NCBI GenBank assembly: GCA_964456225.1 | Contig: CAYWAV010000001.1 | Coordinates: 100,179 to 164,178, forward strand | Length of the DNA: 64,000 nucleotides | From: an uncultured Chitinophaga sp. | GTDB lineage: Bacteria > Bacteroidota > Bacteroidia > 2-12-FULL-35-15 | Direction: 5' to 3' | In this document: piece by piece, positions 1 to 64,000 of the stretch | Layout of the letters: the number at the start of each line of letters is the position of its first letter | Position numbering within the stretch: position 1 is the stretch's first letter | Made by a program: the position numbers and the translations under genes | The notes under the pieces: generated by a model | Databases searched by the model: none | Told to the model about the DNA's origin: nothing | The model's input: the letters and a program-made list of their open reading frames with translations, nothing else

Positions 1-927
1 CAAAAACTTGTAAAGATAGACGATGTGCTTTATGGTAAAACTGCACCGGGTTCTACAATGTATAAGAACAGTGAAGTGATTGTGCCTCCTTTTGTTATGA
101 GCAATTTTCCGGTTACGAATCTGGAGTACAAAACTTTTTTAGCCGACCTTGTGATGCAGGGAAGATTTGAAGACATGAAAAAATGTTTACCAAAAGAAGA
201 AGTATGGAAAGAATATGGTTGTAATAATTTGGCGAAAAATTATTTTTCAAATGAAATTTACAATGATTTTCCTGTGGTGAATATCAATACCAAAGCATGT
301 GCTATCTATTGCGAATGGCTGCAAGAAGAGTGTAATCAGGAGCTTGCGATATCAACTAAGAAATCAAAAACAAAAAGCACTGGTAAAAAGAAACAGGTGA
401 TAGTGCGACTGCCTTATGATTATGAATGGATTTATTCTGCCGATGCAGCTTATGCGCTCATTCCCGATTGTTCAGGATACAATACCATTTATGATCCCAG
501 CGAAGGTTTGGTGGATAAAGGGTTTTATAAACGTACTTCACAGGTGAATAAGATTGACAAGAGTAAAGAAACGCCAATGGATAAATTGTCGGATGTAAAC
601 CGTTTTGGAATGTCAGAAGAAGAGATCATTGCGATCTTCAAAAAAGCGATCAACTACAAAGATGTAAAATCAAAAAGCACAGGAAACCCTGCTGCCCCGG
701 AATCATACCCTGATAATATAGAAGCGTGTTGTTTGGCCGGACATGTGAGTGAACTCATCAAAAGCAAAGAAGGTGAAATGAAAGTGAGAGGTTGTTGCTG
801 GAAGGATAAGGAAGAATATTTGAAGATGATGGACGTTTACAATAAAAATGGCGCTTCACCATTTATTGGTTTCAGGGTGGTTATATTGAATACAGAAAGA
901 GGAAGTGATAAAGATCCTTTTTGGTAA
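1..927 (+). CDS. FGE/SUMF1 (formylglycine-generating enzyme family) domain protein, N-terminus outside window
   Basis: Frame 1 is open from nt 1 with no stop before the GTG at 25, so the ORF is cut by the window edge. Sulfatase-modifying-factor-like motifs are present (FPVTNLEYKTFL, RLPYDYEW, GFRVV). Confidence 0.6.
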   Translation, partial: QKLVKIDDVLYGKTAPGSTMYKNSEVIVPPFVMSNFPVTNLEYKTFLADLVMQGRFEDMKKCLPKEEVWKEYGCNNLAKNYFSNEIYNDFPVVNINTKACAIYCEWLQEECNQELAISTKKSKTKSTGKKKQVIVRLPYDYEWIYSADAAYALIPDCSGYNTIYDPSEGLVDKGFYKRTSQVNKIDKSKETPMDKLSDVNRFGMSEEEIIAIFKKAINYKDVKSKSTGNPAAPESYPDNIEACCLAGHVSELIKSKEGEMKVRGCCWKDKEEYLKMMDVYNKNGASPFIGFRVVILNTERGSDKDPFW

Positions 928-934
928 AAATTCA

Positions 935-2719
935 TTACATCCTTTCAGGAACTTCAATTCCCAACAATCCCATGCAGTTCTTAATTGCAATACCAATTGT
1001 ATTTGATAATTGCAAACGGAATAGAATTAAATCTTTTTGCTCTTCTTTTAAGATAGGAGTATCGTGGTAATATTGGCTGAATTCTTTTGCTAAATCGTAT
1101 GTATAGTTGGCTATTAATGCCGGACTCAATTCATTGGCTGCTTGTTGCAATACCGCATCAAAAGAATGTAGTTTTATTAGCAACTCTTTTTCCTTTGGTA
1201 ATAATGTTACGTTATGAGTAAATACATCAATGTTTTCAAAATCCCAACCCTCTTTTGCTTTACGTAACACTGCTTGTATTCTTACATAATTAAATTGTAT
1301 GAAAGGAGCAGTGTTTCCATTAAAGTCGATGGACTCGGCAGGATTGAAAAGCATTTTCTTTTTCGGATCGATTTTGAGCATAAAATATTTTAATGCTCCC
1401 AAGCCAATTGTTTTATACAAATGATTTGCTTCTTCTTCGGTTAAGCCTTCAACTTTTCCTAATGCTTTTGTTGTTTCAGCGGCAGTATCAATCATCACTT
1501 GCATTAAATCATCCGCATCCACCACTGTTCCTTCACGTGATTTCATTTTACCTTCCGGCAATTCAACCATTCCGTAGGATAAATGGTGTAAGTCGTTTGC
1601 CCATTCGTAACCTAATTTTTTAAGGATGAGAAACAATACTTTGAAATGATAATCTTGTTCGTTACCAACGGTATAAATCATTTTGGAAAAATGTACATGT
1701 TGTTGACGCAAAAGAGCTGTTCCCAAATCCTGAGTCATGTAAACAGAAGTTCCATCCGAACGCAACAAAGTTTTTTCGTCCAAGCCATCAGCGGTCAAAT
1801 CAATAAAAATAGATTTATCTGCACGTGTTTTCAAAACACCTTTTGAAAGTCCTGTATCAATAATTTCTTTTCCTAAAAGGTAGGTATTGCTTTCGTAATA
1901 AGTGCTATTGAAATCAACACCCATCATTTTGTAAGATGCATCAAATCCTTTGTATACCCAGCCGTTCATCATTTCCCACAAGTCGCGCACTTCTTTATCG
2001 TTTGCTTCCCATTTTTGCAACATTTCTTGAGCCTCTAACATCAAAGGCGCATTCTTTTTCGCATCTTCCTCCGTTTTTCCGTCCGCCATCAAACGTCCGA
2101 CTTCCGTCTTATACTGTTTATCAAACTCCACATAATATTTCCCAACCAAGTGATCGCCTTTCAATCCAGACGATTCAGGTGTTTCCCCATTTCCCAATTT
2201 CTGCCAAGCCAACATACTTTTGCAAATATGAATTCCACGATCGTTCACCACACTCGTCTTTACTACTTTGTTTCCTGCAGCAGTCAATATATTTGAAACA
2301 GAGTATCCTAATAGAATATTTCGCACATGTCCTAAATGCAAAGGTTTGTTGGTATTCGGAGAAGCGTATTCTACCATTACAGTAGCTGCATTTTCAGGAA
2401 CAGGTTTTATAAGTGATTTGCTATTAATCGTTTTAAAATAGTTGAGCCAGAATGAATCGGCAATCACCAAATTCAAAAATCCTTTTACTACATTAAAATC
2501 AGCTATTTCGGGAACATTGGCTTTTAGATAAGTTCCAATATCGTTGGCAGTATCTTCGGGTTTCTTTTTAGAAATTTTCGCAAAATTAAAAACGACAAGA
2601 GTTAAGTCGCCCGTAAAATCAGGATTTGTTTTTTCGAAAGCTATTTTATCAGACGAAGCACCGTAAAGCGATTGCAATGCTTCAGATGTTTTCTCCGTAA
2701 GTTTTTGTTCTAAGTTCAT
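935..2719 (-). CDS. argS: Arginine--tRNA ligase
   Basis: 594 aa. Class I synthetase HIGH-type motif (PLHLGHVRN), KMSK-type motif (GKMKSREG) and a C-terminal anticodon-binding DALR-like region. Confidence 0.95.
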   Translation of the reverse strand: MNLEQKLTEKTSEALQSLYGASSDKIAFEKTNPDFTGDLTLVVFNFAKISKKKPEDTANDIGTYLKANVPEIADFNVVKGFLNLVIADSFWLNYFKTINSKSLIKPVPENAATVMVEYASPNTNKPLHLGHVRNILLGYSVSNILTAAGNKVVKTSVVNDRGIHICKSMLAWQKLGNGETPESSGLKGDHLVGKYYVEFDKQYKTEVGRLMADGKTEEDAKKNAPLMLEAQEMLQKWEANDKEVRDLWEMMNGWVYKGFDASYKMMGVDFNSTYYESNTYLLGKEIIDTGLSKGVLKTRADKSIFIDLTADGLDEKTLLRSDGTSVYMTQDLGTALLRQQHVHFSKMIYTVGNEQDYHFKVLFLILKKLGYEWANDLHHLSYGMVELPEGKMKSREGTVVDADDLMQVMIDTAAETTKALGKVEGLTEEEANHLYKTIGLGALKYFMLKIDPKKKMLFNPAESIDFNGNTAPFIQFNYVRIQAVLRKAKEGWDFENIDVFTHNVTLLPKEKELLIKLHSFDAVLQQAANELSPALIANYTYDLAKEFSQYYHDTPILKEEQKDLILFRLQLSNTIGIAIKNCMGLLGIEVPERM

Positions 2720-2771
2720 TCTACTATTCTACTGTTTTCTTTTTACTTAATTACATAATCACTTATTCATC

Positions 2772-3716
2772 CTAATAAGTCAACTGACTCACCACTTTCT
2801 GCAATATCTCAAAAGTATTCTCCGCCATTAAATTCTCCTTATCAAGTGTAGGGTTTACTTCGCAAATCTCGAAGCAACAAACTTTTTGGTTTTGGATAAG
2901 GCGGACACATAAACTTCCGGCTTCCTTTTCTGTTATTCCGTTACGAACAGGAGTACCCGTTCCTTTCGAAATAGAGGAATCCATACTATCTACATCAAAC
3001 GAAACATAAATATGGGTACAATTACTTAAGTGAGCCAAAGTATCGCGGGCAATTTTCTCCACTCCGTTACGCTTTACCTCAGCAGTGGTGAAGGTTTTGA
3101 TTTTGTGTTTCTTTAATAAATAGGTTTCTTCGGGCTCAACGTCTCTTACTCCAATGTAAACCAGATCGTTGTAAGAAATTTTTGGAGCAATTCCACCAAT
3201 TTTCTTTAAACGGTTCCATAAATCAATCGTGTCCTTATCGGGTTTATTCATTTTATTAGCCGTATTGTCTTCGTTTAATGAAACGGCAATCGGCATACCG
3301 TGCATGTTTCCGGATGGGGAAGTGTACGGGCTGTGAATGTCAGCATGTGCATCAATCCAAATAACGCCCAATTTACTTTTTGGGTAAGCTATTTTGATTC
3401 CGGCAATGGTTCCGCCAGCAGTACTGTGATCGCCAGCAAGCACAATTGGGAAATTATTCTTCTTTAAAGTCTGGGAAACCTGGTTGGCAATACGCTCGTA
3501 AATGGCTAAAATACCTGCAATACGTTTGGCATGCTGGTACTTTGTTGGTTCAAACAACAGCTGGTTTTCCACCTTTACTTCAATAGATTCAATCTGTTTA
3601 AACATATTACTTCCATAATCGAGTGCTGCTATTTTAATTGCATCCACACCCATACTTGCGCCACGGGTTCCAGCTCCGATTTCGGACTTTACTTCTATAA
3701 ACTTTAAATTTTTCAT
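2772..3716 (-). CDS. Ureohydrolase (arginase/agmatinase/formimidoylglutamase family)
   Basis: 314 aa with the Mn-binding motifs of the arginase fold (GDHS, DAHADIH, SFDVDSMD). Divergent from an arginine-decarboxylase-like gene, so agmatinase is plausible. Confidence 0.8.
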   Translation of the reverse strand: MKNLKFIEVKSEIGAGTRGASMGVDAIKIAALDYGSNMFKQIESIEVKVENQLLFEPTKYQHAKRIAGILAIYERIANQVSQTLKKNNFPIVLAGDHSTAGGTIAGIKIAYPKSKLGVIWIDAHADIHSPYTSPSGNMHGMPIAVSLNEDNTANKMNKPDKDTIDLWNRLKKIGGIAPKISYNDLVYIGVRDVEPEETYLLKKHKIKTFTTAEVKRNGVEKIARDTLAHLSNCTHIYVSFDVDSMDSSISKGTGTPVRNGITEKEAGSLCVRLIQNQKVCCFEICEVNPTLDKENLMAENTFEILQKVVSQLTY

Positions 3717-3830
3717 CTGAATTACTTTATATATAGCACCTATAAACTTTTATTGCCTGTTTAGTCGATTCTTAGTTAAATGTTGATTTAAATCACTTAC
3801 TTTGCTTATAATTTATCAATGTAAGTTACT

Positions 3831-3838
3831 TACATTTG
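3831..3838 (+). promoter_or_regulatory. Candidate Bacteroidota sigma-A -7 box (TACATTTG)
   Basis: Exact match to the TAnnTTTG consensus, 27 nt upstream of the 3865 start. The only upstream TTTG (3801-3804) is spaced rather far. Confidence 0.4.
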
Positions 3839-3864
3839 CTTTTTATATTTAAATCCCCTTAAAC

Positions 3865-5262
3865 ATGGAGAATACATACCGCGATTTAATTCAACAAACC
3901 TTTGATTTTCCTCAGGAAGGGTTTAATGTTGAAGATGATAGTCTACATTTTAATGATATTCCTTTGATGGATATTATCAAGCAATACGGAACACCCCTTA
4001 AAATCTCCTATCTGCCAAAGATCAGCTCCCAAATCCAAAAAGCCAAGAAAATATTCAATGTGGCTATGGCTAAAGCCGATTACAAGGGCAAATATACATA
4101 TTGTTATTGTACTAAGAGCTCTCATTTCCAATTTGTATTGGAAGAAGTGCTTAAAAACGATATTCATTTAGAAACCTCATCAGCCTTTGATGTGCCTCTG
4201 GTAAGGGCTTTGTATGATGCTGGAAAAATTTCTAAAGAGACCTATATCATCAACAATGGATATAAACGACCTAACTATTTAAAGTATATAAGTGAGTTGG
4301 TGAACGATGGTTTTGTGAATTCTATTCCCATTCTGGATAACACCAATGAACTCCCTTTGCTTGAAAAACTATGCAAAAACAAGTTTAAAATTGGTATTCG
4401 GGTAGCAACGGATGAAGAGCCTAAGTTTGAGTTTTACACTTCCAGGTTAGGTATTCGTCAAGCTTCTATCATAGATTATTACAATAAAAGCATCAAGAAT
4501 AGCACAAAGTGCGAACTTAAAATGCTCCATTTCTTTATCAATACGGGTATTAAAGACACAACTTATTACTGGTCGGAGTTAACAAAATGTATCAATGTAT
4601 ACTGTGATTTGAAGAAAGTTTGTCCTTCTTTGGACTCTTTAGATATAGGCGGAGGCTTCCCAATTCGTACATCTTTGAGTTTTAATTACGATTATGGATA
4701 CATGGCGGATGAGATTATTCAAAAGATAAAGAACATTTGTGAAGAGCGTGGAGTAGAAGAGCCACATATTTTTACCGAATTCGGAAGTTTTACTGTTGGC
4801 GAAAGTGGTGCCGCTTTGTATTCGATAGTTGACATTAAGAAGCAGAACGACAATGAGTTATGGTATATGATTGATAGTTCTTTTATTACTACTTTACCAG
4901 ATACTTGGGGCATCAAGCAAAAGTTTATTTTGTTAGCAGTAAATCATTGGGAAAAGGATTATCAACGGGTAAATTTAGGTGGATTAACTTGCGATAGTGA
5001 AGATTATTACAATGCCGAATCACATCTGAATCAGGTATATATGCCGATTGTTCATGAAAAACAGAAAGAGCCATTGTATTTAGGATTTTTTCACACTGGC
5101 GCTTATCAGGAATCGCTTGGTGGTTATGGAGGAATTCAGCATTGTTTGATTCCTGCACCTAAACATGTTATTATTGATATAGATGACGATGGGGAAATAC
5201 ACACACATTTATTTGCGAAAGAACAGAGCTTTAAGTCGATGCTAAAAACCCTAGGCTATTAG
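3865..5262 (+). CDS. speA: Fold-type III PLP-dependent decarboxylase, probable arginine decarboxylase
   Basis: 465 aa with Orn/DAP/Arg decarboxylase motifs (LDIGGGFP, GGLTCDSEDYY, FHTGAYQ). Paired with a ureohydrolase. Confidence 0.75.
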   Translation: MENTYRDLIQQTFDFPQEGFNVEDDSLHFNDIPLMDIIKQYGTPLKISYLPKISSQIQKAKKIFNVAMAKADYKGKYTYCYCTKSSHFQFVLEEVLKNDIHLETSSAFDVPLVRALYDAGKISKETYIINNGYKRPNYLKYISELVNDGFVNSIPILDNTNELPLLEKLCKNKFKIGIRVATDEEPKFEFYTSRLGIRQASIIDYYNKSIKNSTKCELKMLHFFINTGIKDTTYYWSELTKCINVYCDLKKVCPSLDSLDIGGGFPIRTSLSFNYDYGYMADEIIQKIKNICEERGVEEPHIFTEFGSFTVGESGAALYSIVDIKKQNDNELWYMIDSSFITTLPDTWGIKQKFILLAVNHWEKDYQRVNLGGLTCDSEDYYNAESHLNQVYMPIVHEKQKEPLYLGFFHTGAYQESLGGYGGIQHCLIPAPKHVIIDIDDDGEIHTHLFAKEQSFKSMLKTLGY

Positions 5263-5380
5263 GATTTTTTTAAAAAAGCACTTTTTTTTTGCCATTATCA
5301 TTTAATCGTTATCTTTAGCAACTTAATCGGCAAAAATTGCTTGTTAAAAAGAAGAAAGCATAAACTACTCCTAGATTATT

Positions 5381-6076
5381 TTGATGAAAAAAAGAAATTG
5401 GCTTATTATCATTCTTGCAATAATAATCATTCTGCTTTGCTTAATGTTTTGTGGGAAATGTAATACGGGTGGTGGAAAAGTTGGTGATGAAGGGACAATT
5501 GAATACACTGCATCTGTTGTAGACCAGGCTAATCCTATGGCTGGCTTAGCTCCTAGCAAAATGATTATCAAGTTCAAAAATAATAAGTCTTGTGCCGAAA
5601 TGAGCGCAGGGATGGGACTTTTTAGTACTTCTTTTATTTCTGATCCAGAGAAAAAAACATTGACTCAATTAGTTAAGCTTTTAAATAAAAAACTTTCCCT
5701 TGTGTTAAACGCTGCTCAAATAGAAAAAGAAAATGCGGCTTATAAATTCGATTTAACTCCTCTGAAAGGCGAAAAAATGATTGCAGGATACAAATGCAAA
5801 AGCGCACATGTAAAAATGCACGATGACTTTGAAACCGAATTTGATATTTTTTATACTACCGACTTAAAAATTGACAAACCAAATTTTGCTAATCCATTTC
5901 ACATGATTGATGGTGTGTTAATGGAATATCAAATGAAAAAATTCGGGCTCGAGATGAAGTTTACTGCCAAATCAGTAAAAAATGAGGCGATTGATGATGC
6001 AGCATTTGAGCTTCCTGCCGAATACAAAGCTGTATCAGCTGAAGAAATGAATACGTTATTCGAACAATTACAATAA
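5381..6076 (+). CDS. Hypothetical lipoprotein, tandem paralog A (distant GLPGLI-like)
   Basis: Signal/lipobox-like N-terminus (LLCLMFCGKC). Shares IAGYKCK..., F.IFYTT and a C-terminal FEL motif with the next ORF. Confidence 0.6.
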   Translation: MMKKRNWLIIILAIIIILLCLMFCGKCNTGGGKVGDEGTIEYTASVVDQANPMAGLAPSKMIIKFKNNKSCAEMSAGMGLFSTSFISDPEKKTLTQLVKLLNKKLSLVLNAAQIEKENAAYKFDLTPLKGEKMIAGYKCKSAHVKMHDDFETEFDIFYTTDLKIDKPNFANPFHMIDGVLMEYQMKKFGLEMKFTAKSVKNEAIDDAAFELPAEYKAVSAEEMNTLFEQLQ

Positions 6077-6092
6077 TCTAAAATTTATTCTG

Positions 6093-6758
6093 ATGAAAAA
6101 ACTAATAGTAGCAATAAGCATTGCTTTGTTTTCTGCAATTGATTTAACTGCTCAAACTTTTGAAGGAGTAGTGGTCTATACGATTTCTTTCGAAAATTCC
6201 GGTCTGCCTGTAGAAGCTATTGCGATGTTGAAAGGCGCAGAGTCTGCTGTATATATAAAAGGAGATAAGCGGAGAATAGATATGAATACAGCTATGCAAA
6301 GCACATCTACACTTATTGATAATAAAGCAAAAACGGTGATGATGACAATGGACATCATGGGACAAAAATATTTGATAAAAATGAATGATTCGGACTTGAA
6401 AAAAGAGAAAGAAACAGCTCCAACTACTACAATCAAATATCTTGATGAAACCAAAGTGATTGCAGGTTACAAATGCAAAAAAGCGGAGGTGACAATAAAA
6501 ACGAAAGAAGGTGTAGAGGATACATTTATCGTTTTTTATACGACTGAAATTCCGGTGAATGAAACGAAAACCACTTTCGAAGGATTAAACGGCTTCCCTT
6601 TGGAATACAATATTGCACAAGGCGGCATCAAAATGACTTTTTCTACCAAAAGCATTGAAAAATCACCCATTCCAGATTCAAAATTCGAATTGGACAAGGA
6701 AGGTTATAAAGAAACAACTTTACAAGAGCTTCAGAAGTCGATGATGGGCGAGCAGTAG
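6093..6758 (+). CDS. Hypothetical secreted protein, tandem paralog B (distant GLPGLI-like)
   Basis: Signal peptide, then IAGYKCKKAEV, FIVFYTTEIP and GLNGFPLEY, collinear with paralog A. Confidence 0.6.
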   Translation: MKKLIVAISIALFSAIDLTAQTFEGVVVYTISFENSGLPVEAIAMLKGAESAVYIKGDKRRIDMNTAMQSTSTLIDNKAKTVMMTMDIMGQKYLIKMNDSDLKKEKETAPTTTIKYLDETKVIAGYKCKKAEVTIKTKEGVEDTFIVFYTTEIPVNETKTTFEGLNGFPLEYNIAQGGIKMTFSTKSIEKSPIPDSKFELDKEGYKETTLQELQKSMMGEQ

Positions 6759-6763
6759 GTAAA

Positions 6764-6806
6764 GTAAGTTAAGTAGGGAAATAAGTTAAGTAGGGAAGTA
6801 AGTTAA
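6764..6806. repeat. Tandem 17-bp repeat (R)TAAGTTAAGTAGGGAA x2.5, stop-codon-dense trailer
   Basis: gtaagttaagtagggaa / ataagttaagtagggaa / gtaagttaa lies directly after the 6758 stop. All three frames close within about 20 nt. Confidence 0.85.
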
Positions 6807-7029
6807 TTATGGTAAATAAAGGAAGTACTGGTACAATAACCTAGTCAGCTAGTCACCCAGTTACCTATTAACAATCCTACGTTTATAAGATTTTGACTTC
6901 CAGAGAGTATACCCTTCCTCATTTAGTAATTTTATTGCAAATTAAATTGTCATTTCAAAATATCTAGAAAACTAGATATGAGAAAATAATAATTTTCAAT
7001 TTTTAATTTTCCAATTTGCAATTAAAAAA

Positions 7030-9564
7030 ATGGCTGAGCCTAAAAAAAATACTGTTAAAAATACTTTAAAAGAAAAAGAAGAGGTTGTTGATGCCAAAAA
7101 TTCCAAAGAGCCCAAAGCTAAAAAGGAAAAAAATGTTGACGATCCTAATAAAGTTTCTTTCTTCGAAAAAATAAATAATTTATTTGCTTTTGCTCAAAAC
7201 GAGCGCTTTCAAAAAATTGTCGGACTTTCTCTTTTGCTTTTATCCATCTACACGGCTATTGCTTTTACCTCTTTTTTATTCACCTGGCAAACCGATCAAG
7301 ATAAAGTAATGGGGAATTTATTTGCAGCCGATGCGGTAGTGAATAATTGGCTCGGAAAATTTGGCGCATTAATCGCGCATGTGTTTATTCATAAATGGTT
7401 TGGTGTTGCTTCTTATGTCTTCTCTTTCTTAGCATTAATTTCAGGTATCCGAATTACATTCAATTTAGAATTATTAAATCTCAAAAAAACATACATCAAC
7501 TCATTTGTCTTTTTGATTTTTGTTTCAGTCGCACTCGGATACGTTTTTCACGATGCGTTATTTTATTTAGGCGGAGCATTTGGATTCACAATCAGCAATC
7601 AGTTGAATGCAGCTATCGGATTTGTTGGAACCGGAGTTTTACTTTGTTTTGTTTTGTTAGTTTATTTAGTAGCCGCATTTAATATTTCATTCGACTTAAG
7701 TAAAAAAGATCCGATTGATGAAAATACTTCGACTCCGCTCAGTGTGACGGAAAAATTAGAAGAAATCGAAGAAAAAGAAGTGCCCCTGAACACCTTCAAG
7801 GAAATGGAAATTGTGACGAATGAGGAGGAGCCTGTTGCTCAGGACTTGGAAATTACAAATGAGGAAAAGCACGACATTGTTGAAGAGGTTGTAAAACTAG
7901 TAGAAGTGGAAAAGCCATTAGAAATTGAAAAACCTGTTGTGCTTTCTACTGACGAGAACGGAGTGCAATTTACAGTTGAAAAAATAGAAGGAAAAGAACA
8001 AGAATTAACTCCTGAACAAATAGCTGCTGCATTGGTTGAACAAGTGGGTGAATACGATTCAACACTTGATTTAGGAACCTATCAATTTCCACCATTGGAT
8101 TTATTGGAAAATTATGGCGGTTCAAAAGATATTGTTATCAATACCGAAGAGCTGAATGCCAACAAAGATCGAATTCTAAAAACACTAAGCGATTACGGAA
8201 TCGAAATTGATAAAATCAAAGCAACCGTTGGTCCTACTGTAACACTGTACGAAATTATTCCGGCTGCCGGTGTGCGTATTTCTAAAATTAAAAACTTAGA
8301 AGATGATATTGCTTTATCTCTTTCTGCATTAGGAATTCGTATCATAGCACCAATACCGGGAAAAGGAACAGTAGGAATTGAAGTTCCAAACTTAAATCCC
8401 GAAATGGTTCCGATGCGCACACTCATTGCATCCGAAAAATTTCAAAACACTACCATGGATTTACCAATTGCATTAGGTAAAACCATCAGTAACGAAACAT
8501 TTATTACCGATTTGGCAAAAATGCCGCACTTGTTGATGGCAGGAGCAACCGGACAAGGTAAATCGGTTGGATTAAATGCGGTGTTGGTTTCTTTACTTTA
8601 CAAAAAGCATCCATCACAAATTAAGTTTGTGTTGGTGGATCCTAAAAAAGTAGAGTTGACTTTGTTTAATAAAATTGAACGTCACTTTTTAGCAAAGCTT
8701 CCAGATAGTGCAGAAGCGATTATAACGGATACAAAAAAAGTAATTCATACGCTTAACTCTTTGTGTATTGAAATGGATCAACGTTATGACCTTTTGAAAG
8801 AAGCACAAGTGCGTAACATTAAAGAATACAATACCAAGTTTATAGCACGTAAACTAAATCCGAATAACGGACATAAGTTTTTACCATATATTGTTTTGGT
8901 TGTTGATGAGTTTGCCGATTTGATTATGACTGCAGGAAAAGAAGTGGAAACACCCATTGCCAGATTGGCACAACTTGCCCGAGCGATTGGTATTCACTTG
9001 ATTATTGCAACTCAACGTCCTTCAGTAAACATCATCACAGGAACAATCAAAGCCAATTTTCCGGCACGTATTGCTTTTAGAGTAACCTCTAAAATAGATT
9101 CGCGTACCATTTTAGATTCAGGTGGAGCCGATCAGTTGATTGGTAGAGGTGATATGTTACTTTCTACGGGTAACGACCTTATTCGTTTGCAATGTGCATT
9201 TGTAGATACTCCTGAAGTAGACAAAATTTGTGATTTTATTGGAAGTCAGCGTAGCTACCCAACAGCCTTTATGTTACCCGAATATGTGGATGAAAATGGT
9301 GAAGGAAGTGGTAAAATGGATGATCCATCCGAAAGAGATGCCTTGTTTAATCAAGCAGCCGAAATAGTGGTTTCTACTCAGCAAGGTTCTGCGTCATTGC
9401 TGCAACGTAGACTTAAATTAGGCTATAACCGAGCAGGGCGTATTATTGACCAGTTGGAGTCCGCTGGAATCATTGGCCAGTTTGAAGGTTCAAAAGCCCG
9501 CGAAGTACTTATTAAGGATATGTTATCTTTGGAACAGTTTTTGAATAAGCCTCAGGGTGAATAA
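7030..9564 (+). CDS. ftsK: DNA translocase FtsK/SpoIIIE
   Basis: 844 aa. N-terminal TM helices, an acidic linker, a motor domain with Walker A GATGQGKS and Walker B VVDEFADL, and a gamma winged-helix tail (LLQRRLKLGYNRAGRIIDQLE). Confidence 0.95.
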   Translation: MAEPKKNTVKNTLKEKEEVVDAKNSKEPKAKKEKNVDDPNKVSFFEKINNLFAFAQNERFQKIVGLSLLLLSIYTAIAFTSFLFTWQTDQDKVMGNLFAADAVVNNWLGKFGALIAHVFIHKWFGVASYVFSFLALISGIRITFNLELLNLKKTYINSFVFLIFVSVALGYVFHDALFYLGGAFGFTISNQLNAAIGFVGTGVLLCFVLLVYLVAAFNISFDLSKKDPIDENTSTPLSVTEKLEEIEEKEVPLNTFKEMEIVTNEEEPVAQDLEITNEEKHDIVEEVVKLVEVEKPLEIEKPVVLSTDENGVQFTVEKIEGKEQELTPEQIAAALVEQVGEYDSTLDLGTYQFPPLDLLENYGGSKDIVINTEELNANKDRILKTLSDYGIEIDKIKATVGPTVTLYEIIPAAGVRISKIKNLEDDIALSLSALGIRIIAPIPGKGTVGIEVPNLNPEMVPMRTLIASEKFQNTTMDLPIALGKTISNETFITDLAKMPHLLMAGATGQGKSVGLNAVLVSLLYKKHPSQIKFVLVDPKKVELTLFNKIERHFLAKLPDSAEAIITDTKKVIHTLNSLCIEMDQRYDLLKEAQVRNIKEYNTKFIARKLNPNNGHKFLPYIVLVVDEFADLIMTAGKEVETPIARLAQLARAIGIHLIIATQRPSVNIITGTIKANFPARIAFRVTSKIDSRTILDSGGADQLIGRGDMLLSTGNDLIRLQCAFVDTPEVDKICDFIGSQRSYPTAFMLPEYVDENGEGSGKMDDPSERDALFNQAAEIVVSTQQGSASLLQRRLKLGYNRAGRIIDQLESAGIIGQFEGSKAREVLIKDMLSLEQFLNKPQGE
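7727..7748. repeat. REP-A repeat copy embedded in frame in the ftsK linker
   Basis: cttcgactccgctcagtgtgac is identical over 22 nt to 13121..13142, which is intergenic. Here it encodes STPLSVT. Confidence 0.85.
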
Positions 9565-9622
9565 GTGATTGGGTGACTAAGTAACTGGGTGATTAAGTGA
9601 TTGAGGGATGAGGTGACTAGGT
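9563..9622. repeat. Stop-word spacer (GTGATT/GGGTGA/TAAGTAA words)
   Basis: aagtgattgggtgactaagtaactgggtgattaagtgattgagggatgaggtgactaggta. Related to 29971..30006 (inverted), 6841..6866 (inverted) and 2745..2771 (inverted). Confidence 0.8.
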
Positions 9623-9633
9623 ATTATACGGAG

Positions 9634-9673
9634 CTGTCACTTCGAGCTGTCACTTCGAGCGGAGTCGAGAAAA
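9634..9673 (+). repeat. REP-A repeat copy with an internal 13-bp duplication
   Basis: ctgtcacttcgag occurs twice in tandem, followed by cggagtcgagaaa. Matches ctgtcatttcgagcggagtcgaaaa at 13228. Confidence 0.85.
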
Positions 9674-9703
9674 GGAAAAACGGATTAATCTAAAAAAAAA
9701 AAA

Positions 9704-10345
9704 ATGTTTACTAAAAAATTATCAATTATTGCACTTTTGGCGATTGGAACTTTAAACTCAGTTGCTCAGGATCAAGATCCGAAAGCGAAAAAAATTCTAG
9801 ACGAATTAAGCGTAAAAACAAAAGCATATACCACCATAAAAGCTGAATTTACTTGGGTGATAGAAAAAAAGGATAAAACCAAAGATACCCAAAGCGGAAA
9901 AATTCAAACAAAAGGCAACAAATACAAATTAGAAATTCCAGGACACGTAATTTACTGCGATGGAAAAACCGTTTGGGATCATATAAAAGATGCCAACGAA
10001 GTTCAGATTAAAGACATGGAAGCAGGAGGAGAGGATGCGATTAGTCCTACTAATATCTTCACCATTTATGAAAAAGGTTTCAAATATAAATTTGATGGAG
10101 AAGATGCTACAACACAAAACATTAGTTTGTTTCCAACCAACCCTGACAAAAAGAAGTTTCATACCATTAAGCTAACGATTGATAAAACAAAAAAACAAAT
10201 CACCAGTGTAAAAATGTTTATGAAAGATGGAACTACTCAAACCTATACCATCAAAACATTTGCGGGAAGTATTCCAATAGCAGATACTGAATTTGTTTTC
10301 GATACAAAAGCCCACAAAGGGATTTCAATTGAAGATTTGAGGTAA
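9704..10345 (+). CDS. lolA: LolA-like outer-membrane lipoprotein carrier protein
   Basis: 213 aa with a signal peptide and LolA-family size and pattern. Shows the ftsK-lolA synteny typical of Bacteroidota. Confidence 0.75.
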   Translation: MFTKKLSIIALLAIGTLNSVAQDQDPKAKKILDELSVKTKAYTTIKAEFTWVIEKKDKTKDTQSGKIQTKGNKYKLEIPGHVIYCDGKTVWDHIKDANEVQIKDMEAGGEDAISPTNIFTIYEKGFKYKFDGEDATTQNISLFPTNPDKKKFHTIKLTIDKTKKQITSVKMFMKDGTTQTYTIKTFAGSIPIADTEFVFDTKAHKGISIEDLR

Positions 10346-10364
10346 GAACTATAATGCATATTTT

Positions 10365-10398
10365 AAAGCCTTTCTGATAATTCAGAAAGGCTTTTTTT
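10365..10398 (+). terminator. Rho-independent terminator after lolA
   Basis: Perfect 11-bp stem agcctttctga / tcagaaaggct with a 4-nt loop, followed by a T7 run. Confidence 0.85.
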
Positions 10399-10454
10399 GT
10401 CTAGTCATCAAGGCAAATTGTCGTTCAATAAAAATCATTTACTATCTTTAAAGT

Positions 10455-11324
10455 ATGAGACTAATCCCTTTTTTATTATTCTGTTTCTTCACCACTGTAT
10501 TGAGTGCACAAACAGCTAAAACAAAACAAACAGAAACCACTAAACCTTTTGTATTGGGTGTAATTGAAGAAATTCAATCAAAGGAATTAGCAGAAACAAG
10601 AATTCTAAACATATACCTTCCAGAAGGATATAGTAAGAACGATACAGTAAATTATCCTGTTATTTATTTGTTGGATGGCTCGGCTGACGAGGACTTTATT
10701 CATATTGTAGGATTGGTGCAATTCAATAATTTTCCATGGATCAATCGCCTTCCAAAATCCATTGTAGTTGGAATTGCGAATGTGGACAGAAAAAGAGACT
10801 TTAGCTTCCCTACTACTATTGAAAAAGATAAAAAAAATTATCCAACCACAGGAAAGTCTGATAAGTTTATCGCCTTTATTGAAAAGGAATTACAGCCATT
10901 TATTGAAAAGAAGTATAAAACTACATCTTCTAAAATGATTATCGGACAATCTATGGGCGGCTTATTAGCAACTGAGATTCTGTTAACCAAGCCGACACTT
11001 TTTAACAAGTATGTGATTATTAGTCCGAGTTTGTGGTGGAACAATTGTTCGCTTTTAAATCAACAAGCACCTGTTTTAGAAGAAGATTTTAAACAACAAA
11101 CAGATGTTTATATTGGAGTAGGCAAAGAAGGTTTAGCACCAACAGAGCTTCCGCATGTAATGGAAGTGGAGGCTAATGTGTTGGCAGAAAAATTAAAAAT
11201 GACAAAAAGTAAAAATGTAACAACCTATTTTGATTATTTACCTCAGGAAGATCATGCAACAATAACACATCAGTCGGTATTTAACGCGTTTAGATTGTTA
11301 TATCCTGTCCCTCCGCAAAAATAA
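10455..11324 (+). CDS. Alpha/beta hydrolase, putative esterase family
   Basis: 289 aa with a signal peptide, the nucleophile elbow GQSMGG and overall similarity to esterase-D/siderophore-esterase-like proteins. Confidence 0.7.
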   Translation: MRLIPFLLFCFFTTVLSAQTAKTKQTETTKPFVLGVIEEIQSKELAETRILNIYLPEGYSKNDTVNYPVIYLLDGSADEDFIHIVGLVQFNNFPWINRLPKSIVVGIANVDRKRDFSFPTTIEKDKKNYPTTGKSDKFIAFIEKELQPFIEKKYKTTSSKMIIGQSMGGLLATEILLTKPTLFNKYVIISPSLWWNNCSLLNQQAPVLEEDFKQQTDVYIGVGKEGLAPTELPHVMEVEANVLAEKLKMTKSKNVTTYFDYLPQEDHATITHQSVFNAFRLLYPVPPQK

Positions 11325-11336
11325 TTAATAAATAAT

Positions 11337-11351
11337 TTCCCAAATTGGGAA
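11337..11351. promoter_or_regulatory. 7-1-7 inverted repeat TTCCCAA-A-TTGGGAA, candidate HigA operator
   Basis: Perfect inverted repeat ending 8 nt upstream of the TATCTTTG box (11359..11366) in front of higB. Confidence 0.4.
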
Positions 11352-11358
11352 CTTTTTG

Positions 11359-11366
11359 TATCTTTG
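11359..11366 (+). promoter_or_regulatory. Candidate -7 box (TATCTTTG) for higBA
   Basis: Matches TAnnTTTG. The GTG start of higB lies 16 nt downstream. Confidence 0.4.
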
Positions 11367-11381
11367 TGTAAATAAGCGTGT

Positions 11382-11675
11382 GTGAGGGTAATTTCAAAAA
11401 AAATACTTAGAGAGTTTTGGGAAAAACATTCAGATAGTCAGCAGCAACTGAAGTCTTGGTTTCAGGAGACTAGTAAAGTGAGTTGGAAGTCGCCTAAAGA
11501 AATTAAAAAAGAGTATCCAAGTGCTAGTTTTTTAGAAAACAATCGAGTAGTTTTTAATATAAAAGGAAATAAGTATCGCTTGATTGTAAGAATCAGCTAT
11601 GATTATCAGATGGTTTGGGTTCGATTTGTTGGAACTCATGCAGAATATGATAAGATTGATGCAACTAAAATTTAA
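11382..11675 (+). CDS. higB: Type II toxin HigB (mRNA interferase)
   Basis: 97 aa. MRVISKKILREFWEKH...GNKYRLIVRISY...VWVRFVGTHAEYDKI is the typical HigB-toxin family pattern. GTG start. Confidence 0.85.
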   Translation: MRVISKKILREFWEKHSDSQQQLKSWFQETSKVSWKSPKEIKKEYPSASFLENNRVVFNIKGNKYRLIVRISYDYQMVWVRFVGTHAEYDKIDATKI

Positions 11676-11679
11676 AGAG

Positions 11680-12039
11680 ATGACAATAAAACCAATTAAA
11701 ACAAAAAAGGATTATCAAAATGCCCTTGAAAGACTTGAATTGATATTTGATTCAAAGAAAGGTTCAGTTGCAGGTGATGAGTTGGAAATCTTAGGTATCT
11801 TAATTGAAAAATATGAAGACGAGCATTTCCCTATTGGTTTTCCTGATCCTATTGAAGCTATTAAATTCAGAATGGAACAAATGGGTTATACTCAAACGGA
11901 TTTAGCTAGAGTAGTTGGACTAAAAAGTCGCGCAAGCGAAATTTTGAATAAGAAAAGGAAATTGACTTTGGAAATGATTCGATTATTACATGATAATTTA
12001 AAAATTCCTACCGAGGTACTTATTCAATCCTATAAATAA
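11680..12039 (+). CDS. higA: Type II antitoxin HigA (XRE-type HTH)
   Basis: The ATG at 11680 lies 4 nt after the higB stop. MTIKPIKTKKDYQNALERLELIF plus a C-terminal HTH (YTQTDLARVVGLKSRASEILNKKRKLT). The track start at 11599 overlaps higB and is rejected. Confidence 0.85.
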   Translation: MTIKPIKTKKDYQNALERLELIFDSKKGSVAGDELEILGILIEKYEDEHFPIGFPDPIEAIKFRMEQMGYTQTDLARVVGLKSRASEILNKKRKLTLEMIRLLHDNLKIPTEVLIQSYK

Positions 12040-12045
12040 AACTTT

Positions 12046-12171
12046 ATGTAGACAAACAAAGCGTGTGAAAGCTGTTGAATGCCTTTAAAGTAGGATCCAA
12101 AAGGTTCAGGATCAAATAAAGACGGAACAAAAAGTGAGAAGTATTGTAGCTATTGCTACGAGAGAAGCTAA
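12046..12171 (+). pseudogene. Decayed, truncated putative zinc-ribbon (Zn_ribbon_2-like) gene
   Basis: One frame reads M*TNKACESC*MPLK*DPKGSGSNKDGTKSEKYCSYCYERS*. This is the CxxC-GMPL-KDP...DG(S/T)KSxxYCSxCY pattern interrupted by TAG, TGA and TAG. Confidence 0.5.
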
Positions 12172-12174
12172 AAT

Positions 12175-12205
12175 AAAAAGCCGAGATTTAAACATCTCGG
12201 CTTTT
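12175..12205. terminator. Bidirectional hairpin terminator
   Basis: aaaaagccgagat-ttaaac-atctcggcttttt has A and T runs on both sides and lies between convergent genes. Confidence 0.8.
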
Positions 12206-12222
12206 TATTTTATACTACTAAA

Positions 12223-12669
12223 TTATTTTTTCATCATACGTCTGATAAGCCATAAAACAATAAATCCTACTGGAACAAGAAAAGCCCACAAAGGATAGGC
12301 TGTTACTATAGTATTGAAACTAAAATCTTCTGTAAAAATGCTTAGGTTTTTGCTTGTATCAAATTTTTGAATAAAACTTGCTTGTCCATCCACAAATTCT
12401 AATTCTTTGTCTTTACCATTAATGATAAAACTAATTCTGCCTTTATTTAACTGTAATTTGGTATGATTAGGATTAACAAATCGTAATTTAACTTCGGCCT
12501 CTTTGAATGTGAATATTATAGAGGGCAAAGTAACTTCAATATCGCTATTTGTAATACGATCAATTACTACAGAATTATCTACAACCTCTACCTCTTCACC
12601 TGGAATTTCTTTGGCAAATGTAGAGACAAACGTTAAAATGAAAGTAATCGCAAACAGTACTTTTTTCAT
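12223..12669 (-). CDS. Hypothetical protein with signal peptide and C-terminal TM anchor
   Basis: 148 aa with a hydrophobic N-terminus and the C-terminal helix WAFLVPVGFIVLWLI followed by RRMMKK. Confidence 0.55.
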   Translation of the reverse strand: MKKVLFAITFILTFVSTFAKEIPGEEVEVVDNSVVIDRITNSDIEVTLPSIIFTFKEAEVKLRFVNPNHTKLQLNKGRISFIINGKDKELEFVDGQASFIQKFDTSKNLSIFTEDFSFNTIVTAYPLWAFLVPVGFIVLWLIRRMMKK

Positions 12670-12768
12670 GCTTCTTTTAATTTGAGCACAAATATAGTCC
12701 TTTCATAAAACCAATTGCAATTTTTTAGATAAATGGCATAAAATAGGGGCTGAAATTAAGGCTATAGG

Positions 12769-12808
12769 AAAAAATAAGGCCCGATCCGATATTCATCGAA
12801 ACAGGCCT
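12769..12808 (-). terminator. Candidate terminator of the small ORF
   Basis: On the minus strand, aggcctgtttcgat...atcggatcgggcct is an imperfect hairpin followed by tatttttt. Confidence 0.4.
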
Positions 12809-12833
12809 GGTTGGTTAGGGATGTTGGTGTTTT

Positions 12834-12986
12834 TTAATCGATTAGTTTGGCATCCGGATATTTTTCCTGCCAAGCTTTTAATGCACCCTCTGTCCGAACC
12901 GTAATGGTAGTTCTAGTATCAATTTGTAATTTGAATTTAGGGCGATTATCGATAACTTCTTTTTTGATTTTCATTGTCTTGCTCAT
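12834..12986 (-). CDS. Unannotated 50-aa small protein, paralog of 27888..28046
   Basis: ATG..TAA ORF encoding MSKTMKIKKEVIDNRPKFKLQIDTRTTITVRTEGALKAWQEKYPDAKLID. Aligns without gaps to the second copy, with synonymous differences at conserved residues. Confidence 0.65.
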   Translation of the reverse strand: MSKTMKIKKEVIDNRPKFKLQIDTRTTITVRTEGALKAWQEKYPDAKLID

Positions 12987-13120
12987 TTTGTTGCTTATTA
13001 AGGTGTTCGTGATTCTTACGAAATCATTTCTTTATTGATTATCCATAACATACAACACAATATCTCTGCCAATTGTTTTATACTTAACATATTTTAACAA
13101 CGAGGATTTGTTTCCTTTCG

Positions 13121-13252
13121 CTTCGACTCCGCTCAGTGTGACAGTTGGTGAGCAGCTTATTGTTAAACTTAATAGTGTGTTGTTGTCACACTGAGTACTT
13201 CGACTCCGCTCGAAATGAATTTAGAACTGTCATTTCGAGCGGAGTCGAAAAA
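13121..13252. repeat. Composite REP-A element forming two hairpins at the clpB 3' end
   Basis: A 12-bp inverted repeat pairs 13132-13143 with 13184-13195. A perfect 20-bp inverted repeat pairs 13199-13218 with 13230-13249 around an 11-nt loop. The element starts 7 nt past the clpB stop. Confidence 0.85.
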
Positions 13253-13258
13253 CGCTAA

Positions 13259-15895
13259 TTATTCACTAACAGTTTTTTTTATTTTCTTCTTATCCTCATC
13301 AATAGGGTTTCTGAAAACAAACTCTTTGTTGAACACATCCAATACAATGTTGGCATCTTTTTCAACTTTCCCTGCCAATATCTGTTTAGAAAGCTCATTC
13401 AATACTCGTTTTTGGATTACCCTTTTTACCGGTCGGGCTCCAAATTGAGGGTCGAAGCCCAATTGTGCCAACCAATCTATTGCTTCAGCTGTTGCAGTGA
13501 TATGAATATCGTTTTCTTCCAGCATTTTAGCAATGCCTATGAACTGTAATTCAACTATTTGATGCACATTTTCTCTGGTTAATGGAGTAAACATGATGGT
13601 TTCATCTATTCTGTTTAAAAATTCAGGACGAATTGATTTTTTTAGCAATTCAAAAACTTCGACTTTTGTTTTTGCTATGATCTCATCTCTGTTCCGTTCT
13701 GTCAATTTTTCGAAATTTTCTTGTATCAAATGAGAGCCCATGTTTGACGTCATAATGATGATGGTATTTTTAAAATTTACCATGCGTCCTTTATTATCAG
13801 TCAATCGCCCATCATCTAAAACTTGTAGCAAAACATTGAATACATCGGGATGTGCTTTTTCAATTTCATCCAGTAAAACAACACTGTATGGTTTTCTGCG
13901 TACTGCTTCTGTTAATTGTCCGCCTTCTTCGTATCCCACATATCCCGGAGGTGCACCAACCAATCTACTCACAGCATGACGCTCTTGGTATTCACTCATG
14001 TCAATACGAGTCATACTATTTTCATTGTTGAATAAGAATTCTGCCAATGCTTTTGCTAACTCGGTTTTACCAACACCTGTAGTTCCCAAGAAAATGAAAG
14101 ATCCAATGGGTCGCTTGTTGTCTTGTAATCCGGCACGACTTCTTCTCACAGCATCGCTGATGGCTTCAATCGCTTCTTCTTGACCTACCACACGTTTATG
14201 CAATTCATCTTCTAGATGTAAAAGTTTTTCGCGTTCACTTTGTAACATTCGTGAAACTGGAATGCCGGTCCACACAGCAATTACTTCTGCAATATCTTCG
14301 CTTCCAACTTCCTCTTTAATCATTTGTGAGCCGTTTTGTTGCATTTCTGCTAATTTGCTTTCAAACGATTTTAATTGAACTTCGGCTTCTTTAATTTTTC
14401 CGTAACGTATTTCAGCAACTTTGCCATAATCACCATTACGTTCTGCCTGGTCAGCTTCAAATTTGAAGTTCTCGATTTGTTCTTTTACTTTTTGAATGCC
14501 TTCAACTACTTCTTTCTCACCTTGCCATTTAGCACGCAAATCACTTCTTTTATCAGATAATTCTGCAATTTCTTTGTGAAGTTCTTCTAGTTTTTTAGTA
14601 TTCTTTTCGCGTTTGATTGCTTCGCGTTCAATTTCAAGCTGACGGATTTTGCGTTCTACTTCATCCAATTCTATTGGCATAGAGTTAATCTGCATTCTAA
14701 GTTTAGAAGCCGCTTCATCCATTAAGTCGATTGCCTTATCTGGTAAAAAACGATCGTTGATGTATCGTTGTGATAATTCAACAGCAGCAATAATTGCTTC
14801 GTCTTTGATACGCACTTTGTGATGCGTTTCATATTTTTCTTTTATTCCGCGTAAAATAGAGATAGCATCTTCTGCATTTGGTTCATCCACCATTACTTTT
14901 TGGAAACGTCTTTCGAGTGCTTTGTCTTTTTCAAAATATTTTTGAAACTCATTTAAAGTGGTTGCACCAATTGCACGTAATTCTCCACGAGCCAAGGCCG
15001 GTTTTAAAATATTGGCAGCATCCATAGCGCCTTCGCCACCACCGGCACCAACAAGTGTATGGATTTCATCAATGAATAAAATAATTTCTCCTTCTGCGGA
15101 AATAACTTCTTTCACCACCGATTTTAAACGTTCTTCAAATTCACCTTTAAATTTTGCTCCGGCAATGAGTGAGCCCATATCCAAAGAAAAAATTTGTTTT
15201 GATTTTAAATTGTCAGGAACATCTCCGTTGATGATGCGATGTGCCAATCCTTCTGCAATAGCAGTTTTACCAACACCTGGTTCACCAACTAAAATCGGAT
15301 TGTTTTTTGTTCTACGTGATAAAATTTGCAACACTCTGCGAATTTCCTCATCACGCCCAATCACAGGATCTAGCTTTCCTTTTTTTGCTTGCTCATTTAA
15401 ATTGATGGCAAATTTATTCAAGGCATTGTAAGTATCTTCTGCTGTTTGACTGTTTACTTTAGCGCCTTTACGCAGTTCTGTAATTGCAGCTTTTAAATCT
15501 TTTTCAGTTACTCCATTGTCTTTCAACAATTGTGAAACGTTGTCTTTTGTAGAAAGCAAAGCCAACAACAAGTGTTCGATAGAAACAAATTCGTCACCAA
15601 ATTCTTTTAGGTAGTTAGCTGCTTTTGAAATTACCTGATTGGCAGTATTAGATAAAAATGGCTGTCCACCCGAAACTTTCGGATACCCTTCAATCATTTT
15701 GTCTAAGGCCTTTGTAAACATTGCAGTATTTACATTTAGCTTCTTTAGAATAAAAGGGGTTACGTTTTCGTCCACTTCTAAAATTCCTTTAAAAAGGTGT
15801 CCGTTTTCAATAGATTGCTGCCCATTGGCAGTTGCAATTTGTACTGCTTGTTGAACAGCCTCTTGCGATTTTATGGTATAGTTATTTAAGTTCAT
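13259..15895 (-). CDS. clpB: ATP-dependent chaperone/disaggregase ClpB
   Basis: 878 aa. Clp N-domain, two AAA+ modules ([16 protein letters not shown]) and a long coiled-coil middle domain. Confidence 0.97.
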
Positions 15896-16077
15896 AGTTT
15901 TAAATTTTGCATGAAATAAAGGTCAAATAGTAGTCCAACATTTAAAATGACAATTGTTAGGACTAATTGGCTGACTACTTTGATTTTAAATGACTTTATG
16001 GCTTATTAAAGCATTCGTCTCTGCCTATTTTACAGACCAATTTTTTTTAATATATTGCAGGATATTTAACAAGCTTC

Positions 16078-18051
16078 ATGAAACGCTTTTATATACTACT
16101 TTTAATATTCTTATCGATTTTCTTATCTGTAAAATCCATCGCACAGCAAGCGAAGGCGGATAGTTTGTATCAATTGTATTCTAAAGCGTTAGATGACACC
16201 ACAAAAGTGGATTTGTTAATTGGGATAGCAAATGCTTATGGAGATGCTGAAATTGTAAAAGGAGTCGGTTTTGTTAGAGAGGCATTAGAACTATCTGAAC
16301 GAGCTCATTATGAAAAAGGTGTTTGTCTTTCCAATATATTATTAGGTGATTATTATTCCGAAAAACTAAATTATTCAATAGCATTAAAGCACTATTTGAA
16401 AGCAAGTGTTGTTGGTGAAAAAAATAAGATGTATGGTTCATTGTCATCCTGTTATAATAAAATTGGAATCATTTATTCCAATCAAAAGAAAAATGAGCTA
16501 AGTATGAAATATTTTCTCAAAGTTGCAGATATTTCACTTTTGCAGGATAAACCAATTAGATATGCAATTGCGTGTAATAATATTGGCATTGCTTACAAAG
16601 ATTTAGGTCGTTATCAAGATGCAAAAAAGTATTACAGATTGGCATTGGCACAGTTTCAGAAATCAGATTTTAAGTTAGGGATTGCATCTGTAAACAATGG
16701 TTTAGGGACAATAAGTGATTTATTAGGCGACTATGATGAAGCATTGGATTATTATGAAGAAGCAATTCTTGTATTTCGTCAAACAAAGGATTCTTCAATG
16801 GCAGCTGGTTTGCATACAAATATTGGCGAAGTGTATAGTCACAAAAAAGAATATAATAAAGCACTTGAATATTATCTTAAAGGCTTAAAAGTTATTGAAG
16901 CTCAACAAAGTAAAAATAATAATTTTAGACTAGATGCTTATGATGGTTTAGCAAATGTGTATTCAAATTTAAAAAATTATGAAAGAGCTTATTATTTTCA
17001 AAATAGATATCTTGCTTTAAAAGATTCTATTGATGATGTAGAGGGTATGCTACAAGTACAAGAAATTGAGAAGCGGTTGGACAATGAGAAGCAAGAAAAA
17101 GAAATTGAATTACTAAAACAAAAAGAAGAAATTCAAGCCTTAAAAGTAAAATCGCAATCAGAGAAGCTGAAGAAAAGTAAAGTGATTATTTTTTCTGTTG
17201 CAGGAATTTTACTTATTGTAATAGCAATGTCCTTTTTTGTTTATAAAGCCTACAAACAAATTAAAAGGACAAATTCTGAACTTGCTGAAAAAAAGAAAGA
17301 AATTCAAGACAGTATCAACTACGCAAAAAAAATTCAAGAAGCGATGTTACCAGATGTATCTATTTTGGGGAATTATTTTCCAAAAGGTGGATTTGGCTTC
17401 TATCAGCCAAAAGATGTGGTGAGCGGAGATTTTTATTGGTTCAGTGAGTTGAATGGGTCGGTTTACTTTGCAGTAGCTGATTGTACAGGACACGGAGTTC
17501 CAGGAGCGTTTATGAGTATGATAGGAATAGATAAACTCAACAGCCTTATCGATAAAAAAGTAGAACGCTTGCCGCAGATTCTTTCGTTATTAAATATGAG
17601 TATCAAACGAGCCTTAAAACAAAAAGCGAATTCTTCTTCTTCAAAGGATGGTATGGATATAGCCATCTGTTCATTAAATAACAAAACGAAAATTTTGAAT
17701 TATGCCGGAGCAAATCGGCCGATTTGGATTTTGAGAAACAAAGAAATTGTTGAATATAAGCCCACAAAAGCTTCTATTGGCGGACATATTGAAGATCATC
17801 AGGAATATATCGGTCATACGATTCAATTACAAGAAGATGATATTATTTATATGTTTTCAGATGGATTTGCAGATCAGTTTGGTGGAGCAAGTAAGAAAAA
17901 ATATATGTCGAAGCAGCTGAAACAGACATTTATAGATATTCATGAGTTATCGATGCCGGAGCAAGAAATAAAATTGGGTCAGATTTTTAGTGATTGGAAA
18001 GGTGAATTAGGACAGGTTGATGATGTTTTGGTGTTGGGATTCAAAGTGTAA
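16078..18051 (+). CDS. TPR-repeat sensor with TM helix and C-terminal PP2C/SpoIIE phosphatase domain (copy 1)
   Basis: 657 aa. Signal peptide, TPR repeats, coiled coil, TM helix (VIIFSVAGILLIVIAMSFFVY), then SGDFYWF...ADCTGHGVPGAFMS...DGFADQFGG. Confidence 0.85.
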   Translation: MKRFYILLLIFLSIFLSVKSIAQQAKADSLYQLYSKALDDTTKVDLLIGIANAYGDAEIVKGVGFVREALELSERAHYEKGVCLSNILLGDYYSEKLNYSIALKHYLKASVVGEKNKMYGSLSSCYNKIGIIYSNQKKNELSMKYFLKVADISLLQDKPIRYAIACNNIGIAYKDLGRYQDAKKYYRLALAQFQKSDFKLGIASVNNGLGTISDLLGDYDEALDYYEEAILVFRQTKDSSMAAGLHTNIGEVYSHKKEYNKALEYYLKGLKVIEAQQSKNNNFRLDAYDGLANVYSNLKNYERAYYFQNRYLALKDSIDDVEGMLQVQEIEKRLDNEKQEKEIELLKQKEEIQALKVKSQSEKLKKSKVIIFSVAGILLIVIAMSFFVYKAYKQIKRTNSELAEKKKEIQDSINYAKKIQEAMLPDVSILGNYFPKGGFGFYQPKDVVSGDFYWFSELNGSVYFAVADCTGHGVPGAFMSMIGIDKLNSLIDKKVERLPQILSLLNMSIKRALKQKANSSSSKDGMDIAICSLNNKTKILNYAGANRPIWILRNKEIVEYKPTKASIGGHIEDHQEYIGHTIQLQEDDIIYMFSDGFADQFGGASKKKYMSKQLKQTFIDIHELSMPEQEIKLGQIFSDWKGELGQVDDVLVLGFKV

Positions 18052-18095
18052 TTAGGGTCTGATTTTTCAGTTTTATTAAATATATATATTTAAGC

Positions 18096-20204
18096 ATGAA
18101 ATTTTCTGCTCAAATTTTCATCGGTGTTTTTTTGTCATTCTCGCTGAATGCGTATTCTGGAAATCCCAAAGATTCCTTGTATTCTGTTTATCAAAAATCC
18201 ACTAGTGATTCCATCCGATTTAAAGCGATTGATGATTTTGTTTGGGAATACATGTATGAAAATCCGGATACAGCTTGTGTTATTGCCAAAAGCGTATTCG
18301 ATCAAAACCGTGAAACAAAATATCCAAAAGGGTTAGCTTTATTGTTGAGAACAATTGGTGCGTCTTATGTTTTGCGAGGTGACAATGAAAAGGGAATTTA
18401 TTACTACACGCTTTCTTCCGAGATTACAAAACTTTTAAAAGATGATGATGGATTAGCTTCATCCAGCAATGGTTTGGGTATTATTTATTCCCGCCAAGGA
18501 AATTATTCAAAAGCCATTGAGGAATATTTATCGTCTTTAGCATCGTATGAGCGAATGAATGATAAAGACGGAATGTCTATTGCGTATAATAACATTGGCT
18601 TGAATTATGAGCGTCAATCACAATTTTTAAAAGCGTTGGACTTCTATAATAAAAGTTTAAAAATAAAATTGCAGATAGGTAAATCGTTAGGTGTTGCTCA
18701 GGCAAAAATAAATTTAGGTAATTTACACATCAGTTTAAAAAAATACGACCTGGCTTTGCAATACTACAATGAGGCATTGGTCATTCAGAATGAGATTAAT
18801 AATATTTCAATCGAAGCGGCCATTAATAATAGTATCGGTATTATTTATCAGGAACAAAAAAAATACGATGCTGCTGTTGCTTATTTTATGAAAGCCTTGG
18901 TTTTACGTAATAAGATGGGTGATAAGTATAGTGCAAGTGATATTCGTAATAATTTAGGAATAATAAATAGCATTCAAGGAAAGTATCTTCAAGCAGTTGA
19001 ATACGCTTTGGAAAGTCATGCTGTAGCCAATGAGATGCAAAATTTGGAATTGATTAAACAAAGCGCTCAAACCTTGAGTTATGCTTATGAGAAAATGGGA
19101 AAAGCAAACGATGCTTTGAAGTATTTTAAAATTTATAATTCTTATAAAGACAGTGTTTACAATAAAACTAATACAGAAAAGTCAATTCAGGCTGAGTTGA
19201 ACTATCAATTTTCTAAACAAGCAGAAAAAGAAAATCTTGAACGTGAGAAGAAAGAGTTGGAGCAAAAGGAAGCGGCTAAGCGGCAAGTTATTATTCGTAA
19301 TTTTTTTATTCTTGGGTTTATATTGCTATTAATTGTAGCCTTTTTGATTTTTAGAAATTTAAAACAAAAACAAAAAGCAAATAATAAATTGCAAAATGCT
19401 TACATCGAAATTGAAGAGAAAAGTAATTTGCTCGAAGAAAAAAACAAAGAAGTATTTGACAGTATTAAGTATGCAAAGCGTTTGCAAGAAGCCATTTTGC
19501 CTAATAGTGAATTTATTAAAAAATTGTTTCCCGAGTCGTTTGTGTTTTATAAACCCAAAGACATTGTGAGTGGTGATTTTTATTGGTTCGAACATTGGGG
19601 TAACAAAAAAATGTTTGCAGCTGTTGATTGCACCGGACATGGTGTTCCTGGAGCATTCATGAGTATTGTTGGATATAATTTATTGAATCAGGCTGTGAAT
19701 GAACACGGACTTACTAAACCAAATTTGATTTTAAATGAGTTGAATAAAGGAATTACAAAAACCTTGAAGCAAACATTTGAAGATTCTGCTGTAAAAGATG
19801 GGATGGACCTAGCCTTGTGCTCTTATGACCAGAAAACGAATGTGCTGGAATATGCAGGCGCATTTAATTCATTGTGGCTTTTGAGGAACAATGCGATTGT
19901 TGAAATAAAAGCTGACAAGCAGCCCGTTGGTTTATTTTTAGGAGAAGAGTTAAAGAGTTTTACAAATCATGAGATAGCAATTCAGCCAGGCGACACAGTT
20001 TATGTTTTTACGGATGGCTTTGCTGATCAGTTTGGTGGGCCCAAAGGAAAGAAATTTAAGTATAAGCAGTTGCAAAGTATTCTCATTGAGAATGCTGGTA
20101 AATCTCTGTCCGAACAAAAAACAATTCTTGAAAAATTGATTTTCGATTGGCAAGGAAATCTTGAACAGATAGATGATATACTTATTCTTGGTATACGTCT
20201 TTAA
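18096..20204 (+). CDS. TPR-repeat sensor with TM helix and C-terminal PP2C/SpoIIE phosphatase domain (copy 2)
   Basis: 702 aa with the same architecture and motifs as copy 1 (VDCTGHGVPGAFMS, DGFADQFGG). Confidence 0.85.
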   Translation: MKFSAQIFIGVFLSFSLNAYSGNPKDSLYSVYQKSTSDSIRFKAIDDFVWEYMYENPDTACVIAKSVFDQNRETKYPKGLALLLRTIGASYVLRGDNEKGIYYYTLSSEITKLLKDDDGLASSSNGLGIIYSRQGNYSKAIEEYLSSLASYERMNDKDGMSIAYNNIGLNYERQSQFLKALDFYNKSLKIKLQIGKSLGVAQAKINLGNLHISLKKYDLALQYYNEALVIQNEINNISIEAAINNSIGIIYQEQKKYDAAVAYFMKALVLRNKMGDKYSASDIRNNLGIINSIQGKYLQAVEYALESHAVANEMQNLELIKQSAQTLSYAYEKMGKANDALKYFKIYNSYKDSVYNKTNTEKSIQAELNYQFSKQAEKENLEREKKELEQKEAAKRQVIIRNFFILGFILLLIVAFLIFRNLKQKQKANNKLQNAYIEIEEKSNLLEEKNKEVFDSIKYAKRLQEAILPNSEFIKKLFPESFVFYKPKDIVSGDFYWFEHWGNKKMFAAVDCTGHGVPGAFMSIVGYNLLNQAVNEHGLTKPNLILNELNKGITKTLKQTFEDSAVKDGMDLALCSYDQKTNVLEYAGAFNSLWLLRNNAIVEIKADKQPVGLFLGEELKSFTNHEIAIQPGDTVYVFTDGFADQFGGPKGKKFKYKQLQSILIENAGKSLSEQKTILEKLIFDWQGNLEQIDDILILGIRL

Positions 20205-20224
20205 TTGTAATTTACTATCTTAGT

Positions 20225-21349
20225 TTGCAAAAGGCTGCAATCAACTTGTCAGATATTTATGCTGAAATGAAACAATTTGAAAATTCTTTAAAATATTATA
20301 AAATATATAGTGAGACGAAAGACTCTGTTTTATATCAAGTAAGCTCTAATCAAATCAATGAACTATCTGCTAAGTAAGAAACGGATAAAAAACAAACGGA
20401 GATTGAATTGTTGACTAAAGACAATGATTTGAATAGAACAGTCAGCATGTCTCTCTTTATATGAATTGGTTTAGTTGTTATTTTACTTTTTTTGCTTATG
20501 TATAGATATCAAGAAAAACGCAAAGCAAATAAATTATTAGGAGATAAGAATATTGCTATTAATGAACAAAAAGAATTAGTAACAGAAAAAAACAAGGAGA
20601 TCACCGACAGCATTAATTATGCAAGAAAGATACAAGATGCTATGTTGCCTTCTCAAAAAGTATTGGATGAGTATTTTAGAGATAATTTTATTTTCTATCA
20701 ACCGAAAGACATTATTAGTGGCGATTTTTACTGGGCTCTTAGAAAAGAGGACAAGTTGTATCTAGCGTCAGCTGATTTTACAGGACATGGAGTTCCTGGC
20801 GCTTTGATGAGTATGATTGGAGTTACTTTCCTGCGACAAATTATCAATGAAATGAATGTGACTGATACTTCTGAAATATTGAATCGTTTACATAGTATGG
20901 TTTTAAATACTTTGAACGAAGATATCAGTACTAGAAATTCTAAAGATGGGATGGATGTTGCATTGTTAAAAATTGATTTGTTAAATAAAAAGGCTCAGTT
21001 TTATGGAGCAGTTAGACCATTGTATATAAGTTCAAAAAAAGGATTTGAAATTGTTAAAGGCGATGGTTATTCTATCGGTGGCATCAAATCAATGGAAGAA
21101 ACATTTTCGTCAGTGGATATTGATTTATCAGGTGGGAAATCGTTTTATTTGTTTTCTGACGGATTTGCTGATCAATTTGGACAAGTGAACGGCAAAAAAT
21201 TTATGGTTAAAAAACTTCAGAATTTATTGTCTGAAGTATGTGCACTTCCAATGGAAGAACAGCTTCATTGTATTTCGAAAGACTTTAATGATTGGAAAGG
21301 TTCAGTTTACCAAACCGATGATGTGTTACTATTGGGAATAAAAGTGTAG
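20225..21349 (+). pseudogene. Truncated, nonsense-interrupted third TPR-TM-PP2C paralog; residual ORF 20492..21349
   Basis: The frame of the 285-aa ORF continues upstream as ...LKYYKIYSETKDS...SAK*ETDKKQTEIELLTKDNDL...LFI*IGLVVILLF, with TAA at 20375 and TGA at 20462. Nearly all of the TPR region is missing. Confidence 0.7.
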
Positions 21350-21383
21350 TTCCTAATGAATCATTCACTAGGAACTATTACAC

Positions 21384-22094
21384 TTAGTTCATTGGAACTT
21401 CTATTATTAAAATTTCAGTATTTCCAGCAATTTTAAGGTTGATTGTATCGCTTTCCCAAATACCAATTGCATCTCGTTTACCAGTTTTATTTCCCTCAAT
21501 GTTTGCTTCTCCTTCAATTACAAATATGTATGCTCCATTTCCTTTGTGTTGAATTTTATAATCAATGGAAGTTGCGTTATCAAATTTCCCTAAAGAAAAA
21601 TAAGCATCTTGATTAATCCACATTACATCATCTGCTTTAAGAGGAGAAACAATTGTTTTAAATTTCCCTTTTTTATCTTCTTCTGAAAAAACGCGTTGAT
21701 CGTAGCGTGGAGTAATGTTTCTTTCTTTTGGGAAAACCCAAATTTGCAAAAGATTAATCGGTTCAGTTTTAGAATGATTGTATTCGCTGTGCATCAATCC
21801 AGAACCAGTACTCATGGCTTGTATTTCGTTGGGACGAATTACTCCAATATTTCCCATACTGTCTTTGTGTTCCAATGTTCCGCTTAATGGAATGGTAACA
21901 ATTTCCATATTGTCGTGCGGATGCATTCCAAAACCCATTCCGGGAGCTACTATATCATCATTCAATACCCGTAATAATCCAAAATGTGTTTTGCTTGGAT
22001 CGTTATAACTTGCAAAGCTAAATGAATGTTTTGCGTTTAGCCAGCCGTGGTCCGCGTGTCCGCGTTCGGATGCTTTGTGGATTGTCGTTTTCAT
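21384..22094 (-). CDS. Pirin family protein
   Basis: 236 aa bicupin with a pirin N-terminal His motif (HPHDNMEIVT...H.E). Confidence 0.85.
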   Translation of the reverse strand: MKTTIHKASERGHADHGWLNAKHSFSFASYNDPSKTHFGLLRVLNDDIVAPGMGFGMHPHDNMEIVTIPLSGTLEHKDSMGNIGVIRPNEIQAMSTGSGLMHSEYNHSKTEPINLLQIWVFPKERNITPRYDQRVFSEEDKKGKFKTIVSPLKADDVMWINQDAYFSLGKFDNATSIDYKIQHKGNGAYIFVIEGEANIEGNKTGKRDAIGIWESDTINLKIAGNTEILIIEVPMN

Positions 22095-22153
22095 TTTTTT
22101 TTCTTTATTAGTTATCAGATTGTATGTATATACATATATTATAATAAATTTTT

Positions 22154-22603
22154 TTAACCTCGGAGTTTATCTAAAAGCTGACTGATACTAGCCGCTTCTT
22201 TTTCTGTTAAGTTCTTTAATTCTTTTACCATTCCACCATCCAATTTATCAAGTTCTTCCAAAAGATCCAATCCTTTTTGTGTGATGATAACATTTACTGC
22301 TCTTCTATCGTCCTGACAAACTGCACGTTCAACCAATTTTTTCACTCTTAATTTTTCTACCAACCTAGATGCATTAGAATTTTTATCCAGCATTCTTTCA
22401 ATTAATAAATTTACTGTAGCTGGCTTTGGATGTTGGCCTCTTAAAATGCGTAGAATATTAAATTGTTGAGTTGATATTCCGTAAGGTTTTATTTGACAAG
22501 TATGCTTAGCACTTAACCATCCGCTAGTAAACAATATATTGATGAGCATTTTTTGATACTCATTTTTGAATTTTGTTTGTTTTATCTCTTTACCGATTTC
22601 CAT
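22154..22603 (-). CDS. MarR family transcriptional regulator
   Basis: 149 aa winged-HTH (QQFNILRIL...DDRRAVNVIITQKG). Upstream of pirin on the same strand. Confidence 0.85.
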   Translation of the reverse strand: MEIGKEIKQTKFKNEYQKMLINILFTSGWLSAKHTCQIKPYGISTQQFNILRILRGQHPKPATVNLLIERMLDKNSNASRLVEKLRVKKLVERAVCQDDRRAVNVIITQKGLDLLEELDKLDGGMVKELKNLTEKEAASISQLLDKLRG

Positions 22604-22686
22604 CTAGTTTTATTTAACGATACAAAGATAAGTAAAATTTAAATACAAATACATTATATGTATAGACATGTATTTTGTAAAAAATG

Positions 22687-23898
22687 TTAAAATAAATTAT
22701 TTGCAGCTATCCAAGCACTGCTCCAGGCATTTTGAAAATTAAAACCACCCGTAACACCATCTACATCTAGTACTTCACCTGTAAAGTATAATCCAGAAAC
22801 GATTTTGCTTTCCATCTTCGAAAAGTCAATTTCTTTTAATTGAATGCCACCGCAAGTCACAAACTCTTCCTTAAAAGTTGTTTTTCCTGCTACTTTATAT
22901 TCATCACTTGCTAAAAAGTGTGCTAATAAGTTGCCGTTTTTCTTTGATAAATCTGCCCATCGAACAGTATCACTTATGCCTGCTTTCAAAACTAAATGTT
23001 CCCAGAGTCGTTTTGGCAATTCAAAAGGACAATTGTTTAAAACAATTTTGGCAGCATTTTCCTCCTTTTGATTATTGAACTCGATTTTAATTTTTTCTTC
23101 TGTATGCATCGGCAACCAGGAGACTAGTGTTGAAAAATTATAGTTCAAATCATTTAATATTCGTGCACCCCAAGCTGAAGCTTTTAAAATTGCCGGTCCG
23201 CTCATTCCCCAATGCGTGATCATTAAAGGACCTTCGGTTTCTAGTTTTGTGGTTGCTACTCTTATTTTTACATGAGGAACAGCTACACCCATTAATTTGG
23301 TGATGTCATTGTTGGGAATATTGAATGTGAACAGTGAAGGAACAGGTGTGAAAATGGTGTGTCCTAATCTTTTTAACCAGCTGTAAGCTTCTTCTTTTGA
23401 ATTTCCTCCTGTGGCAATAATTAATTTATCACATTTAAATTCGCCTCCGCCATCTGCCTTGAGCGTAAATGTTTCATCCTCATTTTTTATAATTTCTTGA
23501 ATAGATACATTTAACTTAATGTTTACGTTGTTTTTTGCTGCCTCCTGCATGAGGCAATTGACAATTGTTTCGGAGTTATCAGTTGTAGGAAACATTCTTC
23601 CGTCTGCTTCTGTCTTTAACTCAACTCCTCTTTCTTTGAACCAATTAATTGTATCAGCTGTGCTGAATCGACTGAAAGAACTTCGTAATTCCTTTTCTCC
23701 TCGGGGGTAGTTTTTAACCAATAAGTTATTATCGAAACAGGCATGTGTTACATTGCATCTGCCTCCGCCCGAAACACGAACTTTGGAAAGTAGTTTATTG
23801 CTTTTTTCCAAAAGTGTAACAGAAATATCGGCTGATTTCGGGCAATTAACTGCAGCGAAAAAGCCTGCTGCACCGCCACCTATAACAATTACATTCAT
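22687..23898 (-). CDS. NAD(P)/FAD-dependent oxidoreductase, HI0933/BaiN-like flavoprotein
   Basis: 403 aa. N-terminal VIGGGAAG dinucleotide fold and a C-terminal GEVLDVDGVTGGFNFQ motif typical of the family. Confidence 0.8.
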   Translation of the reverse strand: MNVIVIGGGAAGFFAAVNCPKSADISVTLLEKSNKLLSKVRVSGGGRCNVTHACFDNNLLVKNYPRGEKELRSSFSRFSTADTINWFKERGVELKTEADGRMFPTTDNSETIVNCLMQEAAKNNVNIKLNVSIQEIIKNEDETFTLKADGGGEFKCDKLIIATGGNSKEEAYSWLKRLGHTIFTPVPSLFTFNIPNNDITKLMGVAVPHVKIRVATTKLETEGPLMITHWGMSGPAILKASAWGARILNDLNYNFSTLVSWLPMHTEEKIKIEFNNQKEENAAKIVLNNCPFELPKRLWEHLVLKAGISDTVRWADLSKKNGNLLAHFLASDEYKVAGKTTFKEEFVTCGGIQLKEIDFSKMESKIVSGLYFTGEVLDVDGVTGGFNFQNAWSSAWIAANNLF

Positions 23899-23997
23899 TC
23901 GATTTAATATTCCTTATATTTTTTGTAAGTATAACCATTTTCTATTTATATTTGGTTAAGTATGAAAAAATATTGTAAAATTTAAACCAAAAACAAA

Positions 23998-25113
23998 ATG
24001 GGATTATTTGATAAATTAAAAGGTGAATTTGTAGATATAATCGAGTGGACAGATAGCTCGAATGATACAATGGTTTGGCGTTTTCCTCGCTACCAAAATG
24101 AAATTAAAATGGGCGCGAAATTAACTGTTCGCGAATCACAAGTAGCAGTATTTGTGAATGAAGGAAAGATGGCAGACGAATACAAGCCTGGAATGTATGA
24201 GCTACAAACTCAAAACATGCCTATCATGTCGACTTTAAGAGGTTGGAAATATGGATTTAATAGTCCGTTTAAAGCGGAAGTTTATTTTGTAAATACAAAA
24301 CAGTTTACAAATCAAAAATGGGGAACTAAGAATCCGATAATGTTGCGTGATTCTGAATTCGGCCCAATCCGTATTCGTGCGTTTGGAAGTTATGCGATTC
24401 GTATTGTGGATGCATCTAAATTCTTGAAAGAAATTGCAGGTACTGATCAACATTTTACAACTGAAGAAGTAACGGAGCAATTGCGTAATTTGGTAATCAC
24501 TCGTTTTACTGATGCGATTGCTGAAAGTAAAATTCCAGTTTTGGATATGGCATCTAACTATGATGAAATGTCGAAACTGATTGGTGATAAAATTAATCCT
24601 GAGTTTAAAGAAATAGGAATTGAGGTAACCAAACTTTTAATTGAAAATATTTCATTGCCTCCAGATGTGGAAGCAGCGTTGGACAAAAGAAGCAGTATGG
24701 GAATTATTGGTAACCTAAATGCATTCACACAATATCAAGCGGCTAATTCAATGGAAAAAGCAGCAGAGAATGGAAACAGCATGATGGGAGCAGGGTTAGG
24801 AATGGGAATGGGAATGGGTATGGGAAATCAGATGGGTAACATGATGAATCAAAACCAGAACAACAATACCAACCAAAACAATAATAATCCACCGCCACCA
24901 CCAGCGATGACACAATATTTTGTAGCTGTGAATGGAGCACAAACTGGTCCGTTTACCGAACACGTAATGGCTCAAATGATTCAGCAAGGTTCTTTGAAAA
25001 AAGAATCAATGATTTGGAAAAATGGAATGGCTGCCTGGGCTGCTGCAGATCAAGTAGCTGAAATAGCAAAATTATTTACAGCTGTTCCACCGCCATTGCC
25101 TCCTCCGATGTAA
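23998..25113 (+). CDS. SPFH-superfamily protein, YdjI-like, with low-complexity linker and C-terminal GYF_2-like domain
   Basis: 371 aa. MGLFDKLKGEFVDIIEW... is collinear with B. subtilis YdjI-type (COG4260) proteins. Then a (GM)n/Asn/Pro-rich tract and a YF..VNG.Q.GPF...W..GM..W module. Confidence 0.75.
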   Translation: MGLFDKLKGEFVDIIEWTDSSNDTMVWRFPRYQNEIKMGAKLTVRESQVAVFVNEGKMADEYKPGMYELQTQNMPIMSTLRGWKYGFNSPFKAEVYFVNTKQFTNQKWGTKNPIMLRDSEFGPIRIRAFGSYAIRIVDASKFLKEIAGTDQHFTTEEVTEQLRNLVITRFTDAIAESKIPVLDMASNYDEMSKLIGDKINPEFKEIGIEVTKLLIENISLPPDVEAALDKRSSMGIIGNLNAFTQYQAANSMEKAAENGNSMMGAGLGMGMGMGMGNQMGNMMNQNQNNNTNQNNNNPPPPPAMTQYFVAVNGAQTGPFTEHVMAQMIQQGSLKKESMIWKNGMAAWAAADQVAEIAKLFTAVPPPLPPPM

Positions 25114-25210
25114 AATGAGTTCAAAGTCCAAAGTTGGAAAGTTTTGACGATAGAATAATTTGCCCTTTTTTATTGTCACTTTTGTAGCAATGTTTTTTAT
25201 CATTTCTTTG

Positions 25211-25240
25211 ACTTTGAACTTTATAACTTTGAACTTTATA
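25211..25240. repeat. Perfect tandem 15-mer ACTTTGAACTTTATA x2
   Basis: Two identical adjacent units. Their reverse complement matches gttcaaagt at 25119, giving an inverted arrangement across the intergenic spacer. Confidence 0.9.
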
Positions 25241-25249
25241 CTACAAAAA

Positions 25250-26374
25250 ATGTACGAAGAAAAAACAAACGAAGTAAGTAATCAGCTCGACTGCAGAGAT
25301 TGCGGTGCTTTGCTGAAATATGCTCCAGGAACAGAACATTTGAAATGTGAGTATTGCGGTGCGGCTAACGAAATTAAAGAAGCTGTTGAAGCAACGGTTG
25401 TTGAAGAAATAGATTTCGAAAAATTTCTGAACGAGAACAATAGCAATGTTGAAAAACAAGAAGTAACAACAGTGAAGTGTGGAAATTGCGGAGCTTCAAC
25501 TACATTAAAACCAAACATTACATCTGATAGTTGTCCGTTTTGTGCTACACCATTGGTTGTAACAGGCGGAACAACAAACAGTATTATTAAACCAAAATAT
25601 TTATTGCCATTTAAAATCGATCAAAAAAATGCTTTTGAGGAATTTAAAAAGTGGGTGAAAAGTTTATGGTTTGCTCCAAATGATTTGAAGCATTATGTGG
25701 ACAGTGCCGATAAATTAAACGGTATGTATATTCCATATTGGACTTATGATTCCAAAACAGAAAGCGATTATACTGGTCAGCGTGGTGATAATTATGTAAC
25801 AACTGAAACATATACAACAGTTGTAAATGGTAAATCGCAAACGAATACTAGAACGGTAACAAAAATTCGTTGGAGCTATGCTAGCGGACATGTATGCAAT
25901 AATTTCGATGATGTATTGGTATTAGCTAGTAATTCGTTACCAGAAAAATATACAAATGCATTAGAGCCTTGGGATATGGAAAATATTAATGCTTACAACG
26001 ATAAATTTTTAAGTGGATTTAGAACTGAAAGTTATCAAGTAGATGTAAAAACGGGTTTTGAAAAATCAAAAGTTATTATGGATGCTGGTATTCGTTCATC
26101 CATTTGCAGAGATATTGGTGGAGATCATCAACAAATCGCTTCTGTGAGTACGGTTTATAATGATATTACATTCAAACATATTTTATTACCCATTTGGTTG
26201 AGTGCATTTCGTTACAACGAAAAAGTATATCGCTTTATGATTAATGGAAGAACTGGAGAAGTGCAAGGCGAAAGACCATACAGTGTTATCAAAATTGTGT
26301 TGACAGTGTTAGCAGTTATTGCAATAGGAGTAGGCATTTACTTTGCTGTGAGCGCTTATAATGAGGGGAATTAG
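25250..26374 (+). CDS. Double zinc-ribbon protein with C-terminal TM anchor (YdjG-like partner of the SPFH protein)
   Basis: Start chosen at the ATG at 25250 (MYEEK). CRDCG..x..CEYCG and CGNCG..x..CPFC ribbons, and the C-terminal helix VIKIVLTVLAVIAIGVGIYFAV. The track extension from 25160 is repeat-encoded. Confidence 0.7.
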   Translation: MYEEKTNEVSNQLDCRDCGALLKYAPGTEHLKCEYCGAANEIKEAVEATVVEEIDFEKFLNENNSNVEKQEVTTVKCGNCGASTTLKPNITSDSCPFCATPLVVTGGTTNSIIKPKYLLPFKIDQKNAFEEFKKWVKSLWFAPNDLKHYVDSADKLNGMYIPYWTYDSKTESDYTGQRGDNYVTTETYTTVVNGKSQTNTRTVTKIRWSYASGHVCNNFDDVLVLASNSLPEKYTNALEPWDMENINAYNDKFLSGFRTESYQVDVKTGFEKSKVIMDAGIRSSICRDIGGDHQQIASVSTVYNDITFKHILLPIWLSAFRYNEKVYRFMINGRTGEVQGERPYSVIKIVLTVLAVIAIGVGIYFAVSAYNEGN

Positions 26375-26392
26375 TTAATACTGATTTTGTAT

Positions 26393-26431
26393 AAAAAACT
26401 CCTGATTCATAATAGAATCGGGAGTTTTTTT
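26393..26431. terminator. Bidirectional terminator between convergent genes
   Basis: aaaaaactcctgattc-ataata-gaatcgggagttttttt. Confidence 0.8.
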
Positions 26432-26435
26432 AATT

Positions 26436-26720
26436 CTATTCATACAAGCTTAATCTATTCTTCAGTCGAATAATTTCTGTTTGTAGGTCTTCATTCTTTT
26501 TCAAAAGATGAACAACAGCTTCAATTCCTTCCATGTTAATGTCCATTTCATTGTATAGTCGCAGAAGGCGTTCCAGTTTTTGTAGTTCATTCGAATCTAT
26601 GAAGAGCACTTCTTCTAGGGTGGTTAATTCAATCAAACCAAATTCCTTTAGGGAACTGATAAAAGAAATTTCAATCTGATGATTGATGCAAAATTCATTT
26701 GCAGATACTAAATTTTCCAT
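26436..26720 (-). CDS. cbpM: Chaperone modulatory protein CbpM-like (MerR-like fold)
   Basis: 94 aa, placed 4 nt downstream of the cbpA-like gene, with the size and pattern of CbpM. Confidence 0.7.
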   Translation of the reverse strand: MENLVSANEFCINHQIEISFISSLKEFGLIELTTLEEVLFIDSNELQKLERLLRLYNEMDINMEGIEAVVHLLKKNEDLQTEIIRLKNRLSLYE

Positions 26721-26724
26721 AGCT

Positions 26725-27612
26725 CTATGATTTAGATAATTCGGTAAATAGTTCTTTTTGTTTGTCGGTTAAATTCGTAGGGATTTTAATAGAGTAGGTA
26801 ATGTATAAATCTCCAAATTGTGCTTCTTGCTTATAAATGGGAAAGCCTTTTCCTTTCAACTTTACTTTTGTTCCTTGTTGTGTTTCTGGATTGACTTTCA
26901 GTTTTACTTTACTATCAAGGGTGTCAATCGTAATTTCGCCACCCAAAACGGCTTGATATAAATCTAAATCAATAGTCGCGTAAAGATTGTTTCCTTCTCG
27001 TTTAAATTTAGAATTGTTAGTAATTGAAAAGGAAATGTACAAATCTCCGTTAGGGCCGCCATTTGCACCTGGGCTTCCATGACCTGAAATTTTAATAGTT
27101 TGTCCATTTTCTACTCCAGCAGGAATAGTTATGCGAATATTTTTCCCATTTACGGCAAGCGTCTGTTGATGTGTTTTAAATGCATCGGTTAAATTAAGTT
27201 GCAGTTCGGCATTAAAATCTTGCCCACGAAATTTTGTTTGCCGTCCTCCTCTTGAACCATTTCCACCACCAAACATGGAGCTGAAAAATTGGGAGAAATC
27301 TTCTTCATTTGCTCCTTCTTGATAATTTCGACCGGCATAATTACCTTGCTGACTTTGTGCTTTTTGAGCCTTTTCGTATTCCTCACCATGCTTCCACTCT
27401 TTTCCATACTTGTCGTATTTTTTACGATTTTCTGGATCACTCAATACTTCATTGGCTTCATTAATCTGTTGAAAAATTTTATTGGCTTCTTTATCATTCG
27501 GATTAAGGTCAGGATGATGTTTGCGCGCTAATTTTCGATAAGCTTTTTTAATATCCTCAGCAGTGGCATTCTTCGCAAGGCCTAAAATTTTGTAGTAATC
27601 AATAAACTCCAT
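26725..27612 (-). CDS. cbpA: J-domain curved-DNA-binding co-chaperone CbpA/DnaJ-like (no zinc-finger domain)
   Basis: 295 aa. J domain (DYYKILG...HPDLNP), G/F-rich linker and C-terminal DnaJ substrate-binding domains. No CxxCxGxG repeats. Confidence 0.85.
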
Positions 27613-27887
27613 TGTGTCAATTTTGTTTAAAGTTACCTTATTAAGTAAAGCAAGGTCATGATTTCAATCAGTAAAAAATATTTTCTACAATTCGTATTGA
27701 GTAATTTGTCAAATTAATGCGGCTGTGGATTAACTAGCCTATATAATTTCATCTTTTTATTGGAATGCTACACTTTTTACAAAAGGGACATCTTTATTAA
27801 TATGTGAACTATGTAATGTTTTTATAAAAATGTATAACACTTCACCAGCTGAATAGTTTGACATTTGTTTAACAAAATGAGCACGAT

Positions 27888-28046
27888 ATGAAACAGAAAA
27901 TAAAAAAGCTGGAATATGTAAAAAGCACTACAGCCAAATTGATTAAGGTGCAATTGGATTATAGAACTGTAATTTCAATATCCAATATAGAAAAGTTGAA
28001 AGCATGGTTACCCCGATATCCTGAAGCAAAAGTGATTACTGCTTAA
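27888..28046 (+). CDS. Unannotated 52-aa small protein, paralog of 12834..12986
   Basis: ATG..TAA ORF encoding MKQKIKKLEYVKSTTAKLIKVQLDYRTVISISNIEKLKAWLPRYPEAKVITA. Shares Q-[IL]-D-x-R-T-x-I ... LKAW..[KR]YP[DE]AK[LV]I with the other copy. Confidence 0.65.
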   Translation: MKQKIKKLEYVKSTTAKLIKVQLDYRTVISISNIEKLKAWLPRYPEAKVITA

Positions 28047-28164
28047 TAATACCGATAGGGCAGTTGTAATAGTATGATTTCAACAGCCTAAAACAATTGC
28101 GGCATTGGCATTACTCAGAAGCATATTAGTATAATTTATCCCAAATTATTCATTAGAAAAGCTA

Positions 28165-28314
28165 ATGAATAATCGATGTAAGAAAATCAATCCTTTCGTG
28201 GCACAAAAAACTGCACCCGAAAGGTTATTTTGTAAATCGGGATTAATCCACCTAATGCAAGCAGCGCAACAAGTTCATTGCCTTCTATGCATAAGTTGGG
28301 TTTATAATAGATAA
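28165..28314 (+). CDS. Possible 49-aa Cys-containing small ORF (weak)
   Basis: ATG..TAA ORF encoding MNNRCKKINPFVAQKTAPERLFCKSGLIHLMQAAQQVHCLLCISWVYNR. Its ATG lies inside a 9-bp inverted repeat (attcattag/ctaatgaat), so an RNA structure is an alternative reading. Confidence 0.25.
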   Translation: MNNRCKKINPFVAQKTAPERLFCKSGLIHLMQAAQQVHCLLCISWVYNR

Positions 28315-28329
28315 TTGTAAAACAATCCT

Positions 28330-28494
28330 ATGAAACAACAAGCACCAGAAATATTAAGAGAAACAGATGTACTTGGTTTAGAAAAACCAAAAAATCAAAC
28401 AAAACCGAGGAATAGAAAAAGCAATGCCGGGTTTTTAATTTTGACCTTGATACTTTTAATGGCAATTGCAGCTGCATCTTATTACTTTAAATAA
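28330..28494 (+). CDS. Possible 54-aa tail-anchored small membrane protein
   Basis: MKQQAPEILRETDVLGLEKPKNQTKPRNRKSNAGFLILTLILLMAIAAASYYFK has a basic stretch followed by one clear TM helix. Same strand as the two preceding small ORFs. Confidence 0.4.
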   Translation: MKQQAPEILRETDVLGLEKPKNQTKPRNRKSNAGFLILTLILLMAIAAASYYFK

Positions 28495-28549
28495 ATTTGC
28501 ATCCAATTTTTAAGACAAAGTAAGTTAAAAGTCAGTCCAGTTTATGAGC

Positions 28550-29950
28550 CTACAATCCATATTCACTAATCATCCAAATCAAAGCCCCCATTGCTGCTCC
28601 ACCTAATTCAAGTTCACGTTTATTAACTGCTTCAAAAGTGTCAATTGCTGTGTGGTGAAAATCGAAATACCTTTGGGAGTCGGGCATTAATTCAAACACC
28701 GGAGTTTCTAAAGCATCGCGTAAGGGGGCAATATCAGCTCCGCCACCATCATTGTCAAAATCATATACTCCATATGGTAAAAACAAGGGAGCCCAGCTTA
28801 ATAATTTTTTGCGCTGCTCCGGTTTCATTTCATTGCTGAAACCACGCGGAGAAAATCCACCGGCATCCGATTCAATAGCAGCAGTGTGTTTTTCTTTTTT
28901 AAGAACGGCCAGTTCAGCATATTTTTTTCCTCCACGTAATCCATTTTCTTCATTCATAAATGCAACAGCACGAATGGTGCGCTTGGGTTTTAATCCCAAT
29001 GCTTTATAGATGCGTAATACTTCTATGCTTTGAACTATGCCCGCTCCGTCATCATGAGCTCCTTCACCATTGTCCCATGCATCCAAATGTCCGCCAACGG
29101 TAATGATTTCATCCTTTTTTTCTGAGCCATAAATTTCTCCCACAACATTGTAAGATTTTTCTTCTGGAAGAAATTTGCAACTCATTTTCAAATAAAATTT
29201 CAACTCTTTATCTGTTTTTAAATAGCTACTTAACCAATTTGCTGCGTTTGTACTTATAGCACATGCAGGAATTTTATTCAAACTATCTTTATAACCCATT
29301 GAACCTGTATGAGGGTTGTCATCCTGCGCCATTGTAAGAGAACGAACCACCACTGCAACAGCTCCAAATTTAACAGCCTCCGAAGCACCAGCCCAACGTT
29401 GCATTACGGCTCCTCCATACGAACGAAATGTTTCGATGTTAGTTGGATCCATTGGTTTGTTGAAGAATACAATTTTACCTTCAATTTTTTCTTTGCCCAG
29501 TTTTTCTAACTCTTCAATTCCAAACACTTCAATTACCTGAGCTGTAATTCCATCAGCAGGAGTGCCAACCGAATTTCCTAATGCACAAATAGGAACTTCT
29601 TTAATTCCTTTTCCGCCTGTTGAAATAACTTTTCCAACTTCTTTTTCGCCACGTACCCAATGTGGAACCATGCATTCTTGTAAATAAACAGTGTCGGCTC
29701 CCGCTTCTTTCATGGTTTTGAAAGTCCATTCTACCGCTTGTTGTGCTTGTGGAGAACCTGCTAGTCGACCGCCAATTTTTTTACACAAGTAGTTTAGATT
29801 GGAATAACTTTTTCCATTCGTTAAAGCTTCGTTGTATATTTTTTTGAAAATGGCAGAATCGGTTTGAGAATAACCATTTGTTGCAAATAGCAAAAGAATT
29901 GAGAGCGTAATTGTACTTTTCATTTTGCATGTTTTTATTTCAAATTTCAT
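28550..29950 (-). CDS. M28 family metallopeptidase (aminopeptidase with PA-like insert)
   Basis: 466 aa with a signal peptide and zinc-ligand block GGHLDAWDNGEGAHDDGAG ... FMNEENG. Confidence 0.85.
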   Translation of the reverse strand: MKFEIKTCKMKSTITLSILLLFATNGYSQTDSAIFKKIYNEALTNGKSYSNLNYLCKKIGGRLAGSPQAQQAVEWTFKTMKEAGADTVYLQECMVPHWVRGEKEVGKVISTGGKGIKEVPICALGNSVGTPADGITAQVIEVFGIEELEKLGKEKIEGKIVFFNKPMDPTNIETFRSYGGAVMQRWAGASEAVKFGAVAVVVRSLTMAQDDNPHTGSMGYKDSLNKIPACAISTNAANWLSSYLKTDKELKFYLKMSCKFLPEEKSYNVVGEIYGSEKKDEIITVGGHLDAWDNGEGAHDDGAGIVQSIEVLRIYKALGLKPKRTIRAVAFMNEENGLRGGKKYAELAVLKKEKHTAAIESDAGGFSPRGFSNEMKPEQRKKLLSWAPLFLPYGVYDFDNDGGGADIAPLRDALETPVFELMPDSQRYFDFHHTAIDTFEAVNKRELELGGAAMGALIWMISEYGL

Positions 29951-29970
29951 ATTTCAAATTATTTAATTTG

Positions 29971-30006
29971 TTTTCAATTTTCAATTACTTAATCACCCAA
30001 TCACCT
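29971..30006. repeat. Stop-word spacer copy (inverted relative to 9565..)
   Basis: The reverse complement, aggtgattgggtgattaagtaattgaaaattgaaaa, matches gtgattgggtgactaagtaa at 9565 with one mismatch. Confidence 0.8.
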
Positions 30007-30328
30007 ATTTCAAAATTACATCATTAATAACTTCCGTTCCCACTTGATCATTCAGCATTTTTACAATCTTGGTTTTTGCTAATGACAATTCGTTTCTTAA
30101 TGCTGCAGAATCTAATGTAACAAAAAGTTGTTTGTGTTTGATGTATAAATCTTTCGTATGGTTTGCAATCATAACACCCATAACACTTTGCCAGGAAGCA
30201 ATTAGCTTTCTTTCTGCCAGTTTTTCATCGAGTTTATAAACCTTCAATAATTTATCGATGACTTCTTTTAAGCTATGTTCGTTGTGTTTACTCATCTGTT
30301 TGTTGGTATTCTTCTTAGTTCCTCGCAA
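30005..30328 (-). CDS. DUF721 (DciA-like) protein
   Basis: 107 aa, downstream of recF as is usual for DUF721 genes in Bacteroidota. Confidence 0.65.
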   Translation of the reverse strand: MRGTKKNTNKQMSKHNEHSLKEVIDKLLKVYKLDEKLAERKLIASWQSVMGVMIANHTKDLYIKHKQLFVTLDSAALRNELSLAKTKIVKMLNDQVGTEVINDVILK

Positions 30329-30399
30329 TGACGGTCCTAATATTATTTTTTGTCTATTATTTACTGTCTACTGTTTTCATTCGTAGAAACAGATTCCTT

Positions 30400-31521
30400 T
30401 TAATCTAAAATTTGAAATTTGGAATTTTCGATCACTCCATTAACAATATTAAATACCCTCACATCCACATCGCTTATTTGAAAAAGATCAGCCAATCGTG
30501 TTGGATGTGTATCTGTAATAAATAGCTGTCCAAAATTATCGCTACTCACAATTTCCATCAATTGTTTTACGCGTAAATCATCCAGTTTATCATAAATATC
30601 ATCCAACAATAAAATAGGAGTGATGCTTTTTATTTTTTTTATAAAATCGAATTGCGCTAATTTCAAAGCTATCAAAAATGATTTCTGTTGTCCTTGTGAT
30701 GCAAATTTTTTAATCGGGTATTCATTTATCAAAAATTCTAAATCATCTTTATGAATTCCAACTGTTGTATACTCAATTGCTCTGTCGCGGTTCAATGCTT
30801 TTTCCAATACATCCGTGAAAGCGTTGTCATTTAAATGAGAAATGTATTGAATGTGTACTTTTTCTTTTCCGCCCGAAATCAATTCATAATAGGTTTGAAA
30901 GATAGAAACAAAGCTATTGATAAATTTTTGCCGGCTCAAATGCACTTTTTTGCCGTGTTCAATCAATTGGACATCCCAAACTTCCAAAGAGGTTTTGTCG
31001 AATTGGCGACTGTCTCCAAATTGTTTTAACAAGGCATTTCGATGGGAAAGGACTTTGTTATAACGGATTAAGTTTTCGAGGTAATCTCTATCAAATTGAG
31101 CAATGACGCTATCAATAAATCGTCTTCTGCTTTCACTTCCTTCGGTAATAAGTTCCGAATCGGCAGGAGAAATCATCACTAGGGGATAAAGTCCGATATG
31201 GTCGGCAAGCCTTGAATATTCCTTTTTATTACGTTTAAACTGCTTTTTTTGATTGCGTTTGAGTCCGCAATAAATCTCATCGTCCTGCTCGGGCATCTCA
31301 AAAACGCCCTGAATCATGAAGAATTGGGAATCGTGAAGGATGTTTTGGCTATCTATAGGGTTAAAAAAGCTTTTACAGAAGGATAAATAATGAATAGCAT
31401 CTAAAATATTGGTCTTTCCCTCGCCATTATTGCCAGTTAGGCAGTTTATCTGTTTACTGAAGCTAAGTTCGGCTTCGGGGTAATTTTTAAAATTGAGGAC
31501 AGATAATTTCTTTAAAAACAT
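30400..31521 (-). CDS. recF: DNA replication/repair protein RecF
   Basis: Start moved to MFLKKLSVLNFKNY (ATG at 31521). Walker A GNNGEGKTNILDA, SMC-type signature region and Walker B LLLDDI. Confidence 0.9.
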   Translation of the reverse strand: MFLKKLSVLNFKNYPEAELSFSKQINCLTGNNGEGKTNILDAIHYLSFCKSFFNPIDSQNILHDSQFFMIQGVFEMPEQDDEIYCGLKRNQKKQFKRNKKEYSRLADHIGLYPLVMISPADSELITEGSESRRRFIDSVIAQFDRDYLENLIRYNKVLSHRNALLKQFGDSRQFDKTSLEVWDVQLIEHGKKVHLSRQKFINSFVSIFQTYYELISGGKEKVHIQYISHLNDNAFTDVLEKALNRDRAIEYTTVGIHKDDLEFLINEYPIKKFASQGQQKSFLIALKLAQFDFIKKIKSITPILLLDDIYDKLDDLRVKQLMEIVSSDNFGQLFITDTHPTRLADLFQISDVDVRVFNIVNGVIENSKFQILD

Positions 31522-31706
31522 GCGATTTTTGCAATAAAATAGAGCGATTTTGTTTACCGAAGCCCTTTTTGTCAAACGCAAGCAGGAAAAAGGACTCGCT
31601 GGTAAAAATAACCAAAAAACAGGCTAAAATTCAGATTGTTCAGAATTAATTATAGATATTGCAAAAAAAACTTATTTTTGCAATCCAAATTAGATTAAAT
31701 AAGATT

Positions 31707-32393
31707 ATGGCTAAAGAAATAAAAGACGAACCTATTGTTGACGTTGAACAGGCGTTTGGAAAAACCGAACTTTATATTGAACAAAATAAGAAGAGTCTTG
31801 GAATCATTCTCGGGGTAATTGTTGCTTTGGTGGGAGGATATTTTGCCTACAAATTGTGGTATGTAGAAGGTGAAGAAGTAAAAGCAAGAGCAGAAATGTT
31901 TATGGCTGAAGATTATTTCGGAAAAGACTCAGTTGATTTTGCAATGAATGGTGATGGAAAAGGTTCTATTGGATTTATTGAAATAGTTGACAATTATGGA
32001 GTTACTCCTTCTGGAAATTTAGCAGAATACTATTTGGGTATGTGTTATTTGAAAAAAGGTCAATACGAAGATGCGATTACTCACTTGGAAGAGTTTGACG
32101 GGAAAGATCAAATTGTTGCACCTTTAGCTATAGCAGGAATTGGTGATGCACACATGGAGTTAGGAAAAGTTGACGAAGCGATTACTTTTTATTTAAAAGC
32201 AGCTGAGCACAATAACAACCTTTTTGATTCTCCTATCTGTTTGAAAAAAGCAGGCTTGGCTTACGAAGAAAAACAAAATTATGCTGATGCAATCAAAATT
32301 TATGAGCGCATCAAAAACGAATATGCTGAAACGAATGAAGGCAGAGAAATGGATAAATATATTGCTCGTGCTAAAGTGCTAGGTAATCTTTAA
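31707..32393 (+). CDS. Membrane-anchored tetratricopeptide-repeat protein
   Basis: Start at MAKEIKDEP (ATG at 31707), preceded by TATTTTTG at 31673. One TM helix then TPR-like repeats. Shows the recF/ribH synteny typical of Flavobacteriia. Confidence 0.65.
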   Translation: MAKEIKDEPIVDVEQAFGKTELYIEQNKKSLGIILGVIVALVGGYFAYKLWYVEGEEVKARAEMFMAEDYFGKDSVDFAMNGDGKGSIGFIEIVDNYGVTPSGNLAEYYLGMCYLKKGQYEDAITHLEEFDGKDQIVAPLAIAGIGDAHMELGKVDEAITFYLKAAEHNNNLFDSPICLKKAGLAYEEKQNYADAIKIYERIKNEYAETNEGREMDKYIARAKVLGNL

Positions 32394-32414
32394 TAATAAA
32401 TAGATTTTTTAAGG

Positions 32415-32445
32415 AGGTGATTTTGTAAAAGAATCACCTTTTTTA
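32415..32445 (+). terminator. Rho-independent terminator
   Basis: aggtgatt-ttgtaaaag-aatcacct followed by a T6 run. Confidence 0.75.
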
Positions 32446-32574
32446 TTAAATAACATTTGCCATTTCAGGTTTCAAATTTTCCCGAAGGGATTCCTTCGGA
32501 ACAAATTCGAAACGTTTTAAGCTGAAATTTGAAATCAGCAAATCTCTATTAATAATCAAAATCATAAAAGGTAA

Positions 32575-33063
32575 ATGTCATCATCACACAAAAATCTATC
32601 GAACTTTGAAGGAAGTGAAATTCCAAATGGAGTAGGAATGCGCATTGGAATTGTTGTGGCTGAATGGAATATTGCTATCACAGGAGCTTTATTTGATGGC
32701 GCGGTACAAACCTTAGTTAAGAATGGTGTTAAAAAGGATGATATTATTATTATTACTGTTCCCGGTAGTTTCGAATTAACGATGGGCGCACAATTTATGT
32801 GTGAAGACAAAACGATTGATGGTGTGATTACTTTAGGTTGTGTAATTCAAGGTGAAACCCGCCATTTCGATTTTATTTGTGATGCAGTTGCTCATGGTGT
32901 TACCAATGTGAGTTTAAAATACAATAAGCCGGTTATTTTTGGAGTGCTTACTCCAAATACACTGGAACAAGCTCAAGACAGGGCAGGAGGGAAACATGGA
33001 AACAAAGGCGATGAAGCGGCAGTTACTGTTATGAAAATGATTGCACTTCAGAGAGGGCTGTAA
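32575..33063 (+). CDS. ribH: 6,7-dimethyl-8-ribityllumazine synthase
   Basis: 162 aa. RIGIVVAEWN..., VPGSFEL and G..T.HFD.. are lumazine synthase motifs. Confidence 0.92.
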   Translation: MSSSHKNLSNFEGSEIPNGVGMRIGIVVAEWNIAITGALFDGAVQTLVKNGVKKDDIIIITVPGSFELTMGAQFMCEDKTIDGVITLGCVIQGETRHFDFICDAVAHGVTNVSLKYNKPVIFGVLTPNTLEQAQDRAGGKHGNKGDEAAVTVMKMIALQRGL

Positions 33064-33064
33064 A

Positions 33065-33415
33065 TTACAGGATATCTTTATCTTGTTTGCTATTTACAAA
33101 CTGTTTTATATAAAAATACGCGACACAAATCATTCCTGCTACAAAAGGTATTCCGGCATAATATTTCAATTCTTCATGTGTTGCAAATTCACAAATCATC
33201 CAATAGGAGTTCGCTAAAATCCAAAAGGAAATAGCCAGATTAATCCAAAATTCATCATCCTTTTCTTTCCACGTTTTATATGTAATCATAAGTGCAACAG
33301 ACACCGTTGGAACTATCATTATTATTCCTGAAATTTTCCATTGAAGCATCCAACAGGTATCTTTTAATAACCACAATGGGATGTGCAAGTTTTCGTAGTG
33401 GCGAACTTTTCTCAT
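33065..33415 (-). CDS. Hypothetical small membrane protein
   Basis: 116 aa with 3-4 hydrophobic helices. Convergent with ribH, with 1 nt between the stop codons. Confidence 0.5.
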   Translation of the reverse strand: MRKVRHYENLHIPLWLLKDTCWMLQWKISGIIMIVPTVSVALMITYKTWKEKDDEFWINLAISFWILANSYWMICEFATHEELKYYAGIPFVAGMICVAYFYIKQFVNSKQDKDIL

Positions 33416-33540
33416 ACAACAAATGTATAAAATCTATTGATGACTGGCATGTGTAGTGTATTTACTGCAAAAAGACCTATATAGAAGCCAATTTGGAAGG
33501 AATATGTTGGTTTTTGTTTTGTGGTAGGAAATCTTTTTTT

Positions 33541-33548
33541 TACATTTG
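33541..33548 (+). promoter_or_regulatory. -7 box TACATTTG with TTTG at -33 spacing (tRNA-Ser promoter)
   Basis: TTTG at 33518-33521, a 19-nt spacer, then TACATTTG. The tRNA starts 23 nt downstream. Confidence 0.55.
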
Positions 33549-33570
33549 CATTCCTTTGAAAAAAGGAAAA

Positions 33571-33657
33571 GGAGAGATGCCTGAGTGGCCGAAAGGAACA
33601 GTTTGCTAAACTGTCGTACGGGAAACTGTACCGAGGGTTCGAATCCCTCTCTCTCCG
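33571..33657 (+). tRNA. tRNA-Ser (anticodon GCU)
   Basis: 87 nt. Acceptor GGAGAGA/TCTCTCC, anticodon loop TTGCTAA, long variable arm and T-arm GAGGG-TTCGAAT-CCCTC. Confidence 0.93.
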
Positions 33658-33675
33658 CTGACGAATGAAACAAGA

Positions 33676-33706
33676 TCCCGCTTTTCGCGGGACTTTTCTT
33701 TTTTCC
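33676..33706 (+). terminator. Terminator after tRNA-Ser
   Basis: tcccgc-ttttc-gcggga followed by cttttctttttt. Confidence 0.75.
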
Positions 33707-33927
33707 TGGAAAGACCAGAAAGCGATTTCAGCTTTCATGGGTTTGCCGGGGAATAAGAAAACAGCATTGTGAAGCAAGGCTTTGTTTCATTTTTCAAATG
33801 GGAGTCCAGGGACCAGCGAAGCTAACCCGAAAGTCTGCCCAATAAAATGCATTAGAACATAATCTCAAGCCTTTTTTGATTAATTTAGACACTATAAAAT
33901 AAATAAAATGAAAAGCACTAAAAAAAA

Positions 33928-34494
33928 TTGTCATCGGAACAACGCGCAGAACTGCTTAAAACATTAGAGATTCGTTTTGAGAAAAACATGAATCGCCATA
34001 AAGGTATTGAATGGGTAAAAGTATATGCGAAATTGGAAAAGAATGAGGAAAAGCTATGGTCACTATATGAAATGGAAACAACAGGTGGTGAGCCGGATGT
34101 TGTTAGTTTTGCTAGTAAAGGCGGGAGCCAAACAGCAGGCAGTAAGGAATATATTTTTATTGATTGCTCAGCAGAAACCCCTAAAGACAGGAGAAGTATT
34201 TGTTATGACCACCAAGCACTAGAAGCAAGAAAAGAACACAAACCTAAAAACAGTGCTATTGAAATGGCTACAGACATGGGTGTTGAAATCTTAACTGAAG
34301 AACAATACCGCGATTTGCAGAAGCTGGAAAAATTTGATACTAAAACCTCGAGTTGGGTGAAAACACCTGCTGATATTAGAAAACTTGGAGGTGCGATTTT
34401 TTGCGATTATAGATATGGTACTGTCTTTACCTATCACAATGGTGCAGAATCTTACTATGCAGGAAGGGCTTTTCGTGGTTTGTTGAAAGTATAA
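33928..34494 (+). CDS. DUF4256 domain protein
   Basis: 188 aa. ...RFEKNMNRHKGIEW...LWSLYEMETTGGEPDVV... is the typical DUF4256 pattern. TTG start immediately after an A8 run, with an out-of-frame ATG at 33908. Confidence 0.75.
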   Translation: MSSEQRAELLKTLEIRFEKNMNRHKGIEWVKVYAKLEKNEEKLWSLYEMETTGGEPDVVSFASKGGSQTAGSKEYIFIDCSAETPKDRRSICYDHQALEARKEHKPKNSAIEMATDMGVEILTEEQYRDLQKLEKFDTKTSSWVKTPADIRKLGGAIFCDYRYGTVFTYHNGAESYYAGRAFRGLLKV

Positions 34495-34637
34495 TTTTTT
34501 GAAGGTTTATACAATAAGCATCTCTGTAATTCACTAAAATGTGTAGTTCTCTGTTTTTGGGCTTTCGTTGGTAGAAGAAAAGTCTGAATCGAATAGCAAA
34601 AAAATCTTTTTTTTGTTTGCAGGAATAAAAATAATGG

Positions 34638-34645
34638 TACATTTG
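34638..34645 (+). promoter_or_regulatory. -7 box TACATTTG with TTTG at -33 spacing (tRNA-Pro promoter)
   Basis: TTTG at 34616-34619, an 18-nt spacer, then TACATTTG. The tRNA starts 32 nt downstream. Confidence 0.55.
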
Positions 34646-34676
34646 CATCCGCTTAAATAGTTCTTTTATAATAGTT

Positions 34677-34750
34677 CGGGGCGTAGCGTAGTTGGTTATC
34701 GCGCCTGGTTTGGGACCAGGAGGTCGCAAGTTCGAGTCTTGCCGCCCCGA
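34677..34750 (+). tRNA. tRNA-Pro (anticodon UGG)
   Basis: 74 nt. Acceptor CGGGGCG/CGCCCCG, anticodon stem CCTGG/CCAGG with loop TTTGGGA, and T-arm GCAAG-TTCGAGT-CTTGC. Confidence 0.92.
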
Positions 34751-34830
34751 CAAAATAGATGGTTAATGGTTATTTGTTATATCTTACTTATAGCATATTT
34801 ATCGTTAACCTTTTTTTTTCTTCAAAAATT

Positions 34831-34904
34831 GACCCCATAGCTCAGCTGGATAGAGCAACGGTTTTCTAAACCGTAGGCCTTTGGTTCGAATCCAAATGGG
34901 GTCA
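34831..34904 (+). tRNA. tRNA-Arg (anticodon UCU)
   Basis: 74 nt. Acceptor GACCCCA/TGGGGTC, D-arm GCTC-AGCTGGATA-GAGC, anticodon loop TTTCTAA and T-arm TTTGG-TTCGAAT-CCAAA. Confidence 0.92.
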
Positions 34905-34907
34905 CAC

Positions 34908-34930
34908 AGCCACAATCAGTGGCTTTTTTT
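34908..34930 (+). terminator. Terminator after tRNA-Arg
   Basis: agccac-aatca-gtggct followed by a T7 run. Confidence 0.75.
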
Positions 34931-35053
34931 ATTATCCTTTTTTGGCTATAGTTTGCCAATAAAAAAAGGGCAATTTCCCTCCTATTTTTAATGTAATTAT
35001 CATATCCGTATGCTATATTTGTAATACATTTATTCTAATAAAAAAAGCAGAAT

Positions 35054-36934
35054 ATGTTTACCAATAATTGGCTAACCTTCTTATTAATTAATTTTTCAGT
35101 TGTTTTGTTAACTGCTTGTGGAGATGGAGAAACATCTAATACTACTTCCAACGAACACAGCAAAAACATATCTGCTGATCAAACCAAGTTTATTAAGATT
35201 GAGGACGCCACTACTTTTCTTCCTTCATGGTCGAAAGAGAATGTTTTAGTTTACAATGTTGTTGGTGAACCCGATGAAATGCACCCTACCAATGGAATAA
35301 TAGTGTATCGTAGTGAAATTATGGGTTATACGCAGGTTTATCTTATTGGAACTGATTTTCAAACCCTGACTTTGCGTCCAATCGCAGTTAAAGCAATGCC
35401 CACTGTTTCCGAAAACGGAAAAGAATATACCTATGAAGTGCGTAACGACATAAAGTATGATGATGGCAGTACTTTATCAGTCGAGGATATTATTTATACT
35501 TATAAAGCAAATAAATGTCCGCTTACAAATAATCCTAGTGCAAAATCTTATTTAGAAAATATGCTGGATATTGTAGTAGATAAAAACAATCCCAATGTGT
35601 TCACAATTATTATGAAGGAGAAATATATTCAGAATATTAGATTTCTGGTAGAATTTCCGATTATGCAACGAAGCTTTTTTGATCCTAAAAATGTACTTTC
35701 TAAATACACTTTTGCTCAATTCAATGATAAAAAATTTAAAGCAGACGAACATAAAGAATTAACTGAATGGGCAACTGAATTCAATAACGCTAAGTATAGT
35801 CGCGACCCAAAATTTACTGTTGGAGCTGGTCCTTACCGATTGGAGAAATGGGATGCTGGACAAAGCATTACATTGGTGAAGAAACAAAATCACTGGACAA
35901 AAGGAACTGATAAAATGTATTACACTTCTTATCCTGATAGAATTATTTTCAAATTGAACAAAGAACCAAATTCTCAAATGCTTGAATTTAAAGCCCAAAC
36001 ATTTGATGCTTCTACATCGCTATCTACTAAAACAGTGCTCGACCTTCAAGCGGATAGTAACTTCAATAAAAATTATAATTCTCGCTTTACGGATACCTAC
36101 AACTATGGTTACATAGCAATGAATATGAAACCGGATGGAATCAAACATAAGAAACTATTTGTCGATAAGAAGGTAAGAAGAGCAATGGCTTTACTTGCTC
36201 CGCTTGATGATATGAATCGGATAAATAACAAAGGGAAAAATAAACGAGTAACAGGACCCGTATCCTTTTTGAAACCCGAATACAATACGGATCTAAAACT
36301 AATTCCATTGGATGTAGAAGCGGCAAAAAAAATGTTGGATGAAGCAGGTTGGAAAGATACCGATGGTGATAATATCCGTGACAAGATGATTGATGGGGAA
36401 AAAGTTAAAATGGAATTTATGTTGGGTTATTTTACTACTTCTGCTGAGTGGAAAGACATGGCAAAAATGATTTCTGAGCAAATGTATAAAGCAGGCGTAG
36501 TTGCAATACTAAATCCACTCGATCCTTCAGTAATGGTAGAGCAAGCATCCAATCATAATTTCGATATGTTTATAGCTTCCTGGGCAGGTAATGTGTTTCC
36601 GGAAGATTATACTCAGCTTTGGCATACATCAGCTTGGGCTTCTAAAGGCTCAAATTTTACAGGTTTCGGAAATGCTGAAACAGATGCATTAATCGATTCA
36701 ATAAAATTTACTTTGGATCCTGCTCTATCAATTCCTATGTTGAAACGCTTTCAAGCTATTGTATACGAAGAACAACCTTATATCTTTATGTTTGCAGGAA
36801 TTAGAAGAAACATTATTCACAAGCGTTTTGGGAACCAAGAAATGTATTTCGAACGCCCAGGAGTTTGGTTGAGTAATCTTCAGTTATTATCAGGCGATGG
36901 CGCTTCTATGAAAGTGTCGGCAAATTCAAATTAG
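35054..36934 (+). CDS. ABC transporter substrate-binding lipoprotein, family 5 (peptide/nickel, OppA/DppA/MppA-like)
   Basis: 626 aa with a lipobox (LLTACG) and SBP_bac_5-like core. TATATTTG box at 35014. Confidence 0.8.
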   Translation: MFTNNWLTFLLINFSVVLLTACGDGETSNTTSNEHSKNISADQTKFIKIEDATTFLPSWSKENVLVYNVVGEPDEMHPTNGIIVYRSEIMGYTQVYLIGTDFQTLTLRPIAVKAMPTVSENGKEYTYEVRNDIKYDDGSTLSVEDIIYTYKANKCPLTNNPSAKSYLENMLDIVVDKNNPNVFTIIMKEKYIQNIRFLVEFPIMQRSFFDPKNVLSKYTFAQFNDKKFKADEHKELTEWATEFNNAKYSRDPKFTVGAGPYRLEKWDAGQSITLVKKQNHWTKGTDKMYYTSYPDRIIFKLNKEPNSQMLEFKAQTFDASTSLSTKTVLDLQADSNFNKNYNSRFTDTYNYGYIAMNMKPDGIKHKKLFVDKKVRRAMALLAPLDDMNRINNKGKNKRVTGPVSFLKPEYNTDLKLIPLDVEAAKKMLDEAGWKDTDGDNIRDKMIDGEKVKMEFMLGYFTTSAEWKDMAKMISEQMYKAGVVAILNPLDPSVMVEQASNHNFDMFIASWAGNVFPEDYTQLWHTSAWASKGSNFTGFGNAETDALIDSIKFTLDPALSIPMLKRFQAIVYEEQPYIFMFAGIRRNIIHKRFGNQEMYFERPGVWLSNLQLLSGDGASMKVSANSN

Positions 36935-36988
36935 TATAGGAGTGTTAGAGAAGAGTAACCCGAAAATATTTTTTGATATCGATATGGT

Positions 36989-38458
36989 ATGCTTCAATAC
37001 ATTCTAAAACGAATCTTCATTTTTATTCCTACACTTATTGCGATTACGCTTTTAGGATTTATTATAAGCGTGAATGCTCCTGGTGATCCTGTGGAGCGGA
37101 TGGTGCGACCTTCTATTGACGATAATGCAAAAACAATTAATGTTGTTGAAGAAAAAAGAGCTTGGCGCGAAAAATTAGGATTGGATCTTCCTGTTTTTTA
37201 TTTTTCTTTAACTTCTGTTTCCCGCCCAGATACTCTCTATAGAATAATAGATAAAAACGAGAAAGAAGCACTTGATCGACTAATTTCAATTTATGGTAAT
37301 TGGGATGCAATTCAGAAGTATCACTTATCACTAAATAAATTTTATTTTTCCCAACTTTCTTTTGTTGCTGATACCAATCAGCTAAGAAAGTACGATAAAA
37401 ATGAGGTGCTCGAAACCCTTAATCAGCTTAAGTTTGAGGCATCTGCTATTCAAGGTACTTATGATAAAGCAGTGATTGAGGTGAAGATGAATAAAATAAC
37501 TTCACTTTTAAAATCCTATCCATTTCTCGAAAAATTCAAATCTGAATTCGAAATAGTTAGGCGGGATTTTTTATTGATTGAAAAAACATCCACCCCTTGG
37601 AAAAATTATATTCCTCGTGTAGCATTTTATAGTTACAAAAATCAATATCACAGATGGTTGTTTGGTGATGGAGGGAAATTTTCAAGGGGTTTATTGCTTC
37701 ATGGAGATTTTGGAACATCCTATGTTACCCGTCAACCGATTTCGGATGTTATTTATTCAAAAATAGGATGGTCGCTTTTCTTTACGATGTTGTCAGTCAT
37801 CTTGGCATATTTTGTAAGTATCCCGGTAGGTGTGAGAGCCGCGGCAAAAAGAGGTTCTCGTTTCGATAAATCTTCCTCCATTGTTTTATTTATGTTGTAT
37901 TCAATGCCTTCGTTTTGGTTGGCAACATTATTAATCATGACTTTTGCGAATACAGATGTTTTTTCTTGGCTTCCTGCTTCTGGAGTAAAACCACCTTTGG
38001 GTTATCCCGATGGTGCGTCTTTTTTTGAGATGGTAAAAATATCTTTTCCGTATATTATCCTTCCTGCAATTTGTTATACCTATAGTTCCTTTGCATTCTT
38101 ATCAAGGACGATGCGCGTTTCTATGCTGGATGTTATTAATCAGGATTATATTCGTACCGCACGAGCCAAAGGTTTATCAGAAAAGAAGGTGATTTGGAAA
38201 CACGGATTAAGAAATGCGCTGCTTCCAATCATTACTGTTTTTGCAAACGTGTTTCCTGCTGCTATTGGAGGTTCAGTTATTATCGAAAGTATTTTCACCA
38301 TTCCTGGAATGGGTTCTGAAGCCATCTATGCTATTCAAACCAATAATTATCCCATGATTATTGCAATTCTTACAATAACCGGATTTTTAACACTTGTCGG
38401 TTATTTGATTTCTGATATTTTGTACGCCATTGTTGATCCACGAATTTCTTATAACTGA
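36989..38458 (+). CDS. ABC transporter permease (DppB/OppB-like) with a large extracytoplasmic insert
   Basis: 489 aa. One N-terminal TM helix, then about 200 aa of hydrophilic insert, then a BPD_transp_1 core containing the EAA-like loop YIRTARAKGLSEKKVIWKHGLRNA. Confidence 0.85.
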   Translation: MLQYILKRIFIFIPTLIAITLLGFIISVNAPGDPVERMVRPSIDDNAKTINVVEEKRAWREKLGLDLPVFYFSLTSVSRPDTLYRIIDKNEKEALDRLISIYGNWDAIQKYHLSLNKFYFSQLSFVADTNQLRKYDKNEVLETLNQLKFEASAIQGTYDKAVIEVKMNKITSLLKSYPFLEKFKSEFEIVRRDFLLIEKTSTPWKNYIPRVAFYSYKNQYHRWLFGDGGKFSRGLLLHGDFGTSYVTRQPISDVIYSKIGWSLFFTMLSVILAYFVSIPVGVRAAAKRGSRFDKSSSIVLFMLYSMPSFWLATLLIMTFANTDVFSWLPASGVKPPLGYPDGASFFEMVKISFPYIILPAICYTYSSFAFLSRTMRVSMLDVINQDYIRTARAKGLSEKKVIWKHGLRNALLPIITVFANVFPAAIGGSVIIESIFTIPGMGSEAIYAIQTNNYPMIIAILTITGFLTLVGYLISDILYAIVDPRISYN

Positions 38459-39822
38459 TGGAAGAACAAAAAACAAATATTGACAAAGTTGTGGGCAAAT
38501 CAGAATCGAACCAGGATTTTAATTTTAAGAAGTTTGCATGGAAACAATTCAAACAAAATAAACCTGCGTATTATTCTTATAAAGTTTTAATTTTTCTTAT
38601 CATTCTTGCTGTGCTTTCTCCAATAATAGCAACTGATCAACCGCTATATTGCAAATACAAAGGTGTGAGTATGTTTCCTGCATTTTCGTTTTCTAATTCA
38701 TGTGAAATAAAAAATGAAGACGGAACAATTGAAAAAATTCAATATGATATTGCCGAGTGGAAACACTTAGATGCTACAACAATTATTTTTGCTCCGGTTG
38801 CATACAATCCCAATAAAACAGATTATAATAATGCAGATTATGTTGCTCCCGGAGGAAAGCAAATTTTTATTGATAAAGAAGGTAATGAAAAACCAATGCC
38901 GACAAAATTCAGACATTGGTTGGGAACAGGAAAAGGAGGAGAGGACGTGCTTTCGGGATTAATTAATGGTACTCGTATTTCCTTGAGCATCGGAATTATT
39001 TCTATGATTATTGCTTCGTTTTTAGGAATTTTATTGGGAGCAATGGCCGGATATTTCGGAGATAAAAAATTACAGACTACTCGTGGTTCATTTTGGACAA
39101 TGGTAGTGGGTGTTGTGATTGCTTATTATTATGGATTCTCTGTTCGCTCGTACAACATTACCGATGCATTTGCAGATTCCGGTGTAGCGGTTTTACTACA
39201 GTTATTCATCAGTTTAATAATATTTAGCTTGGTTGTTTTCTTGTTTTATCTTTTAGGAAAGCAAGTTGGTAAAATTTCGTTCTTAAGCACTCGTGTTTTT
39301 ATTCCGGTAGATTCTATGGTTTCCAGATTGATTGAAATTTTAATCTCTATGCCTTTGTTGATTTTAATCATCTCTATTTCTGCAATAGCAAAAGAAAAAT
39401 CAATGATTAACTTAATGGTGATTATTGGATTAACAACATGGACGGGCATAGCGAGATTAACACGAGCAGAGTTTTTACGAATTAGTAATTTAGAATACAT
39501 TCAAGCAGCAAAATCGATGGGATTGAAAGAATACAGAATCATATTTAAACATGCTTTGCCCAATGCATTGGCTCCAGCTTTGGTCGCAATCGCTTTTGGC
39601 GTTGCTTCGGCTATTTTAATTGAATCGGCTTTGTCGTTTTTAGGAGTTGGTGTTCCGCCATCTACAGTTACTTGGGGTTCATTGTTGAATGCAGGTCACG
39701 AACAGTTTAGTGCTTGGTGGTTGGTTGTTTTCCCTGGGCTTGCAATCTTCTTAACCGTTACTATTTATAATTTAATGGGTGAAGGCTTGAGAGATGCTTT
39801 GGACCCTCGATTGAAAAAATAG
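38458..39822 (+). CDS. ABC transporter permease (DppC/OppC-like)
   Basis: 454 aa. TGATG stop/start overlap with the upstream permease. EAA-like loop YIQAAKSMGLKEYRIIFKHALPNA. Confidence 0.85.
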   Translation: MEEQKTNIDKVVGKSESNQDFNFKKFAWKQFKQNKPAYYSYKVLIFLIILAVLSPIIATDQPLYCKYKGVSMFPAFSFSNSCEIKNEDGTIEKIQYDIAEWKHLDATTIIFAPVAYNPNKTDYNNADYVAPGGKQIFIDKEGNEKPMPTKFRHWLGTGKGGEDVLSGLINGTRISLSIGIISMIIASFLGILLGAMAGYFGDKKLQTTRGSFWTMVVGVVIAYYYGFSVRSYNITDAFADSGVAVLLQLFISLIIFSLVVFLFYLLGKQVGKISFLSTRVFIPVDSMVSRLIEILISMPLLILIISISAIAKEKSMINLMVIIGLTTWTGIARLTRAEFLRISNLEYIQAAKSMGLKEYRIIFKHALPNALAPALVAIAFGVASAILIESALSFLGVGVPPSTVTWGSLLNAGHEQFSAWWLVVFPGLAIFLTVTIYNLMGEGLRDALDPRLKK

Positions 39823-39896
39823 AGGCTAACATCTTCGTGTTAAAAACTTCCTTTCTTCCTTTTTATTCCAATCATTTGATTTCCTAAGTTTATTGT

Positions 39897-41264
39897 ATGA
39901 ATGTACACTTAATTGCAATAGGCGGAAGTGCCATGCACAACATGGCCATCGCGATGCATAAAAAAGGATTTAAGGTCACTGGCTCCGATGATGAAATATT
40001 TGAACCTTCCAAAAGTCGTTTGGCAAAACTGAATCTACTTCCTGCAAAAGAAGGTTGGGATGAAAGTAATATTCATTCGGGTTTGGATGCTGTTATTTTA
40101 GGCATGCACGCGCGTATCGATAATCCTGAATTAATTAAAGCACAGGAGTTAGGTTTGAAGATTTATTCGTATCCCGAATATATTTATGAGCAGACAAAAG
40201 ATAAAATAAGAGTAGTTGTAGGAGGAAGTCACGGTAAAACTACCATTACTGCTATGATTTTGCATGTATTAAATTTTCACAAGATAGATTGCGATTATTT
40301 GGTAGGTGCTCAACTGGAAGGTTTCGATACGATGGTAAAACTAACAAGAGAAGCAAAAATTGCAGTAATTGAAGGTGATGAATATTTGAGTTCACCAATC
40401 GACCGCAGACCAAAATTCCATTTGTACAAACCAAACATTGCTATTTTAAGTGGGATTGCTTGGGATCACATTAATGTATTTCCAACATTTGATTTTTATG
40501 TAGAACAATTTCGAATTTTTGTGAATCAAATAGAGCAGGGTGGAAGTCTGGTGTATTGTGAACTGGATGAAGAAGTGAAAAAAGTATGTGAAGGTGCAAG
40601 AGGTGACATTAAAAAGCTTCCATATGCTATTCCAAAACATAAAATAGAAAACGGAATTACAATTTTAACCTTTGATCAATTGCCGACTGGAGATTGCCAA
40701 CTGCAAATTTTCGGAGATCACAATTTAATGAATTTAAACGGAGCACGTTTGGTTTGCAATCAGCTGAATATCTCTGACGTCCAATTTTATGAAGCCATCC
40801 AAAGTTTTAAGGGCGCAGCAAAACGATTAGAGCTAGTGAAAAAGAATGCTGTCACAGCCATGTATAAAGATTTTGCACATTCCCCTTCTAAATTAAAAGC
40901 AACTACACAGGCAGTTAAAAAACAATTTCCGAATCGTAAATTAATTGCTTGTATGGAACTGCATACATTTAGTAGTTTAACAGAAGAGTTTTTAAAAGAG
41001 TACAATGGTTCTATGGAGTTGGCGGATGATGCAATTGTTTATTTCAATCAGCATACAATAGAGCATAAAAAGTTAAAGCCAATTAGCGAAGAACAAGTGA
41101 AGAATGCTTTTGGTGGAACTAATATCAGAGTTATTACCAACACAGTGGTATTGCAAGAAGAGTTACTGAAAATAAATTTCGAAAATAAAAATCTTTTGAT
41201 GATGAGTTCCGGAAATTTTGATGGAATTGATTTTAAAGCTTTAGGGGAGAAGGTTGTGAAGTAA
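39897..41264 (+). CDS. mpl: UDP-N-acetylmuramate:L-alanyl-gamma-D-glutamyl-meso-diaminopimelate ligase
   Basis: 455 aa Mur-ligase fold. N-terminal IHLIAIGGSAMHNMA, P-loop GGSHGKTT and DHINVF, matching Mpl rather than MurC. Confidence 0.8.
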   Translation: MNVHLIAIGGSAMHNMAIAMHKKGFKVTGSDDEIFEPSKSRLAKLNLLPAKEGWDESNIHSGLDAVILGMHARIDNPELIKAQELGLKIYSYPEYIYEQTKDKIRVVVGGSHGKTTITAMILHVLNFHKIDCDYLVGAQLEGFDTMVKLTREAKIAVIEGDEYLSSPIDRRPKFHLYKPNIAILSGIAWDHINVFPTFDFYVEQFRIFVNQIEQGGSLVYCELDEEVKKVCEGARGDIKKLPYAIPKHKIENGITILTFDQLPTGDCQLQIFGDHNLMNLNGARLVCNQLNISDVQFYEAIQSFKGAAKRLELVKKNAVTAMYKDFAHSPSKLKATTQAVKKQFPNRKLIACMELHTFSSLTEEFLKEYNGSMELADDAIVYFNQHTIEHKKLKPISEEQVKNAFGGTNIRVITNTVVLQEELLKINFENKNLLMMSSGNFDGIDFKALGEKVVK

Positions 41265-41322
41265 AGAATGACATTGACAACTGCATCACTTCTTGCGACA
41301 AAGATGTAGTTAGTTGGCGAAA

Positions 41323-41826
41323 CTATTTATAAAGATAAGGCTCTTGATTATCTGTCATTTTCCTTATGTTCTCTAAAACTCTTTTCATATAAGTTTTCCA
41401 AAAAAGCTTAGCAAATAACCAATTCAAAGGGTAAAGTAAAGTAACATCCGAATGTAGAGTATATATATATTCGATTAAAATTTTGTTTGATTCAAGTTCT
41501 GTTGTTTTCCATTCGCCAATGAATTTTGTAAATCCTAACATCCATGATTGGAAATTGCTAACCTCAATTTTCCAGTAGGAATTTTCTATACGTTCAATTA
41601 CTTTGTCGACAGAACCCCAACCACCTTTTTGTGAAATTGATTTAGCAATAAATACTTTTTTGCTATAATTAGGCTTTCCCCAATTTTCATCTTCCGTGCA
41701 ATGAGTAACTTTAGGCATAACACCATAACCCGTATGAATTTTGGAGACGTCACAAAGCATTGGTGTTTTAAATGCTCTTTCTAAAGAGCAATTGAAGATG
41801 GTTGTTATTTTTACTCTTAATTCCAA
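41323..41826 (-). CDS. Hypothetical protein (possibly SRPBCC-like)
   Basis: 167-aa ORF with a TTG start and no recognisable catalytic motif. Confidence 0.4.
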   Translation of the reverse strand: MELRVKITTIFNCSLERAFKTPMLCDVSKIHTGYGVMPKVTHCTEDENWGKPNYSKKVFIAKSISQKGGWGSVDKVIERIENSYWKIEVSNFQSWMLGFTKFIGEWKTTELESNKILIEYIYTLHSDVTLLYPLNWLFAKLFWKTYMKRVLENIRKMTDNQEPYLYK

Positions 41827-41848
41827 CTTTTTGTTTTGAAGTTTTTTG

Positions 41849-42361
41849 CTAATTTTCTTCTACAGAAGCTTCAGGATTCTTTCTTCTGAAAATAGCACTG
41901 GCTAATAAAGATGAAATTAATCCGAAAAATAGTACAGGGGGAACAAGTTTAAATGAATTGAATGTACTTCTTTCAGCAACTATAAATTGATTTAACTCCT
42001 CTCCTGAAAGGTTTTTGGCAAAATCAGATTTTTTTGCCTCACTTAAAAAGAAGTCGATTGTATCGGGAGTAATGTATTTGAAATAAAGGTAATTGAAAAT
42101 GCCGATAACAAGCGCTAACATCAAGCTGAAAAGAACTCCAGCTCTAAGTCCTTCGCTAAATTCTAAAAAACCATTTTTATATTTTCTTGTAAGAAAAATA
42201 GTAAGAAAAATGCCTATAATTAAAACAGCAAGTGTGACATAGTTTCTGTAGATATAAACTTCAACAGAATAATATCCAAGAGATTTTGCAAAAGAATACC
42301 ATGCAACGCAATTAATTAGACCTGCTAAAATTCCTAGTTTAATGCTTATTCCAATCTTCAT
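41849..42361 (-). CDS. DUF4199-like membrane protein
   Basis: Start moved to MKIGISIKLGILAG (ATG at 42361). The 22-aa track extension is encoded by a REP-A copy. Four TM helices. Confidence 0.6.
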   Translation of the reverse strand: MKIGISIKLGILAGLINCVAWYSFAKSLGYYSVEVYIYRNYVTLAVLIIGIFLTIFLTRKYKNGFLEFSEGLRAGVLFSLMLALVIGIFNYLYFKYITPDTIDFFLSEAKKSDFAKNLSGEELNQFIVAERSTFNSFKLVPPVLFFGLISSLLASAIFRRKNPEASVEEN

Positions 42362-42390
42362 ATTGGTGTTAAATTTTGATTCAGTTTCAA

Positions 42391-42427
42391 CTCCCTTGTT
42401 CTCGACTCCGCTCGAACTGACAGGCAT
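42391..42427. repeat. REP-A repeat copy (inverted)
   Basis: ctcccttgttctcgactccgctcgaactgacagg shares tcgactccgctcgaa with 13202 and ctcccttgttctcg with 54408. Confidence 0.8.
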
Positions 42428-42450
42428 TCTATTATCTACTGTCTGCTTAA

Positions 42451-44052
42451 CTAACCATTCATCGAAATCAAGAACTCCTCATTTGTTTGAGTGTTCTTAA
42501 TTCTATCTTTCATAAACTCCATAGCTTCTACAGGATTCATATCGGATAAGTGTTTACGTAAGATCCAAACACGTTGTTGTGTTTCTTTATCCACCAATAA
42601 ATCATCTCTACGAGTACTTGATGCAACAATATCAATTGCAGGGTAAATACGCTTGTTTGCAATTTTACGATCCAATTGAATTTCCGAATTACCTGTTCCC
42701 TTAAATTCTTCAAAAATTACCTCATCCATTTTAGAACCTGTCTCCGTTAAAGCAGTAGCAATGATTGTTAATGAACCACCACCTTCAATTTTACGGGCCG
42801 CTCCAAAAAATCTTTTTGGTTTGTGTAATGCATTTGCATCCACACCTCCTGATAATACTTTTCCAGAAGCCGGTTGTACCGTATTGTAAGCACGTGCTAA
42901 ACGAGTAATCGAATCCAATAAAATACAAACATCGTGTCCACACTCTACCATTCGTTTTGCTTTTTCCAAAACAATATTGGCGATTTTTACGTGACGGTCT
43001 GCTGGTTCATCAAAGGTGGAAGCAATAACTTCTGCTTTAACGCTACGAGCCATATCTGTAACCTCTTCAGGACGCTCATCAATCAATAGAATGATTAAGT
43101 ATGTTTCCGGGTGGTTAGCTGAAATTGCATTGGCGATGTCTTTTAATAAAACGGTTTTACCGGTTTTTGGTTGTGCTACAATTAAAGCACGTTGTCCTTT
43201 TCCAATTGGTGTAACTAAATCCACAATGCGAGAAGAAAGATTTTGCTGAGGATGACCTGTCAAATTAAATTTCTCATAAGGAAATAATGGAGTTAAATAA
43301 TCAAAAGGAACTCTATCACGCACAAAGGCTGGCTCACGACCATTGATTTTCTCCACTTTAATTAATGGGAAATATTTTTCACCTTCTTTTGGTGGACGAA
43401 TTGTTCCTCTTACGGTATCACCTGTTTTTAATCCAAACAATTTAATTTGAGATTGAGAGACATAAATATCATCGGGTGAATTTAAGTAGTTGTAATCCGA
43501 TGAACGCAAAAACCCATATCCATCAGGCATTATTTCCAAAACACCTTCGCTGGAAACAATTCCATCAAAGTTATAGATATCGGAAGGTCGTGCATTATTA
43601 TATTTTGAACGGTTTTGATTGTCTTTGTTATCACTGTTCCCATTGTTCCCATCTTGATTTGAGTTTTCTTGGGAAGATTGATTTTCGTTTTGATTTGTCA
43701 CATTTTCTGAAGTGCTTTCAGAAACAATAGGAGGAGTTTCATTTATTTCGGTCGACTCATTTTTTGTAGTCTCAAAATCATCGTCATTAAAAATGGTGGA
43801 TGGTTCTGCTTCCTGTTTTGCCTTCGGTTCATTTTCTGAGCTTTCCGGCTTGTTTTTTCTTGGACGAAGAATGCGCTCGTCCGATTTTGTATTTGGAGTT
43901 TTAGATTCAGAAGGTGTAATTGCCTGTTGATCTAAAATTTTATAAATTAATTCTTGTTTTTTTAAAGCCTCGTATTTGGGAATGTCTAGGCTTTTTGCAA
44001 TCTCTCTTAGCTCACCAACAAGTTTGTTGTTCAATTCAATAATGTCGTACAT
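42451..44052 (-). CDS. rho: Transcription termination factor Rho with about 115-aa disordered N-terminal insertion
   Basis: 533 aa. Rho N-terminal helix bundle, N/S/E/Q-rich insert (residues ~45-158), RNA-binding GYGFLRS, P-loop AQPKTGKT and a RecA-type ATPase core. Confidence 0.95.
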
Positions 44053-44239
44053 AGGTTGTTTATTTGGTTAATACATCAATTCGAATGATTGATAGTTTAG
44101 GATAGAAATGTAAAATAATTTGTGTTTTTTATTCGATAAAATTCTGATTGTTTTTGTTATGTGAATACATAACAGCGAAACGCGCTACAATAATACAAAG
44201 AATATTTAATATACAAGTGATAATTTGAATAAAATTAGC

Positions 44240-44737
44240 TTATGCCCTTTTGCCGAGTTCAATTACCTCTAAATCTTTTATTTTATCACCATCTATGGTA
44301 AATCGAACCATTGTTTTTACCAAATGAAATCCATGATTTCCTGCCGCTCCCGGATTGATGTGCAGCAGTTTGTATTTATCGTCATACATTACTTTTAATA
44401 TATGCGAATGTCCACAAATGAATAAAGTCGGCTTATTTTTCTGGATTTCTTTTAAAGCTTCCATCGAATATCGATTGGGATAACCGCCAATATGAGTGAT
44501 AAAAACACTTACATTTTCACACATAAATTGTTGATTCAATGGATGCACTTTTCTTACATCTTCTCCATCAATATTGCCATAAACGGCTACAACAGGTTTT
44601 ATTTTAGAAAGTTCATCTGTAATGGAAATGGTTCCAATGTCGCCTGCATGCCAGATCTGGTGACAGGAATCAAAGTATTTTAAAATTTTAGGATCCAGAT
44701 AATTATGAGTATCCGATAAAAGTGCGATACGTTGCAT
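44240..44737 (-). CDS. YfcE/MJ0936-type metallophosphoesterase
   Basis: Start at MQRIALLSDTHNY (ATG at 44737). Motifs DTH, GDIG, GNID, GHSH and NPGA. Confidence 0.8.
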   Translation of the reverse strand: MQRIALLSDTHNYLDPKILKYFDSCHQIWHAGDIGTISITDELSKIKPVVAVYGNIDGEDVRKVHPLNQQFMCENVSVFITHIGGYPNRYSMEALKEIQKNKPTLFICGHSHILKVMYDDKYKLLHINPGAAGNHGFHLVKTMVRFTIDGDKIKDLEVIELGKRA

Positions 44738-44752
44738 AGTGCAATAATAAAT

Positions 44753-44790
44753 AAAAAATGCTCCGGATTTTTCAACCTGGAGCATTTTTT
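44753..44790 (-). terminator. Terminator downstream of the adhesin gene
   Basis: atgctcc...ggagcat stem flanked by A6 and T6 runs. The track ORF start at 44785 lies inside it. Confidence 0.7.
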
Positions 44791-44869
44791 ATTTTAATTT
44801 AAGAAAGATCGCGAATCAAGTTCGGGATAGATCCGACTATGCCTTCAAAAATGAAAGTCAAGTCGCAAT

Positions 44870-47800
44870 CTATTTTACGATGGTAACTGTACCGGTATAT
44901 TTGTGGCGTTTTCCAAGATTATCTTTTACATCAATTGTGTAAACATAAACATCTTGTTGGGCAATATCTGCTTTGCCCTGCACTTTACCATCCCAGCCTT
45001 CGTTTACAGCAGTGGATCTGAAAATCATGTTCCCCCAACGGTCGTAAATACGCATTGTGAATTCTTCAATGTTTTGTCCTTTAGGAGCAAAAACAGGATT
45101 TAATCCATCGCCATTAGGTGTAAATCCGTTAGGGATATAGAATGTATATTCAGGCTCAATTACTAAGCAGTTTGTAGTGATATTGCTACATCCTCCTGGG
45201 CTTTGAACTGTTAATGTAACGCAATATGTTCCGGTATCACCATATGTGTGTGATGGATTAGTTTGACTGCTGCTGTTTGGCTCATATAAGTTTCCTGGAT
45301 CACCAAAATCCCAAGACCAAGTAGTGCCATCTACCGAAAGATCTGTAAAGTTGATAGTAGGATTTTCTGTTGTTGTTGGCTGTGGACCAAATACAAACTG
45401 AGCAACCGGTTGAGGATAAATTGTAATCATGTTATTGATTGTGCTTGTAGTAGTACAACCACCATTTGATGTAACTGTTAAAGTAATGTCAAAAATACCA
45501 TCATTGTAACAAACAGGAGTTGGTGATTGTAAAGCAGATGTTGTTCCGTTTCCGAAATTCCAATTCCATGCTGTTACAGTTCCCCCTGCTACTGTTGATG
45601 CATCTGTGAATGTTACACAAGTTGGCTCACAACCCGTTATTACATTCGGAGTAAAGGACACAACAGGTAAAGGCAATACGGTAACAGTAACTGTTCCGGT
45701 TGCTGGTAAAGTTGTACAAGCATCTGTAATAGTAATTGTATAGGTTGTTGTTGTTGCCGGAGAAACAGAGAAAGTGCTAGCTGCTCCTGAACCAGGCATC
45801 CAGCTATAAATGTATGAACCGTCTCCACCTGATGCTACTGCTGATAAAGTTGTGCTAGCACCCGGACAAATTGAAACGTTTGCTGAAGGAAAAACTGCTA
45901 ATGCGGGGTTTACAGTAACGGTTACTGTTTGTGGACTTTGTGAAACACAGCCCGCGGTATCTGTTGCAATAACAGTGTAAGTTGTAGTTACAGTTGGCGA
46001 AACAGTATTATTAGCACCTGTAAAAGCAGGAGCCATCCAGTCAAAAGTATATCCTCCTAATGGATGTCCGCCTGTAGCAGATGCCATTAACGTAGTACTT
46101 TGACCAACACAAATAGTTACCGCTGGAATAGTATTTATTAGAATAACATTGGGTTGAGTAATAGTTGCACTTGCAGTAATAGTACATCCGTTTGCATCAG
46201 TAATTGTACAGGTATATGAACCAGGACACAATCCTGTTGCTGCTGGTGTAATTTGTCCTCCCGGCATCCATAAGTAAGCATAAGGAGCAATACCTAAACT
46301 AGCAGTTACAGTGGCTGTTCCATCACATAAACCATTACATGTTACTTGCGTAGAAGCAATAGTTATATTTACTCCTGGAGTATTAGGTACAGTTAAACAA
46401 ATGCTGTCGAAACAACCATTTAAGTCTGTAACGGTTACACAATATAATCCCGGGATTAAGTTGGTAGCAGTTGCAGTCGTTTGTCCGCCTGGCGACCATA
46501 AATAAGCATATCCTCCTGATCCGCCTGCAGCAACTACTGTTGCAGAGCCATCGGGTTGGTTGCAATTTGATGTTGTTGTTGAACCTGCCAAAACAATTTG
46601 AGTAGGCTGAGTTACAGTAATAGTATTCGATGCAGTACATCCGAATAAGTCGGTTACAGTAACGGTGTATGTTGATGCACAAAGACTATTGATCACAGTT
46701 GCAGCTGAGCCTGTTGACCAGCTATAAGAATATCCTCCGAAACTTCCCGAAGCACTAACACTCCCTGTTCCGTTACAAGCAGCAAAACAAATTGCAGGAG
46801 TAACGTTTACGGTCACTGCTAAAGGTGAACCAACAGTAATTGTAACAGCATCTGTTCCTGTACATCCTAATGCATCAGCAACGGTTACAGTATAAGTTGT
46901 TGTTGCAGCAGGCGTAACGGTTGGTGTTGCACTTGTTGAGAATCCCGGTGTTCCTGGAGCATCCCATGTATAAGTGTAACCAGCACCTGTTGGCGAAGCG
47001 CCTAAAATATAAGAAGAACCAGAACAAATACTATCGTCAACCCCAGCATTTGCTGTAAGACTTGGAGCAACTGTTACTGTAACAGTAGTCATCGGACCGG
47101 TACATCCTAAAGCAGTTGTTTGAACATAATAATTTGTAGTTGCTGCTATTGGAGGTGTATTATAAGTTGCGCCAGATCCCAATAACGTTCCTGCTGCTGG
47201 TGCATCATACCATTGGTAGGTTGCTCCTGATCCACTTGCTGTAAGTGTTGCAGACATTCCAAAACAGATATTTTGGTTAGCAGCTGTTGGTGCTACCGGA
47301 GTTGGATTAACTGTGATGTTGATTGTTCCTGGTAAACTTGTACATCCGGCTGCTGATGTTGCAGTAACAGAATATATCCCAGAAGCTCCTGTAGTAGCAG
47401 AAACAATAGATGGGTTTTGTAAAGTTGAAGTGTATCCTCCCGGACCAGTCCAGCTCCATGTAGGACCGGTTGAAGTCGTAGATAAGTTCAATGTTGTTCC
47501 CGAACAGATAGGTGTTGTTCCTGCAGCTACTGGAGTAGCAGGGACGGGATTAATAGTGACTGTTGTTGTTGCCGGTGCGCCTGTACATCCTGCTAAAGTA
47601 GGAGTTACAGTGTATACCCCGGAATTACCCACTGCAGAAACAGGTATAGTTGGATTAGCAAGTGTTGATGTGAATCCTCCCGGTCCTGTCCAGGCATAAG
47701 TTGCTCCCGGTATAGCTGGTAATGTTGTTAAGTTCAATGGGGCTCCGGCACATATTGGTCCGTTGTTGCCAGCTGTAATTGCAGGCACAACAGTTTGAAG

Positions 47801-48727
47801 AACAACCACAGTGTCAGTACTTGCAAGTGCTGCGCCACAACCAGACGTTCCAGTGATGGCTGCATAATAAGATGTACTTGGTTGTCCTGCTGGAGGAGTA
47901 ACTGTGATTGGAGAACCTGTTCCAACCAATGTGTTAGAAGGTAAAACATACCAGTTAATTGTGTAGGTAGCTACGCCATTTGGAGTGTATCTCTGCGCTT
48001 CATTTGTTGTTGTCCACGCAGTACTATTTCTTCCCGCAACCACAAAAGCAACAGTGCCTGCAGCATTGTGAAGCCCCTGAACGGCTGTTCCTCCTGCCCA
48101 TGCCATACAATTTGGTTTGGTTGCAATGTGATTTTCAACAATGTTTGTTGATTCGTATAATACAATCTGAAAACGTCCCAATGTAGTAGTACATGAAAAC
48201 ATTGGACAGTTGTTCCAATTAACAACTAATCTTCTGTTTGGTGCAACTCCTAATGTTTGATAATTGATGTAAGGACCTCCCGCAACTCCCGGATGCCAGT
48301 CTTGCCAAGGCCCCATTACACAATTTTTAGGAACAGTAGCTAATGTAGAAGGAATTGGTGCTGAAGTATAAGTTGTAGACTGCGGACTGAATGCAACCCA
48401 GCCGTTTGAACCAATGTAGAATTGAGTATAACTTGTTCCAAAGAAACAAAATGTAAATCCTATAGGCAATGCTCCGCTTTGAGAGTCATCTGTAAGAGTA
48501 ACATTTGTTCCACCTGTATACGGATTGGGTGCGTAGGGAATAGCACTTACTGCATAACTTGTGGTTGGTAAACTGCCCGGTCCGCCAGGAGTTACAACAG
48601 CAGTTAAATTTGCACTTCCGCCAGAACAGATAGTTTGTGTTTCAGGAGATGCATCTACAATTTGAGAGAACGATGCGCTAGAAATGGCCGAAAGTGCTGT
48701 GAGTGATAATAGTTTGAAGTAGTTCAT
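44870..48727 (-). CDS. Large secreted multi-domain adhesin-like protein with T9SS type-B C-terminal sorting domain
   Basis: 1285 aa. Signal peptide, tandem ~80-aa Ig-like modules (..ICxG..L.L......Y.WTGPGG(F/Y)TSTL.NP.I...), three SprB-type repeats (C.G.C(N/D)GT..V.A.GG...Y.Y.W), two PKD-like domains, and a CTD (YIPNGFTPNGDGLNPVF...RIYDRWGNMIF...GWDGK). Confidence 0.85.
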   Translation of the reverse strand: MNYFKLLSLTALSAISSASFSQIVDASPETQTICSGGSANLTAVVTPGGPGSLPTTSYAVSAIPYAPNPYTGGTNVTLTDDSQSGALPIGFTFCFFGTSYTQFYIGSNGWVAFSPQSTTYTSAPIPSTLATVPKNCVMGPWQDWHPGVAGGPYINYQTLGVAPNRRLVVNWNNCPMFSCTTTLGRFQIVLYESTNIVENHIATKPNCMAWAGGTAVQGLHNAAGTVAFVVAGRNSTAWTTTNEAQRYTPNGVATYTINWYVLPSNTLVGTGSPITVTPPAGQPSTSYYAAITGTSGCGAALASTDTVVVLQTVVPAITAGNNGPICAGAPLNLTTLPAIPGATYAWTGPGGFTSTLANPTIPVSAVGNSGVYTVTPTLAGCTGAPATTTVTINPVPATPVAAGTTPICSGTTLNLSTTSTGPTWSWTGPGGYTSTLQNPSIVSATTGASGIYSVTATSAAGCTSLPGTINITVNPTPVAPTAANQNICFGMSATLTASGSGATYQWYDAPAAGTLLGSGATYNTPPIAATTNYYVQTTALGCTGPMTTVTVTVAPSLTANAGVDDSICSGSSYILGASPTGAGYTYTWDAPGTPGFSTSATPTVTPAATTTYTVTVADALGCTGTDAVTITVGSPLAVTVNVTPAICFAACNGTGSVSASGSFGGYSYSWSTGSAATVINSLCASTYTVTVTDLFGCTASNTITVTQPTQIVLAGSTTTSNCNQPDGSATVVAAGGSGGYAYLWSPGGQTTATATNLIPGLYCVTVTDLNGCFDSICLTVPNTPGVNITIASTQVTCNGLCDGTATVTASLGIAPYAYLWMPGGQITPAATGLCPGSYTCTITDANGCTITASATITQPNVILINTIPAVTICVGQSTTLMASATGGHPLGGYTFDWMAPAFTGANNTVSPTVTTTYTVIATDTAGCVSQSPQTVTVTVNPALAVFPSANVSICPGASTTLSAVASGGDGSYIYSWMPGSGAASTFSVSPATTTTYTITITDACTTLPATGTVTVTVLPLPVVSFTPNVITGCEPTCVTFTDASTVAGGTVTAWNWNFGNGTTSALQSPTPVCYNDGIFDITLTVTSNGGCTTTSTINNMITIYPQPVAQFVFGPQPTTTENPTINFTDLSVDGTTWSWDFGDPGNLYEPNSSSQTNPSHTYGDTGTYCVTLTVQSPGGCSNITTNCLVIEPEYTFYIPNGFTPNGDGLNPVFAPKGQNIEEFTMRIYDRWGNMIFRSTAVNEGWDGKVQGKADIAQQDVYVYTIDVKDNLGKRHKYTGTVTIVK

Positions 48728-48902
48728 TTTTTTTGGTTTAAGAAAATAAGAGTGTTTCCTAAAAATTGATGTTGTTATATGTTATATAGATACAAAACCT
48801 AGATAAAAGGTTGCATCTTTATCTGATTTTGTTAAAAATACGGGAATTTTGTTGAAAACAAGTCCAGTATTGGATTAACGGACAATTACGACAGGTAAAA
48901 GC

Positions 48903-49673
48903 TTAAATTTTTGCGATTAGATTTGACTTGATCCAGCCGACATTTCCATTAGCAATTTTTATTTCTATCCAATCATTTTGTTCTTCCGTTATAATCACCT
49001 TTGTTCCTTCATGCAAGATAAACAGTTTTGTTCCTTTTTCGTTTGGTGAACCTGTTATGGTGGCTGTACTAGAAATTACAATTGCATCCGAACTGTTTTT
49101 TGTAAACTCATATTTGTTCTGAGCTATGAAAAATGTAAAAATGGTTGCTGTTAAAAATACAACTCCTGCAAAGAAGCCCAGTTTTTTTAAGGTGTTGTTT
49201 TGAGAAACAACGTATAAACCTATCAAGAATAATGAAATAGCTAATAGGAGAATACATAAAATTGACCAAGTCTTTTCATCAAAAACATCAACTATTCCGT
49301 TTTTCCATTCCGATAAAAAGAGCTGAGGTGCAGCATCAATTTTATCTTCTGCTTTTTGATTTGCTAGTTTTAAGTTTGTTGTTAAATCGTCATCATTCGG
49401 ATTTATTTTTTTTGCTCTTTCATAATTTAAAATCGCTAAACCAATAGTATTCGTTTTGTAATAAGCATTTCCGAGGTTGAAATACAACTCAAAAGAAATA
49501 GTATTGTTAGCAACTAGACTTTCATATTGCTCAATTGCTTTTTCAAAATTACCTTTCGAATAAGATGCATTGGCGCTGTCAAATGCAAAATCACCTTCAC
49601 TTGCAAAAGATGATTTGCAAATAAAAAGCATAAGGAATACACCAAGCACAATTTTTACTCTATGTAATTTCAT
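48903..49673 (-). CDS. batE: BatE-like protein (TPR + TM + C-terminal SH3-like domain)
   Basis: 256 aa, last gene of the Bat cluster. TPR repeats and the C-terminal NDWIEIKIANGNVGWIKSNLI. Confidence 0.75.
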   Translation of the reverse strand: MKLHRVKIVLGVFLMLFICKSSFASEGDFAFDSANASYSKGNFEKAIEQYESLVANNTISFELYFNLGNAYYKTNTIGLAILNYERAKKINPNDDDLTTNLKLANQKAEDKIDAAPQLFLSEWKNGIVDVFDEKTWSILCILLLAISLFLIGLYVVSQNNTLKKLGFFAGVVFLTATIFTFFIAQNKYEFTKNSSDAIVISSTATITGSPNEKGTKLFILHEGTKVIITEEQNDWIEIKIANGNVGWIKSNLIAKI

Positions 49674-51465
49674 CTTCTATTTTTGTAATAAGTTCAACGG
49701 TGTTGTTGTAAATGCCATTTAAATCGCCCGACACTGAACTAGGCGCATATCTTGCAAATTCGCAATTATCAAGTGTTGTCATTAATTTTTCGATTGTTGC
49801 CTCAGAAACCGCTCTGTTTTTTAATGTGCCGGAAATATGTTCTTTATTTAAATCCGCAAGAGGAATGTTTAGTTTGTCGCTAATGTATCCGTAAAGCGCT
49901 TTAAATATTTCGATGTAAAATAATTCTTTGTTGCTCGATTTTAAATGCTGCTCGGCAATGGATAATCGTTTTCTTGCCATCTTGGTAGCTTTTCTGCTTT
50001 TTACTGCCACTCCGTCTTTGTTATTTGCTATACTTTTTCTTCTGATAATTAAAAACGAAATAAAACAAAGTAGAGGTGAAAGGAGTAAAGAATAAAAAAG
50101 TGCTGAATTAAAAAAGTATTGTTCTTTTTCTTTTAATTCGGTAGCCGTTTTAATATAACGGATGTCATTTCCTAATACTTTAAGTTCTTCTTTTGCATTT
50201 GTTCCTCCAACAACTGTTGCTGAGGTGCCAGTTCCTTTGTCGACATGCAATTTAAAATTAGGAGAAGGTAGAGTAACGTATACTTTTTTATTCGGATCAA
50301 AATAGCTAAAATTTAAAGCTTCAATTGTGTAATCACCTTCGTGACGAGGAATAAAAAGATAATCAAATGTTTTTGTTCCGTTTATCCCACCTCTTGTTAC
50401 AGAAATGTTTTCACTTATTTTTGCATCGTAGGTTTCAAAATCTTCAGGCAAGTTTACTTTTGGAGGTTCTACTAATTTAATATTGCCATTTCCCGAAAGT
50501 GTAAGTGTAATGTTAACGGCATCATCTGCTTTTACACTTTCTTTCGACATTGCTGCTTTGTATGTAAAATTCCCAACAGCTCCTGAAAAGCCTGCAGGTT
50601 TACCTTCTTCGGGCAATGCTTGTGCCTCAATTGAAATAGGTAAACTTTTTAATGGTAAAACTACTTCTTCATAACCAACGCCCATCATTTGCTCAAAAAT
50701 ATCTCTTGGTTTGCGTTTTGATTTTTGACGAACAATACATTCTACTTCAAATGGTTCAATGGTTAATGTTCCTGTATGTTGAGGGATGACATAAGTTTTA
50801 TAGATTTCACCAACTACATAAGTAATTCCATTGATCGTTTCATTTGTTTGTTTTGTTTGTTCATTTGTTTTGATATTCTGAACAAAAAAACCATCGTATG
50901 CAGGCATTTTTGAAATGTTTCGCATCTGCATTTCTAAGCGAGTGTATACTTTAAATGTAACTTCTATCACTTCTCCAACATAAGCTTTTGATTTACTTAC
51001 ATTGGTTCTTACAAAAACATTGTCTCCTATATCAGAACTGGTTGGCTTGGTTACAATTTGTCCGCCTGAATTATTGTTTTGAGTTCCCGCATTGTTGGCT
51101 CCTTTTGCTACGTCAATAGAAACAGGATTTGATTGAATTGTTTTGCCATTAGAAATTACAGTAGCTGCTCCAATAGTTAATTTACCTTCTTTTTTTGCCG
51201 ATACTACATACGTTAAGGAAGAAGATTGAGTAATCGTTCCATTGTTAACAGAGGTGCTGGATGATTGATAAGGCCCTTCAAGGATGTCGAGTTCCGACAT
51301 AGGAGGTAGTTTAAAATTCTTTCCCGGACCACTCAAAGAAAACTGTAATTGAAATGCTTCGCCCAAAGCAACTTTGGTAGTGCTAACCGAAGTTGTTAAT
51401 GTTTGAGCCAACAAACAATTTGTTAGAACGAACAATGTAAATACTATGTAAACTATTATTTTCAA
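49660..51465 (-). CDS. batD: BatD-like oxygen-tolerance protein
   Basis: 601 aa with a signal peptide, repeated beta-rich BatD domains, a late TM helix and a cytoplasmic tail. Overlaps batE by 14 nt. TTG start. Confidence 0.75.
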   Translation of the reverse strand: MKIIVYIVFTLFVLTNCLLAQTLTTSVSTTKVALGEAFQLQFSLSGPGKNFKLPPMSELDILEGPYQSSSTSVNNGTITQSSSLTYVVSAKKEGKLTIGAATVISNGKTIQSNPVSIDVAKGANNAGTQNNNSGGQIVTKPTSSDIGDNVFVRTNVSKSKAYVGEVIEVTFKVYTRLEMQMRNISKMPAYDGFFVQNIKTNEQTKQTNETINGITYVVGEIYKTYVIPQHTGTLTIEPFEVECIVRQKSKRKPRDIFEQMMGVGYEEVVLPLKSLPISIEAQALPEEGKPAGFSGAVGNFTYKAAMSKESVKADDAVNITLTLSGNGNIKLVEPPKVNLPEDFETYDAKISENISVTRGGINGTKTFDYLFIPRHEGDYTIEALNFSYFDPNKKVYVTLPSPNFKLHVDKGTGTSATVVGGTNAKEELKVLGNDIRYIKTATELKEKEQYFFNSALFYSLLLSPLLCFISFLIIRRKSIANNKDGVAVKSRKATKMARKRLSIAEQHLKSSNKELFYIEIFKALYGYISDKLNIPLADLNKEHISGTLKNRAVSEATIEKLMTTLDNCEFARYAPSSVSGDLNGIYNNTVELITKIEDEIT

Positions 51466-51529
51466 AGGGAATTAAATTCTATTTCTTTATTTTTTTGTCT
51501 ATTTTTTCATTTGTCGACTGTCTGCTTTT

Positions 51530-52282
51530 TTACCAATCTTTCTCAATTTCTGCTTTTGTTCCTTTTGCTTTTATTTTCTTCATTTTGTCTTGAAGATTTT
51601 TTTCGTCATTCTGCAAAGCATCTAATAAACGTTGTGCATCCTCTTTCGAAATTTTATTTTTTTGCTCTTCGGGTTTATCGTTTTTCTCTTTTTCTTCCTT
51701 TTCTTTCTTTTCTTTTTCTTTTTCCTCTTTCTCTTTTTCCTTTTTATCCTTTTTTTCCTCTTTCTTTTCTTTCTCTTTTTTTTCTTCTTCCTTTTTTTGC
51801 TGCTCTTGCTGTTGCTTTAAATATTGTTGTGCATAAGCTAAGTTGTAGCGTGTGTCAGCATCATTCGGATTGTTTTTTAAAGCATTTTTATAAGCATCCA
51901 CACTTTCCTGATACTTTTTTGATTTTAATAAGGAATTTCCTAAATTATGAAAGGCCTTCGCTAGCGTATCTTTTGAAGTGGCGTGATGAGTTAATAATTG
52001 GAATTGGTTAGCCGCTTCTTCATATTTCCCTTGTTTATAATAAGCATCACCTAAGTTAAATGATCCTTTGTATGAATCTTTATTTTTTCCTAATGCTTTG
52101 TTGTATTCCTTCTCAGCAGTTGTATAATCTGATTTTTTATAAGCTTCGTTTCCATCTTTGATGTGTTTTTTTTCTGATTGAGCATAATTCGAAAATGGAA
52201 ATGAAAGGCACAGCACAAGCAAAAATATGCTTGTATTATAAAAGTTTAAGATTGTAGTTGAACTATTGCTTCTCATTTCCAA
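51530..52282 (-). CDS. batC: BatC-like TPR protein with K/E-rich tail
   Basis: 250 aa. TPR repeats, then the QQQEQQKKEEEKKEKEKKEEKKDKKEKEKEEKEKEKKEKEEKEK tract. Overlaps batB by 20 nt. Confidence 0.75.
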   Translation of the reverse strand: MEMRSNSSTTILNFYNTSIFLLVLCLSFPFSNYAQSEKKHIKDGNEAYKKSDYTTAEKEYNKALGKNKDSYKGSFNLGDAYYKQGKYEEAANQFQLLTHHATSKDTLAKAFHNLGNSLLKSKKYQESVDAYKNALKNNPNDADTRYNLAYAQQYLKQQQEQQKKEEEKKEKEKKEEKKDKKEKEKEEKEKEKKEKEEKEKNDKPEEQKNKISKEDAQRLLDALQNDEKNLQDKMKKIKAKGTKAEIEKDW

Positions 52283-53303
52283 ATAAGTTCAAGCGTTGAT
52301 AAAGTTTACTTTTGCGCTCCGTTAGAAGCGTTTCAATTAATAATAGTAAAAATGCTCCCGTAATAAACCACTGGAAACGGTCTTCATAATCGCTATACAT
52401 TTTGCTTTCAAATTGTTTTTTTTCTAATTTATCAATCGCATCTAAAATATTATTCAAGCCAGCATCCGAATTGGTTGCTCTAACGTAAATTCCATTTCCT
52501 GCAACTGACAATTCTTGCAACATTTGTTCATTCAATTTTGTTACAATTGTATTTCCATCTTTGTCTTTTTTAAATCCTTCTCTTACATTTCCTTTGTAAA
52601 CTGGAATTGGAGCGCCTTCTGCGGAACCCATCCCGATAGTATGAATAGTAATGCCTTTTTCTACCGCTGATTCAGCAGCGTTGAGAGCATTCTGATCATG
52701 GTTTTCTCCATCTGTAATAATCACTATTGCTTTGTTTTTACCTTCGTCCTTTCCAAACGAAGTCATGGCCATATCAATTGCTTTTCCAATATCTGTTCCT
52801 TGTGTTGGAATCAAATCAGTACTTATGCTTTCTAAAAACAATTTCGCTGCTGAGTAATCGGTTGTGATGGGCAGTTGAACATAAGCTTCACCACCAAAAA
52901 CAATAATCCCAATTCTATCGCCTTCCAGTTTATCGATTAATTTTGAAAGTGCTTGTTTTGATTTCTCTAAACGGTTTGGTGATAAATCTTCGGCCTTCAT
53001 GCTATTGGAAACATCCAAACAAATCATTAAGTCGGCACCTTTTCGTTTTACCTCTTCCAACTTACTTCCTACTTGTGGATTGATTAATCCAATGATTAAT
53101 AAGGTAAATGCAAATAGATACAATACACTTTTCCATATTCGTTTTGTTTTTGAAACATCAGGAAATAACTGTTGAATAATGTTTATGTCTCCAAAGGTTT
53201 TCAATGCTCTCTTCCTCCATCTGCTCACAAGCCAAAGGGTAACAAGCAGAACAGGAATGATTCCGAATGCAAAAATGAAATATGTATTTTCTAATTGAAA
53301 CAT
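52263..53303 (-). CDS. batB: BatB-like VWA domain membrane protein
   Basis: Start moved to MFQLENTYFIF (ATG at 53303). MIDAS motif DVSNSM and a C-terminal TM helix. The track extension is encoded by a palindromic repeat. Confidence 0.8.
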   Translation of the reverse strand: MFQLENTYFIFAFGIIPVLLVTLWLVSRWRKRALKTFGDINIIQQLFPDVSKTKRIWKSVLYLFAFTLLIIGLINPQVGSKLEEVKRKGADLMICLDVSNSMKAEDLSPNRLEKSKQALSKLIDKLEGDRIGIIVFGGEAYVQLPITTDYSAAKLFLESISTDLIPTQGTDIGKAIDMAMTSFGKDEGKNKAIVIITDGENHDQNALNAAESAVEKGITIHTIGMGSAEGAPIPVYKGNVREGFKKDKDGNTIVTKLNEQMLQELSVAGNGIYVRATNSDAGLNNILDAIDKLEKKQFESKMYSDYEDRFQWFITGAFLLLLIETLLTERKSKLYQRLNLFGNEKQ

Positions 53304-53322
53304 TTTTATATTTTTCACCTTT

Positions 53323-53345
53323 AGCCCCTTCTCCATATGGAGAGA
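53323..53345. repeat. REP-B-like palindrome (TCTCCATATGGAGA core)
   Basis: Perfect 14-bp palindrome at 53329-53342 in the batA/batB spacer. Related to ccctctcc-gaa-ggagaggg in uvrA. Confidence 0.7.
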
Positions 53346-53361
53346 GAATTTAAGGGAAGGT

Positions 53362-54372
53362 TTATGGTATGCTTTTAAATAATGTATTTTTTAATAAAAA
53401 TTCTATCAATAATAAAATAGCTGCAGTAATTGCAAATGGCAAAAAATGCTCGGATTTATTCGTGAAGTTTTTTTCTTCGAAAATTGTTTTTTCCAAACGA
53501 TCAATTTCTTTGTAAACCTCCTTTAATTTTTCATTGTCCGTTGCCCTGAAATATTTTGCACCCGTCATGTCAGATATTTCTGTCATTGTTTTCTCATCAA
53601 TTACCACTTCTGCCCATTCGTAAGCATAGCTTCCATCAGGATAGATTCCTGCAAACGACAATGCTTTTCCCATTGACCCTAATCCAATGGTATACACTCG
53701 TATGCCAAATGCTTTAGCGATTTCTGCTGCCGTTAAAGGAGCTACAGAGCCTTGATTGTTTACGCCATCTGTTAGAAGAATAATTATTTTACTTTTTGCT
53801 TTACTGTCTTTTATTCTACTTACAGAGGTTGCTAAACCATTTCCTATGGCTGTTCCATCAGCCAACATTCCTAATTTTATTCCTGAGAACAAATTTTTAA
53901 TAACATCATGGTCGGAGGTAAGCGGACATTGTGTAAAGCTTTCTCCACTAAATATTACCAGTGCTATTCTGTCATTTGGGCGACTGTCGATAAATTTAGT
54001 TGCTAATTCTTTAGCTGCATCCAAACGATTTGGTTTAAAATCTTTTGCAAGCATACTTGAAGAAATATCAAGGGCTAACACAATGTCAATTCCTTCTGTT
54101 TTAACATCCTTATAACTTGAACGGGATTGTGGACGCATCAAAACAAGAATCAAACAAGACAATACAGCAAGTCGGATTACAATAATGATGTGTCGTAAGT
54201 ACTGCTTATAAGATGCATTTATTTTATCAAAACCACCTAATGAAGATGTTTTTAATTCCGCATTCAATGTTCTGCTTTTAAAAATATACCAAATGATAAT
54301 CACAGGAATTACCAGGAATAACCAGCGTAATTCTTTGTTTGCAAATGTGATATCATTAAAAAAGTCAAACAT
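53362..54372 (-). CDS. batA: BatA-like VWA domain membrane protein
   Basis: 336 aa. N-terminal TM helices, MIDAS motif DISSSM and a C-terminal TM helix. Confidence 0.8.
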   Translation of the reverse strand: MFDFFNDITFANKELRWLFLVIPVIIIWYIFKSRTLNAELKTSSLGGFDKINASYKQYLRHIIIVIRLAVLSCLILVLMRPQSRSSYKDVKTEGIDIVLALDISSSMLAKDFKPNRLDAAKELATKFIDSRPNDRIALVIFSGESFTQCPLTSDHDVIKNLFSGIKLGMLADGTAIGNGLATSVSRIKDSKAKSKIIILLTDGVNNQGSVAPLTAAEIAKAFGIRVYTIGLGSMGKALSFAGIYPDGSYAYEWAEVVIDEKTMTEISDMTGAKYFRATDNEKLKEVYKEIDRLEKTIFEEKNFTNKSEHFLPFAITAAILLLIEFLLKNTLFKSIP

Positions 54373-54407
54373 GTTTTATATTTTACTATCTTGATTCGTG
54401 CTCTTAA

Positions 54408-54465
54408 CTCCCTTGTTCTCGCCCTTCAACTCAGCTCTGGGTGACAAATCGAACTGAAGGGTATT
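54408..54465. repeat. REP-A variant (inverted) in a Bat operon junction
   Basis: ctcccttgttctcg + cccttcaactcagctctgggtgaca. The reverse complement, tgtcacccagagctgagttgaaggg, parallels tgtcaccctgagcgcagccgaaggg at 55554. Confidence 0.75.
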
Positions 54466-54472
54466 TAATTGT

Positions 54473-55483
54473 CTACTGTTTATTGTCTACTACTTTCTTT
54501 GTTTCTTCCATACCACTGTAATCCTGCTTTGTTCCATGAATAAAATCATAGCTATTTACCATGCTCATATCGTTCTCAGTCGGCAAGGGCTGTTCTTTTG
54601 CAAATTTTACTAAATCGGCTAGCAATAGCACGTTTTTTAATTTTGCTTTGCTGTCTTCGTCAATGGCTACTTTTCTGAAACCGAATAATATCTCATCCGT
54701 TGTTTGCTCCAATGCTGCAATTTTAAATCGGTTTTCTATGTATTCGCGAACAATGTCTGTTAACTGACTGTGATATAATTTCAGTTTACCATTTTGCCAT
54801 AAGTTTTCTGTTTTTAGTTTATCCAGTTTTTCAAAAGCAATGATGTGAGCAGGAATTTTTGGAATTTCAACTTCCACCATTAATGGTTCTACTTTTCTTG
54901 TGTATTTAAAAATAAGGATAAGAATAACAATTATTAGAAGAGCACCCAGTATCACCCAAAGTACAAGCATGTTGTCTTTTAACCAATCAAGCCAGGAATA
55001 AGTTTGTTCATAAGGCTCTTTAATATCTTTGATTGCTAGTGTGGTATCAACCGCCATAGTAGTCACTTGAAGTAAAAGGGGATCGGTGAAAATTCCGTTG
55101 GTATCGCCTGCTAAAAATTTAAAAGGTGGAATTGCCCAATAGCCTGAGTCGAAAGAGGTAATATTTAGTATTTGTGTTTGAGTAAATAAAAATGGATCAT
55201 TTTTATCAACGATAGTGTCGATTTTACTCTGACTAACAATTTCAACTTCTTTGCGGATGGTGTCAGCAATCTCCGGCCACAATACTTGAATTCTTTTTCC
55301 ATTATCTACACGGTACTGAATACTCAATTTCAGTTGTACTTGCTCCCCAATTTGAATTTCATTATTATCCAGTTTGGCCGTTGCTTTTATTTGTTGAGCA
55401 TAAGAACTTGGGTGAATACACAACAAAGCTAGGCATAAGGTGATTATGCTATTAAAATGTTTGTATTTACTTTTTGTATTCAT
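54473..55483 (-). CDS. Bat-operon membrane protein (BatD-like N-domain, TM, DUF4381-like C-terminal region)
   Basis: Start moved to MNTKSKYKHFN (ATG at 55483). Signal peptide, central TM helix LVLWVILGALLIIVILILIF. Positioned between DUF58 and batA. Confidence 0.6.
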   Translation of the reverse strand: MNTKSKYKHFNSIITLCLALLCIHPSSYAQQIKATAKLDNNEIQIGEQVQLKLSIQYRVDNGKRIQVLWPEIADTIRKEVEIVSQSKIDTIVDKNDPFLFTQTQILNITSFDSGYWAIPPFKFLAGDTNGIFTDPLLLQVTTMAVDTTLAIKDIKEPYEQTYSWLDWLKDNMLVLWVILGALLIIVILILIFKYTRKVEPLMVEVEIPKIPAHIIAFEKLDKLKTENLWQNGKLKLYHSQLTDIVREYIENRFKIAALEQTTDEILFGFRKVAIDEDSKAKLKNVLLLADLVKFAKEQPLPTENDMSMVNSYDFIHGTKQDYSGMEETKKVVDNKQ

Positions 55484-55552
55484 AGTTCGATTTGTAATCT
55501 TTTCCTCCCCCTGCTCCCTCATAGAGGAGGACGCACTCCGATTCATAATTCG

Positions 55553-55580
55553 TTGTCACCCTGAGCGCAGCCGAAGGGCG
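55553..55580 (+). repeat. REP-A variant TTGTCACCCTGAGCGCAGCCGAAGGGCG
   Basis: Lies in the DUF58/hypothetical spacer, preceded by a G/C-rich patch (55504-55540) that generates the false N-terminal extension MNRSASSSMREQGEE. Confidence 0.75.
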
Positions 55581-55589
55581 TTATCTGTA

Positions 55590-56453
55590 CTATCTTCTTT
55601 TAAATAAGTTCGTTAAAGGAACGATGTATGATTCTTCGGTATTAATGTTAGCTGTATCCACGCCACTTTTTGTAAATGCTTCTTTTAAATTAGCTTCATG
55701 CTTTTTTGCATTCACCATAAACTGTGTTCTTACTTTTTTGTTGGATGTGTCCACCCATTTTAATGTTCCTGTTTCAGCGTCTATGAGTTTCAATAATCCA
55801 ACGTTTGGTAACTCCTGCTCACGTTTGTCATATATTCTCAATGCTACCAAATCATGTTTTTTGTTTGCAATTTTTAAAGCATCGTTAAAGTTGGAGTCCA
55901 TAAAATCAGAAATCACAAAAGCGATACTTCTTTTTTTAATTGCACCAGTTAAATATTTTAAAGCCAGTTCAATGTTTGTTTTTTTATGTTCAGGTTTAAA
56001 CTCAATTAAGTCGCGAATGATCCGTAAAACATGTGTTTTCCCTTTTTTAGGAGGAATAAATTTTTCTATTTTATCTGTAAAAAAGATAACACCAATTTTA
56101 TCGTTGTTCTGAATTGAGGAGAAGGCAAGTACAGCACACAGCTCCGTAATTAAATCTTGTTTCAGTTGTTTGCGTGTTCCAAATTCTCCTGATGCACTTA
56201 CGTCTACCAAAATCATTACGGTCATTTCACGCTCTTCTTCAAATACTTTAACAAAAGGAGTGTTAAAACGAGCTGTAACATTCCAATCGATAGAGCGAAT
56301 GTCATCGCCTGGTTGGTATTCACGAACTTCAGAAAAAGTCATACCACGTCCCTTAAAAGCACTTTGATACTCTCCAGAAAAAATCTGGTTGGAGAGACCT
56401 CGTGTTTTTATCTCAATTTTTCTTACTTTTTTTAAAAGCTCAGCTGTTTCCAT
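55590..56453 (-). CDS. DUF58 domain protein (MoxR-associated)
   Basis: 287 aa. GEYQSAFKGRGMTFSEVREYQPGDDIRSIDWN is the canonical DUF58 motif. Confidence 0.85.
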   Translation of the reverse strand: METAELLKKVRKIEIKTRGLSNQIFSGEYQSAFKGRGMTFSEVREYQPGDDIRSIDWNVTARFNTPFVKVFEEEREMTVMILVDVSASGEFGTRKQLKQDLITELCAVLAFSSIQNNDKIGVIFFTDKIEKFIPPKKGKTHVLRIIRDLIEFKPEHKKTNIELALKYLTGAIKKRSIAFVISDFMDSNFNDALKIANKKHDLVALRIYDKREQELPNVGLLKLIDAETGTLKWVDTSNKKVRTQFMVNAKKHEANLKEAFTKSGVDTANINTEESYIVPLTNLFKRR

Positions 56454-56566
56454 TTACTAATAACAAATTTTTGCGAATATTACGAATAACGAATTTTTAC
56501 GAAACTCTTACAAACCGATTCTAAACATAGAGATTCATAAATTCGTTTTGATTCGTCATCTGTAAC

Positions 56567-57553
56567 CTATGGTACTTCAACCGTATTTAAAATTTCATTG
56601 ATAATCATTTCAGAAGTAATGTTTTCTGCTTCTGCTTCATAAGTTAATCCGATACGGTGACGCAAAACATCATTGCAGATTGCACGAACGTCTTCAGGAA
56701 TTACATAACCTCTACGTTTAATAAATGCATAAGCTTTTGCAGCCATTGCCAAGTTGATACTCGCACGGGGAGAACCACCAAAACTGATTAGTCCGGCAAA
56801 TTTGTCCAATTTATATTCTGAAGGGAATCGGGTAGCAAAAACAATATCGACAATGTATCGCTCAATTTTTTCATCCATGTAAACATCTTTCACAACTTTG
56901 CGAGCTGTTAAAATATCTTCCGGTTTTAAAATTTGACTTACGCTGGGATATTCATTCGCCAAATTGTAATGAATGATTTTTCGCTCATCTTCTTTTGTAG
57001 GATAGCCAATAACAACCTTTAACATAAAACGATCCACTTGTGCCTCTGGTAATGGATAAGTTCCTTCTTGTTCAACAGGATTTTGAGTTGCTAAAACTAA
57101 AAACGGATTGGGGAGTTTAAATGTTTGTTCGCCAATGGTTACTTGTTTCTCTTGCATGGCCTCTAACAAAGCACTTTGCACTTTTGCCGGAGCACGATTG
57201 ATCTCATCGGCTAAAATAAAGTTGGCGAAAATGGGTCCTTTTTTTACAGAAAATTCTTCTTTTTTCTGACTGTATATCATTGTTCCTACTAAATCGGCTG
57301 GAAGCAAGTCTGGCGTAAACTGAATACGGTTAAAATCAGCATCAATACAACTTGCTAAAGATTTTATAGCTAAGGTTTTTGCTAATCCGGGCACACCTTC
57401 TAAAAGAATGTGGCCGTTTGATAGAAGTCCAATCAATAAGCGTTCAACCATGTGTTTTTGTCCTACAATTACTTTGTCCATTTCCATGGTTAGCAAGTCA
57501 ACAAAGGCACTTTCTTTCTGAATGCGCTCGTTTAATTCTTTAATATCAGTCAT
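56567..57553 (-). CDS. moxR: MoxR-family AAA+ ATPase
   Basis: 328 aa. Walker A GVPGLAKT, Walker B ILADEINRA, ATQNP sensor and a C-terminal AAA lid. Confidence 0.92.
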   Translation of the reverse strand: MTDIKELNERIQKESAFVDLLTMEMDKVIVGQKHMVERLLIGLLSNGHILLEGVPGLAKTLAIKSLASCIDADFNRIQFTPDLLPADLVGTMIYSQKKEEFSVKKGPIFANFILADEINRAPAKVQSALLEAMQEKQVTIGEQTFKLPNPFLVLATQNPVEQEGTYPLPEAQVDRFMLKVVIGYPTKEDERKIIHYNLANEYPSVSQILKPEDILTARKVVKDVYMDEKIERYIVDIVFATRFPSEYKLDKFAGLISFGGSPRASINLAMAAKAYAFIKRRGYVIPEDVRAICNDVLRHRIGLTYEAEAENITSEMIINEILNTVEVP

Positions 57554-57681
57554 TTGTTTGATTTTTTTAGTCCCGGATGAAAGGGATTGTTTAGCATTTT
57601 TAGTCGTGGCAAAATTAACACAAACCTACGCTAATAGCTGATTAGGGCTGTTAAAAATTGTTAAAGCAAATAGGTTGTTTC

Positions 57682-57708
57682 ATGTCATTTCAAGCAGAGT
57701 TGAGAAAC
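57682..57708 (+). repeat. Degenerate REP-A copy
   Basis: atgtcatttcaagcagagttgagaaac compared with ctgtcatttcgagcggagtcgaaaaac at 13228. Confidence 0.6.
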
Positions 57709-57729
57709 AATTTTGAGCATTTAATTCCT

Positions 57730-57737
57730 TACATTTG
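57730..57737 (+). promoter_or_regulatory. Candidate -7 box TACATTTG upstream of truA
   Basis: Exact TAnnTTTG match. It overlaps the track's TTG start at 57735, which argues for the downstream ATG. Confidence 0.4.
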
Positions 57738-57776
57738 TCGCTTCCTAAACATGCTTTAGGACTGCAAATCTTCAAT

Positions 57777-58547
57777 ATGTTAATGAAACGTTATTTTATT
57801 CAACTTTCCTATAACGGAACAGCTTACCACGGTTGGCAAGTTCAGTTGAATACCCTTTCAACCATTCAGCAGGTAATTAACGAAATGCTTTCGAAACTAT
57901 TAAATGAAGGTGTAACTGTTATGGGTTGCGGACGAACAGATACAGGCGTTCATGCAACAGATTACTATGCACATTTTGATACTTCGGTAGATTTGTTGGC
58001 CGATAAAGCAAAATGGATTTTTAAATTTAATCATGCTTTGCCAGCAGATATTGCAATTCACGATATATTAAAAGTGAAAGAAAATGCCAATGCACGTTTT
58101 GATGCAGTTGCAAGAACCTATCAATACATCATCAATAAAAAGAAAGATCCTTTTCGTATTGCCAGTTCTTGTTTTATTTATGGCGATTTAAATGTGGCTG
58201 AAATGAACAAAGCTTCAAAAGTATTATTTGATTATGCTGACTTTTCTGCATTTGCAAAAAGTAATACACAAACAGGTTCTAATATCTGTAAGCTATATAA
58301 AGCGGAGTGGAGGGAAGAAAATGATTTGTTGATTTTTACTATTTCTGCAGATAGATTTTTAAGAAATATGGTGAGAGCAATTGTTGGGACCATGCTGGAG
58401 ATTGGAAAAGGAAAAACTACGATTGAAGAGTTGCGAGAAATTATTGACAGTAAAAACCGTTCCAATGCAGGTTTGTCGGCTCATGCATGCGGACTGTATT
58501 TAATAAAAGTAGACTACCCAACAGATTATTTTAAACAGATTGAATGA
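57777..58547 (+). CDS. truA: tRNA pseudouridine(38-40) synthase TruA
   Basis: Start at MLMKRYFIQLSYNGTAYHGWQ (ATG at 57777, alternative at 57783). Catalytic GCGRTDTGVHA motif. Confidence 0.9.
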   Translation: MLMKRYFIQLSYNGTAYHGWQVQLNTLSTIQQVINEMLSKLLNEGVTVMGCGRTDTGVHATDYYAHFDTSVDLLADKAKWIFKFNHALPADIAIHDILKVKENANARFDAVARTYQYIINKKKDPFRIASSCFIYGDLNVAEMNKASKVLFDYADFSAFAKSNTQTGSNICKLYKAEWREENDLLIFTISADRFLRNMVRAIVGTMLEIGKGKTTIEELREIIDSKNRSNAGLSAHACGLYLIKVDYPTDYFKQIE

Positions 58548-60394
58548 GTGTAGAAAAGAAAAAAACAGTTATTGGTAAAGCAGTTGATGTTGCCATTCTG
58601 AAACGAATATTTGTCTATGTAAAACCCTACAAGAAAAATTTCGTGCTGGCAGTTTGTACAACTATTTTTCTTGCTTTCCTTTCGCCTGTTCGACCGATAT
58701 TGATTCAATACACTTTAGATCGATTTGTTTTTGATTCACCGCAAATTACTGATGACCAAGCATTTGATGTTCATTCTTTCATTGATAAATTTATTCCAAT
58801 TGGCGATAGTTCAAATATGGCTATGTTGCTTTTTATGACCATGGTTTTGGTTGTGTTGCTTACGTCTGAAGCTTTTTTTCAATTTGTTGATTCTTACTTA
58901 ACAAATAGTTTAGGACAAAAAGTAATCAAAGATATTCGTGTTCAACTCTATAAACACATTCTTAATTTACGATTAAAATATTATGATAACAATCCGATTG
59001 GAATGATGGTAACACGTGCTGTATCGGATATAGAAGTGATTGCTGATATATTTTCAAATGGATTGATTGTTATTATTGGTGATATTTTAAAAATTATTGT
59101 GATTGTAATTGTGATGTTCTTTATCAACTTTAAACTTACTTTAATTGCTTTAACAACCATTCCACTTTTATTGATAGCTACTTATATTTTTAAAAAATCC
59201 GTTCAAAGATCATTTCAAGATGTAAGAACACAAGTTGCGCGCTTAAACACATTTGTTCAGGAACACATTACTGGAATGAATATCATTCAGATTTTTAATC
59301 GTGAAAAAGCAGAGTATAAAAAGTTTGATGATATAAATGCAAAACATAGAAATGCAAATATTGATTCAGTTATGGCGTATTCTATTTTCTTTCCTGTTGT
59401 GGAAATTTTATCATCCTTAGCACTAGCATTAGTTGTTTGGTGGGGAGGGAAAGGTGTTTTGCAAGGCGAAGCAAGTGTTGGACAATTGGTTTCATTCATT
59501 ATGTTTTTGAACATGATGTTTCGTCCCATCCGTCAGTTAGCGGATCGTTTTAATACTTTACAAATGGGAATGGTTTCTTCCGAACGAGTTTTGAAAGTTT
59601 TGGATACTGTTGAGATTATAGAAAACAAAGGAACAAAAGAAGCAAACGGAATAGAAGGGGATGTGGAGTTTAAAGATGTTTGGTTTGCATATAACGAAGA
59701 AGACTGGATTATAAAAAATGTTTCATTTTCTGTAAAGCAGGGAGAAACAATTGCATTGGTAGGTGCTACAGGAGCAGGGAAATCCTCCATCATTAATTTG
59801 TTGAACCGTTTTTACGAGTACAATAAAGGAAGCATTGCAATTGACGGAATAGATGTTAGAGATTATGAATTAATTTCTCTGAGAAAGAACATTGCTGTAG
59901 TTTTGCAGGATGTCTTTTTGTTTTCGGATACCATTGCAAATAATATTTCATTGAATAATCCGGAGATAACCCGCGAACAAATTGTTGAAGCTTCAAAAAT
60001 GGTGGGAGCGCATGAATTCATCAGCAAGCTCCCGGATGCTTATGATTACAATGTAATGGAGCGGGGCGGGATGCTTTCGGTTGGGCAACGACAATTGATT
60101 TCCTTCATCAGAGCGTACGTGTACAATCCTAAAATATTGATTTTGGATGAAGCAACATCTTCCATTGATACCGAATCAGAAAAGTTGATTCAAAATGCAA
60201 TTGATATTCTAACAAAAGGAAGAACATCAATTGTGATTGCTCACCGATTAGCAACTATTCAAAAAGCAGATAAAATTATTGTGATGGACAAAGGAGAAAT
60301 TATTGAAATGGGAAATCATCAGGAACTGCTAAGGAAAAACGGACAGTACAAACGCTTGTTTGAATTGCAGTTTAAGGAGGAAGGAGTGGATTAA
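58544..60394 (+). CDS. ABC exporter, fused permease/ATPase (MsbA/multidrug type)
   Basis: 616 aa. Six-TM domain plus NBD with Walker A GATGAGKSS, signature LSVGQRQ and Walker B ILILDEATS. ATGA overlap with truA. Confidence 0.88.
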   Translation: MSVEKKKTVIGKAVDVAILKRIFVYVKPYKKNFVLAVCTTIFLAFLSPVRPILIQYTLDRFVFDSPQITDDQAFDVHSFIDKFIPIGDSSNMAMLLFMTMVLVVLLTSEAFFQFVDSYLTNSLGQKVIKDIRVQLYKHILNLRLKYYDNNPIGMMVTRAVSDIEVIADIFSNGLIVIIGDILKIIVIVIVMFFINFKLTLIALTTIPLLLIATYIFKKSVQRSFQDVRTQVARLNTFVQEHITGMNIIQIFNREKAEYKKFDDINAKHRNANIDSVMAYSIFFPVVEILSSLALALVVWWGGKGVLQGEASVGQLVSFIMFLNMMFRPIRQLADRFNTLQMGMVSSERVLKVLDTVEIIENKGTKEANGIEGDVEFKDVWFAYNEEDWIIKNVSFSVKQGETIALVGATGAGKSSIINLLNRFYEYNKGSIAIDGIDVRDYELISLRKNIAVVLQDVFLFSDTIANNISLNNPEITREQIVEASKMVGAHEFISKLPDAYDYNVMERGGMLSVGQRQLISFIRAYVYNPKILILDEATSSIDTESEKLIQNAIDILTKGRTSIVIAHRLATIQKADKIIVMDKGEIIEMGNHQELLRKNGQYKRLFELQFKEEGVD

Positions 60395-60395
60395 G

Positions 60396-63350
60396 TTACA
60401 CAGATTTCAAAACACTCAACTTCTCCTTCAAATAAGCTCCAGTATAAGAACCTTTGCATTTTATTAAACCTTCTGGAACACCTTCAAAAACAATTGTTCC
60501 ACCATCTGTTCCACCTTCCGGACCTAAATCAATAACCCAGTCGGCACATTTTATTATTTCTGCGTTGTGTTCAATTATAATAAGTGAATGTCCTTGTTTA
60601 ATCAATGCATTGAAAGCATATAATAATTTGGAAATATCATGGAAATGCAATCCTGTTGTTGGCTCATCAAAAATAAATAGAGTGGGAGTGTTGCTGTTTT
60701 GTCCTATTCCAAGAAAGGATGCTAATTTTATTCGTTGTGCTTCTCCACCGCTGAGCGTGCTGGACGGTTGTCCAAGGTGGACGTAACCCAAACCAACATC
60801 CGAAAGCGGTTGTAGCTTTTGCACAATCTTTTTTTCTGTATTCGTTGGTCGTTGTGGTAAACTGAAAAAATCAATTGCATCATCAACGGTCATATTTAAA
60901 ATGTCAGAAATGTTTTTATCCTGGTAAGTGATTTCAAGAATATCTTGTTTGAAACGTTTTCCGTTGCAGGATTCGCAAACCAGATGAATGTCCGCCATGA
61001 ACTGCATCTCTACCGTTACTTCGCCTTCTCCTTCACACACTTCACATCTTCCTCCATCCACGTTGAATGAAAAGTGAGAAGGTTTGTATCCTCTGTTTTT
61101 TGCTAATTGTTGGTCGGCAAACAATGCACGTATTTCATCGTATGCTTTTACATAGGTCACAGGATTGGAGCGTGATGATTTACCAATTGGATTTTGGTCA
61201 ATCATTTCAACAGCTGCAATACTTTTGTAATCTCCGTTTAATTTTTCAAATGTTCCAGTAGCTTCACCAAATCCTCCGTGAATTTTTTTCAAGGCAGGAT
61301 ATAATACGCGTTTTACTAAAGATGTTTTTCCGGAACCGCTCACACCCGTCACAACACACATTACATTCAAAGGAAATTTTACATTTACTCCTTTTAAATT
61401 ATTTTCGCGCACACCCGTAAGCTCGATTGATTGGTTCCAATTTCTTCTGGACGAAGGAACAGGAATGCTTTCTTTACCAGTTAAGTACAATGCGGTTAAA
61501 CTTCTTTCTTCCGTTGCCAAGTCTTTATGTGTTCCTTGGAAAACTAATTCGCCACCATGTGTGCCGGCAAGCGGACCAATGTCAATCAGTTGATCGGCTG
61601 CACGCATAATTTCTTCATCGTGTTCAACTACGATAACCGTATTGCCAATATCTCGTAAAGAATTCAATACTTTAATTAAGCGTTCGGTATCGCGGGAGTG
61701 TAAACCAATACTGGGCTCATCTAAAATATACATAGAACCGACCAAACTGCTTCCTAAGGATGTTGCTAAGTTGATACGTTGCGATTCTCCACCCGACAAA
61801 CTATTCGATAAACGGTTGAGCGTTAAATAACCTAATCCAACATCATCTAAAAACTGCAAACGATTTTTTATTTCTACTAAAATTCTTTTTGCAACTTCTG
61901 TTTCGTAAGTCGTTAATTTTATTTTCGAAAAGAATTCCAATGAATCTTTGATGGGCATCAACACAACATCGTTAATGGAATGCTCTGCTACTTTTACATA
62001 CGTTGCATCCTTGCGGAGACGGGTGCCTTGGCAATCTGGACAAACGGTTTTTCCTCTGTAACGAGAAAGCATAACACGGTATTGAATTTTGTAGGCTTGT
62101 GCTTCTAGGTGTTTAAAGAAATCGTTTAACCCTTGAAAATATTTATTTCCCGTCCAAAGTAATTTTTTTTCTTTCGGAGTTAAATCATAAAAAGAACGGT
62201 GAATAGGAAAATCGAATTTGTGAGAGCTGTTTACCAAAACATTTTTCCATTCGCTCATTTTATCGCCTTTCCAACAAACTATTGCATCTTCAAATACAGA
62301 TAGATTTTTATTTGGAATAACTAAATCTTCATCAATGCCAATAACACTTCCGAATCCTTCGCATAATTTACAAGCACCAATCGGGTTGTTGAAGCTAAAA
62401 AAATTGGTAGTTGGTTCTTCAAACGTTAATCCATCTAATTCAAATTTGTTTGAGAAAGACCTCTCCGACCTCACCCCGGCCCTCTCCGAAGGAGAGGGAG
62501 TTAGCTTCGATTCCAGATTCTTCTTTGATTTTTTGGCTTTAGCTTCGTTAGGTGAAGGATTTGTAGTTTCGATTTTAGACTCTTCACCCATTACTTCTAT
62601 GGAGCAATTGCCCGCTCCTTCATAAAAGGCAGTCTGCACCGAATCGGAAATACGATTTTCATTGTCTTCATCATCCGGGCGAACCGTTAAACGATCTACT
62701 ACAATATAAATTTGCTCTTTTTCCGAAAATTTGGAAGCAACAAAGTCTTCAATTTTAGAAACTATTCCGTTTTGCTGGATTCGTGTAAAACCTTGTTGAG
62801 CCAAAAGCTCTAATTGTTTCTTGAATGTTTTATCCGTTTGTTTTGTTATTGGAGAAAGCACCAGAATCTTTGTTTCAGGAGCTAATGAATTGATGTACTT
62901 AGAAACATCATCAACAGTATCACGTTTTACCTGATTTCCGGAAACGGGCGACATTGTTCTTCCAATACGAGCATATAATAGTTTCAGATAGTCATAAATT
63001 TCGGTAGAAGTCCCAACAGTAGAGCGTGGATTTCTGGAATTTACTTTTTGCTCGATTGCAATTGCAGGAGAAATACCTTTTATGTAATCTACTTCAGGTT
63101 TATCAATCCGACCTAAGAACTGTCGCGCATAAGATGAAAGACTTTCTACATACCGTCTTTGGCCTTCCGCATAAAGTGTATCGAATGCCAATGAAGATTT
63201 CCCCGAACCTGAGAGTCCTGTGATTACAATAAGTTTATTTCGTGGAATCGCAACATCAATATTCTTTAGATTGTGCACGCGGGCTCCTTTGATAAGGATA
63301 TATTCTTTCGAATTTAGGTCTTCTATGTTTTTAGGCTTCGCCATTTCCAT
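60396..63350 (-). CDS. uvrA: Excinuclease ABC subunit UvrA (with an extra ~40-aa insert)
   Basis: 984 aa. Two ABC modules (GLSGSGKSS, GVSGSGKTS), zinc modules (CPDCQGTR, CEVCEGEG...CESCNG) and signature LSGGE twice. Confidence 0.96.
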   Translation of the reverse strand: MEMAKPKNIEDLNSKEYILIKGARVHNLKNIDVAIPRNKLIVITGLSGSGKSSLAFDTLYAEGQRRYVESLSSYARQFLGRIDKPEVDYIKGISPAIAIEQKVNSRNPRSTVGTSTEIYDYLKLLYARIGRTMSPVSGNQVKRDTVDDVSKYINSLAPETKILVLSPITKQTDKTFKKQLELLAQQGFTRIQQNGIVSKIEDFVASKFSEKEQIYIVVDRLTVRPDDEDNENRISDSVQTAFYEGAGNCSIEVMGEESKIETTNPSPNEAKAKKSKKNLESKLTPSPSERAGVRSERSFSNKFELDGLTFEEPTTNFFSFNNPIGACKLCEGFGSVIGIDEDLVIPNKNLSVFEDAIVCWKGDKMSEWKNVLVNSSHKFDFPIHRSFYDLTPKEKKLLWTGNKYFQGLNDFFKHLEAQAYKIQYRVMLSRYRGKTVCPDCQGTRLRKDATYVKVAEHSINDVVLMPIKDSLEFFSKIKLTTYETEVAKRILVEIKNRLQFLDDVGLGYLTLNRLSNSLSGGESQRINLATSLGSSLVGSMYILDEPSIGLHSRDTERLIKVLNSLRDIGNTVIVVEHDEEIMRAADQLIDIGPLAGTHGGELVFQGTHKDLATEERSLTALYLTGKESIPVPSSRRNWNQSIELTGVRENNLKGVNVKFPLNVMCVVTGVSGSGKTSLVKRVLYPALKKIHGGFGEATGTFEKLNGDYKSIAAVEMIDQNPIGKSSRSNPVTYVKAYDEIRALFADQQLAKNRGYKPSHFSFNVDGGRCEVCEGEGEVTVEMQFMADIHLVCESCNGKRFKQDILEITYQDKNISDILNMTVDDAIDFFSLPQRPTNTEKKIVQKLQPLSDVGLGYVHLGQPSSTLSGGEAQRIKLASFLGIGQNSNTPTLFIFDEPTTGLHFHDISKLLYAFNALIKQGHSLIIIEHNAEIIKCADWVIDLGPEGGTDGGTIVFEGVPEGLIKCKGSYTGAYLKEKLSVLKSV
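62458..62502. repeat. REP-B repeat copy embedded in frame in uvrA
   Basis: The sense strand reads aactccctctccttcggagagggccggggtgaggtcggagaggtc, with the hairpin ccctctcc-ttc-ggagaggg. It is translated as TPSPSERAGVRSERS. Confidence 0.75.
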
Positions 63351-63465
63351 TCAGCTTGTTTTTTGCAATTCACAGGCAAAAAAGCAGTTTTTCTATTTAT
63401 GCAAAGATAATAAATTAATTACTGGGTTTTGTTGGTGTAGAGCGTTTTGGTGGGAAAATACCCGC

Positions 63466-64000
63466 TTATTTTTTACCAATGACTTTTTGGGAAGTCCTGA
63501 ATACGAAATTCATTCCGCTCATTTTTTTTGCATCTTTTAAATAAGCAAAGAAACCAACCTTATTGGGGGTATTTGAATCCACTTTGTCTAAATAATAAGC
63601 TGGCAGTCCCGGAAATGCATGATGCAGCTCATGAAGGTTAAAGTTTAAGAAAAATACTTTTGCGATCATTCTGTAGATATTTAAACTTCTGGTATAAATG
63701 ATCTGGTCTTTGTAACGCAATGGTCTTACAATCTCTTGATTTGCAATTGGAATTTCAATGTGGGAATGTTGACTCAAAATAAATAAATCCGAAATAATTA
63801 AACTTGTGAGATAAGCAATTAACAAATGTTTCAGGATCCAACTACCAAAAAAATAAAATACAACTGTATAAATAATTAGCTGAATAACAATGTTGATTAT
63901 TATTGAAGATAATTCATTTTTTGAAACATGTCTTTTTAATTTCGACAGATTCCAGTAATTTCCTATCCGATAACCAATAGTGAATAATGGGATCCAGAAG
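63466..64000 (-). CDS. Fatty-acid desaturase family membrane protein, N-terminus outside window
   Basis: The minus frame is open from 63466 to the window end, with no tta/cta/tca codons in that frame. His-box motifs SQHSH and HELHHAFPGLPAYY. Confidence 0.7.
   Translation of the reverse strand, partial: FWIPLFTIGYRIGNYWNLSKLKRHVSKNELSSIIINIVIQLIIYTVVFYFFGSWILKHLLIAYLTSLIISDLFILSQHSHIEIPIANQEIVRPLRYKDQIIYTRSLNIYRMIAKVFFLNFNLHELHHAFPGLPAYYLDKVDSNTPNKVGFFAYLKDAKKMSGMNFVFRTSQKVIGKK

Follow-up and report, generated by a model that had tools for sequence, protein, structure and literature searches.

The stretch of DNA analysed here (64,000 nt from an uncultured Chitinophaga sp., GCA_964456225.1 CAYWAV010000001.1:100179-164178; hereafter the window) carries two short open reading frames, copy 1 and copy 2, each lying beside a chaperone gene. 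The two ORFs and these neighbours are as follows:

12834..12986, minus strand: copy 1 CDS, 50 aa from the first ATG, with the translation MSKTMKIKKEVIDNRPKFKLQIDTRTTITVRTEGALKAWQEKYPDAKLID
27888..28046, plus strand: copy 2 CDS, 52 aa, paralog of copy 1, with the translation MKQKIKKLEYVKSTTAKLIKVQLDYRTVISISNIEKLKAWLPRYPEAKVITA
13259..15895, minus strand: ClpB (domains Clp_N, AAA, AAA_lid_9, AAA_2 and ClpB_D2-small), upstream gene of the putative clpB-copy 1 unit
26725..27612, minus strand: protein with DnaJ and DnaJ_C domains, of the CbpA type
26436..26720, minus strand: MerR_2 protein, of the CbpM type

The original prediction, made from the sequence of this window, had pointed to both hidden ORFs, to their ungapped similarity and to their chaperone neighbours (clpB beside copy 1, cbpA-cbpM beside copy 2), and in all these respects it describes the window correctly. 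The translations are exact, and BLASTP aligns the two peptides without gaps over 32 residues with 15 identities and 22 positives (E 3e-10), the aligned part of the proteins being 47% identical and 69% similar. In tblastn searches of each peptide against the whole window the other copy was the sole match (E 6e-7 and 1e-6). Since the next-best matches had E values of 0.43 or worse, the window holds exactly two copies, and the match between the paralogs is far beyond chance. The aligned DNA (96 nt) is just 53% identical, with 14, 10 and 21 differences at codon positions 1, 2 and 3, which argues for conservation of a protein rather than for a DNA repeat, as had been proposed from synonymous codon differences between the copies. 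Comparison with orthologs places the conserved start of copy 1 at the second ATG (12974), yielding a 46-aa product, MKIKKEVIDNRPKFKLQIDTRTTITVRTEGALKAWQEKYPDAKLID.

The codon-periodic conservation suggested as a check of this proposal is pronounced. Among 21 copy 1 orthologs the pairwise differences amount to 1875/1297/4699 at codon positions 1/2/3, with a mean pS of 0.72 (saturated) against a pN of 0.16, a pN/pS of 0.22 and a median dN/dS of 0.11, and the reading frame of copy 2 is kept in 7 other contigs. Word-indexed searches returned 33 close homologs for copy 1 and 11 for copy 2. That the ORFs might be fortuitous reading frames or relics of repeated DNA, as could be argued from their shortness and from the absence of the exact copy 1 sequence from the protein collection searched, is vanishingly improbable in view of the conserved frame, the low dN/dS, the divergence of the paralogs in DNA set against their similarity in protein, the 241 clusters of relatives described below and the NCBI annotation, which already calls members as genes (under the name "hypothetical protein", e.g. 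WP_175437465.1 from the cultured carrier Crocinitomix algicola). On these sequence grounds it is certain that both ORFs are coding and under selection at the protein level, and we have next to no doubt that they are real genes and true paralogs. An N-terminal extension found in some database entries ("MLxxQxLAxMLxYIN") was rejected as a part of the protein; it is a translation of conserved upstream DNA, where the window has an in-frame stop.

A search for relatives, also suggested at the outset, was fruitful. When 1.84 billion representative proteins were scored with a profile built from both subfamilies (cut-off E <= 0.001), 241 clusters at 50% identity emerged, all from Bacteroidota and nearly all of 40-75 aa. 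An alignment of 92 diverse members gives a core consensus of 33 residues, IKVQLDxRTxITxxxxxALKxWxxRYPxAKxI, with T, W and P unchanged throughout and K, D and A near-invariant. Family members typically have ~45-55 residues, with a Lys/Arg-rich, variable N-terminal tail ahead of the core (net charge, counted from the sequence, +4 in copy 1 and +8 in copy 2), and some members (P0102 and P0112) carry Lys/Ala/Pro-rich N-terminal extensions of ~120-150 residues. Two AlphaFold runs (on 26 and 92 sequences) predicted the same β-β-α-β core with pLDDT ~83-90 and a disordered basic tail. The conserved residues of the motif K-x-Q-x-D-x-R-T are spaced alternately in the first hairpin, which should bring them together on a single polar face.

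The original prediction had not recognised the family, and neither did any of the collections that we searched. Pfam and NCBIfam returned 0 families for both copies at E up to 10, Pfam likewise 0 for the long forms P0102 and P0112, and PHROGs gave noise alone (E 0.02 or worse) for five subfamily representatives. Foldseek searches of the PDB with both models produced nothing significant (best E 2.1-2.6), and no DNA-binding family was matched by Foldseek or HMM searches. The possibility of a lineage-specific ribosomal protein, such as the extra protein of the F. johnsoniae ribosome, was considered and rejected, as no PDB chain matches. No relative of the family was found among IMG/VR viral contigs, and tblastn against 50,697 phage records gave nothing beyond noise; a Foldseek search of BFVD returned one borderline match, an unnamed 55-aa protein (A0A6J5PI75, E 7e-3), which is a candidate member of the family.

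Two likenesses to known folds deserve discussion. One architectural parallel is offered by the swapped-hairpin domains of the SpoVT/AbrB type (antitoxins and transition-state regulators), with which the family shares a similar size, the β-β-α-β order of elements and an arginine in the first hairpin. The family differs from them in having no fifth strand, which the swapped-hairpin barrel needs, and in matching neither Pfam PF04014 nor any such fold by Foldseek. Moreover, no toxin gene is paired with a family member among the neighbours listed, which argues against a type II antitoxin or an AbrB-like protein. A ParE gene does occur at one locus (L081), where it has a 69-aa partner of its own. 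The sole sequence match in the PDB, at E 0.003-0.005 in profile searches, is Venus-flytrap domain 2 of BvgS (3mpk, 3mpl and 4q0c), in which LDGRTVALVRNSAAIPLLQRRYPQAKVV aligns to the family core LDxRTxITxxxxxALKxWxxRYPxAKVI with a strand-helix-strand order common to both. The BvgS domain is a two-lobed fold of ~220 residues, as opposed to 33 core residues in the family, and the family has no Pfam SBP_bac_3 match. Because no other periplasmic binding protein in the PDB matches the family profile, the resemblance to BvgS is most likely due to chance or convergence. Overall, the family is undescribed: it has no match in Pfam, NCBIfam, PHROGs or the PDB, by sequence or by Foldseek. Its novelty lies in this absence of any described family or fold match, and the claim covers the family, not a mechanism.

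A scan of 185,579 genomes, one per species and limited to two peptide patterns, yielded 72 loci. Of these 68 are real, all in Bacteroidota (uncultured Bacteroidia, Crocinitomicaceae and Flavobacteriales), and four (L068, L069, L071 and L072) were discarded as false positives, an NRPS and an unrelated enzyme with a W-x-x-R-Y-P-like string. With the same two patterns the family was not found in the well-studied genera of Bacteroidota. The genomic contexts fall into the following groups:

L001-L020 (group a, copy 1 type): ClpB directly upstream on the same strand
L021-L030 (group b, Crocinitomix): mostly after an 850-aa sortilin-like T9SS protein
L031-L046 (group c; 15 of 16 loci): after a DUF520/YajQ gene and convergent with an RmlD-like gene
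L050-L070 (group d, high-GC Flavobacteriales): often convergent with a GH3-family gene
L056 and L073-L085 (copy 2 type): no cbpA-cbpM in the relatives; a 54-aa membrane ORF as partner

ClpB stands beside family members just at L001-L020 and, 1.6 kb away, at L047, which holds a diverged member. The Crocinitomicaceae proteins that share 50-57% identity with copy 1 are encoded away from clpB, and CbpA/DnaJ had no match in any of the 72 loci. The 136 proteins encoded within two genes of 47 non-clpB loci (the four other context groups) were also sorted by Pfam family, and HSP70, DnaJ, GrpE, Cpn60, HSP20, HSP90, Clp and Lon are all missing from the 25 commonest. Adjacency to chaperones is therefore not a property of the family, and the enrichment across lineages that the original prediction had suggested looking for is not seen.

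At the copy 1 locus itself the association is firm. Every one of the 21 genomes of the clade (L001-L020 and the window) keeps clpB and the small ORF as a same-strand pair, while the genes on both outer sides of the pair vary among loci; the gap between the two is 75-180 nt in the relatives and, in the window, 285 nt. In 17 of 21 loci this gap has no intrinsic terminator, and in 19 of 21 a hairpin (-7 to -27 kcal/mol) followed by a T run is found 55-75 nt past the stop of the small ORF. The features downstream of copy 1 in the window are:

12769..12808, minus strand: copy 1 terminator, hairpin AGGCCTGTTTCGAT..ATCGGATCGGGCCT (-18.3 kcal/mol) and T run, the first terminator downstream of clpB
12223..12669, minus strand: orf148, beyond the copy 1 terminator; carries a signal peptide and, at its C terminus, a transmembrane helix; no Pfam match

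With no terminator after clpB and the first one after the small ORF, the simplest reading is that transcription runs on into the small ORF. In strand, gap, terminators and conservation across genomes copy 1 thus has the marks of a member of a clpB operon, and on this pattern clpB and copy 1 are probably co-transcribed, with copy 1 as the distal gene. Of 20 loci, 15 have orf148 behind copy 1. The adjacency to clpB represents a single evolutionary event in one clade, whose ClpB proteins are 89-95% identical to that of the window.

Bacteroidota have no σ32, and their chaperone genes are under σ54. In F. psychrophilum, σ54 promoters have been mapped before groES-groEL, lon, dnaK, grpE-dnaJ, htpG, skp and clpB (PMC9723704), and in Bacteroidota such promoters are enriched before chaperone and Clp/Lon genes (PMC12316311). 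The intergenic regions upstream of copy 1 and of clpB contain the following conserved signals:

13047..13102, minus strand: conserved non-coding element between clpB and copy 1, TGTTAAAATATGTTAAG-N5-AACAATTGGCAGAGATATTGTGTTGTAT
13084..13099, minus strand: direct repeat TGTTAA-N4-TGTTAA inside this element, invariant in orthologs, a candidate regulator site
13057..13071, minus strand: σ54-like -24/-12 box TGGCAG-AGATA-TTGT inside the same element
15921..16005, minus strand: clpB promoter module, 85 nt, conserved in 17 loci
15923..15937, minus strand: σ54-like box of clpB, TGGACT-ACTAT-TTGA, 42 nt before the ATG

The element upstream of copy 1 (in fuller form, from 13102 to 13047 of the window, TGTTAAAATATGTTAAG-N5-AACAATTGG-N6-ATTGTGTTATA) spans 55 nt and is found by nhmmer once in each of the 21 loci (E 1e-9 to 4e-16) despite saturated synonymous sites. 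An Rfam search of it returned nothing at gathering score and noise at E up to 10, RNAalifold predicted 0 pairs, and single-sequence folds were not consistently more stable than shuffles. An upstream RNA hairpin seemed for a time to be indicated by compensatory changes (AACAAT/ATTGT vs CAACATT/AATGTTG), but the register shifts between sequences and this candidate was dropped. On these results the 55-nt element is a DNA-level signal and not a structured RNA. A single element common to both promoters was likewise rejected, as the clpB module occurs once per locus and only before clpB or its upstream gene (138-143 aa), and the copy 1 element is found solely before copy 1 orthologs.

In its fixed GG, variable spacer and fixed TTG the copy 1 box follows the bipartite pattern of a σ54 -24/-12 promoter. 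The string TGG-N8-TTG is present in 16 of 20 copy 1 orthologs, in all but one of them 43-65 nt ahead of the conserved ATG and in the outlier at 145 nt, against a background of 6.6% of random 200-nt windows, and is missing in the other 4. Measured against the pattern TGGCAC-N5-TTGC at a suitable distance upstream, the copy 1 clade lacks the canonical GC at -12, where the element reads TTGT or TTGA and never TTGC. Upstream of clpB, TGGA[AC][TC]-N5-TTGA appears in 10/10 aligned intergenic regions. Within the window, clpB and copy 1 are the sole intergenic matches to the σ54-like pattern that are correctly placed before a real gene; a third match, at 33808 on the minus strand, precedes a spurious ORF overlapping a tRNA and was set aside. 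Independently, in group d, [TC]GGCAC-N4-6-[CT][CT]GC is found in 12 of 18 loci, 40-56 nt before the ATG and with a spacing that varies by ±1 nt, and several of these loci have a GGGGAA..TTCCCC palindrome further upstream of the box. The group b (Crocinitomix) and copy 2 subfamilies have no σ54-like box and instead a -7 box of the σA type, for which the Bacteroidota consensus is TAnnTTTG (PMC9723704).

The similarity to the σ54-dependent protein quality-control regulon of Flavobacteriia (F. psychrophilum motif SM4; PMC9723704, PMC12316311) is threefold: clpB, a mapped member of that regulon, precedes copy 1; a GG-N10-G -24/-12-like box lies 40-65 nt before the start in both copy 1 and group d; and the clpB promoter of the window's clade carries the same type of box. 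The differences are that no member of the family is listed in that regulon, F. psychrophilum appearing to be without the family, that the -12 element of the copy 1 clade is TTGT or TTGA as against TTGC, and that two subfamilies are of the σA type. If the σ54-type promoter and co-transcription with clpB both hold, copy 1 would belong to the protein quality-control regulon. Weighing these promoter patterns, we regard the assignment of the copy 1 and high-GC Flavobacteriales subfamilies to a σ54/stress regulon as an evenly balanced proposition. As the regulon of F. psychrophilum also has gliding-motility genes and exported proteins, membership in it is no proof of a role in proteostasis.

The copy 2 locus presents a different picture, with the following features in the window:

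27803..27817, plus strand: TGTGAA-CTA-TGTAAT, a repeat-like element ahead of copy 2 that is also conserved in 7 further contigs of the subfamily
27860..27867, plus strand: σA-type -7 box GACATTTG (conserved as nnnnTTTG), 20 nt before the copy 2 ATG
28330..28494, plus strand: 54-aa ORF, C-terminal transmembrane helix; the partner that is conserved behind copy 2-type genes

Contigs with an identical copy 2 protein have cbpM-cbpA and belong to the same species as the window. In contigs with a 70-87% identical protein the flanking genes are the same and cbpA-cbpM is absent; it is missing beside the copy 2-type genes of all five other contig groups (L073, L074, L081-85 and L056). The flanks common to copy 2-type contigs are a Band_7 gene, a 375-aa zinc-ribbon protein, an M28 peptidase, DciA and RecF. 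The 54-aa ORF follows the copy 2-type gene after 8-13 nt in L073, L074, L081-83 and L084-85, and in the window's species the gap is 283 nt, the ORF being displaced by a 283-nt insertion. Although orf148 and the 54-aa ORF are both downstream membrane proteins, no similarity between them was detected. From these comparisons, and with no σ54-like box upstream, copy 2 is best described as a diverged paralog with a putative σA-type promoter, and its adjacency to cbpA-cbpM as incidental.

The double chaperone adjacency on which the original prediction had based a link to proteostasis does not, therefore, extend beyond the window's species for copy 2, and since cbpA-cbpM is absent in copy 2 relatives it does not amount to two independent observations. 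The link itself holds in part: it gains from copy 1, with its 21/21 pairing with clpB, terminator pattern and σ54-like box, and loses from copy 2 and the wider family. The putative σ54-type promoter and clpB unit support the proteostasis idea on different and better grounds, for some subfamilies only. As a lesson in method, gene neighbours in one genome proved a false lead for one of the copies.

Of the explanations considered as a whole, the best is in our view that the family comprises small basic proteins of a stress regulon, with copy 1 made together with ClpB; we hold it tentatively, at somewhat less than even confidence. In the window's clade copy 1 would be the distal gene of the clpB transcription unit and would have, in addition, its own promoter of the σ54 (-24/-12) type, like clpB in the same genomes. 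Because σ54 drives quality-control genes, clpB included, in Flavobacteriia, copy 1 would most likely be co-made with ClpB under proteotoxic or envelope stress. As a guess, the small protein probably acts by binding rather than by catalysis, with a surface that would be made up of the basic tail and the polar K-x-Q-x-D-x-R-T face of the β-hairpin, and the most likely ligand would be nucleic acid or ribosomes. Drawn by analogy, the binding of nucleic acid or ribosomes is in itself a somewhat unlikely proposition. The analogy is with Hsp15 (HslR) of E. coli, a small basic heat-shock protein that binds nucleic acid and 50S subunits. Like Hsp15, the protein is small and basic and would be co-made with the chaperone machinery, so that Hsp15 sets the example of a heat-shock regulon that includes a nucleic-acid-binding protein which is no chaperone; Hsp15 differs in having an S4 domain and 133 aa, and with no relation in sequence or fold the analogy extends to the mode of action only. 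The conserved aspartate, a point contrary to nucleic-acid binding, is atypical of a surface of that kind.

Other roles would account for parts of the same evidence. A constitutive housekeeping protein that binds nucleic acid in the ribosome or nucleoid, with no tie to stress and an accidental position behind clpB, would agree well with the basic tail and the Lys/Ala/Pro-rich fusions, with the strong purifying selection, with a vertical synteny that is stable within each subfamily and involves unrelated neighbours (DUF520/YajQ, RmlD, GH3, Sua5 and CvfB), and with the σA-type promoters of two subfamilies. Against it, there is no sequence match to ribosomal or nucleoid chains in the PDB and the well-studied genera appear to be without the family (on the two peptide patterns scanned in 185,579 genomes); moreover, σ54-like boxes are conserved in two subfamilies. 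We consider it unlikely. A dedicated chaperone cofactor that binds ClpB or J-domain proteins such as CbpA is less probable still. The conserved clpB-copy 1 unit would suit it, as would the diverged member 1.6 kb from clpB at L047 and the place of copy 2 next to cbpA-cbpM in the window, but it is at odds with the absence of cbpA-cbpM between the same outer flanks in L073, L074, L081-85 and L056 and with the lack of any chaperone, Clp or Lon among the 25 commonest neighbour families (136 neighbours, 47 loci).

The conserved repeats raise the further possibility of autoregulation, in which the small protein would be a transcription regulator binding repeats of the type TGTTAA-N4-TGTTAA before its own gene and that of its paralog. 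Repeat-like elements are conserved before copy 1 and copy 2, the small ORF of L047 is preceded by a sequence similar to the copy 1 repeat (TGTTAAAGATTGTTAA), and a generalised form of the pattern, defined after seeing the two sites, has 4 matches in the window against 0.54 expected. On the other hand, the predicted one-helix fold has no recognisable DNA-binding motif and no DNA-binding family was found for it by Foldseek or HMM searches; the same repeat also occurs where no same-strand gene follows (L004 and L009). Response regulators of the OmpR family are the more typical binders of direct repeats that have a period of 10 bp. There is a precedent in RprY, an OmpR-family regulator that binds the clpB, groES and dnaK promoters of P. 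gingivalis (PMC3646045). Autoregulation by the small protein is accordingly the most improbable of these three roles, and a stress-regulon protein made with ClpB remains the reading that we prefer.

No part of bacterial genomes is less well charted than their small proteins, and the σ54-driven heat-shock system of Bacteroidota is poorly understood. What is gained here is a cleanly defined new family of small proteins, linked to clpB in a single clade: 241 clusters that share invariant T, W and P residues and a confidently predicted mini-fold, a conserved position behind clpB in a putative operon, and a conserved candidate promoter and regulator site, along with a cultured carrier (Crocinitomix algicola, WP_175437465.1) in which a role under stress can be tested. 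The broader proposition, that the family is an unseen part of the proteotoxic-stress response of Bacteroidota, made with ClpB and acting with or alongside it, is an unlikely one at present. If true, the small protein might serve under stress to shield ribosomes or nucleic acids or to adjust disaggregation, and its paralogs would have come under other promoters and acquired a membrane partner.

The copy 2 locus, which holds the second of the window's paralogous small genes, carries the following features:

26436..27612, minus strand: cbpM-cbpA pair, at this locus in the window's species only
28047..28329: 283-nt insertion between copy 2 and its 54-aa partner ORF, in the window's species only
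28330..28494, plus strand: 54-aa ORF, MKQQAPEILRETDVLGLEKPKNQTKPRNRKSNAGFLILTLILLMAIAAASYYFK, whose product has a transmembrane helix at its C terminus

In relatives the flanking genes are the same but cbpM-cbpA is missing, and the pair is thus a lineage-specific gain or loss. The 54-aa ORF, for which we found no Pfam family, follows the copy 2-type gene after a gap of 8-13 nt in four other lineages, and the two thus make up a small-ORF pair. A 9-bp inverted repeat, ATTCATTAG..CTAATGAAT, lies inside the insertion that parts them in the window.

Around copy 1, the family member downstream of clpB, we mapped:

11382..12039, plus strand: HigB-toxin gene, then an HTH_3 (HigA-like) gene, a toxin-antitoxin pair
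12223..12669, minus strand: orf148, whose product has a signal peptide and, at its C terminus, a transmembrane helix
13103..13258, minus strand: insertion of two REP/MITE-like inverted repeats 3' of the clpB stop, ahead of the conserved element (the 55-nt non-coding stretch of the clpB-copy 1 spacer)
15921..16005, minus strand: clpB promoter module, 85 nt, kept in 17 loci

The promoter module includes AAGTCATTTAAAATCAA, CAGACAATTCGTCC and a σ54-like TGGACT-N5-TTGA; in six genomes it stands 5' of a gene of unknown function (138-143 aa), itself ahead of clpB. The inserted repeats (TTCGACTCCGCTCGAAATGA..TCATTTCGAGCGGAGTCGAA and CTCAGTGTGACA..TGTCACACTGAG, respectively) are missing from most orthologs, the first being common to L008, another copy 1-type locus, only; related sequence is also seen near window position 57695. 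At the other end of copy 1, orf148, without a Pfam match, is kept 3' of the terminator in 15 of the 20 loci.

The direct repeat of the conserved element recurs in the window, and a further conserved sequence was found in other copy 1-type loci:

57649..57664, plus strand: second exact TGTTAA-N4-TGTTAA repeat
L004:7317, L005:11813 and L009:11942: TGTTAAATTTTGTTAAGC, conserved; a SurA/PpiD-like gene adjoins it, as does a terminator hairpin

By our estimate, ~0.05 exact matches to this repeat would be expected by chance. The second one is flanked by a MoxR-like ATPase gene (56567..57553, minus strand) and truA (from 57735, plus strand), with a canonical TTACATTTG -7 box on its 3' side. TGTTAAATTTTGTTAAGC has no same-strand gene after it in two of its three loci.

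Elsewhere in the window, three tRNAs occupy 33571..34904; a 108-codon ORF (33412..33738, minus strand) overlapping one of them (33571..33657, plus strand) was rejected as spurious.

Four members of the family (P0102, P0112, P0213 and P0214) carry a Lys/Ala/Pro-rich, histone H1-like N-terminal extension of 120-150 residues. In several loci of subfamily d (L050-L070, high-GC Flavobacteriales) a palindrome, GGGGAA-N3-5-TTCCCC, occurs upstream of the σ54-like GGCAC box, roughly 125-160 nt before the ATG of the small ORF where located. It is placed as a site for an enhancer-binding protein would be.

Follow-up and report, generated by a model that had tools for sequence, protein, structure and literature searches.

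A small-protein gene pair probably split by two nested repeats, one of them MITE-like, beside cbpA in an uncultured Chitinophaga

What occupies the long interval between a cbpA-like gene and an M28 peptidase gene in this uncultured Chitinophaga? Both flanking genes carry Pfam labels, as does a MerR_2 partner beyond the cbpA-like gene, and from 27613 to 28549 no open reading frame of at least 60 aa intervenes. When the intervals between stop-to-stop frames of 100 aa or more are ranked, this gap (886 nt) is the widest in the window, by which we mean the whole 64,000-nt stretch of DNA analyzed; the runner-up, which houses a clpB-adjacent paralogue of ORF1, measures 556 nt, and the median is 58 nt. 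A preliminary description had remarked on the unusual length of the ORF-free gap and had read three plus-strand ORFs in it, and both observations are borne out, the second down to the exact coordinates (Table 1). It went on to propose either a small-protein operon or a structured ncRNA over 28050–28330, and held that known features account for neither reading. The arrangement that we favor, at a probability of roughly 0.8, is a two-gene cassette, ORF1–ORF3, that was split by nested insertions, first of a repeat here termed element A and then of a second, element B, with ORF2 as a spurious frame. The operon proposal thus holds for ORF1 and ORF3, which form a conserved adjacent pair in relatives, but not for ORF2, which lies inside a dispersed repeat and whose frame is broken in the other copies. 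Likewise, 28050–28330 is indeed strongly structured, but its structure is that of two inserted repeats, one of them with a target-site duplication and an empty site, not that of an RNA gene specific to the locus. To say that known features explain neither reading was too strong, because element B fits a known kind of element, the MITE.

Table 1. Coordinates of the genes, repeats and motifs in and around the gap, with the further copies of element B in the same genome
Feature	Position	Strand	Remarks
cbpA (DnaJ/DnaJ_C protein, cbpA-like)	26725-27612	-	Pfam labels
Conserved block ATATGTGAACTATGTAATGTTTT	27800-27823	+	5' of ORF1; identical in L036 (Logan relative), similar in L037 and G042
ORF1	27888-28046	+	52 aa, basic small protein; uncharacterised family, open frames across the genus
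Element A, left part	28047-28139	+	hairpin with 15-bp arms, 28052-28066 with 28094-28108
TTTAT, left target-site copy	28135-28139	+	last 5 nt of A left part; target site of B
Element B	28140-28300	+	161 nt, MITE-like structured repeat; TIRs CCCAAATTATTCA ... TGCATAAGTTGGG
Helix 1 of element B	28145-28173	+	arms 28145-28156 / 28162-28173, 12 bp, 100% complementary, 5-nt loop
ORF2	28165-28314	+	49 aa; read as a chance frame overlapping element B
TTTAT, second target-site copy	28301-28305	+	identical to 28135-28139
Element A, right part	28306-28329	+	resumes 3' of B, ends at the ORF3 start codon
ORF3	28330-28494	+	54 aa, hydrophilic N-terminus and one predicted C-terminal TM helix; homologues directly 3' of ORF1 homologues
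M28 peptidase	28550-29950	-	Pfam labels
Element B copy C20			89% identity; ORF2 frame split between frames (tblastn)
Element B copy C73			90% identity; ORF2 frame with stops (tblastn)
Element B copy C29			82% identity; ORF2 frame with stops (tblastn)
Element B copy C135			80% identity, partial; ORF2 frame with stops (tblastn)

Judged from sequence, ORF1 and ORF3 are real genes, the latter with a predicted tail-anchored topology. The family of ORF1, which shares the core motif KVQLDxRTxITI..IEKLKxWLxRYPxAKVI, is found as open frames in 57 of 68 genomes of the genus. In a library of 1.8 billion proteins it forms 241 clusters at 50% identity, nearly all of 40–120 aa and with the domain at the C-terminus. 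Changes in ORF1 fall mostly on third codon positions (13/4/25 over the three positions), with 24 synonymous against 8 non-synonymous. Its paralogy with the clpB-adjacent ORF (12834–12986, minus strand), already suspected in the preliminary description, is supported by a tblastn match of 48% over 31 aa (E 4e-5). An AF2 model of ORF1 adopts a beta-beta-alpha-beta arrangement (pLDDT 73); a Foldseek search with this model returned no match below E 0.8, and a profile search of the PDB likewise stayed at chance level. Neither ORF1 nor ORF3 has a relative above cut-offs in Pfam, NCBIfam, PADLOC, PHROGs or the PDB, and the longer members of the ORF1 family are without any Pfam domain. In one member (P0146) the domain is fused to a Lys/Ala/Pro-rich, histone-H1-like tail, a weak hint that the family may bind nucleic acid.

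ORF3 is best conserved in its hydrophilic part. The N-terminus (MKQQAPEILRExDVLGLEKP) recurs among homologues, and in the alignment the region of P6, E7, I8, D13, V14, G16, K19 and P20 is more conserved than the TM segment. Clear homologues with open frames occur in two of the 68 genomes searched (G042 and G065), and a large protein collection adds four from metagenomes, at 62–74% identity; ten ORF1 homologues in the same collection lie on contigs that match those of the ORF3 homologues in size. The third-position bias of ORF3 is moderate and weaker than that of ORF1 (e.g., 14/8/24), and comparison of the window ORF3 with its G042 homologue counts 8 synonymous and 22 non-synonymous changes. 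Conceivably, ORF3 has been somewhat relaxed after its uncoupling from ORF1. Coding conservation confined to ORF1, which the preliminary description had named as adverse to its proposal, is nonetheless not what is seen: ORF3, too, exhibits coding-type substitutions and conserved residues.

What the gap once looked like is indicated by relatives in which the two genes are neighbors. The ORF1–ORF3 pair is found with a spacer of merely 9–12 nt at no fewer than six related loci (G042, G065, L036, L037, L048 and the P0002 contig), for instance 12 nt in G042 and 9 nt in G065; on the P0002 contig, from ENA, the genes lie at 189–341 and 352–513. In the window, by comparison, the spacer is 283 nt (28047–28329), a separation that we attribute to the insertion of two repeats. 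Element A is absent from the 9–12-nt spacer of the relatives. At such a distance the pair in the relatives leaves no room for a middle gene. What emerges is a previously unannotated two-gene small-protein cassette in Chitinophaga-like Bacteroidia. The pairing is not obligatory: ORF1 stands without ORF3 in L046, in L049 and in the clpB-adjacent paralogue of the window, and in L047 it is followed by an N-terminally shortened ORF3 of 35 aa. L036 carries a second, diverged ORF1–ORF3 cassette in tandem.

The surroundings of the cassette are partly constant and partly not. Two Logan contigs preserve the same order, namely an SPFH protein, a Zn-ribbon protein, ORF1, ORF3, the M28 peptidase (minus strand), a DciA-like protein and RecF, while in L048, a permafrost MAG, the pair adjoins a UspA-like gene, as it does in G065. 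The interval from the Zn-ribbon gene to the M28 gene contains ORF1–ORF3 and nothing else in G042 and L037, two cassettes in L036, cbpM–cbpA with a TlpA-like thioredoxin gene and no cassette in G008, and cbpM–cbpA together with the split cassette in the species of the window. Since its content differs so among relatives, the placement of ORF1 beside cbpA is specific to the lineage of the window. The TlpA-like gene, which occupies the same gap in G008, was also considered as the source of a remnant here, and was rejected as no similarity was found. Neighbors at this putative hot spot comprise SPFH, Zn-ribbon, cbpM–cbpA and UspA.

The stretch that contains ORF2 behaves in an entirely different manner. 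A search of the 4.1-Mb assembly from which the window derives revealed it to be a dispersed repeat with four further copies (Table 1). The ORF2 frame is broken in all four, so the four cysteines that lend ORF2 its appeal are an accident of one copy. Because ORF2 sits in element B and its frame is broken elsewhere, it is a chance frame and not a gene. Congruent with this, a family search with ORF2 gave no match of any weight; a Pfam Sprouty match (E 0.02, below cut-off) was set aside as a match of cysteine composition. A tempting mis-annotation is thus corrected, in that a putative Cys-rich small protein is reassigned to a frame in a transposon relic.

How element B arrived can be read from its borders. 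The repeat that surrounds it, element A, totals ~117 nt (28047–28139 plus 28306–28329) and has three copies in the genome. One of these (C130:1536–1650; 79% identity, nhmmer E 3e-29) lies between two co-directional genes, and another (C13:55369–55501; E 9e-5) lies upstream of a permease gene; all three directly precede a gene start. The hairpin arms of A vary among the three copies yet stay complementary through compensatory changes. In the C130 copy, ...GATAATTTAT is followed immediately by AATAACTAATGG..., with one TTTAT and without B. In the window, ...ATAATTTAT is followed by B, a TTTAT and then AATAGATAATTG..., and homology to C130 picks up after this second TTTAT, from which it follows that A was the target of B and that the insertion duplicated 5 bp. 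This empty site is a paralogous rather than an orthologous one, being another copy of A at 79% identity. Once B is removed in silico, the right part of A matches C130 at 19 of 27 positions, in an alignment that reaches the start codon of the gene that follows.

Other copies of B bear the same signature. The 5-mers to the left and right of B are identical in 20 of 26 copies (9 genomes) and differ from copy to copy: TTTAA, TTAAA, TTTAT, TTTAG, GTTAT, CTAAT and TTAAT in one set of copies (A10) and ATAAA in another (A9). Even near-identical copies within G124 have different duplications (GTTAT, CTAAT and TTAAT). The preferred target is an AT-rich 5 bp with a TTTAA-like consensus. All five copies in the genome of the window are intergenic; divergent genes flank three of them. 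A covariance model built from B copies (R1) finds the element in 9 of the 68 genomes of the genus, with 23 copies in G003 and 5 in the genome of the window; in G042 and G065 it detects no copy. Of 201 genomes sampled across the class, the model detects B in 17; these represent 15 of 121 genera and no fewer than 12 families, and several of them hold at least 13 copies each. One carrier is the complete 4.43-Mb genome G192, where the terminal motif occurs 239 times in forward and 236 times in reverse orientation (12 and 8 for the control), corresponding to ~230 copies. The plasmid and phage collections searched contain no B-like sequence.

Copies of B are all 156–191 nt long and end in TIRs of ~14 nt (13–14 nt in an alignment of the copies from the window's genome, G003 and G028). 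The 5' end CCCAAAYTATKCA and the 3' end TGCATAAGTTGGG are matched at 10–12 of 13 positions; a subfamily in G003 ends in CCCTAAATAGGCAG and CTGTCTAATTGCGG. The end motif also occurs a third time inside the element, where it pairs with the 3' terminus. The 9-bp inverted repeat that the preliminary description placed at the ATG of ORF2 is real, with the ATG (28165–28167) in its 3' arm, but its arms extend to 12 nt and its positions are shifted by one base; it constitutes helix 1 of B. Across copies, 6–8 of the 9 modelled pairs of this helix exhibit compensatory changes. Over the whole element, double-sided changes are found in 34–38 of 52 pairs, and entire helices swap their sequences between subfamilies. 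In the alignments 90–91% of cells are paired, versus 70–72% for shuffles and 28–45% for slid controls. Between the helices run conserved single-stranded linkers (ACGAT-TAAG, TAAATCGGGAT and ATAGYKC). One strand has a fold z-score of -5.1 and the other of -5.3; counts of G-U against A-C combinations are 21 vs 38 and 25 vs 25. The two kinds of combination are similarly numerous and neither strand folds better than the other, so the constraint does not single out one RNA strand. Covariation over 28050–28330, raised earlier as a sign of an ncRNA, is thus present insofar as the fold of B is kept by compensation among its copies, but these copies are repeats and show no strand asymmetry.

What kind of element, then, is B? 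It fits a MITE-like non-autonomous element and displays four of five defining features, being short and non-coding, bounded by TIRs, flanked by target-site duplications with an empty site, and dispersed in patchily distributed copies. Bacterial MITEs include the Correia elements of Neisseria and the MITEs of Porphyromonas gingivalis (PMC4596501, PMC2575886), the latter being the named Bacteroidota MITEs that we found in the literature. Like both, B (~160–175 nt) is non-coding and intergenic, with TIRs, target-site duplications, variable copy number and strong predicted hairpins. Correia elements duplicate TA, in contrast to the 5 bp that B duplicates at TTTAA-like sites. B further departs from the named MITEs in a multi-helix fold kept by compensation across at least 12 Bacteroidia families; no parent IS is known for it, and no sequence relation to them has emerged. 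The family may already be present, unnamed, in a bulk MITE catalogue, because one released as a 2024 preprint includes Bacteroidota.

A fifth feature of MITEs is an autonomous IS that shares their termini and supplies the transposase; in the genomes scanned, no transposase or autonomous element with the termini of B was found. Paired copies of B in G023 and G003 enclose ordinary genes and no IS, G000 contains no B-type TIR pair 0.6–3.5 kb apart with a duplication, and no IS-sized pair is evident in G003. Three candidate origins were weighed. IS1380 elements, by their ISfinder family traits, make 4–5-bp duplications at AT-rich targets and have ends that begin with CC; B resembles them, as it does TIMEs, in its 5-bp duplication, and its target is AT-rich too. 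However, the transposase model NF033539 was detected in G124 only among eight B-carrying genomes and is absent even from the genome with ~230 copies, and the single full IS1380 copy, in G124, lacks B-type termini. Tn3-derived TIMEs also make 5-bp duplications, and this is the one feature that fits: Tn3-type ends are ~38 bp long and start with GGGG, whereas those of B are ~14 nt long and start with CCC. Derivation from IS200/IS605, as a PATE or REP element, is the third. Such PATEs and REP/RAYT elements resemble B in that near its ends hairpin structure rather than sequence is conserved, with no strand asymmetry, a combination that would suit recognition as single-stranded DNA. They make no target-site duplication, and the clear 5-bp duplication of B speaks against this origin. 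Both R1 and the TIR pattern can now serve to mask and annotate the repeats and to hunt for the transposase of B.

These observations can be assembled into a sequence of events. The ancestral gap would have contained ORF1, encoding a basic, soluble protein, followed 9–12 nt later by ORF3, encoding a tail-anchored membrane protein, and the two were probably co-transcribed and translated as a unit. Element A, a hairpin-bearing intergenic repeat of ~117 nt, would have entered the 9–12-nt spacer first. Element B would then have jumped into a TTTAT in the 3' part of A, duplicating these 5 bp, a jump for which a DDE-type transposase presumably acted in trans; in the predicted multi-helix fold of B both termini are paired with complementary copies inside the element. 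As for the proteins, we tentatively suppose that ORF1 might be a regulator that binds nucleic acid or a partner, working at the membrane with the cytoplasmic N-terminus of ORF3 or tethered there by it. Two strong hairpins would now stand between the cistrons and may uncouple the expression of ORF1 and ORF3. The locus thus offers a ready-made natural comparison for asking whether the pair needs tight coupling.

Compatible with this insertion history is the possibility that the A+B block has since been co-opted as a regulatory spacer, whether an attenuator, a processing or stability hairpin, or an outward promoter, with ORF3 expressed separately. Both ORFs are intact, and metagenome contigs of the species have the same 283-nt spacer, in an identical arrangement across 16 contigs from several samples. 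In addition, A directly precedes a gene start in each of its three copies, and the predicted hairpins of A (-21 kcal/mol) and B (-48 kcal/mol) are stable. On the other hand, neither a T-run terminator nor a canonical -33/-7 promoter is present in the insert, and the 16 contigs all belong to one species, so the intactness of the ORFs says little about selection. We hold such co-option to be unlikely. In line with the paucity of signals in the insert, scans for sigma-70 promoters and intrinsic terminators gave nothing beyond chance level, the canonical Bacteroidota -7 box (TAnnTTTG) is absent throughout 26871–28435, and inspection by eye revealed no sigma-54 motifs with correct spacing. The conserved block upstream of ORF1 is a possible regulatory site.

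A more ambitious reading takes the conservation of the B fold at face value. The preservation of the helices, together with their swaps, exceeds what a decaying MITE needs, and there could be a function at the RNA level. B might then be a class-wide mobile element with a selected three-domain fold, serving either a transposase that reads hairpins or as regulatory modules in RNA or DNA, and ORF1–ORF3 would be a new module of membrane-tethered small proteins, located in a hot spot that is variable and rich in stress genes. We consider this combination improbable, about as much so as co-option of the spacer.

Further still from the favored reading is the proposal that B is primarily a functional structured RNA, a multi-copy sRNA or a cis-regulatory element, whose mobility is secondary or achieved by another route. 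Strong covariation over nine genomes, complete helix swaps that keep pairing, a fold z-score of about -5 and the conserved single-stranded linkers are what one would expect of such an RNA. Against it stand the target-site duplications and the empty site, a copy number that ranges from 0 to ~230 with no synteny, and the lack of strand asymmetry in G-U and A-C counts in an element whose strands fold equally well. Moreover, Rfam covariance models run on the gap gave no match at the gathering score and, up to E 10, only chance-level miRNA and snoRNA matches. A primary role as an RNA thus seems quite unlikely.

Similarly doubtful is the notion that ORF1–ORF3 is a toxin–antitoxin-like module in which ORF3 would be a small peptide that damages the membrane and ORF1 the protein that neutralizes or represses it. 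The type V system GhoS/GhoT and the small membrane regulators of E. coli likewise comprise two tiny adjacent genes, the second of ~50 aa with one TM helix, a likeness that is architectural only, given that ORF1 and ORF3 have no sequence or fold similarity to them. The tiny spacer of this two-gene module, its tandem duplicate in L036, its confinement to few lineages (3–4 of 68 genomes) and the short, hydrophobic, tail-anchored second product would all accord with such a role. Conversely, almost all genomes of the genus carry the ORF1 family, for the most part with no ORF3, PADLOC and PHROGs provide no match, and ORF3 differs from typical type I toxins in its conserved, specific and hydrophilic N-terminus.

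That all three frames, including the Cys-rich 49-aa ORF2, form one operon of co-directional small protein genes deserves almost no credence: the frames are open and on the same strand, and ORF2 has its four cysteines, but these points yield to a frame broken in every other genomic copy, to relatives in which ORF1 and ORF3 lie too close for a middle gene, and to a sole weak Pfam match that is compositional.

The B family, MITEs with an unusually well preserved fold and duplications of 5 bp, also leaves its mark on sequence data, in that it fragments metagenome assemblies. Several short metagenome contigs of the window's species begin ~170 nt upstream of ORF3, inside B, as is expected because B is multi-copy.

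Element A, the hairpin repeat of about 117 nt between ORF1 and ORF3, is a low-copy repeat in its own right. Besides the window copy, two more are present in the same genome (see table), and all three stop just short of a gene start. The element carries a long hairpin, whose pairing is compensated between copies. A BLAST comparison with 40 relatives revealed no copies of element A.

The MITE-like element B, inserted inside element A, can be abundant. In G192:C1, a complete 4.43-Mb genome from a different family of the same class, its terminal motif occurs 239 + 236 times compared to 12 + 8 for a control, which corresponds to some 230 copies making up about 0.8% of the genome. This repeat breaks short-read assemblies at the site upstream of ORF3: four same-species Logan contigs (L040, L042–L044) all start inside element B, 170–172 nt upstream of ORF3. 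In G028, three copies of element B share an identical extra 19-nt hairpin insert, ATACCCGAAAAGGGCATAA, at the same internal position, and one of the three bears an additional second insert, TACCCATGGGCACAAG. These inserts look like even smaller nested insertions. In G003, two left-end motifs of element B point towards each other inside a 45-nt span, an arrangement that might represent either a minimal end-to-end palindrome or some deletion derivative.

Between the Zn-ribbon gene and the M28 peptidase lies a variable hot spot. Comparison of the window with L016 (from G008), L025 (from G042), and the Logan contigs L036 and L037 showed that its content varies by species, made up variously of cbpM-cbpA, a TlpA-like thioredoxin gene, and either a single ORF1–ORF3 cassette or two of them. 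The second cassette of L036 (SRR10211375_881) is diverged and lies in tandem downstream of the first; ORF1 and ORF3 were duplicated together there as one unit.

Coordinates of the compared interval, repeats, and associated features
Feature	Location	Coordinates	Details
Zn-ribbon gene to M28 peptidase	window	25160-28550	
Upstream block	window	27800-27823	
Second ORF1–ORF3 cassette	L036	4500-4865	genes of 43 and 48 aa, separated by 87 nt
Element A copy	C130	1536-1650	
Element A copy	C13	55369-55501	
Element B copy	L018 (G028)	244-434	
Element B copy	L021 (G028)	170-375	
Element B copy	L020 (G028)		
Facing element B left ends	G003:C19	36933-36977	

Within the ORF1 family, the domain of P0146 (174 aa) terminates a long Lys/Ala/Pro-rich, histone-H1-like tail, a composition that hints at possible nucleic-acid binding. 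The gap between cbpA and the M28 peptidase contains no canonical Bacteroidota promoter box. L036 has an identical copy of the block ATATGTGAACTATGTAATGTTTT that lies upstream of ORF1, and L037 and G042 have similar ones.
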